Shown piece by piece: positions 1-64,000 of a DNA stretch of 64,000 bases. The stretch is taken from NCBI GenBank assembly GCA_965112735.1, contig OZ218953.1, forward strand, positions 2,480,001 to 2,544,000. The letters run 5' to 3'. Positions within the stretch are counted from its first letter, which is position 1; every line of letters begins with the position of its first letter. The notes beneath the pieces are model-generated. The model saw nothing but the letters and a program-made list of their open reading frames with translations, did not search any database and was not told the origin of the DNA. The position numbers were made by a program, and so were the translations under genes. Source of the stretch: Phaeosaccion multiseriatum (lineage: Eukaryota; Protista; Ochrophyta, other classes).

Positions 1-1150
1 TGCTCTGGTTCAAGCTCCAGTCTCTCAAATCGCTTGCGGTACCTCTCCTTCTCCAGCCGCTCCTGCTCGTGCTCCCACGCCCGTCCCCGCCCCCGCCCCC
101 GCTCCTGCCGTCGCTGCAATGCGCGCTCCTCCTGTTGCCGCCGCTGCCGCTGCTCCATGCTCCGCGTTTTGCTGTGCCACCCCTGCTGCAAGGCCAGCCT
201 GCGCTGCTCGCCGGTGGGCTCTCCCCTCCACCACGCCTCGTCGAGCAGCCACAGCGCCAGCTCTCCCTCCCCCACCCTCTCGCAGCACTCTGCCGCCGCG
301 AAGCAGGCCGAGCGGAAGGGGTGCTCTCCCCTTCTCCTCAGCACCTTCACCAGCTCCAACACCCCCGCAAAGTCCCGCAGCCTCGCCTGAGCAGAGATGG
401 CCCCACTGAGCATCGCACAGTCCATCTTATCCATCAGCAGACTCCCTTCTTGTCCCCCACTCCGCTCCTCACTCTGCCCCCCACTCGGACCGCTAGGACC
501 CGTAGTCCCTGCCACTCCTCCTCCTCCGCCCCCGCCTCCCCCTCCTACTTCTATATCCCATCCTCCTCCCGTCCTCCCTCCTCCCTCTTCTTGAGACTCC
601 ACGGCCACTGCCGCTGCTGCCGCGTCCACCCCAGGCGCTTTCCCTTCCCCTTCCATGTCCCCTCCCTCCAGGCCTCCTTTGCCCTTCCCCTGCAGCCGCC
701 GCAACAACGCTGAAGCTGTCTCACGTTGATTGGCCTTGGACGCGACCGTAAGTGCCGCCCGGAAGCAGTCTGACACCTGCTGGTCGCTAAACGTTCTAGC
801 ATTACCCGCACTACCTCTCCCCCCTGCCCTCCCCTGGCCTTGACCCGCGCCCTCGCCCTCCCTGTATCGCTGCTGGCGGTTGCTGCGGGCGCCTTCCTCG
901 AGCCGATCGAGCATCTGGAGGGCGGAGGCAGTGCGGCCAGAGGCGGCACAAGTGGTCATAACCACCCCCAGCGTGTAGTGCTCGGGTTGCAGCCCGTGCT
1001 CCTCCTCAAGCTCTGCCAGCAGCTGAAGGGCCTTGTCCGCCCTTCGGGGGCGAATACACGCCTCCAGGGCGCTGTTGTAGCAGCTCAGACTCGGCCTCAG
1101 TGGCTGGAAACCAGCCTCGCCCACATCATTCCTCGCCCTGCTACTCTGAC

Positions 1151-1184
<34 letters not shown>

Positions 1185-2969
1185 ACTGCTGCTGCTGCTC
1201 TCAAAGAAGCCATCTATATCCGCCCCAGCATCTGCTACTTCACGGGGGGTTTCAAGCCCCTCGCTTTGCTCTCCTCCCCCTTCTGTCTTGATCTCCCCCA
1301 CCTGCTCCCCCTGCTGCTGCTCTTGCCCTTCTTGCGACCCCTTCCCCCTTCCCTCTTTCTCCTCCTCCTGCTCCTCCTCCTCTGCCTCGCTCTTCTTGCC
1401 CTGCATCTGGTCCAGCAACGCGAAGGCTTCGTCCGATCTGCCCGCTCGGCTCAAGGCGCTAATCGCCGTCGAGTAGGACACCTGATCAGGCACCACACCC
1501 ACTCTTCGCATCCTCGACAGCAAGCGCCCGACGGTCGCCACGCAATCCTCCTCGTCACCCTCATCATAGCCCCTCGCCATTCCACCTCCAGCCTTCTCCT
1601 CCCACCCCCTCCCTCTTGCCTCCCCTCCCCGCCCCCGCGCCCTCCTGCCAGGCCCGGAAGAACAACGCGAATCCTCCGCTGCCCTCGCCCCCCCCCCTCG
1701 CCGGTCCTGCCGCTGCTTGCCGCCGGTCTGTCGGTCCTGTCGGTCCCTGTCTTTCTTGCGACGGTCCAGGAAGCAGCTGCAGGCGGCCAGCGCGTGGTTG
1801 TAGCAGAAAATGTCCGGCAGGATGTCCTTATTCTTACTGACAGGATGTGAACCTGCTGCTGCTGCTGGTGATGGCGACCCTCGCCCCCCCCTACCCCCTG
1901 CACTTGCTCCTCCTCCTGCTCCTCCTCCTCCTCTCCCTCCACCCCCCCTCCCGCGTAGGCTCTTCTCCATAAAATTAAGCGTCTTTACGGCCTCGCGGTA
2001 AGCACCGCACACCTTTCGAGGATTTGAGATAAAAAGGAGGGTGAAAGAGAGAAAGAAAGGACAGGCAGAGAGACAAAAGGGGGGCTGAGGGGTAAGGAAG
2101 GAAGGAAGGAAGGAGGGCGGGAGAGGACAACAGCCAACAAGTGGAGACGAAAATGACGGATAGACACGCCAATCAACCAGCAGAGATGACGACATGACGA
2201 GCAACATCAAGCAGCAGCAGCAGCAGCAGCACCAGCACGACCACAGGCTGCGCCAACCGAAACCAACCGAAACCGACCAAGTGAATCCACTGAGCGTGAA
2301 GTAACTGACCTTGTATGTCTTCAGCAGTCCGTTGAAGGAGTGTCTATTGGCGGAGACCTTCCTGTCCGTCCTCAAATTGTCCATGATGGCCATGGCGGTG
2401 TATACGTCGCCCCTCTCTGCGCACGCGTCCAGCCCAAAGTTGCAGGCCATCAGAGTGGGCCGGGCGCCTGGGAGGAAGGGAGGAGGAGGTAGAGGAGGAG
2501 GAGGAGGAGGAGGAGGAGGAGGAGGAGGAGAAAAGAAAAGATGAGCCATTTGTTGCGACCCCTCCCTCTCTGTATCATGAATATGCTGCAGGAGGTTGCT
2601 ACACCGTACACTGCTCTAGGCCTTTACTGCCACTGCCACACTGCCCCCTCCTCCTCTCACCTGCATGTAGTGCGTAGTCCATCACCTCCACGACCTTCGC
2701 TCTGTTGCCCAGGGCGTGGAAGGCGCATACGGCGGCCGAGAAGGAGGACGGCGAAGGCTTGATGCCCCTCCTCAAGGTCATGTCCTCGAACAATTGCACC
2801 ACGTCGGCGTGGTGGTTGAGCCGCGCGTGGGCGCCAATCACGCTGCCCAGGGTCATGGCATCGGGGGTCAGGTCTCCAGTCGCTGTGGGAGTCGGGCGCA
2901 GAGTAACAGATTGGCTGCTGCTGCCGCCGCTGCTGCTGCTGCTGCTCCTCCTGCCGGACGGTGACGACG

Positions 2970-3007
<38 letters not shown>

Positions 3008-4140
3008 ACGCGCTCAGAGAGGTTGAAGAACTCAATGACTTTGTGGGGCTTTTTGGCGCGAAAGGCGGCATTCATGGCCGCGTTGAGAGAAAATCTGCGC
3101 GGTCAGAGGTCAATAGGCGGGGGGGAGAGGGAAGGGAAAGAAAGCCCCCGCCCGGCCGCCAGGGGGTTAAGGGGCGGAGACAACAAATGACGAGGAGAGA
3201 GAATGTTAAGAAGGGGAGGCGGAGGAAGGCGAACATTGACAAGAGAGGGGAGGAAGAAGGAGAGAGGGACAAGTGGACGAGCGACTGCGAGGCCGTCTTA
3301 CCTGTCGAAGGGTATGCCCACCGCCAGCATTTGCTCGAAAAGCTCGACAGACTCCACGTACCGCCACTGCTTCGTCAGAGCGGCCTGCACGGCGGTGTAG
3401 TTGTGCACTAGCACGGACTTGGGGGCCATCTCCACAGCGGCGCTACCTTGATCAAGGGGAGGCCCACTACGTTGGCTTATGCTCTCTCCTGCTGCTGCTT
3501 CTGGTACGCTCCCTGGAGATGGTTGTGCGGCCCTTGTCCTCTTGCTACTGACGACACGTATCCTCCCTGTCTCCATCTCTCTGAGGAGCGACATCGCCCG
3601 GTCCACTTGCCTGCCCCCCACCCACGTCTTTATCGCCACCCGGAAGGCGAACTCGTCCACCAGACCCCGCTCTCGCGCGTCTGGAACCTCTCCTTCCAAG
3701 CTGTCCAACAGGGTGGACATGATGTCCCCCCACTTCCCTTCCCTTCCTAATTGCTGAATGTCACGCTGCGCGGTCTTGCTGCGGCTCTCTGTTGTCGGTT
3801 CCACTAAGCTGCTGCTTCCACGTACGGTTGGAGGAGGAGGAGGCGTGAGGGGAGGAGAGGAGGGATTCTGGAGTTCATCTCCGTTCACTCCTCCTACCAC
3901 CCCTACTCCTCTTCCTGTCCGTGGGTTCTCTGTGGCTGCTGTTCGTACCCTTGTTTCATAATACCGCCGCAAGCCAGTGCTGCTTGTGCTGGTACTTCTG
4001 GTTGTGCGGCTGGCCATGCACGTCTTGTGTTGGCCGAGCCCCGAGACAAACGCAGGGACTGGCCCACCAGAAGGCCCCCCATTAAACGTCGTAATGGGCG
4101 TGGAAAGCCCTTGCGCAAATACACTCCCCTCTCGGTGCAT
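1..4140 (-). CDS. Pentatricopeptide-repeat (PPR) protein, 3' end beyond window start
   Basis: Exons ~4140-3302, 3094-2661, 2467-2310 and ~2012-<1, with GT-AG junctions in compatible phase. Repeated PPR-like motifs: VHNYTAVQAALTKQWRYVESVELFEQMLAVGIPFD, PDAMTLGSVIGAHARLNHHADVVQLFEDMTLRRGIKP, PDQVSYSTAISALSRAGRSDEAFALLDQM, PSLSCYNSALEAC. The last exon is open to position 1; the start codon is uncertain. Confidence 0.85.
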
Positions 4141-4365
4141 CGTGTTGCACGTGAGGTGCAGGACCTCCTCGAGGGGGTGAAGCTGCTCAATTTTTTTTTA
4201 TGTTGACGATGCTCGCGAGCATGATGCGAGAGTGCCAGTTTCATGGCTGTGTGTGCTTGGGTTTGGCGTGACCCAAGCACAAGTACCGTGCCGTTAGAAA
4301 GCCGATTTCTATTCACAGGAAGAGAAGGACAAAAGAACAAAGGAGGACAGACAGGGAGCCCACGG

Positions 4366-6532
4366 ATGCCGACTTTTACCGCCAAAGATGGCACGGTGTT
4401 CACCGACAGGGGCAAGTACCGCAAGCACGTCTTCGCCACCGAGTACACGTTCAAGGAGGCATCTGGGAAGACGCTGATCAAGGCGCCCGGAGATATTGAC
4501 GGACAACCCTTCGATCTTACGAACCTCACGGATTGCGAGGTGCAGCTGCTCGATTACTCCGAGACGGTGCAGGCAGACGAGCTCAATGGCTGTAGGTGCG
4601 TAACCTTGCCAGCCAGGCGTCGGAGAGAGGGGTCAATCTGTATTGTTATCATGTCGGTGGCCTTCATTTTATACCTTTCTCTCTCGTTTTCCTCCCTGCA
4701 GAGTATTCTTGGCAGCATCTATGGACTCTGTGTTCGTGCGGAACTGCGAGGGCTGTACCTTTACCCTGGCATGCAAGCAATTGCGAACCAGAGACTGCAA
4801 GAATTGCACGTTCTGTAAGTCTCCTCTCTCTCCTCGTATGGCCCTCGCTTCCTTCCGACAGTGCTGTTTCGCCCCACTCCCCACCCCATCCTCCCGCAGC
4901 ACGAACGGCAGAGGCACTACGTGCACTCACCCCACTTTCCACCTCATCCCCCACTGACATGCAAGCATGCCGCCATCTGCTTTCCCCATCCTCTGCTTCT
5001 TCCCCCCCCCTGCATCTGACCAGACCTGTACTGCAAGACCGAGCCCATCATCGAGACGAGCTCCGGTATGTCCTTCGCGCCCTTCAACGGCGCCTACCCC
5101 GAGCATGGGGCGCACCTCCGTAGCGCCAACCTGGAAACCCCCAACCTGTGGTTCGCAGTGTATGACTTCAACGACGAGGCCAAGACGGGCATCAACTGGA
5201 GGCTCCTGGGGGAGGAGGAGAGGAGTGAGGCCGGTGAATGGAGACCCCAGGGTACGTGTCTCTCTGTCTTTCGATCTGTTTTACCTACCTGCATCTCTGT
5301 CTGTGTGTCTTCTTCGTCTGCCTCTCTCTTTGTCTTGTTGGCTGTCTGCCTCTCTCTCTGTAGGTGTATCTGTCCACCTCTCTTTCTGTCTTTCGTCTTG
5401 CCTTCCTCTGTCGGAAGTCTGGTTTGCCTTGGAGTCTTTTCTTGTCCGTTTGGTATGCAGGCACTCGTGCATGCTTTGCGTGCGTACATGCTTTCGCCCC
5501 CCCCCCGTCCTGATACCTCCACCTCTGTCTTCTCTCCTTCCTTGTCCCCGCAGGATGTGCCACGCCTATTGCGGTGCCGATCACCAACCCTGGAGACGTG
5601 CCCGTGCCGAGCCAGGGTGGTGGTGGGGACAACGGCAGTAGCAATGGTAGCGGCAGTGCTGCGCCACCACAAGGGCCCTCTCAGGGCAACAGCTTCATGT
5701 CCTTCGGCATCAACACCTCACAGCGGAGCGCCGAGCGAGCAGTAGATGACAAGGGGGCGAGTTTGAGTTCCAGTGCCACAGCAGGGCTGCTGTCTCCTCC
5801 AGATGGTGATGCTGGTGCTTCATCCCCGGTACCCCCCCCCGTTCCGGGGACAGTGCAGCGGCAGCAGCAGCAGCAGGAGGAGGAGGAGGAGGAAAAGGAA
5901 GAGAAAGAGGAGGAGGAGGAGGAGGAGGAGGAGCAAGGAGAGATAATGCTTGATGTGAAGCCTCTCCGCCTGGCCATCAAGGCGAACCCACCGGTCTTCG
6001 TCATGGAGTTCGAGTGAGTGCTTTCGGGGAGAGAGAGAACGATCGTCGAACTTGATGGAGTCCTGATGTGTGTGTGGAAGACATCGTGCTTCGACTGCTT
6101 ACTTGCTGCATCGCTCACGTCTTGTTGTGCCTCTTCAGATCTGCCGGTAAGCTCTACCAAAAGCACTGGTTCTTCAAAGGACTGCCGGAAGCGGGGTCAC
6201 AGGGGGTCGACGTGCGGACGCTGGCTCGGAGGATGTTCGACTGCAGCCCGGACTACCTCAGCCGCTCCAAGGTGTCTGTTAGGCAGGTGGAGACCCTCCT
6301 ACAGGCAATGGTGGAGGGTGCAAGAGAAGGAGGAGGAGGAGGAGGAGGAGGAGGAGTAGGAGGAGGAGGAGGAGTAGCAGATTGGGGAGGGGGTAAAGAC
6401 GCGGGCGCACCTCCTCTCCCTCCTCCTGCCGCACTTCTAGCGAAGATCGGAGGAGAGGAAGTGTCCAGGAGCAGCAACAGCAGCAGTAGTAGCAGTCATA
6501 CGGGCAGCAGTAGCAGCAGCAGTGGCAGCAGT

Positions 6533-6590
<58 letters not shown>

Positions 6591-7968
6591 CGAGTGGAGG
6601 AGTCCTTGGCGGGCTGCCTCCCCTTTCTTCTCTGTCAAGAAGGCCTCCGCTTCCCTCCCTCGACAAGGGCAGCAGCGCTGGCTCGGACGCGAACGGGAGT
6701 AAGTCCTTGGAGACGCAGCAGCACCCGCGGGAGAGGGGACCAGGGGAAGGAGGGAAAGCAGAGCAACAAGACGAGGAAGAGGAGAAGGAGGTAGAAGACG
6801 AGCAAGATCAGCAGCACTCGACGCCGCTGAAGCACAAAAAGGTGGAGGGCGACGAAGATGAGTGGGACCCTGATGACCTGGAGCAGATGCTCGCGGACGA
6901 GGAGGAACGCATGGGCATGCAGGAGGATGAGGAGGCCACCACGGCCCCTACCACCCCTGTCGGTGCCGGTGGTGCTGCGGCGGCCGCTACGAATACTCCT
7001 GCTGATGCTCTCTCCGCTGCCGGCGACGCCCGTGACCACGCGAGTGCCGAGAGCAGTGGCAGTGTTGGTAGTAGCAGTAGTAGTAGTAGTAGTTCAAGTG
7101 GGGTAGATGGAGAGGAGGGCCCGGCCCCTTTCGACTCCCCCTTCGGCATGGACTCGGGGGGGAGCGGAGGGCTCAAGGAGGAGAAGTCCGTTCGGTGGGT
7201 GGAGATGGCCGCGGCCCCCGACGGGGAGGATGGACCGTATGGAGCGGCCCGAATGGCCGACGCCGATGACCTCAATCGGGTAAGGAGAAGACGAGAGGAG
7301 AGGAGCGAGAAGGGAGGGGGAGGGGAGGCGGGACTCCGACTGAGGTCCTTTGGGGGGCTTGCCTGAGGGGGGGGGGGGGGGGGATCCAACTTTAGGAGTG
7401 TTTTGACCTTTGCTGCGTGCTTCTTTCTTTCTTACCCCCCTTCTTCTTCTTCTTCTTCTTCTTCTTCTTCTTCTTCTTCTTCTTCTTCTTCTTCTTCTTC
7501 TTCTTCATGTTTCCGGGGGGGGATTGTTTGTTTGCACACCAGGCCAGCGAGGGGGAGCTGCGAAGGGCTAAGGCAGAGATGAGCATAAGCTTTATGCAGA
7601 ACCTCCTGCGGCCTGGGGACCAGGGCTACGTGCACGACAAGCGCATCGACTTTGAGGGGCCCAGCGAGGACAATGACTGGGACGAGGACGAGGACGAGGA
7701 CGACGGAGAGGAGGATGGAGGGAGGCGTGGCGGTGCTACCTCTGCTACTGTTGGTGGTGGTGCTGGAGCTGGAGCTGCTGCTGCTGCTGCTGCTCCTGCT
7801 GCTGCTGTCGGGGAAGGGGGGGGGGGCGGAGGGGCAGGGACTGCAGGGCAGGCCGCGGAGAAAGAGGAGGAGGGGAGGGGAAAGGGGGATGAGGAAGATG
7901 AGGTTGAAGAGGAAGTTGAGGAGGAGGACTTCGACGAGTACTCAGATGCCTCCTTCGACGAATGCTGA
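4366..7968 (+). CDS. TBCC-domain (RP2/XRP2-like) protein fused to a split CEP19-like domain
   Basis: Six exons 4366-4595, 4702-4814, 5024-5251, 5554-6013, 6139-7279, 7543-7968, all GT-AG and phase-compatible. The N-terminus has TBCC/RP2 signatures (PGDIDGQPF, SVFVRNCEGCTFTLACKQLRTRDC, YCKTEPIIE, NLWFAVYDFN). The C-terminal half has CEP19-like blocks (LAIKANPPVFVMEFE, VSVRQVETLL, DDLNRASEGELRRAKAEMSISFMQNLLRPGDQGYVHDKRIDF...DWDED). Confidence 0.8.
7441..7506. repeat. (TTC)n microsatellite in intron
   Basis: Perfect TTC run inside the last intron of the TBCC-CEP19 gene. Confidence 0.95.
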
Positions 7969-8324
7969 CGACTAAGCTAGAGACGGACCAGGCAGCCGGA
8001 CGCGTGTTGAGGGGCGACGGACACAAGACCTCGAGGTCGATAACGACAAGCAAGCAAGGAGGCGCAGCCACCTGCCACCTGCCATCTACCACCAGCTGCC
8101 GACAGCCACGCACACACGCCGCTGAGGCTTCGCAGAGAAGGGACTCTAAGTTGCGCCCTTCTCCGAGAGCCACTTATCCTTGTGCCAATTGTATTCTGCA
8201 GCAGCTAGACAGCGAGTGTCCCTGCCTCACGGCCCAGCCACCAGTACATACAGCTCCACGCATCCACGCACCCTCGCATTCTATTACAGCCGTGTGCCAA
8301 CATCAGCTCTCAATGGCCTTCGCG

Positions 8325-8640
8325 CATATGCATACACACAAACTCAGACACGCACACACACACACACACAAACTCATGCACGCGCACACTCACGCACACG
8401 CACGCACACACACAAACCCACACGCACACACACATGCACACACACACACACATGCACACACACATAAACCCGTGCACGCACACACACAAACTCATGCACG
8501 CACGTACACACACGCACGCACGCACACACACACACACATACAGACACAAAGACAAACACAAAAAGTGCACGCACACACACGCACACACGCAGACTCACGC
8601 TCTCGCACACACATACACACACCCACACACACACACACTC
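8325..8640. repeat. Degenerate (CA)n/(CACG)n microsatellite
   Basis: Long interrupted CA-rich tract in intergenic DNA. Confidence 0.9.
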
Positions 8641-8793
8641 GAAGCTGCTCGGGGGCTTGCTTGGCCTCTCGGCGAAGTCTTTTCTGTGAGAAGAAATCAA
8701 ACTGGTCCTTCCGATTACTTTTACAGCCCCCGGCAGCTTTGAGAAGAAGCCTCACAAAAAAAGAGAACAAGCAAGGAACGGATTTAGAAAGTG

Positions 8794-9875
8794 ATGACGG
8801 ACATCCGTGAGGAGCAACGCAGGGTACTCACTGCCTTCTTCGTGGCCACAGGCGGTCCGACGTGGAAAAGGAAGAAGGGTTGGGGCACCGACGCACCCTT
8901 AGAAGGATGGGAGGGCGTGAGAATTGATGATGACTGCGTGGTGGTGCTCTCGCTTCCCTCCAATGGGCTCGTCGGTAAGAAGGCCGTGTGTGGTGGAGCG
9001 TAGTGTGAGGAGGAGGAGGAGGAGGAGGAGGAGGAGGGGAGGGAAAGAAGGAAAGCATCGAATATCGCGCTCTCTCCCCCCCTGAGGGTCCGACATTCTG
9101 AGAGGCCTAGCGCTAGCGAGAAGGAAGTCGCTTGTGCTGCCTGTACAAGCCTTTCCTTTGCTGTCTAGCCGAGTTTGGAATGCTGTCGTGCTGAGCAAGC
9201 TGCAACAGCTGTGCTCCTGAATTCGGAATGCTCGTCTGAAAGCAACAACTAGACAACGACTCAATTAAATGGCCCGTCCTCTCCCTGCAGGGACCATTCC
9301 GCCGGAGCTCGGCCAGCTTCCCCACCTGACGCACCTGCACCTCTTCAGCAACGAGCTCTCTGGTAAGTGGTGGCAAGCCGCCCAGCGCCCACCTTTTTGT
9401 CTGAAACCCCCCTCTCCTCCCCTCCTCCAGGGAGCATTCCGCCGGAGCTTGGTCAGCTTTCCAGTCTTATCTACATGGATCTCCGCAACAACCAGCTCTC
9501 TTGTAAGTGGAAGCCGCCCTTAGCGTTTGAATTTGTTTGATACTGTTTAACCAAAAACCTTTCCCCCTCTCCTCCTTACAGGGACCATTCCGCCAGAGCT
9601 TGGCCAACTCACCAACATCACATACCTGTCCCTCGATACTAACCAGCTCTCTGGTAAGTGGCGTCGTGCCCACTCCGCTTGATGGATACTCCGCTTGATG
9701 GATAACCTAAGGGCTCTCCTCTCCTCCTCACAGGGAACATTCCACCGGAGCTTGGCCAACTCTCCAATCTCAGATATCTGCCCCTCGACAGAAATCAACT
9801 CTCTGGTAAGTGGTAGCAAAACCTTGAGCGCCCACTTCACTTGCTGTTGGTGTGACCACAGAAGTCTCTCTCACA

Positions 9876-9918
<43 letters not shown>

Positions 9919-10056
9919 TCTCTCTCTCGCGCGCGCAGGGACCATTCCACCGGAGCTTGGCCAGCTCTCCAATCTCATCTACATGAATCTCCGCAACAAC
10001 CAGCTCTCTTGTAAGTTTCAAGGCCCTTCCTTGGAAGTGGTGTGACCACAGCACTG

Positions 10057-10088
<32 letters not shown>

Positions 10089-11214
10089 TCTCTCTCTCTC
10101 CTGCGCAGGGAGCATTCCGCGGGAGCTTGGCCAGCTCTCCAATCTGACATACCTGTCTCTCCACAACAACCGCCTCTCTGGTAAGTGGCAGCAAAACCTT
10201 CGGCGCTTACTTGGCTTGATAGTCATGTGACCAAAGAACGTCTCTCTGCTCCGCAGGCAATATTCCGCCGGAGCTCGGTCAACTCTCCGAGCTGACTCAA
10301 CTGGATCTTCAAAAGAACCAGCTCTCTGGTAAGAAGCCCATACAAGACTTCATTCCTGGCCTGTTTGGGTTTGATGCTACCCTGTGTGGTCTGGGTAGAG
10401 GGTGGTGGCCTTCTCGGTAGGTTTGATGTTTGACCACTCTCTATATGACATACTCCGCGGGGGTCATGATCTGACTTGCTCACTTAGCGACTGGCCTCCT
10501 TGGGGCCCCTCCCTCCCTCCCCCCCCGCATACCCTATACCCTCAGAGGAACCGTCTATAGAGGAGCTGCGGGCGAGCTGGCAAGCGAGTGCCGTGACGGA
10601 GGTGAGAGCGAGGGTGCATACAGGGGCGATGGGACTCGAAACACAAGGCGCACATTCAGCTATCATTGGAGGCCAAGGAGGAGGGTGTTGGCAGCAGGGG
10701 CTTGGGACCCACGACTGGCGTACGAACTAACTGAGTGGCAGAACAGCAGAACAGTCCTGGCCTTTTCTCTGAAGCGCCCCTTCCTCCTTTGCCGCACCCA
10801 CCCCTGCACCCCCTCCAGGGGATGACCTCAAAGGCTGGTGTGAAAAGTACAAGGGCAACGCCGCGATCCACGGTTGAGGAGCTCAAAGCCTTGAAAGCGG
10901 TACTGAAACAGAGAGATGCTGAGGTCATGGGGCTGAAAGCAGCCCTCGGAGGGAAAGAGGGCGAGCTCAGGTATCTAAAAGCAACGCTTCAAGAGAGAGA
11001 TGAGGAAGTGGGAGCTTCGAGGTCAAAGCTGCTCGACAGAGAAGGAAAGGTGGAGGCGCTCAAGATACGGCTGCGCGAGAGAGACTCCAAAGTGGTGGAG
11101 CTTGAGAAGCTTCGCCTCGCTGCGGAGCGGAGCCCACTGCCCCCCTCCCCTATGAAGAAGAGCAGGCTTTGGGGCTTTCGATCGTCGCGTGGAAAGAGTG
11201 ATACAAAGAAGTGA
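8794..11214 (+). CDS. Leucine-rich-repeat protein (N-cap, seven 24-aa LRRs, coiled-coil tail)
   Basis: Exon 8794-8974 encodes an N-cap (LTAFFVATGGPTWKRKKGWGTDAPLEGWEGV...LSLPSNGLVG). Seven phase-1 exons of exactly 72 nt follow: 9291-9362, 9431-9502, 9582-9653, 9734-9805, 9939-10010, 10109-10180, 10257-10328, each encoding (G/W)xIPxELGQLxxLxxLxLxxNxLS. Then exons 10546-10601 and 10819-11214, the latter with heptad-like repeats (LKAVLKQRDAEV, LKATLQERDEEV, LKIRLRERDSKV). Confidence 0.85.
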
Positions 11215-11287
11215 GGAGGGGGGCGAGGGGGGTCGACATGAGAGAACGTCGGCAGACTGCCAAAACTCAGCTCATAGGGCTAATAAA

Positions 11288-11584
11288 CTGTCGACCCCTG
11301 ACGTGCTATCGCCCACATTCTCGATAGCATACTCAGAGCAGATAGCACGTCGGCTGGTGCCTAGCGCCGGCGATAGCAGATACTAGGCGAAGACAGTGTC
11401 GACCACTGATAACCACTGACATATTCTCGATAGCGCGCTATCGGGCCCCGGCGATAGCGGATAACGCGCCGGCTGGCGGATAGCACGCCCCAACAACCCC
11501 CCCCCAAAGCCGGCTGGCGCCGGCGATAGCGGATAGCGTGCCGGCTGCGCCGGCGACAGCGGATATCGTATGGGGGTCGAACAG
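11288..11584. mobile_element. Possible degenerate MITE-like element
   Basis: Imperfect terminal inverted repeat CTGTCGACCCC...GGGGTCGAACAG. The interior is built of repeated GCGCCGGCGATAGC, CATTCTCGATAGC and GCTATCG motifs in both orientations. No clear target-site duplication. Confidence 0.4.
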
Positions 11585-11664
11585 TGGAAGGGGCGAAGAA
11601 ACCTAAACACCAAATTCAGGTCTTGTCCTGCCCCTCCTTCACCTCCTCTCCAAGAGCTCATAAA

Positions 11665-13202
11665 ATGAGAAAAATGAAGGTCCTGGCGAACGCAGCGGTG
11701 GTATGTGCGACGCTATCGATGCAGGCGGCTCAAGCTTTCGTGGTTCCCGGGGTTGCACTGGCGTCATCACAAGCAACACCGGCAGCAGTGGCACGACAAC
11801 ATGTGCGGTCGCGCCAGCAGTGTGGAGAGGGCAGGAGGGAGAGCTCAGTGATGAGCAGCGCGCAGTCATATTCGATTGACGGAAAGCCTATCACTGGGCC
11901 TCTTGTCCCTGTACACGACTACATTCTTGTGCGTGTCGCAGACATATCTGAACAATCAAAGGTAGGCAAAGAATAGGATTGAGGAGGAGGAGCAGGAAGA
12001 TTCTCTCTGTGTTTCTCTCTCTCTCTCTCTCTCTCTCGTGGGCTCGTTGGCTTTCTGTCCCGCTCAACATCCCCTTCCTGTCCGGCTCGTGGTTGTTGTC
12101 TCGCCAGGGGGGCATTCAACTGCTGAGTTCCTCTCGCGAGAAGCCCAATGAGGGTTCGGTGGTGGCGGTCGGGCCGGGACTGCCCCATCCCGAGACGGGA
12201 AACAAGTCCGACACCATCTGCAGCCCGGGGGACAAACTTTTGTACGGAAAGTACGGGGGCACAGAGTTTAGCTACAACGGGGAGCTCCACAAGGTGTGTT
12301 GCAGCGCATAAGAGGGGAAGGGGAGCAGCCTCTAAACAACTCTCACACACAACTCTAGATTTCTCCAAGAGATCAAACAGTGCCTCATCCATCCGCTTCG
12401 CACCACAGAATGCTTGGCACTGGGCCATGGGCAGCAGCAGCGGGGGGGCTCTGTGCCTCATCCTCCCTTTCCTCAACAACCCCGTCTCTTCTTCTCGGTG
12501 GCGATTACGATATGCTCAGGGGAACCCTTGACACTCAAAAAGGGGATTCCTTCTCCTTCTCCCTACTCGTGAATGTCCGCCGAAGCAGCGTCCAACGCCC
12601 AACGCCGTCTCTCTCTCCCCGTCTCTCCCTCTCCTCTCTTGCCCCCCCCTCTCCCTTGCTGCTACAAATTCATTCCTCCCCACTCAGTTTATCCGCAGCT
12701 CAGACGTCTTCTTTGTGTTCAATGGCGACAGAATGACGGTGGACAATGTAAAGATGATCAGGGACCAGATTCTGGTGGAGGTGCGAGCCGATGCAGAAAC
12801 CACAGCCGGGGGTGTCTACCTCGCGGAGAAGGACCCGAACCTCGGCATGCAGCCGACCCGCGGAGTGGTGGTGGCAGCAGGGCCAGGGAGGATGAGCTCT
12901 GCCGGAGAGATCGCACCCATGGCGGTGAAGGTCGGGGATAAGGTGAGCTTCACGCATCACATCACATTCATCACTTGACACCTGCCCCATATGCCTGCCT
13001 ATATGCCTGCCCATATGTTGGGGGGCTTGCTTTGGCGATGGGTAAGGCGCTGAAAAGGGAAGCGGCGTATGGGCCATGCCATCTGTGTTTTGTGTTGTAC
13101 CAATTCTTCCTCGCTCTTGGAGATGTCATGCGTGTGTTGTGTGTTGTAACCCTTCCTTCCCTCGCGCCTGGAGAGCTCAAGGGTGAGCGAGCATGCCTCA
13201 AG

Positions 13203-13235
<33 letters not shown>

Positions 13236-13354
13236 TACACACACACAAACGTCAGATCAAGTTCCGGGACTTTGCCGGGGAGGAGCTCATGATGGACGAT
13301 AAGAAGTACAGGGTCATGGTGCCCGACGAGATCTGGGGCAAGTTCGATGTGTAG
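11665..13354 (+). CDS. cpn20: Plastid co-chaperonin Cpn20 (two tandem GroES/Cpn10 domains)
   Basis: Exons 11665-11961, 12108-12293, 12688-12942, 13256-13354. Two Cpn10 domains (PVHDYILVRV...SKGGIQL...EGSVVAVGPG...KLLYGKYGGTE and IRDQILVEV...TAGGVYL...RGVVVAAGPG...VKVGDKIKFRDFAGEE). N-terminal hydrophobic signal ending AQA-FVV followed by a transit-like peptide. Confidence 0.92.
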
Positions 13355-13438
13355 GGAGTTGGCTGGTCAAGGGGGGGGAGGCAGAGTGAGTGAGTGGACA
13401 GCCCTCCCAGCTGGAGAAGGGAGCAGGTATGGGGCTTG

Positions 13439-13469
<31 letters not shown>

Positions 13470-13583
13470 ACCTGCCTACCTGCCTACCTGCCCTGGCGGT
13501 GCACGAGATGCACAAAGAACGTCAGAGTAGAGGCGGTAGGCGCCAGACTCGTAGGAAGGGGCAACAGCAGCAACCGCCGCAGA

Positions 13584-13618
<35 letters not shown>

Positions 13619-14371
13619 CAGTAGCGGCAACCCTAGCAGTTGGTGATACAGCAGCGGCAGGAGAGCTCAGCTCTCCTTACGGCGGGGGCACGTCCCTCTC
13701 CCTCTCCCCGGCCCTTCTTGGCAAGTCTTCTGATGATTCAGACCGAGTGGAAAAGAAGGTCGGGGTCTCATTGGAGCTCAGAACCCGGGGGGTCGGGGGG
13801 GGGGGGGGGGGGGCGCTGCCCGCCTGGCTGACGAGAGCTGACAAGAGTTGACGATGGCACAATGGCCAGACCCTTGGAGTGGAGTGAGTGTTATGCCTTT
13901 ACTCAGACGCACTTCGTTCGTGTAGACTCGCTCTCCGATCTTTTGCCTCATTTGATCTTATTTTTGTTTTATCGTACACGACAGTATGCTAAAGTGATGA
14001 CAGGAGAAACACACATACACACAAATCTACGTACATATATTCTCGTCGCCCTTTGCATGTCTTTTTTCTTTTTCTTCTCTACTCTTTTATTCCTCTTTTC
14101 TTCTCCACTCTACACGTTACATTCTTGCTGGGTGTGACTGCATATCAGGTGGATGGGTGAACCTCTGCATGTTCCACTCCCTCCCTCCCTGGCCATTCCC
14201 TTTGTACAGAATACCCTTCCTCACCTCTCTCTCCCCTCCCTATTACAATACTACAATACTTCTATAAAACAAAGAACACTTTCTCTGTGAGAGGATGATG
14301 GAATGACGCGATGACGTCACGAGGCCCTGGCTGGCTGGGCAGTGCTCCGCCTGTGACATGAGGCGATGACG

Positions 14372-15883
14372 TCACGACGCCTGTGGCCTCAGCACTTGGG
14401 GGGGGGGGGGGGCGAGGGAAGGAAGGAGGGGAACAAGTGATGCAGGGTATAAGAAAGGAACGAGCGCTGGAGAGTAGAAGCCATAACTTGACTTGGAACT
14501 AACTGCACACTGTGAGCGGTGTCGTGTCGTGTTCGTGTTGTGTTGTGTTGTGTTGTGTTGTGTTGTCTCACCATGGTGGGAGGGAAGCCCCTCTTGCCCA
14601 TCTCCGTGGACCTCTTCTTGAGTTGCGCGTACACTTGCTCGTTCTGCCTCTCGAACAGAGCACCCTGAGAGTTGTCTTCCTCGTCCTTCTGCCGAGAGAG
14701 GGAGAGGAGGGAAAGAGGGGGAAGGAGGAGAGAGAGGGGGAGAAGAGAAAGAGGACAAGGGAAGGAGAGAAGAGAAAGAGGGCGAGGGCGAGGGAGTGAC
14801 AGAGAAAGAGAGAAGAGAGGGTAGTACCCGGGTCAGTCGAGCAAAAGTCGAGGAGCGACGCACGGGGGTCGGGGTGGGTGGGTGGGTAGGTGGAGGGTGC
14901 GAGGCGAATCGGGTTGAGCCAATGCGGCCGCAGGCTACACACCAGACGTTACTTTGATGCCTCGGCCTTGCAACAGGAGGTTTAGGTTTGTAACCGCCAT
15001 ACATACGGTACGCACCTCGATCATGGCGGTGCACGCGGCGGGCATGAGGTACAGCCCGCCCACGCTGGGGGCGAGGAAGGCCTGCAGGCTCTTACACTCG
15101 GCCAGACCCACCGGCCCGCCCAGCTTGGTGCTCGGGCGGTGGGGGGCGGCAGGAGGGGCGTCGTCGTCGTCCTCGAAGGCACCGGGGGCGGCTCCGCTGA
15201 GCCTGATGGGGCGAGAGGGTGGGCGTAGTGTTGAGAGATACCGCACGGCAATGGATCCATGAACAGCAGACAGGACGGGAGGGGAAGGCCCGAGGGAGCG
15301 GAGGAAGGGTGGAGTAGAGAGCCCCGCTCTTCACCTCGCTCAATCTCTCACTCACTCACCGCTTGGCCAGGACGCCGACCTTGCCCTTCTTTGCGTCACT
15401 GTGGGCCTTGACTGGCACGGGCTTGCTGTCGCTGCCCGAGCCTTGGCAAACCTTCGGCACCCGCGAGCTGTCAGACAGCACTGGGAGAGGGAGATTGAGA
15501 GGGAAGATTACTTTTTTTTACCTCCGCTGAGCACGACACGGGCTCATCTTACCTCGGTTGAGCATGACGCACTCAGAGTGAGTGATGCTCTTCTTGAGGT
15601 CGAGGCTCTCGTCCTCGAGATCCTCAAACGCATCCCAAACTCCTTCCACCTCCTGATGGAGAGAGTTTCGCCTCAACAGCTGCAGAGAACCGTATAAACA
15701 AGGAGATGATGATGACACGACGTATGTTATGTTCCCTTGCTTTCTCATTTCACACACAGCGCCCCTCCCCCCTCACTTCAAGATGGATCTTCCGGCTCTA
15801 TGTAGCCATTCACTCACTTTGAAGTGCTCGTCGTCCAGCGCCGACTTCCTCCTTCTGTTGGTGCTGCTAGCAGTGGTAGTCAT
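14372..15883 (-). CDS. Hypothetical spliced protein (~210 aa), final exon uncertain
   Basis: Phase-compatible GT-AG exons starting MTTTASSTNRRRKSALDDEHFK (15883-15818), then ~15679-15553, ~15480-15360, ~15202-15016, ~14688-14572. No family recognised; the 3' end is not resolved. Confidence 0.5.
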
Positions 15884-16368
15884 CGTCGAAGGAAGAGAAT
15901 TCTAGCTGCACGAAAGAGGAGAGGAGGAGGAGAAGAGATGGAGGAAAAAGAGGCGGACCGAGCAGCACAATCAAAAACGCGCTCCGCATCCCTGTTCCGC
16001 AGCGGTTTAAGGACAGATCAAGCATAAAGGAACGTGCCTCCACGATCCACACCCTCGCCTATTCTTCCCCTCCGCACCTTACTTCGCGTTAAACTTCTTT
16101 CTTTTTTTTTTCTTTTTTCTTTCTTGCTTCAACTCGGGGGGGAGGATTATCGGGGGAGGGGGGCACTCAAGGCCCAGTAAGTCAATGATGCAAAAATGTT
16201 CAAAAATCACATCAAAATCACTTCCTCCATCCCCTTTCTCACCCCCTTACCTCTCCACGACGCCTTCCACCTGCCGCCCCCCTTCCTTCCTCTCTACCGG
16301 GGCGCAAGTACCTTGAAGTTTGAAGTCTTGGAGGTTCTTATCTCTTTGTAGCAAGGCAGACAGAGCCA

Positions 16369-17043
16369 ATGAGCGGTACAGGGGAGCAACGGGACGGTAC
16401 CCAACCCGTGGGGTCTCTGGCAGACCTCAAAGACGCCCTCACAGAGACGCTGGACAGAAATGGTACTCTGGGCAGCGTCAAGGCACGCATCCGAGCCGAG
16501 ATCTTCCATGCGCTGGAAGGCCGAGGGAGAGGGAGTGGCGGCGAAGGAGGAGGAGGAGCGGCTGGAGGCGAGGTGTTCGGGAGCTGTCCGCCTCCTCTGA
16601 GCAACGAGAACTTGCTGCTGAACGAGCTGATTCGGGAGTACCTAGTACACAATCACTATCACCACGCCGCGAGCGTGCTGCTGGCTGAGGCAGGGCAGCC
16701 CGACGACATGGCACTGGACCGGGGCTTCCTCAGGGGAGAGCTTGGCATCACAGAAATGGTTGGCGAGAGAGAGCCCCAGCCGCTACTGTACGGCATCCTC
16801 GGTATGTTACAGGAGTGGAAGGAGGCCAACACGACTCGGAGCAGCGGCAGCGGCAGTGGTGCTGGTCAGCAGCAGGTTCCCTACAGTTTGCCTGTGTCCT
16901 CGAGTGGGGGCTTCGCAGCGTCATCGGAGCAGGCCGCTGCGGCACGGACAGCGAGTGAAGCTGTCCGTGGCGGGGAAAGGGGATCTAGTGGCTTCCAGTC
17001 CGATGCCCAGCCGCCCCCCATTGTCCTCTTGCGGACTACATGA
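16369..17043 (+). CDS. CEP20: FOR20/FOPNL (CEP20) LisH-domain centriolar protein
   Basis: Single exon. LKDALTETLDRNGTLGSVKARIRAEIFHAL, PLSNENLLLNELIREYL, ASVLLAEAGQP, LDRGFL and PLLYGIL match FOR20 family motifs closely. Confidence 0.92.
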   Translation: MSGTGEQRDGTQPVGSLADLKDALTETLDRNGTLGSVKARIRAEIFHALEGRGRGSGGEGGGGAAGGEVFGSCPPPLSNENLLLNELIREYLVHNHYHHAASVLLAEAGQPDDMALDRGFLRGELGITEMVGEREPQPLLYGILGMLQEWKEANTTRSSGSGSGAGQQQVPYSLPVSSSGGFAASSEQAAAARTASEAVRGGERGSSGFQSDAQPPPIVLLRTT

Positions 17044-18034
17044 GCCAAACCCCCTACCCGCGCACTTGTTGCAGACAGCATTGGCTCACCGGTCAGCAAA
17101 GCAAAATGGATGATGATGATGCTGGTATTGGCTTGGAGGTGTCCAGTGGGGCGGGGGGGATGAGGGGGGGGGTGCTGGAGAGCTCTTCCGCCGGAAGCAA
17201 GACCAATGTACTCAACGCAAGGCGGGCGAGAGGGGCGACGCTTCACTCGGGGACGACCAAGAGCAGCAGGGGCAGCAAGAGTAGTAGGAGCAGCAGAAGC
17301 AGCAGTGCCGATGGAGTGAGGCGTTGGCTGAGCACCACGTGTGGAATTGGAATTGCAATTTGGCCGCCGCCGCCGCCGCTGTGATCCGCTGCCCTGCGCT
17401 TTCTTGTGGAGAGTGTGAGGCGGGAGGCGGCACATTTCAAGAGAAGCGGCCGTGCTGCAGGAGGGCAGGGAAGCGACAGGACGAGAGAGTGGGGGGGGGG
17501 GCAGCCGTTGGTCAGACAACAGATGCTCGCCACTTTCCGCCGGCAACAGGCCCCGCTGGACTCGCTCCATTGGCCCATCCATGGTTTCTAGGCAGTGGAG
17601 GCCCATGATTTCTAAGCACATGTTGGGGAAGTGAGCCTCTTCTAAGTGATGGGAATGAGTCTCGAGCCGAGTCCACCAGAGAGTTAAGCTTTGGGGGAGA
17701 AGAGAGGCTCAACCCAGACAGGAGGCAGCAGCACCAGCACCAGCACCAGCAGCAGGAGCAGCAGCAGCAGCAGCAGCAGGGAGGCAAGGACGGCACCCGT
17801 GTGGAGGAGGATTTGCTAGTGTTCCTCAAGGCTTGATGCGGCTGCGGCTTGCCCCCCCCGATTGGGAAGGAGGCGAACCCTCCTCCCTCAAACCGCACCG
17901 CATGCGCCGCACCCCAGGGGGGCTTCTCCCAGCTGTCCATCTCGGAGGATGAAAGTCGAACGGCATCCCTCCGTCTCACCAACCAGGATGTTAAGTCATA
18001 AGTCATGCAGTGGGCCAAGTCATATCATATCATA

Positions 18035-18430
18035 CTGTGATTTCGCGGTTGAGTGGCACTTTTTACGCCCAATTACGCCCCATTAATTTTTTTTTACGCC
18101 AAATGACGACTTTTTTGACGACGTTTGACGACGTTTGACGACGCTTTAGCCCCCTATTTGAGGCCCTTTTACGCCCTTTGACGCCCTTTTACGCTCTTTG
18201 ACGCCCTTTTATCTTAATTCGCCTTAATTTCGTCTAAAAAAAATCACATAAAAAAAAATCACGGAAGAGGGCGTAAAAAGGCGTAAAAGGGCGTAAAAGG
18301 GCGTCAAATAGGGGGCTAAAGCGTCGTCAAACGTCGTCAAACGTCGTCAAAAAAGTCGTCATTTGGCGTTAAAAAAAATTAATGGGGCGTAATTGGGCGT
18401 AAAAAGTGCCACTCAACCGCGAAATCACAG
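18035..18430. mobile_element. Non-autonomous foldback DNA transposon (MITE), TA target-site duplication
   Basis: 396 bp flanked by TA on both sides. Near-perfect inverted repeats of roughly 150 bp begin CTGTGATTTCGCGGTTGAGTGGCAC and end GTGCCACTCAACCGCGAAATCACAG, with internal tandem subrepeats (TTTGACGACG; TTTTACGCCC). AT-rich relative to the window, no ORF. Confidence 0.92.
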
Positions 18431-18613
18431 TAATGCAGTATTTTTATTTTAAAACAACACAATTTCAACCGGAAAAGCCTGTGTGATCTCTTTCCTACCT
18501 CACCTCGGCGGCGCTTCTGTTGAGGAGCAACTGAGCTTCGCCAAACCTAAACCTCTGCGGCGGGCATGACCACACTTACCCCCGACAAACCATTACATGC
18601 GCCTTCTCCCACC

Positions 18614-41053
<22,440 letters not shown>

Positions 41054-41489
41054 CTTTGCCGCCTCCTCCTTCCCCTCGCCCTATCGTTCTAGAGGGGTCT
41101 ACGTTGGTTCTGAGACGATGATACACCGCTTCGGTTGGATTCTACGGGAACGACAGTCATGAGGGCACCATACTGTACCGCTCATGGATTATCAATCAGT
41201 TGTGGGGGTGCGATCCTCCATAATACGGAATTCAGATACCCATAAAGAAGAAGGGACTGAGAAGGAGGAGGGAAGGACCCCGCAGTTTCAGCTGTTCACC
41301 CCTCTCTTCGGCGCGGGGGCGCCATTCGCTAGTTTATTATTCGCTCAGCCTCCATCTTCCCTGCCTTCACTTCCTTGATCCTCCTCTCCTTCTACTTCCA
41401 ATCTCCCTCCCCTCTGCTAGGTCGTTTTGCCCATGTAATCAGGGCTGCAATCACACTGGGCTTTCACTGGGTCCAGAGGGTGGTCAGCC

Positions 41490-43094
41490 ATGAGTACAGA
41501 TTACAAGCGCTTGGCTCGCTCTCGCTTCCCGAGTATACAAGAGCGAGAGACCGCAGAGGCTCGGTACTGGCGTCGCTTCACACAGCCCATCCTCATCACC
41601 AAGTCGTCCTCAGCAAGTAGTATCCACTTCAGCCCAGCCGCTCCCCATCACTTTGCGGTGACATGGTCCACGAACGTCTCGGTGCATGATGCGAGGACTG
41701 GGAAGGAGCAGCGGAGCCTGGGGAGAGCAGAGGCGGCGTGCTACAGCGGGCGGTTCCGGCACGACGGCAAGCTGCTGGCCTGTGGAGATGCCATGGGATC
41801 ATTGCGTGTGTTAGACGTCGTGAGCAAAGGAGTGTTACGGCACTACAAGGAGCACGAGGGGGCGGTGCGGGCCGTGGGATGGTCGGCGAACGGGACCGCG
41901 TTAGCTTCTGCGGGAGATGACAAGGTGGTGAGGATCTGGGATCTGCCCTCGCAGGACGGATCTCGGGCACTGATGAGTGGTCACACAGACTATGTGCGGG
42001 CGATTGAGGCCAGCCCGGTTGGCGGGGGGGATATTTGGCTCAGTGCCAGCTACGACCATACAGCGCGACTTTGGGATGCTCGACTGCCGAGTCGAGACCA
42101 GGGAGGGGTGCTGAGCCTCCAGCACGACGCTCCACTGGAGACGTGCTTGTTCTTGCCGGGAGGAGGGCTTGTGGCGTGCGCCGCGGGCAACGAGGTGAAG
42201 GTGTGGGATCTCGTCGGAGGAGGGAGGCTGCTGCACACGTGCAGTAACCACCTCAAGACCATTACCTGCCTCGCCATGGACGGTACAGGCACCCGGTTGC
42301 TCTCCGGTGGGCTGGATCGGCAAGTCAAGGTGTATAGTCTGCAGAGCTACCGCGTGACACATGGCCTGCGCTTCCACGCCCCCGTCCTCAGCCTGGCGCT
42401 ACCACGGGACAGCTCCTTGCTGGTGGCCGGCACGACGGACAATGTCCTAACCATTCGGAAGCGAAAGGAAGGGTCTGCCACGGGTAGCTTGCAGTACGGG
42501 GACAGCAGCAGCAGTGGCGTGCAGGGCGGAGACAGCAGCAGAGGGAGGGCGCTGAATGAAGGCGTGGCCCCTCATCCAGGCTCCAAGCGGTACCGGGAGA
42601 GAGGCAAAGGGGCAGTGGCCGGGGCGGGAGACGCCACAGTCACGGTGGCGAGGAGCAGTAAGTCACTCAAGGTGTACGACAAGAGCCTCAAGGCGTTCCA
42701 GTACCAGGCCGCACTCGACCAAGCACTAGACACGCGGGACCCCGTGGTGGTAGTGACGGTGCTCGAGGAGCTGAGGCAGAGGGGCTGCAGTAGCGGGCTC
42801 AAGACGGCTCTGGCCTCTCGAGACGAGCAGAGGTTGGAGCCGTTGCTGGCCTTCCTCACGAGGTACATTGTCAACCCTCGGTATGCGCCGCTGCTGTGCG
42901 ACGTTACTGAAGCTGTGCTGGACCTGTACGGCGATGTGTTGGGCGAGAGCGAGGCCATCGATGAGCTGTTTGCCAAGCTCTGCGGGCAGGTGCGCATGGA
43001 ACTGGACTTTCAGAAACAAATGCAGGCTCTCAAGGGGAGCTTGGACACCGTGCTGGCGTGCTCTTCTTCGGCGGCAGCGGCCCTCTCCAGATGA
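41490..43094 (+). CDS. UTP15: U3 snoRNA-associated protein 15 (WD40 repeats plus UTP15 C-terminal domain)
   Basis: Intronless 534-aa ORF. N-terminal TAEARYWRRF, WD repeats (FRHDGKLLACGD, GHTDYVRA, SASYDHTARLWD, NHLKTITCL, LLSGGLDRQVKVY) and C-terminal YDKSLKAFQYQAALDQAL...VTVLEELRQRG...ALASRDEQRLEPLLAFL...PRY. Confidence 0.92.
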   Translation: MSTDYKRLARSRFPSIQERETAEARYWRRFTQPILITKSSSASSIHFSPAAPHHFAVTWSTNVSVHDARTGKEQRSLGRAEAACYSGRFRHDGKLLACGDAMGSLRVLDVVSKGVLRHYKEHEGAVRAVGWSANGTALASAGDDKVVRIWDLPSQDGSRALMSGHTDYVRAIEASPVGGGDIWLSASYDHTARLWDARLPSRDQGGVLSLQHDAPLETCLFLPGGGLVACAAGNEVKVWDLVGGGRLLHTCSNHLKTITCLAMDGTGTRLLSGGLDRQVKVYSLQSYRVTHGLRFHAPVLSLALPRDSSLLVAGTTDNVLTIRKRKEGSATGSLQYGDSSSSGVQGGDSSRGRALNEGVAPHPGSKRYRERGKGAVAGAGDATVTVARSSKSLKVYDKSLKAFQYQAALDQALDTRDPVVVVTVLEELRQRGCSSGLKTALASRDEQRLEPLLAFLTRYIVNPRYAPLLCDVTEAVLDLYGDVLGESEAIDELFAKLCGQVRMELDFQKQMQALKGSLDTVLACSSSAAAALSR

Positions 43095-43801
43095 TGCTTG
43101 ATACATTCTATTATATCGACTCCTTACTTTAGTCATTTAGACACCTGAATGAATCATAAGTTAGCGAGTACTTCTGTGTTTCGACGGCTCAATTCTCCCT
43201 TCTGTTCCTCTCTTCACCCATCTGTTTCGGATGGCGGTCTCGCTTTCAAGCAGATGAAATGTGATTCCCCATCCGATCCTGCCCTGCCCTGTCCTGCGCT
43301 CTCTCTCCAAAAGCGACTCTGTCGTTTGTGGGTCCAATATACAAGCCGACGAACTCCACAGGGGGCTTGACAGCAAATGGTACAGACGCCAAACACCAGA
43401 GCATGACACCCCCGCCCCCCCCTCCCGTGCTCTCTTTATTTACAAGCTGCCAGTCGTTCATGCCCCCTTGACTTGAGAAGACTACCACACCTCTCCCCCC
43501 CATAAATGCCAAAACTTTGTATACACGTTGTCATGCAGAACGGTTGGCTCAAGCTTTCTGTGAATCCCTTCTCTCCGCTCATGTGTCCAATTTTGTTCTC
43601 TCTCTCTCTCTCTCTCGCCAAACTGCTCCCACCTCCCCCTCCTCGCTTCCTCGCCGCGGCGGGGGCGAGCCTCCACCCTGCATTTTTGGTTTTGCTCCGC
43701 ACTCCACCCCTCCACACACCATCCAACCAAATATCCACACCCTCTGCCCATGAAGCTACAAAAGTGTAGGGCACGCAGCACCGTACTCAGCACTCACAGA
43801 C

Positions 43802-46800
43802 TCAGAGATCCGCGTCGGACATGAAGACGCCATTCTTGGTGCACCAACGCAGGTAAGCGGCCCAGTTGCGGTCATTGCGGAGCGTGGAGGGGTTGCCCAC
43901 CACAATGAGGCCCCTCTTGGCGCGTGTGACGGCCACATTCAAGCGTCGCCAGTCTGTGAGAAAGCCCACACTGCCCCTTGCGTTGGACCTGACGGCCGTC
44001 AAAATGATGACCTCCTTCTCCCTCCCCTGATACCCATCGACGGAAGAAATCTCAATCCCTTCGAGGTCCCGCCCAGAACTGTTAAAGCTCTGTCCGCCCT
44101 CTCCCCCTGTGCCTGTGCCTGTGCGCAGCAGGACGTCCGTCAGCAGCCTGACTTGCCCCGAGTACGGCGTGATGATGCCAATGTCATGGGGCCTAAGGTT
44201 GGGGTCTGCGGCGAGCAGAGTCTCCAGAGCTCGCGACACGGCGTCCACCTCTGCTGCGTTGCACCATGAGCTGGCCACTTCCTCGCCCCCGACGCCGGCC
44301 CCTCCCACCACCACGCCGCCCCCATCGCGACCCTCGCCGCTTCTCGCAGCGGACTCCATTCGCCCACCACCATTGAAGTCACGTCCACTGCCATATCCAC
44401 TTGCGCGCCTACTGTCATGTCCACCACGGCTGCCGTAGCCCCCAATGGCGCTGCGTGTCTCGTGGCCTCTGGCGACGGCAACGAAGGCCACCGGGTGGCC
44501 CGGCTGCGGCCAGGGGAAGCCCTTCGGGCGCAGCCGGTCAGAGGCTTTGCAGAAGCTGCCCAGCCTGCCGTTGTAGAAGTGGCGCGAGGGGAAGTGCGCA
44601 ATCAAGGGGTGCATGCGGTATTGTAGCGTCAGGAGGACAGGGTCGATGCCCGTGTAGGCCAGTCGAGCGAAAAGGCTCATGGCCAGGCCGTTGTCGAGTG
44701 CCTCGGGGCTCAGCACCGTGGGTGGGAGCTGCTTGTGATCTCCGACCAGTACGAGCCTCTCACAGCCACGAATAAGCGGGACCAGGCACTGTGTTGTATT
44801 TGTGGTTGTGTTCGCGCCAGAGAGGAGAGAGGGAGGGGCAGAGAGAGGGCGAGGGCAGGCAGGCAGACGTGTCAGGACAGGTCACGTGGAGCAAGAACAC
44901 AACTATGCATACATCAGAGAGAGAGGTTGGAGAGAGGTTGGAGACGACGTGATGAGAAATGCGGGAGAGGCCTCTAACAACGTTTGCTCTGCAAGAGCTG
45001 AACTGAACTGAACTGAACTGAACCGAACTGAACTAACACGTGGGAAGAACGCACCGCTGGTTCCGTGGCCTGGGAAGCCTCGTCGATGAGGCACGTCTTG
45101 AACACGAGCTTGGAGCTCCTTCCTCCCCCGGCAAACGCCTCGGACACCCGTGCCGAACCCGCCCCCACGCATGTGGACACCACTACATCCGCCGCGAGCA
45201 CAATGTCGCGAATGGCCGCCATCTCCGCGAACTGCAGCTCCTCCCGAGTGGCTCTCTTCATCGCCTTTCTCTCCAGAGTAGCACCACGTCCACCGGTACC
45301 TGCTCCGGTGCCTCCAGCGCCGATACCAGTACCGGTGTTGCCAGCAGCGAGAGCCATGGCAGTCTTGTACTTGCCTCTTGCCTCAAGAAGAACGGGGTGT
45401 GACTCCAACTGCCCGTCCAAGGTGAGGTGCCAGAGCTCGCTTCGGACGGAAGCAGGCCGCCCCAGTCGCACCACCTTAAGCCCCAGCTCACTCAGCCCTT
45501 CCACAAGGTTGTCCGTCGCCACATTGCTAAAGGCACACGCGAGAATGTGGTCATCACCGTCGACTCTAGCGCCCCCCTTCCAGCTTGAGGTGGTGCTGGT
45601 GCTGGTGCAGGTGCTGGTGCTGCTGGTGGTGGTGGTGGTGCTGCTGCTGCTGCCTGCCTTTGTGGATGTCATGCCCTCCTCGCCCCAAGTGACGCTACTG
45701 CTTGCTCCTCCATCCTCACCAGCGATACTGAGCTCAAGGTCAAGCTCATAGGCAGTAAGAGATTTGGGCTCATATGGGTCGGAGGTCGAGAGCGTCCCCT
45801 GGGGGATGATCTTGCGCCTACGCAGGCTTCGTGCTCGGTCTAATTGGCGCAGCGACACAAGCGTGGCGAGTAGCTGGCACGCCGTTCGCGTCTGTTGTTG
45901 CACCAACCGTGGAGGGTAGCAGGAGGTAGGGAGGGAGAGAGGGAGGGACGGAGGAAGTTAAACATCACGCATTCACGCCGTATGGGACAGATGGAAACCA
46001 GGAGGGAAGGGGGGGGTGATGCGTGCGTTTCCCTTTGTAAGTCAGTGTACAAGTTCCCTACATATCCCCCCCGGGGACGTGCTTGACTGCAAGGGGCCGG
46101 AGGGGTAGGGGGTAGGGGAAGAAAGTAGGGCAGGCAGGCAGCAAATGATTCCAGCACACATGTACGCATCGACTCACTCATTCGATCACTTACTAACCTT
46201 TCCTGTCCCCGGCGGGCCCTGCAGCAGCGTGACTCTCCTTGTCAGGGCCAGCTCCACCGCCAGCGCCTGCCGCTCGTTGAGCAGCCCCATCTGCTTGACC
46301 TTGCGAGCCGCCTCCGCCACTCGCTTCTGATTTACATGTCCACCCCCGGTGGGCGCCTCTCCAGCGAGAACGGCCCACTTTCCTCCTCTCCCACCAACCC
46401 GTCGACCAGTGGCTGCCTCCGCCGCTGCTGCTGCCGCCACCGCCGCTCCTCCTCCCTCTCCTTCTCCTTGTCCTCCTCCTCTAGATGTTTGTACTCCACC
46501 TGTAGACGACACCACGGTCCTCTCGTGAGCCTCCAGCGGCATCTCCCCTCTCCGTCTCCCCCCCGTGACCTCCTCCACCTTGGCCAATGAAGGGGGCAAG
46601 CTGTGCGTCAGCAAGTCGCGAAGTGCCTCGCACATGGGCGCCTCGTCGGGGTGGGTCAGTTGCCGTAACGCATCGAACTGTCGCTCGTAGGCAATGCCAT
46701 TCACAGACTGGTCCAACCTGTACACCATTACGCTAGTGAGAGGCCCCCTCTTGCCTCCGGCCCTTGCCTGCTGCTGCTCCATGGCCATCCCTATCGGTAG

Positions 46801-47171
46801 TCGAGCCATGACCACATCCACATAGTGCTTAGTCCTGGCGACCACCACCCCTTCCACCGTGGCGGGGCTCAGCGTCCCGTCTGGAGCGATGGGATTCTCC
46901 CGCCCCGGCGTGACCGTCAGTACATCTCCGATGGTGAAGCGGTGGAAGGGCAGGGGTGGCCGCTTCACCACGTCCATCCCCGTCCAGCCTACTTTGTCTG
47001 TGCCAGTGCCATTGTCCCTGCCAAAGCCACCACCACCAGTCCTCCTGTCACTGGGGCGACGTAGAATGGGCAGGCTGAAGCGCACCACGTGCTCCTTGAA
47101 GAGCCTGCCCCTTGTGGTGGCCACCATGCCGAACAACGCGTACCCGCTGTCGCTGAGGGGGTGGGGAAGAG

Positions 47172-47230
<59 letters not shown>

Positions 47231-48646
47231 GTACACATCCCGTCCAGACAACCAGATGGGAGTGAGTGGGGGGGGGGGCGGGGAGAGAAGGGAAGGGAAG
47301 GGGTCAGAGGGACGCCTCAACCTCCGCCAGCCGAGTTTGTCGTCGATGATGATCCCTTCCCCGCCTGCCTTGCCCTCTCTCTCACGCAAAGCACCACACC
47401 GTACACAGTAGCTTGCTTACCACAGGCGGTTGGGGAACCAACTGCACACCCTTTCGGCGATGACGTCCTTCTCGTGCCGGAACTCGAGGCCCACGAGTTC
47501 GGAGAATGTGTTGCTGTAGTACGCCAGAGACGCGTAGGCGGTACTGCGGCGCTTCCCTCGGCTGCGGGAGGGAGGCAGGAAAGGAGAGATGATGGGCAGG
47601 GTTGTGGGGTGTCAGGTGTCGGGTGTGAGGTGTGAGGTATGAGGTGTCAGGAGTCATGCGTCGGGTACTAAAAGCGCCGGGTGTCAGTTGTAAGTTGTGA
47701 GAGGTGTGAAGTGTGAGGTGTCAGAGAGTCAGAGGAGTCAGGTGGGGGCAGCTCAGACGCCCCTTGGAAGGAACAGAAGATTTGGTGGGCCCCCCACTGA
47801 GAACACACACACACGTACACTATCTGCTGGTCTCACAACGAAGGTGCCGCACCGCCCGATTCTCACCTGCGTGTACCTCCTCTCCCTTCGTCGCCTTCGC
47901 CGGAGTAGGCCGCGGTGAGCTTCCACCCTCCCCCTCCCCCTCCCCTTGCCCCTCTTCTTGCTCATGTCCTTCGGCTTTCTAATCTTGATGCTGGTGCTGC
48001 TGCTTGTGTTGTCATCCGCAGTGGTAACCCCCACCACAGTTTGGTACTCCAGCAAGGCCAAGTTAACGCGCTTGTGACTCCAAATCTGGACTCCGTCTCC
48101 AATCAGACACGTGAGCGTAGAGCTCGATAGACGGAAGTTGGAGCTTCCGCCCGCCGCAGCAATCTGCCCAGTAGTGACAGGCCCTTCCTGATGGTACTTC
48201 CTCGCCGCGAACTTGGTGGCCGCCTTCCCCTTTCCCGCCGACGCGGTGGCTGCCCCGGCACCACTCCTCCAAAAGCCCATCGTGGCCGCGGAAGACTTCC
48301 TTTTCTTCTTCTTCCTAAGCAGCGTGCGCTCCGAGACTCTGCTGTCTCGCCCCATGCCATTGCCCTGTCCCCCCCTTGCCCTCTGTACCTGAAGCGGGCC
48401 CACGCTGCTCCTTCGTGCAGTTCTGACAAGCGGGCTGGGGCCGATTAACGCCTCGACATCGTTGCCATACTGGTGCAAGACCAAGCCGAGTGCGAGGGGA
48501 AGAACGAGGAGAAGGGGGGTGGTGCTGCCGTGGGAGAGAGAGGGAGACGGCCGGCACGTTTCCCTCCGCGCTGCCTTCGCTGGTGCCCTCCGTCGCTTCG
48601 TCCCTCGCAATGGTGGCTCCGCAGCGGGAACCAAGCTCATCCCCAT
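43802..48646 (-). CDS. Upf1/IGHMBP2 (DNA2/NAM7)-like superfamily 1B helicase
   Basis: Exons approximately 48646-47877, 47561-47421, 47152-46198, 45891-45055, 44788-43802. Motifs LNERQALAV, LLQGPPGTGKT, CAFSNVATDNL, IDEASQATEP, LVGDHKQLPP, QYRMHPLI, GIITPYSGQV, SVDGYQGREKE, RRLNVAVTRAK. The first exon boundary and start codon are uncertain. Confidence 0.88.
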
Positions 48647-49299
48647 CTCTCCCTCCGTCAGAGCTCGCCTGCCTCTCCCACTGCAGCTACCACTTCACCA
48701 TCTCCACGACGAAAGAGGGGTGAGGAAATGTAATGTTCCCGTGGGGTGGTAGCGCGGGAACAAAGATCAGCAGACAACAGAGGGAGGGGGTAAGCGCGAG
48801 GCGAGGCGAGACGAGGGCAGCATAATACTGAGACCGTGACCAGCGACGAAGGCAGAGAGAGAACAACAAGTCCGGAGAAAGGTTGGTATAGTAACGAGAC
48901 GATGACGCGAGGGAGAGAGAAAAAAAAACGTCGCCGCAGCGAACAAGGCCGGTTCTCCCAACACCAGCCCTTCTTGCCCACGTCCTTCCCCACCTTGTGC
49001 TGCCACGTTTTTTGTTTGCTTTCTCTTTCCTCTCTTTCAACAGCTCAACTGCTTTTTTCAAGGTGAGTCGATGTGACCTGGAAAATAAAAAAGAGCTCCT
49101 CGATTCGCACCCCCCGGGGGTATAAAAATCGGGCCCGACGTGACTCTCATTACGAGAGCTCTGTGTAGCTCTGTGTTTTGCCCCTGCCACATGACCGCAG
49201 GCCTGCCTTCGGCCTGGACGCTGCGTACTGCTGCGCTGAATCAGGCGGACGAGAGCTGGGACGGTTTGTTTCGCTTCTGTCCACTTTGAGAAGGAGGTG

Positions 49300-50705
49300 A
49301 TGAGCCAAATTAGTTACACCTCTCGCAAGCGGAAGCGCTCGGTGTTTTCGTCTCTCTTTGGCTCGCGAGGCAGCCATGGGGCCCCTAGCGTTGCTGCTAC
49401 TGCTGGTGGGGACGGGGGCGGGGAGAAGCACTTTGAGAACTTAGGGTCCCTTGGAGGGGCGGGCAGGGGAGATGCAGCGATCGGAGCTGCAGGGGCAGGC
49501 TACGGCAACACAGGGGCGGGCGAGCGAAGTGGGCACCTGCAAGGGCAAGGGACGTTGAAGGACAACAAGAAGAAGAATAAGAAGACGAAGAAGAAAAAGA
49601 AGGCATGGGGGCTTATATCAGGCCTCCGGTCCATGTTCAACAGCTGCGATGGCGAGGCGTCGCCTGCAGGTGGTGCGACGGAGAGCCATCAGGGCAACAT
49701 GAAGGGCGGTAGCGTGGTGGGAGTGGGGGGGAGAAGTAAAGTAGGATCGAGCAGGCGGGTGGTCATGTCAAATTCTGCGCGGTCCTCGACCGGGGCTTCC
49801 GTGGGTAGTGGGGGCAACGGCTTCGGGTTTGGGGAGGCATTTGGTTCTGTGTATGGACACGGGGGCGATGAGGACAGCGATGTGTACATGGAGGTGGAGA
49901 GCGACACTGCCGAGACGCCTGATACTGCCGCGCCAGCTTCTGCTGGAGACGGCACGGACGAGTACGAGGATGGCGGCGATGGTGACTACATGGATGATGC
50001 CTTTCGATTCGACCGCCTCGAGAAGGTGGACGAAGTCGCAGCGGCAGCGGCTGCTGTTCCTGGTCATGATCTTCGTGGTGGTGGTGATGATGATGGTAGT
50101 TGTAGTGATGATTATGGCGGTACCGGGTTGCGCAGTTCCTCTTTTTTGCCCGAGTTTGCCTTCGGGTGCGGCCCACGCGGCTTTCGACCACAAAGCGCGT
50201 ATGATGAAGGATGTACCCCACCTGCCAAGTCCTACCTATCGATCCCGATCCGTTCAGAGGCCACAGGCAGTGGGAATGCTCCTAACGTGGAAGAGTCCGG
50301 CGGTCTCTACCACACACCGGGTGGAAATACGCGACGACACCCAGCCAGCGAGCCCCCCCTGGTCGATGAAGGGGTGGAAGACAGGCAAGGTAGTGGAATG
50401 GTGGAAGACAGGCAAGGTAGTGGAGACATTCCCAAGATGGAAGAGTTCGGCAGTCTGTATCGCACCCCGGTTGGAAGTACGCGCCGAAGGCGGTCGAGTA
50501 AGGCCCTGCTCGGTGAAGTGGGAGCCGGCAAATTGGAGTACGACGGGGAGGAGGGAGAGCAAGAGACCGGGGGGGGGGGGGAGGGCGAAGGACGGGGAGA
50601 GGGCACGGGTACGAGGGAGAAGGCGGAGGAGGAGAAGAGGAGGACATCCGACGTCCCTGTTTATAAGTGGGAGGCGTGCAAAACTGCAATCAACAGCAAG
50701 GAGGA

Positions 50706-50736
<31 letters not shown>

Positions 50737-51471
50737 TCAGAGCCAGAGCCGGAGCAGCGACCGCGACTCGGCAGGAAAACAAGCGATTTGATCGCGTTTT
50801 TCCAAAAGCAGCAGGACCAGGGGCCTAAGGAATCGTCCGCACGGCAGCAAGAGCAGCAGGACCAGCGGCAGCGAGAAAGAGAGGAGAGACAGAAGAAGCG
50901 TGCGGAAGAAGAAGCCAGGGTCGAGTTGGCGGCCAGACAGAAGGAAGAGGAGCTGCGGCGGCGAGCCACCGATATCTTCCAAGTGTTGAGCCAGAGCCAA
51001 CAACATACGCAGCAGGAGGCGCAGCAGCAGCAGCAGCAGCAGCAGCAGCTTGAGGAGGAGGAGGAGCCGGAGGAGGAGGAGGAGGAGGAGGAGGAGGAGG
51101 AGGAGGAGGAGGAGGACGTAAGCGGGGGAGAGGAAGTGAAGGAGGAGAACGAGGGGCGGAGATCTTCCCAGCCGCCTCAACCTCGCCGAGGCTCCATCGA
51201 CATTGCCAGCGTGTACGGGAGCAGAAGCAGAAGGGGGCAGGCAAGCCCCTACAACGGCGATGGTGGTGATGATGTTGCCAGCGACGACGAGAGCAGCGAC
51301 GAAGAGATGACATTCGCGCGGCCCACGGACGGTGGGCGAGCGTCTGCATTTGCGTCTTCGTCTCGTCCCCGCCCCACCCCGGCAGCGGCAGCTGCTCAGT
51401 CCCAGAGGGATAGCGCGAGGATGAGCCACCTGCTCCGAATGAACCAAATCAGACGAGGTAACTTCAGGTGA
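49300..51471 (+). CDS. Hypothetical low-complexity protein (~723 aa)
   Basis: Long uninterrupted ORF with protein-like composition, poly-Q/E tracts and a charged coiled-coil segment; divergent from the helicase gene. No domain recognised. Confidence 0.6.
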
Positions 51472-52109
51472 CGAGGAGGAGTAGTCCAGGAGGAAGGAGA
51501 GGCGGCCGTCATCAACGCTTTGTTGGTTGGTGCTTGGGTTGGTTTGTTGGTTGGTTGTACAGTTATAGTGCAGTTATTGGAAGGAGCGCAAGGGAAGGTG
51601 CGCATGGAGGGCTGTTTTGAGGAAGCTCAGAAGGGGAGTCGCTTTTCGATTTATCACCCGCCCGTTTTGTTGTTTTTTTTGTTTTAAAAATTAAAAGCAA
51701 GTCAAACGACAAGTACCAGCCCCTAATGGGGGGAAACAAGGCAGCACTTTCACACGAGAGGCAATCTTCTTGTCACCAAAACGAAGTCAGAAAATAATTA
51801 CTCGCTCATTCAGCGGTGAAGGCGACCCCGTCGCTCCTCCTCCGCTCTCCTCCTCCTGTCTAGCTCGGCAGCAGCATCGGCAGCAGCAGCAGCAGCCAGT
51901 CGCCTCACGCGTCGGCGCCACTTCCGCAGTCTCTTGCTCAGCTTCGCACGCGATCGCCTCAACCGCCGGCCCACCCCTCTCCACCGCCGCTTCACACCAC
52001 CCATCACTCCCCACCTCCACGGGGAGAGGGCGGAGCGCACCATGGACAGCTTCTCCGAAAGGAGTTCCCGACGCTCATCGCGTAAGTCCGCTGCTGCTGC
52101 CGCAGCCAG

Positions 52110-52653
52110 TCAGCTGCTATTGTCGCTGCTCACAAGCTCCGCCACCTCCCTCAGCCGGTCTACAAAGTCCGCCTTCTCCACGCAGCCAACGCATTCGTAC
52201 TCGAGGTCAAGCAACAGCTTGCGCATCTCCTTCACGCGCATCGAGCCGAGCTTGTCAGCAGAGGCGCCGCTGATCTCCTTCAGCGCTTCCCTCGCGCTCT
52301 TACTCGCGTCGCGCTTCTCCCGCTTTAGCTCTCTGCACTTGGAGCCGCTCTCGAAGGATTTGATAAACTCGTCCATTGGCTTGCTCTTGTACTCGCCATC
52401 GTAGACCGCTGTCACTGTTTCGTCCCCTGTAGAATCAAAATGAAGAAACGGACGACGAGGGAGGAGGAAGAGAGCGGGAGATGAGCCTTTGCTGTCGAGG
52501 CATCAATGTAAGCCTCCCAGCCTGCCTGTCTGTCTGTGTATCTACCTCCCAGCCTGTCTGTCTGCCAGCCTGTATGTGTATCGGCCTCTCTGCCTGCCTG
52601 CATCTCTGCCTGCCTGCCTGCCTGCCTGCCTCTCTGCCTGCCTGCCTGCCTCT

Positions 52654-52684
<31 letters not shown>

Positions 52685-53024
52685 TCTGCCTGCCTCTCTG
52701 CCTGCCTCTCTGCCTGCCTCTCTGCCTGCCTGCATCTCTGCCTGCCTGCCTGCCTGCCTACCAAGGAATAAAGAACTCCAGCCTCCACGCACCTGCACAG
52801 AAGACGACGAAGGAAGGGTACGTGGATACGTGATACCTCCTCGCCAGAGCGTCGTTCCCTCCGCGTACCTCACCCAGGGCCACCTTGCCGCGGTACCTAT
52901 ACCCGAGCGACTTCATTAAAGGGCTTGTGTCGAACTTTGCAGTGAAGAGCACTGCTGATACACCCCACTTGGCCTTACTCTTCTTGCCCGCCTGCTTCAG
53001 CAAGTCATCCATCTACAGCCGCAG

Positions 53025-53064
<40 letters not shown>

Positions 53065-55108
53065 AGAGGAGGAGGAGGAGAAACAGACAAAGAGGAAGGA
53101 TGAGATGAGGAGGAGGAGGAGAAACAGACAAAGAGGAAGGATGAGATGAGGAGGAGGAGGTGAGAGCGGCACGTCAGGCCCACCGCCCGCTCAGGGAAGG
53201 ATTCATGCGCAAGTCCTCCTCCCGCCCACCACACATTCCCGTGTAGCTGTCTACGATGCAATCCTTACAAAGCACACCACCACCACCACCACCTCCACCA
53301 CCACCTCCTCCACCACCACCACCACCACCTCCTCCTCCTCCTCCTCCTCCTCCTCCTCCTCCTCCTCCTCCTCCTCCTCCTCCTCCACCTCCACCACCAC
53401 CACCACCACCACCACCCCATCGGATGTGCCCCTACCTGCTCTACTCTCCGGACGTTGCTGATATACTCGTCTGGCAGGTTCTCTTGCGCAAAGTCTGCCA
53501 GCGCCTTGGCAGAGCGAGTACCTGCAAAGGTGGTGTGCTTGCCATCCACCACCACGACGATGGTTGGGTAGGACCCCACTCCGAACTGCTGGCAGAGGCC
53601 GCCCTCTGCGGCGCAGTTCACGGCTCCGACCTGCACCGTTCCGGCGAGGCCCTCCGCGATCTGCTCGTACTTGGACACAAACTGCGGATACAGATACATC
53701 AAATTTAGCGAGTGCCGATTAAGCGTGGCAGCAGACAGATGCATGAAAGGAATACTCTCAGAAGGCATGACGCTGGTTAGCCTGTCTCTCTTACCTCTCT
53801 ACAATGCCCACATCCGGGTGAGTAAAACTCCACCAGCCACACATTGTTGGAACCCTTTTTCGGGAATTTCTGCGCCGTGAGCTTCTTTACCGGGCTTCTC
53901 TTCCCGTAGAGATCTTCCGCGGGCGGCTGCTGCCCCCCCATGCCCCCCATGCCTCCGTCAAAGTTGAAGCTCCCTCCTCCTCCTCCTCCTCCTCCTCCCC
54001 CTCCTCCTCCGCCGAAGAACTCGTTGAAGAGGTCGAAAGGGTCCCGACCGCGGAACTGGAAACCTGGCAAGGAGGGCAACGATAAGAGAGAGGGTGGGGG
54101 AGGGAGAGAGAGAGAAAAAGATAGAGAACGCGCGCGTGAGTAAGTCAGTGAGTGAGCGAGTAAATGATTGACTGTGGTAAGAAGAGTGAGCGCGATACCA
54201 AGGCGGGAAGTGTGTGATCCTTTTTCGGGAGCGGAGCGAGTGCGTGCATTGGAAACAAGTGGACCGGGGCTGCTCACATACACACACAAGCAAGAGCACT
54301 TGCTCAACACAAAGGAAACAAAACTCACCTCCTCCATGCCCTCCTCCGAAGGGGTTTCCACCTCCTCCGAAGGGGTTACCTCCCCCTCCCCCTCCTCCGA
54401 AAGGGTTGCCTCCCTGTGGCCCTCCCTGCTGCGCCCCCCCAGCCCCCGCTTTGAGCCCCTCCTCTCCGAATTGGTCGTACACTGCGCGTGTCTCTGCGTC
54501 GCTAAGCACCTCGTACGCCTCTGCGATCTCCGCAAACTGTCGTGTGCGTCGTGTCCAAAGCAGAGCAAAACAACACGCGAGTGAGCTGATTCGTTGATTG
54601 CGGAGGGGCGGTGAAGTATAATTTCAGCAGCACACGTGAACTTGAAGAACCCTCTGCGTCCCCTTTAGAAAGACCCTAGACCTGGCTTGGGAAACACCAC
54701 CACCACGACCACGACCACCTCAACCGTACCTTATCCTCTGCCCATTCGCGCTTGTCCGGGTTCTTGTCTGGAGACGCAACAGCAAGGCGACAAGGGCATG
54801 ACAGAGAGAAGAGTAAACAAACATGCCCATGGCCACCAGAAGTGGTACACGGCCAGCAGCAAGCCGTGACCTGCCCCGCCACCTCTTCCCATCCTCCTGT
54901 CCTCACCTGGATGGTATTTGAGCGCCATCTTTCGGTAGGCCTTCTTCAGCTCCTTGTCACTCGCCTTCTTCTTGACACCGAGAATCTTGTAAAAGTTTCT
55001 GTTGGCGGCCACCACTGCCCCGACAAGCAACATAAGCACCCCCGCGATAAGCAGAAAATGGGGGCTGGCGAGGGCGGAGCGGCGGCATGGTCGTCGTCGC
55101 GGATGTTG

Positions 55109-55142
<34 letters not shown>

Positions 55143-55225
55143 TCCTCCTCCTGCTGCTGCGGACACCTCGCGCTCATCCGCTCTCGGGTGCGTTTCCTCC
55201 CCCCAGACGACCCCGTGGTGTTCAT
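52110..55225 (-). CDS. Secretory-pathway DnaJ (Hsp40) protein with thioredoxin folds and a C-terminal ARMET/MANF-like SAP domain
   Basis: Exons 55225-54907, 54767-54730, ~54536-54328, ~54063-53792, ~53681-53436, 53012-52792, ~52426-52110. Hydrophobic signal [18 protein letters not shown]; J-domain NFYKILGV...LKYHPDKNP...[13 protein letters not shown]; G/F-rich region; thioredoxin [13 protein letters not shown]; a second Trx-like fold; then [30 protein letters not shown]. Confidence 0.88.
52520..52760. repeat. (CCTG)n-type tetranucleotide repeat in intron
   Basis: Interrupted TGCC/TCTC tandem array in the last intron of the DnaJ gene. Confidence 0.9.
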
Positions 55226-55699
55226 CTTTGCCTTTGGGTTCGAGAGGGCTCCTCGTTCTGGCTGTGGGTTGATTCCTTTCGGGTGGGGTGGGGAAGAGAG
55301 AAAAGCAGGGCGGCGGGCGGGGGTGAGTAAGAGCAACTTGGTGAGAGACCGCGCACGGTTGCATTCGCAGGGAGCGCAAGGTATTCTTCGCAGGGTGGAT
55401 AGCTCCTCACAAAGTACGTAGAGGCAGGGAGCCCAGTGAGACCCGATCCCAGGTTATAAAAGACACGTTCTTCGCACTTGTTCTCCGCGTCTTTGCCCGA
55501 TCTGCCTCACCTTCTCTGTCTCTTCTATGTTTTTCTCTCTTTCTCTCCCTCTCCTCTCTCTCGTGTTCCGTCGCGTGACAACTTGTGTAGATGTACACGC
55601 GGCAATTTTTCGAGAACGGTCTCCGTAAGTCAACGGAGCATGCCGTTACACCTTTTTTCCCCTCCTTCCCTCCTCCAAAGACGCGCGAATCGGGAGCTG

Positions 55700-58600
55700 A
55701 TGGAGGTGGCGAGCCAAGGCCCAGGCGTTGTGGAGCTCGTCCAAAGGGGAGATGATCCCGCGTTCGCGTCTGGCAGCTCTTTGCCCAGGGCAGCGTTCTC
55801 TGCTCAGATTGACGGGGGCCGGCAGACGAATAGATTGTCGCTTTTGCCTCCTCTGCAAAGGCCAGGAGGAGACGGGCCCTCCGCGCAAAGCCCTAGCGCC
55901 AGCAGCATCAATAGTAGAAAGAAGAAAAAGAAGCACAGGAAAGAAAAAGGAACTGCGCTTGTCCCAGAGGTGAAGCCTCCTACTGAGAGGGATAGTGAGC
56001 ATCGTATCAAGGACGAGTTGTCAGACAAAAAAGACGAGATAGAAGACAACCAGAACAGCGCCGACCACTCTCCTCAGCTCTCGCGAAGTGATAGCAGTGT
56101 GAGTTGCAGCAGCGGTGCAAGTAGTACGGCCAGTGGGCGCAGAAGGAGGCGGTCCAGCGGCCGCAAGGATCAAAGTGGAGGCGAGAATAGCCACAGCCAC
56201 ACGACATCATCCACAGCGAAGCCAAAGAGGAAGCACCGTCTGAGTGGTCGCATAGACAAGGGCGGAAAGGAGGAGGAGAAGGGAGGCGGCATGGGGGGAG
56301 AGGGAGACAAGACGTCCCCAGGCGAGGGAGAAAGGACGCCCTTCTCGCCGTCGGCATCCAATGCCCCTACGCCTCGGGGCCTTGCCCTGGATACTGGACC
56401 ATCGCTTAAGGAAGACGATGGCATTGCTTCCGGTGGTGCGAATGACCCAGCGGTAGAGCGCGCAGTGGTGGTGGAGAGCCAAAGTGTCCCTAAGACGCTG
56501 TTGAAAAAACTGCCTGGGTCAGGGGTAGCAGCCGATGCAGCAGATGATGAGGCTTTGTCTTCAAATGTAGATGCAAGTACCCCGTCGTCGTCAGCAAAGG
56601 CGGGCCATAGAACGACGGGATTGCCGCCGCTCGATGACAGTGGGCAAGCCAGCCGAGAGGAAAAGGGAGACTCAGGAAGAGGAGGTAGCAATACTCCACG
56701 AACGCCGCTATCGTCCTTTAAGCGCTTTTTCGGCGGTGCTTACAGTGGCAGTAGTGGAAACAGTGGTGGCAGTGGTGGTACAGTGGGCAAAGTGTCTCCT
56801 GCCAGCCACAGTAGCGTTGTTCCCAGGGAGCAGCACGCGGATCAGCAGCAGGAAGACGGTGGCGGTGCTGAGGCAGCAGGGAGGGGGGAGTACTGCAATG
56901 GAGCAGAAGCAGTAGCAGCAGCAGCAATAGGAGAAGAAGGAGGGAAGGTGGCGGTAGAGACGATGGTCCCATTCTCGGCAAAGCTATCCTCGCCTAAGTG
57001 GCGAAAGAATGTGACAGAAAGCAGCCCATCGGAAGAAGGAGGAGGAGGAGGAGGAGGAGGGGGAGGAGGAGGAGGAGGAGGAGGAGGAGGAGGAGGAGGA
57101 GGAGGAGGAGGAGGAGGAGGAGGAGGAGGAGGAGGGGGAGGGCTGCAGATGGGGCGGCGCTGGATGAAGTCTCTGGCCAGAGGAAAGGTGCTTCCCGTCG
57201 GATCCCCGCCTCTCTCTCCGGGGGGCGCTGCCTCTCCTCGGCCACAAGTGGCATCAACATCAGCAGTAGTAGCAGCAGTAGCAGTAGGAGAAGGAGGAGA
57301 TGGAGTCGGTAGGGGAGAAGCAAGAGGCATAGGGGCTTCGTCGCGAACCTTAGAAGGAGTGGCAGCCGGGGACGAAAAGCAGCTGCCGGAGGTGAACTAC
57401 CGTGCCAGCGAAGCGAAAAGCATAGGAGCAGCGGCAAGTGGGAAGGACAGCAAAGAGGTGAAGGAAAGGGGGAGAGAGGAAAAGCCGGAAACTGGCGAAG
57501 AAGACGAGGATGATGACGAGGGAGAGGGAGAGGAAGAGAGGCTACAGCCAATTGCTTCACCGAGTGAGAAGCTACGAATACGACGGCTTTCGTGCGAGCC
57601 AGCACAGGTGTGGCCACAAGTATTGAATGAAGAGAGAAAGCTTGATTTGAAGAGTTGGGGCCTCGGAACGGTGCCCAACCGCAGCAGTAAAGAGAGAGAA
57701 AAAGGCGAGGAGCAGGAGGAGGAGGAGGAGGAGGAGGAGGAGGAGGAGGAGGAGGAGGAGGAGGAGGAGGAGGAGGAGGAGGAGGAGGACACGAAGGGGG
57801 AGAAGATAGAGGAGGAGAGTGAGGAGTGCAAAGATTTTGGCAAGGCGAAGGAGGCGGAAGGAAAGGAGGAGAGAGGCGGCACAGTGGAGAAAGACCGAGA
57901 CGTTGATGGACAACGCGTCGAAACCTTCTCACTGCCGCAACAAGAGGAGAAAGAAGGCAGCGGCGGCGGCGGGGGCACCAGGAAGAAGAAGAAGAAGAAG
58001 AAGAAGAAGGAGAAGGAGAAGAAGGAGAAGGAGGAGCAGGAGGAGGAGGAGGAGGAGGAGGAGGAGGAGGAGGAGGAGGAGAAGGAGGAGGAGAAGGAGG
58101 AGGAGGAGGAGGAGGAGGAGGAGGAGGAGGAGGAGGAGGAGGAGGAGGGGGAGGAGGGGGAGGAGGGGGAGGAGGGGGAGGAGGCCACAAGCGAAGGAGG
58201 AAAAGAAGGAGGAGGAGAAGAAGAACAACAACCACAAGAAGAAGAAGGAGAAGACGACGCAGTGGTATTGAGAGCGGTTCGGCAGCAGGGCAGTGTCCTC
58301 GTGCGTGTGGTGACATGGAACCTGCAGGCCAGGCCAACGGACAGCGCGAGGGAGCTCAGGAAGGAATTGCTTCCCCGGCACAAGACACACGTGCTCGTGG
58401 TGGGCACGGAGGAGTGTGAGAACTCCATTGCCAAGAGCATCTTGGTGCAGTCTAAGCGGAACTGGGAGGACTTACTGAGAGAGACCCTCGGGCCGAGGTG
58501 GGTGGGTGCGTGCGTGCGTGCGTCGTGTGGAAAGGTGGATGGATGGGTGGTTGGTGGGGAAGGGGGGGGGTAGGCGTTGGTGAGTGGGTTGTGGAGTAGA

Positions 58601-60296
58601 GTATGCGCAAGGTTGAATTGTTCATAGGAAAGTTCGAATTTCACACTCCGTTTCCCCTTGCTTCGCGCGCTCTCTCTGCCTCCCTCTCTCTCCTCCTCCT
58701 CCTCCTCCTCCTCCTCCTCCTCCTCCTCCTCCTCCTCCTCCTCCTCCTCCTCCTCCTCCTCCTCCTCCTCCTCCTCCTCCTCCTCCTCCTCCTCCTCCTC
58801 CTCCTCCTCCTCCTCCTCCTCCTCCTCCTCCTCCTCCTCCTCCTCCTCCTCCTCCTCCTCCTCCTCCTCCTCCTCCTCCTCCTCCTCCTCCTCCTCCTCC
58901 TCCTCCTCCTCCTCCTCCTCCTCCTCCTCCTCCTCCTCCTCCTCCTCCTCCTCCTCCTCCTCCTCCTCCTCCTCCTCCTCCTCCTCCTCCTCCTCCTCCT
59001 CCTCCTCCTCCTCCTCCTCCTCCTCCTCCTCCTCCTCCTCCTCCTCCTCCTCCTCCTCCTCCTCCTCCTCCTCCTCCTCCTCCTCCTCCTCCTCCTCCTC
59101 CTCCTCCTCCTCCTCCTCCTCCTCCTCCTCCTCCTCCTCCTCCTCCTCCTCCTCCTCCTCCTCCTCCTCCTCCTCCTCCTCCTCCTCCTCCTCCTCCTCC
59201 TCCTCCTCCTCCTCCTCCTCCTCCTCCTCCTCCTCCTCCTCCTCCTCCTCCTCCTCCTCCTCCTCCTCCTCCTCCTCCTCCTCCTCCTCCTCCTCCTCCT
59301 CCTCCTCCTCCTCCTCCTCCTCCTCCTCCTCCTCCTCCTCCTCCTCCTCCTCCTCCTCCTCCTCCTCCTCCTCCTCCTCCTCCTCCTCCTCCTCCTCCTC
59401 CTCCTCCTCCTCCTCCTCCTTCTCCCCCTCCTCCTCCTCCCTCCTTCTCCCCCTCCTCCTCCTCTTCCTCCTCCTCGTCCCTCAGATATGCCATGCTCAA
59501 AGGCCACTCCCTGCAAGCCACACACAACGCCGTCTTCGTGCACAGAGCCATCCTGCCCCTCATCTCCACCGTCCACAGCGCAGTCGTGGCCACCGGACTG
59601 GGGGCAGGACGAAGAGCCACGCTGGGCAACAAGGGTGGCGTGGGCATTGGCTTCACCATTGGCCGCACCTCTTGCTTGTTCGTCAATGCCCACCTGGCAG
59701 CCCACCAGAGCAACGTGCGCCAGCGGAACGAGCATTTTGCCAAGATTGAGGCCGGCCTGGCCAGGGACTTTGGCGCCTTTGAGGCCGAGCGGAGGAGCAG
59801 GAGGAGGATACAGGTGGAGGCAGCCAAGGCGGCGGCGGCGGCGGCAAAGGCGAAGGGGGCTACTACTACTAGTACCGGCGCTGCTGCTGTCGCTGCTGCT
59901 GCTGCCTCTGCTCATGCTGCTTCTGCTGTTGCTGCTGCTGCTGTGGCAGGGGGGGGAGGTGGTCATGCTGCTTCTGCTGTTGAGGCATCTCGTGCGCTTC
60001 CGGACGGGACACAGGCGAAGAGGGAAGAAGGCGAGGAGAGGGAAGCGGAGGAAAAGACGGGCGAAGTGAAGGAGGAGCAAGGCGACGCCGCCCACGCCGG
60101 CCTCGAGGAGTCGCCCCCACCAGCAACAGCAGTTGGCGATACAGCAGCAGCAGCAGCAGGAGCAGGAGCAGGAGCAGCAGCAGTAGAAGCCGGTGATACA
60201 GCAGCAGCAGGAATAGTAGAGTCAGGGCCGATGGAGGCGCAGGGAGGAGCCGCCAAGCCAGCAGCCGCTGCAACCGCCGCCAACGGAGCATCAACA

Positions 60297-60346
<50 letters not shown>

Positions 60347-61382
60347 AACGGCAAGCCCTGACAGGTCAAAGCCCTCCCCCTCCCCCCCTCGAGAAGCGAG
60401 AGCAGCGGGAGGTGGGGGTGGGAGCGGCCAGAGGCCAAAAATCAGTCTGGGATTGGTGGATATGTTCGATCGTGTGGTGTGGAGCGGCGACTTGAACTAC
60501 CGCATCAACGCGGAGCGGGGGTTGATGGACGTGTTGCTGGACAAGTGTCTGCATGAGGTGATGGTGAGCAACGAGCAGCTCGGGAGGGCACGGGGGGAGG
60601 GCAGCGCGTTTCAAGGCTTTACGGAGGGGCCACTTAACTTTCGGTAAGGAGAGAGCGAGAGAGAGAGAGAGAGAGAGAGAGACAACGAGAGAATGAGATA
60701 GCGAGACTGAGAGAGAGAATGAATAAGGAAGAGAATGAGAGAATGAGAGAGACAAAGAGAGGATGAGAGAGAGAGATATGCAGAGCGCACATCTCTGATA
60801 TACGCAGGCCTCCCCCCTTCCTCTCCCTCCCCCTCCCAAACCCACAGGCCCACGTACAAGTTCGACAAGGGCACAGACGTGTACGACAGTTCCGCCAAGC
60901 AGCGCGTGCCCGCCTGGACAGACCGCATCTTGTTCAAGAGAGAGGGGCTGGACCTGCTCACGTACAAGTCGGTGCCGGAGCTGCGCACGAGCGACCATCG
61001 TCCGGTCTTCGCCACCTTCATCATGGCAGTCGAGGGTCTAGTTTCGGAGGGAGGAGGAGGAGGAGGAGGAGGAGGAGGAGGAGGAGGAGGAGGAGGAGGA
61101 GGAGGGGGAGGGGGAGGGGGAGGGGGAGGGGAGGGAGCGAAGAGCCAGCAGCAGCCGCAGCAGCGGCAGCGGCAGCAGCAGGAGGAGGAGGAGGAGGAGC
61201 AGGAGGGGGAGGAGAAGGGGGGGAAAGAGGAGCAGGAGGGGGAGGAGGGGGGCGGGAGGAGATCTGGAGGGGTTGCTAGGGGAACGTGGGGGGGCACGGA
61301 GAGAGAAGGCTTTGGGCATGCGGGGGCGGGGGAGGGCGTGGTGACAGACACCACCACCAGTCAGGTATGCGTAGTGAGCTGA
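55700..61382 (+). CDS. Inositol polyphosphate 5-phosphatase, INPP5E-like, with C-terminal CaaX (CVVS)
   Basis: Exons 55700(or 55640)-58497, 59486-60643, 60848-61382. Motifs [81 protein letters not shown]. Long acidic low-complexity N-terminus. Confidence 0.9.
58670..59475. repeat. Very long (CCT)n trinucleotide tract in intron
   Basis: About 750 bp of perfect CCT immediately upstream of the acceptor at 59485. Confidence 0.95.
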
Positions 61383-63130
61383 GCTGAGCTGAGCTGAACA
61401 CTTGCATACTTGCCCAGAGTCTGTTCGGTTCATTAGAGCTTAACCAAATTATCGAGCCCCTGCTCCAAGGGGTATCGATCCTGTGCACCACTCGTACTAG
61501 TGGTAGCGCAGCATCACCATAACATGAGTTACAAAGGATGTCGAGGAGGATGTTTAGTTTTTATTTGTATATAAAGTAGTTGGCATTGCATAGAAGAAAT
61601 TAAAGTACTCTTTCTTGTGTGTGCTTTTGTGTGTGTGTTTTTTTTGCTTTTGCTCTCACTTTCAGCGCCTCAGAAGCTTGTATCGACGAAAGTTGTTGAA
61701 GATACAGCACAACAAAGGAGCCTTCTCAAACCCTCTCCCATCCCGTGGCCCCCACTCACTGCTGCCTTGTCTTTCTTCCATCTCCCACACGTTATCATAT
61801 CCCCCCCCCCCCCTTCTCCTTCAGCCTCGCAGCAGAGACATGTCTATCAATCAAACCTCAACCCGTATAGCTTGCTGAGGTCTTGCTGTTGCTGCTGCCA
61901 TCCGCTGCCATCTGCTGCCCATCCATCACCATCCTCCCTTTCATCGCCCCCCCTCTCCTCTCAGGCCGCCGCTGTGCCTGCCTGCCCCCCTTCTCTCTGC
62001 GCCTTTCGCACCCTTCTCTCCCGCAGGGCGTTCGTTGTTGCCTCACAGCCTTCTTCCTCTGCCCCCTCCTCTTTCGTCCGTCAGTCCATTCCCCTCACAC
62101 GACTCTCTCACTAATCGCTCATCCCTCACGCGCCCACGCTCCTTCACCGCGATGAGGCAAGACACATCCCATCCATGTCCATCTCCAGCGGTACTCACCC
62201 CGCACGCACTACTCGTCGCCACTCGTTGTCAATCAATCACACGAGTGTGTTTTCTCTTCCTCCTCCTTCCGCGGCCCTGCCTCTGGCATCGCAGCAGCCC
62301 GCAGTCCCCGTCTCGCTCTCTTCCTCCGCTCCTTGCCTCGTCTATTCCCAAGGGGTCTTGTTTTTCATTGTTTCGGCTTCTCGTCGCTCTGCTCTGCCCA
62401 TCGGCCGGGGGGGGGGGCTGGCTGTGCTTGCTCCTTTCAGCTCCCCCCGCCCTCCACCTTCTTTCTCAATTCCTCCTCCGTCAGTCATCTTCTCCCTTCC
62501 CTTCCCTTCCATCCATCCATCCCCAGCCACTGACGTATCCGCCCGTCGCCTCTTCTGCTGCTCCTTCCGCCAAGGTGCAGCGATTCCCTGTCATATCCAA
62601 TCCATCCCCCCCCCAAGAGGAGAGGGGAATTATAACCCCCTCCCATGCCCCCCCCCCCCCGCCCGATCAGATGACGTGCATTGGCCACCCTTCTCCCCCC
62701 CAGGGGAGCGTGTGCCATCAATCGCAGTACACTGGTATCGCTGTCCCCCCTTCACTGCTCGCCGTAGATATAACTTTATAAAGTCTCAAAACAATACCCA
62801 ACTCCATGTCAGGTGTTCTCATGTTGTATCCGAGAAGACAAAAAAAAATCGGGATGAGCTCTGTAGGTCTTCGGCAGCACAAGTGTAGGCGCCGCTCGCT
62901 GCTGTTCCCCTCTCCTCCCTTCCTCCTCCTCTTCCCATTCCTTCTCCCACCCCCCCCCCCCCCCAATCCGTTGCCACCTTCCTCGCACATCGTATCTCTC
63001 TCCCTCTCGACATTGACCCGGTCGGTCTCAAGAAGCGGTGCACTCTCCCCTCCGCCCTGCCTGCCACCTCACAATATGACTCTAAATATATAAAATATAC
63101 CGCACCTCTCATTCGCATGCGTTTGTCCCA

Positions 63131-64000
63131 TTATGAAGCCTCCACTTTATTCCGCTGCTGCTGCCCCTTGTAGCCTCCTCCTCCTCCTCCTCCTCCTCCC
63201 CCTCCTCCCTTGCCCCCCTCCGCTCCGTCCCGGTGGTCCCCTCCGCCCCTGCCCCCCTCTCCTCGGTCTCGTCGTCGCATGTTGTCCCTTCGGTCGTCTC
63301 CATGCCCCCCTCGGTCTCCTCCTCCCCCTCCTCCGCGGTTCCTGCGCTCTCCCCTGCCGGCACCCTCTCCGTCTCCCCTGTCCCGTCCGCCTCGCCCCCC
63401 TCTGTCAGCTCCTCGCCGTGAGCCGCGGTCACCACGCCCTCCTTCCCTGCGGTCGCCGCCGTCACGTCCTGTATGAGGTATCGACGCACAGAGACATGAG
63501 AGATACATAAGAGGCGGGCGGGCGGCAGGTGAGTGGACCGACAATGCCCGAGTAAGCTTCTGCATTCAAACAAATTCTCCTGACTCGCAGCCTCGCATGC
63601 CCTCCTGACTCGCAGACTTTCCATTCACAACAACGGTCGACATACACCAAAATTTCCTTCTCAACGTCTTGTACGCACACACATACATATATACATACAT
63701 ACATACATGCGGTCGCACAAAATTCAATTCAGGGAGCGGTAACTCACCCCCCTACCCCTCCGCGCGCACACGCCCATACACACACCCACCCACACACCAA
63801 CACTTCACACACCCACACACCCGATCGTCCTCCGCTGTGCCTGGGCTCGATAGTGAGCATCTTGTCCGCGAGGGCCATGGAGCGCTTGCCCTGCAGGGCG
63901 CGAGTCACGGCCTCGGTGCTGCTGAAGTCAACGAAGGCGAAGCCCCTGTCGCCCTTGACGCTGATGCCTGTGACGGTTCCGAAGTCCTTGAAGAGCTCCT
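63131..64000 (-). CDS. 3' part of an RRM plus RGG-rich RNA-binding protein (G3BP-like C-terminus), 5' end beyond window
   Basis: Exon >64000-63821 encodes ELFKDFGTVTGISVKGDRGFAFVDFSSTEAVTRAL...LTIEPR (RNP1 = RGFAFVDF). A phase-1 intron leads to exon 63468-63131, an RG/RGG/RD-rich tail ending NKVEAS*. Confidence 0.8.

What the first reader, a model, noticed from the sequence alone, without database searches (positions are those of the whole stretch)
4366..7968. RP2/TBCC-domain protein fused to CEP19: two ciliary small-GTPase modules in one gene
Seen: an in-frame spliced path from a TBCC domain (KQLRTRDC, with the catalytic-type Arg) into segments resembling the CEP19 N-terminal block and its C-terminal DLN...M..F..N....D..YV.D...F....WD block, separated by about 300 aa of low complexity. 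Established: RP2 is the GAP for ARL3 (ciliary lipidated-cargo release), and CEP19 recruits RABL2 to the basal body for IFT entry; in animals they are separate genes. Inference: a Rosetta-stone fusion that anchors an ARL3 GAP at the ciliary base, where RABL2 and ARL3 pathways converge on IFT-B.
Basis: partly seen in the sequence, partly recalled or inferred. Interest (0 to 1): 0.8.

Follow-up and report, generated by a model that had tools for sequence, protein, structure and literature searches.

The report
RP2-like GAP fused to CEP19
This stramenopile alga has one six-exon gene that joins an RP2-type GTPase-switch-off domain to a complete CEP19, the protein that docks the RABL2 GTPase at the base of the cilium; a second alga has the same join, so two ciliary GTPase pathways that are separate in animals sit on one chain here, though no RNA data could be obtained to prove a single transcript.

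Summary
Window 4366-7968 (+) reads as six GT-AG exons, 2598 nt in all, giving 865 codons plus a stop.

- **TBCC domain.** Exons 1-3 give a complete Pfam TBCC domain. It is closer to human RP2 than to cofactor C, and it keeps the Gln116, Arg118 and Glu138 equivalents.
- **CEP19.** Exons 4-6 give a complete CEP19. The C-block hits Pfam at E 8e-12. The N-block was confirmed with a profile I built. About 315 low-complexity residues lie between the two blocks.
- **Splice sites.** All five introns are backed by collinear profile or ortholog matches.
- **The join.** One stop-free stretch (5514-6014) carries both the RP2-family-specific extension and the first strand of CEP19.
- **Second species.** Chrysoparadoxa australica has an annotated 645-aa protein with TBCC plus CEP19. 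Its CEP19 exon has no ATG of its own.
- **Not fused elsewhere.** Brown algae, Triparma, oomycetes and 17 marine metagenome orthologs have the RP2-like protein without CEP19.

Caveats:
- The four runs found were genomic DNA, so there is no RNA evidence.
- The reading frame passes through a C9 run (5832-5840). One of four DNA read sets shows C10 there, which would stop the RP2 part right at the retained CEP19 ATG (5946).
- Function (an ARL3 GAP anchored at the basal body) is inferred.

No paper I could search describes this architecture. I rate it a new variant of known kinds.

The parts
4366..4595 (+). Exon 1: start codon (MPTFTAKDG, no Gly2) and the N-terminal RP2-like region with the first turns of the beta-helix
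   Evidence: Pfam TBCC profile 1-31. Hits only RP2 in PDB, residues 32-89. Orthologs are contiguous with exon 2 with exactly one codon between them.
4702..4814 (+). Exon 2: beta-helix core with KQLRTRDC (4775-4798); the Arg-finger codon is 4784-4786
   Evidence: Pfam TBCC 33-69, E 4e-10. RP2 91-124 at E 2e-6 against TBCC at 0.012, and the Arg aligns to RP2 R118.
5024..5251 (+). Exon 3: end of the TBCC domain (PIIETSS with the Glu138 equivalent; NLWFAVYDFND; NWRLLGEEER)
   Evidence: Pfam TBCC 71-120, E 3e-10. PDB RP2 129-192 and TBCC. 60-77% identical to stramenopile orthologs.
5554..5772 (+). Exon 4, 5' part: the extension specific to the stramenopile RP2-like family (CATPIAVPITNPGDVPVPSQGG ... 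NSFMSFGINTSQRSAERAV)
   Evidence: An HMM of the ortholog extensions hits the exon 3 piece at hmm 1-36 (E 2e-16) and this piece at hmm 36-102 (E 1e-9), collinear, which validates intron 3 and the frame. tblastn to L015-L017 gives E 7e-5. Codon score is positive only in this frame.
5773..5945 (+). Exon 4 linker: low complexity, a C9 run at 5832-5840, then (CAG)n/(GAG)n at 5849-5942 encoding poly-Q/E. Frame continuity between the two modules rests on this stretch.
   Evidence: No stop in frame. Run X3 shows C10, X1 and X4 show C9, and the X2 contig ends inside the run. +1 C gives a stop at 5951-5953 and -1 C gives a stop at 5944-5946.
5946..6013 (+). Exon 4, 3' end: retained CEP19-type ATG and the first strand of the CEP19 N-block (MLDVKPLRLAIKANPPVFVMEF)
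   Evidence: Custom CEP19 N-block HMM positions 2-22, E 8e-3 among 1729 window pieces. phmmer to the P0130 N-terminus gives E 1e-4. The Met lies at the same distance from the conserved Arg as in free-standing CEP19s.
6139..6325 (+). Exon 5 head: the rest of the CEP19 N-block (the FOP-binding, centriole-targeting region in human CEP19)
   Evidence: Custom HMM positions 35-81, E 2e-4, the best hit in the window. For the role of the N region see PMC5469608.
6326..7264 (+). Exon 5 middle: about 315 aa of low-complexity insert (poly-Gly, poly-Ser from (AGC)n, acidic stretches) between the CEP19 N- and C-blocks
   Evidence: Open frame of 380 codons. Long inserts at the same place occur in other CEP19s: P0003, P0130, P0126.
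7265..7279 (+). Exon 5 end: DDLNR, the start of the CEP19 C-block
   Evidence: Continues in phase 0 into exon 6. The DLN(K/R) motif is conserved in all homologs.
7543..7968 (+). Exon 6: CEP19 C-block (7543-7690; the RABL2-binding region in homologs), a Gly/Ala- and acid-rich tail, and stop TGA 7966-7968
   Evidence: Pfam CEP19 105-151 of 151, E 8e-12. 381 homologs at E <= 1e-3, best 55-62% identical. RABL2-binding region mapped in PMC5469608 and PMC10505919.
4596..4701 (+). Intron 1 (GT-AG)
   Evidence: Intronless orthologs have exactly one codon between the exon 1 and exon 2 matches.
4815..5023 (+). Intron 2 (GT-AG)
   Evidence: Same evidence as intron 1. Pfam profile is continuous, 69 to 71.
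5252..5553 (+). Intron 3 (GT-AG, CT-rich, strong polypyrimidine acceptor)
   Evidence: Family HMM junction at position 36. Negative codon score in all frames.
6014..6138 (+). Intron 4 (GT-AG), which splits the CEP19 N-block
   Evidence: Collinear HMM hits 2-22 and 35-81 on either side.
7280..7542 (+). Intron 5 (GT-AG), containing a G17 run and (CTT)n
   Evidence: Phase-0 junction DDLNR|ASEGEL matches the contiguous CEP19 C-block of homologs.

Best explanation
A single gene encodes an 865-residue protein with two ciliary modules.

The N-terminal module is an RP2-type TBCC beta-helix with an intact arginine finger, so it is most likely a GTPase-activating domain for ARL3.

The C-terminal module is a complete CEP19. 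[quoted passage not shown]

Fusion would tether the ARL3 GAP at the ciliary base. That keeps ARL3-GTP low outside the cilium, at the same site where RABL2 is loaded.

Mammalian RP2 reaches the base by N-terminal acylation and trypanosome RP2 by TOF-LisH motifs. This alga has neither, so CEP19 would be a third targeting solution.

Shown here: domain identities, splice junctions, in-frame continuity in the assembly, and the same architecture in Chrysoparadoxa. Inferred: a single transcript, GAP specificity, RABL2 and FOP binding, and localisation.
For: - **Domains and phases:**
- **RP2 rather than TBCC:** P0155 residues 1-215 give 104 bits to RP2 against 60 bits to TBCC. Our exon 1 hits RP2 only, and exon 2 hits RP2 at 2e-6 against TBCC at 0.012.
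- **Catalytic residues:** Q116, R118, R120 and E138 equivalents are present.
- **CEP19 N-block:** top two of 1729 window pieces.
- **The join:** stop-free piece 5514-6014 holds both the RP2-family extension (hmm 36-102, E 1e-9) and the start of CEP19. No stop separates the modules in the assembled sequence.
- **Read support:** contigs of runs X1 and X4 agree with the assembly across 4000-5848 without gaps.
- **Independent species:** Chrysoparadoxa P0155 has TBCC 46-162 plus CEP19 408-596. Its CEP19 exon lacks any in-frame ATG.
- **Adjacency:** having the only two relevant genes next to each other on the same strand and in frame is very unlikely by chance.
- **Literature:** N-terminally tagged CEP19 still localises, the N region binds FOP and the C region binds RABL2 (PMC5469608). 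The minimal RabL2-binding region is mapped in PMC10505919. RABL2-GDP acts as an ARL3 GEF (PMC10450674). CEP19, RABL2B and ARL3C sit on trypanosome transition fibres (PMC11190437).
Against: - No RNA evidence: the four runs found are genomic DNA.
- ATG 5946 sits exactly where free-standing CEP19 proteins start.
- The 173 nt between the validated RP2 extension and that ATG are a C9 run plus trinucleotide repeats, which carry no coding signal of their own.
- Run X3 reads C10, which would end the RP2 part at TGA 5951-5953.
- None of the 150 nearest CEP19 representatives has TBCC. None of the 17 metagenome orthologs or the brown-algal, Triparma or oomycete orthologs has CEP19. The fusion is therefore rare.
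- The domain lacks RP2's acylation motif and NDK-like domain, so its ARL3 specificity is not assured.
Confidence: 0.75

Rival explanations
1. Two cistrons, not one protein. The RP2-like ORF really ends at the CEP19 start, because the C-run is C10 or C8 in the organism or in part of the population. CEP19 is then translated on its own from ATG 5946, either from an internal promoter or from a bicistronic mRNA. The apparent fusion would be a homopolymer miscount or a polymorphic state.
For: - The X3 contig has one extra C at 5831-5840.
- +1 C gives TGA 5951-5953 and -1 C gives TAA 5944-5946, so both alternative frames stop within 5 nt of ATG 5946.
- The Met sits at the canonical CEP19 start position.
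- There is no coding signal between 5773 and 5945 (repeats).
- There is no RNA data.
Against: - X1 and X4 contigs match the assembly (C9) with no gaps.
- X2 and X3 disagree with each other and with the assembly at other homopolymers (5002, 5496). They also show minority -1 calls at 7137 and in the G7 run at 7156, inside exon 5, where the frame is independently validated. Their homopolymer counts are therefore unreliable.
- Chrysoparadoxa has a true fusion with no CEP19 ATG.
- Overlapping stop and start with an internal promoter is unusual for a eukaryotic nuclear gene.
Confidence: 0.17
2. The gene is fused, but the TBCC-type domain does not act on ARL3. It would act like cofactor C on ARL2/tubulin, or only bind a GTPase or tubulin. 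The fusion would then serve tubulin handling at the basal body rather than lipidated-cargo release. This follows the alternative model proposed for trypanosome RP2.
For: - Exon 3 is about equally close to TBCC and RP2.
- The protein lacks RP2's NDK-like domain and acylation signal.
- TBCC-family GAPs for ARL2 exist (PMC3667724, listed).
- The reference list of PMC11190437 cites an alternative model for TbRP2.
Against: - Over the whole domain the family scores 104 bits to RP2 against 60 bits to TBCC.
- Exon 1 hits RP2 only.
- There is no TBCC_N domain.
- The RP2 N-terminal region (residues 32-89) is matched. From my own knowledge, not checked here, that region contacts ARL3 in the solved complex.
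Confidence: 0.2
3. Gene-model artefact. Exon 4 contains a further, unrecognised intron or an alternative acceptor, so the RP2-like mRNA leaves frame 0 and ends before CEP19. The two genes would merely be neighbours.
For: The other two frames of exon 4 have stops at about 5640 and 5745 that could end a shorter RP2-like protein. No RNA data.
Against: - The family-specific extension is matched in frame 0 up to about 5772, past both of those stops.
- The acceptor at 5553 has by far the strongest polypyrimidine tract.
- Orthologs all continue well beyond this point.
Confidence: 0.05

Closest known systems
Chrysoparadoxa australica 'unnamed protein product' (P0155, 645 aa; GCA_964200425.2, contig CAXMZZ020000099.1)
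   Same: Same order of parts: RP2-like TBCC domain, family extension, then a complete CEP19 (Pfam TBCC 46-162, CEP19 408-596). The TBCC exons are 65-69% identical.
   Different: - It keeps two GWN-type repeats and a coiled segment before CEP19, which the window gene lacks.
- It has no Met at the CEP19 start.
- Its spacer between the CEP19 blocks is short.
- It has many more introns, and its locus is 51% GC against 59% here.
- It is annotated only as unnamed. I found no description of it.
Human RP2 (XRP2; PDB 2BX6, 3BH6/3BH7)
   Same: Beta-helix TBCC-type domain, collinear match to RP2 residues 32-192, with Gln116, Arg118, Arg120 and Glu138 equivalents kept.
   Different: No Gly2/Cys3 acylation motif. 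No C-terminal NDK-like domain, which is replaced by a family-specific extension and CEP19.
Trypanosoma brucei RP2 (TOF-LisH + TBCC)
   Same: A TBCC-domain GAP-type protein brought to the mature basal body or transition fibres by a fused centriole-targeting module from the FOP-family neighbourhood (PMC6070722).
   Different: The targeting module is N-terminal TOF-LisH (FOP-like) in the trypanosome. Here it is C-terminal CEP19, the FOP-binding partner.
CEP19 (human C3orf34; Chlamydomonas CEP19)
   Same: Both conserved blocks are present and in order: the N-block (FOP binding and centriole localisation) and the C-block (RABL2-GTP binding).
   Different: About 530 residues are added in front (RP2-like module and linker), and about 315 low-complexity residues lie between the blocks. 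Free-standing CEP19s are mostly 150-250 aa.
Stramenopile RP2-like family (Ectocarpus, Scytosiphon, Undaria, Triparma, Phytophthora, marine metagenome loci L004-L020)
   Same: Orthologous N-terminus (M..FTA.DG.VFTDR), TBCC domain at 60-77% identity, and the extension W.P...PRV..GS.ALPSQG...SF..T.
   Different: These continue with GWNPDAF-type repeats and other C-termini (a CCDC34-like region in Triparma). None has CEP19.

Membership tests
TBCC / C-CAP beta-helix domain (Pfam PF07986) | Full-length match to the domain profile above the gathering score | tested here: met
   Exons 2 and 3 each score about 40 bits (cut-off 24.8). The three exons cover profile 1-31, 33-69 and 71-120 collinearly.
RP2 (XRP2) subfamily | Closer to RP2 than to cofactor C over the domain and its N-terminal flank | tested here: met
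   Exon 1 hits RP2 only, at E 1e-3. Exon 2 hits RP2 at 2e-6 against TBCC at 0.012. Ortholog P0155 scores 104 bits to RP2 against 60 bits to TBCC. Exon 3 alone is ambiguous.
RP2 (XRP2) subfamily | Arginine finger (Arg118), with Gln116 and Glu138 | tested here: met
   KQLRTRDC aligns to RP2 QQFRVRDC. PIIET aligns to RP2 PIIES, with E138 kept.
RP2 (XRP2) subfamily | N-terminal myristoylation/palmitoylation motif (Met-Gly-Cys) | tested here: not met
   The N-terminus is MPTFTAKDG. The stramenopile orthologs checked (P0155, P0157, L007, L009) also lack Gly2.
RP2 (XRP2) subfamily | C-terminal nucleoside-diphosphate-kinase-like domain | tested here: not met
   No NDK-type Pfam hit in exons 4-6. The extension matches only RP2's linker up to about residue 213.
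RP2 (XRP2) subfamily | GAP activity on ARL3 | not testable with these tools
   Needs a biochemical assay or a multimer model with the alga's ARL3, whose sequence is not in the window.
CEP19 (Pfam PF14933) | Conserved C-terminal block (DLNK...PGD.GY.YD...WD), the RABL2-binding region | tested here: met
   E 8e-12, 46 bits (cut-off 27), profile 105-151. 381 homologs found. Atlas CEP19 clusters score 0.93.
CEP19 (Pfam PF14933) | Conserved N-terminal block (R.AL...PP....EY ... helix), the FOP-binding and centriole-targeting region | tested here: met
   Pfam did not detect it on the split pieces. A custom HMM of 20 homologs ranks the two pieces first and second of 1729, collinear at hmm 2-22 and 35-81.
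CEP19 (Pfam PF14933) | Binding of RABL2-GTP and localisation to the basal body | not testable with these tools
   Inferred from PMC5469608 and PMC10505919.
Single-gene fusion (Rosetta-stone protein) | Both modules in one uninterrupted reading frame | tested here: met
   Stop-free piece 5514-6014 holds the RP2-family extension and the start of CEP19. Exon lengths sum to 2598 nt, a multiple of 3. Caveat: the C9 run at 5832-5840.
Single-gene fusion (Rosetta-stone protein) | One transcript spanning both modules | tested here: inconclusive
   The look-up of sequencing runs returned only genomic DNA runs, whose contigs contain the introns.
Single-gene fusion (Rosetta-stone protein) | Same architecture in another species | tested here: met
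   Chrysoparadoxa australica P0155. Absent from all other orthologs examined.

The most novel reading that the evidence does not exclude
The fusion records a physical partnership that exists in ciliated eukaryotes generally. Under this reading RP2 (the ARL3 GAP) works in one complex with the CEP19-FOP-RABL2 module at the transition fibres, so that switching ARL3 off and loading RABL2 onto IFT-B are coupled steps of one GTPase relay. This would predict an undescribed RP2-CEP19/FOP interaction in human and Chlamydomonas cells. That interaction would bear on RP2-linked retinitis pigmentosa and on CEP19/RABL2 ciliopathies.
Probability: 0.2. Interest if true: 0.8.

Novelty: new variant of a known kind. 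Interest (0 to 1): 0.6.

Why it matters
RP2 and CEP19 are both human disease genes: X-linked retinitis pigmentosa for RP2, and morbid obesity and ciliopathy for CEP19. Both act at the ciliary base, but in pathways usually drawn apart.

A natural fusion found in two algae is classic Rosetta-stone evidence that the ARL3 and RABL2 switches are functionally linked. It independently echoes the 2023 report that RABL2-GDP activates ARL3.

It also shows a third evolutionary way of placing an RP2-type GAP at the basal body, after lipid anchors in animals and TOF-LisH motifs in trypanosomes. That argues that location at the ciliary base is the selected property.

It gives a concrete prediction to test in model organisms: RP2 proximity to CEP19/FOP.

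Tried and rejected
- **RNA evidence.** All are genomic, since their contigs span the introns. The splice and transcript test could not be done.
- **Pfam on the split CEP19 N-block.** No hit. A PDB sequence search with the N-block gave only chance hits, and with the C-block gave none.
- **Word searches with exon 6 and the exon 5 head.** Nothing found. The length windows excluded full-length fusions.
- **Exhaustive search with the CEP19 C-block.** 381 homologs, but none of the 150 shown has TBCC. The top hit, P0001, is a 7571-aa serine-rich low-complexity artefact.
- **Genomic context of CEP19 homologs.** P0002, P0038, P0006 and P0011 are all free-standing, with unrelated neighbours.
- **The window's own annotation.** Not on record for two nearby single-exon ORFs.
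- **Atlas search with P0155.** No large cluster combines TBCC and CEP19.
- **Earlier scan notes.** Nothing on CEP19, RP2, ARL3 or RABL2 in this genome.
- **Intron-3 retention as the RP2 end (stop at 5745).** Considered and rejected. That tail has a negative codon score, and the family extension is found in the spliced frame instead.
- **Organism.** It could not be named. Notes and homologs point to an ochrophyte stramenopile near brown algae and Chrysoparadoxa.
Full report
**Gene model.**
Reading 3800-8600 and translating candidate exons gives six exons on the + strand:
- E1: 4366-4595
- E2: 4702-4814
- E3: 5024-5251
- E4: 5554-6013
- E5: 6139-7279
- E6: 7543-7968

All introns are GT-AG. The split codons fit (AG|A, T|AC, G|GA, GA|A, and phase 0). 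The exon lengths sum to 2598 nt, which is 865 codons plus TGA.

**The RP2-like half.**
- Pfam TBCC hits E1, E2 and E3 at profile positions 1-31, 33-69 and 71-120, so introns 1 and 2 are confirmed by profile continuity.
- Seventeen marine metagenome loci encode orthologs that are 40-74% identical in E3, most of them 60-74%. Where they have no intron there, the E1, E2 and E3 matches lie exactly one codon apart, as the split codons require.
- Against solved structures, E1 matches only RP2, residues 32-89. E2 matches RP2 91-124 at 2e-6 against cofactor C at 0.012. E3 matches both about equally.
- The intact ortholog P0155 scores 104 bits to RP2 against 60 bits to TBCC.
- KQLRTRDC aligns with RP2 QQFRVRDC. 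This puts the Arg encoded at 4784-4786 on the Arg118 finger, and PIIET keeps Glu138.
- The protein has no Gly2 acylation signal and no NDK-like domain.

It is therefore RP2-like in its catalytic domain but not a canonical RP2.

**The CEP19 half.**
- E6 hits Pfam CEP19 at E 8e-12 over profile 105-151. Atlas features agree.
- An exhaustive phmmer search finds 381 relatives, the best 55-62% identical.
- The N-block escaped Pfam when the two pieces were scanned apart.
- I built an HMM from the N-termini of 20 of those homologs and searched all 1729 stop-to-stop pieces of the window. The two best hits are piece 6056-7363 (hmm 35-81, E 2e-4) and piece 5514-6014 (hmm 2-22, E 8e-3). Everything else has E >= 10. 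This confirms the N-block and intron 4.
- Long inserts between the N- and C-blocks occur in other CEP19 proteins too.

**Are the halves one gene?**
- Stramenopile orthologs of the RP2-like protein continue past the TBCC domain with a conserved extension: W.P...PRV..GS.ALPSQG ... SF..T...A.
- An HMM of that extension hits the E3 piece at positions 1-36 (E 2e-16) and piece 5514-6014 at positions 36-102 (E 1e-9).
- So intron 3 and its frame are right. The same stop-free piece that ends with the first CEP19 strand begins with RP2-family sequence.
- A simple codon-usage score favours this frame over 5556-5846.
- In the assembled sequence the RP2-like frame therefore has no stop before CEP19.
- A word search seeded from a long ortholog ORF found a 645-aa annotated protein of Chrysoparadoxa australica with TBCC 46-162 and CEP19 408-596.
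- In its genomic locus the exon that starts the CEP19 N-block follows an acceptor and has no in-frame ATG.
- That species differs clearly from ours: its locus is 51% GC against 59% here, the TBCC exons are 65-69% identical, and the intron pattern is different.

**Caveats.**
- The only sequencing runs found are genomic, because their contigs include the introns. Transcript structure is untested.
- ATG 5946 lies exactly where free-standing CEP19s begin.
- Between the validated extension (to about 5772) and that ATG lie only low complexity, a C9 run (5832-5840) and CAG/GAG repeats.
- The contig of run X3 has one extra C there. X1 and X4 match the window, and the X2 contig ends inside the run.
- One extra C would stop the RP2-like frame at TGA 5951-5953, and one fewer at TAA 5944-5946. 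Both stops fall at the CEP19 ATG.
- X2 and X3 also disagree with each other and with the assembly at two intronic C-runs. They carry minority -1 calls at 7137 and in a G7 run at 7156, inside exon 5, whose frame is independently fixed.
- I therefore read the X3 call as homopolymer noise, but it keeps a two-cistron reading alive at about 0.17.

**Distribution.**
- None of the 150 nearest CEP19 representatives has a TBCC domain.
- CEP19 genes in compact marine contigs are free-standing.
- Orthologs of the RP2-like protein in Ectocarpus, Scytosiphon, Undaria, Triparma, Chrysophaeum, Phytophthora and the 17 metagenome loci lack CEP19.
- No large Atlas cluster combines the two families.
- The fusion is thus confined, as far as I can see, to this alga and Chrysoparadoxa. 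I could not decide between one origin and two.

**Mechanism (inferred).**
- Human CEP19 uses its N region for FOP binding and centriole localisation and its C region for RABL2. N-terminally tagged CEP19 still localises (PMC5469608).
- The minimal RabL2-binding region of Chlamydomonas CEP19 is the C-terminal half (PMC10505919).
- RP2 is the ARL3 GAP (background in PMC10450674).
- Trypanosome RP2 reaches the basal body through fused TOF-LisH motifs (PMC6070722).
- CEP19, RABL2B and ARL3C are all transition-fibre proteins in trypanosomes (PMC11190437).
- RABL2-GDP was reported to be an ARL3 GEF (PMC10450674).

The simplest reading is an ARL3 GAP tethered through CEP19 to the distal basal body, next to the RABL2 loading site.

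**Novelty.**
Full-text searches for CEP19 with TBCC, and for CEP19 with RP2 and ARL3, returned no description of such a fusion. The Chrysoparadoxa protein is deposited only as unnamed. I rate this a new variant of known kinds, of moderate to good interest.

Noticed in passing
L007-L019; P0151-P0163 (orthologs), compared with window 5554-5772: The stramenopile RP2-like family has an apparently undescribed conserved C-terminal extension (WCP.GP.ENCCPRVA.GS.ALPSQG ... GGM.SF..T...AA.ATGD.Y.AQET), followed by two to many K-x-x-(V/I)GWNPDAF repeats. Triparma proteins end in a CCDC34-like region. The window gene keeps the extension but has no GWN repeats.
   Followed up: partly
window 5832-5840, 5002-5010, 5497-5506, 7156-7162, 7816-7826: Long C and G homopolymers lie inside and beside coding sequence. 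The short-contig runs X2 and X3 miscount several of them (-1/-3, +3/+2, +1). Homopolymer length in this assembly therefore deserves a check wherever a reading frame depends on it.
   Followed up: partly
window 5849-5942, 6316-6384, 6480-6598, 7440-7512: There are coding trinucleotide microsatellites: (CAG)n/(GAG)n giving poly-Q/E, (GGA)n giving poly-G, and (AGC)n giving about 30 Ser. Intron 5 holds a (CTT)n tract of about 24 units next to a G17 run.
   Followed up: no
window 41490-43094 (+): An intron-less 534-aa gene for UTP15 (WD40 repeats plus UTP15_C, E 4.5e-44). It is not on record as a called gene in the public collection, so this genome appears to be unannotated there.
   Followed up: partly
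window 8340-8600: An AC-rich imperfect microsatellite (ACACACGCAC...) of about 260 nt lies just downstream of the gene's stop. It produces long spurious ORFs on both strands.
   Followed up: no
P0154, P0159, P0162, P0167, P0168, P0170: Other predicted proteins join this RP2-like TBCC domain to unrelated domains: HIT/DcpS, glycosyltransferase, Asp/Arg hydroxylase plus sulfotransferase, and others. These may be real fusions or merged gene models. I did not examine them.
   Followed up: no
L002 (Logan SRR33514625 contig, 1209 nt): A CEP19 homolog starts at MPVRHLK, which lacks the first N-block strand, and overlaps the end of an upstream signal-peptide-like ORF. This may be a truncated CEP19 or a contig artefact.
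   Followed up: no
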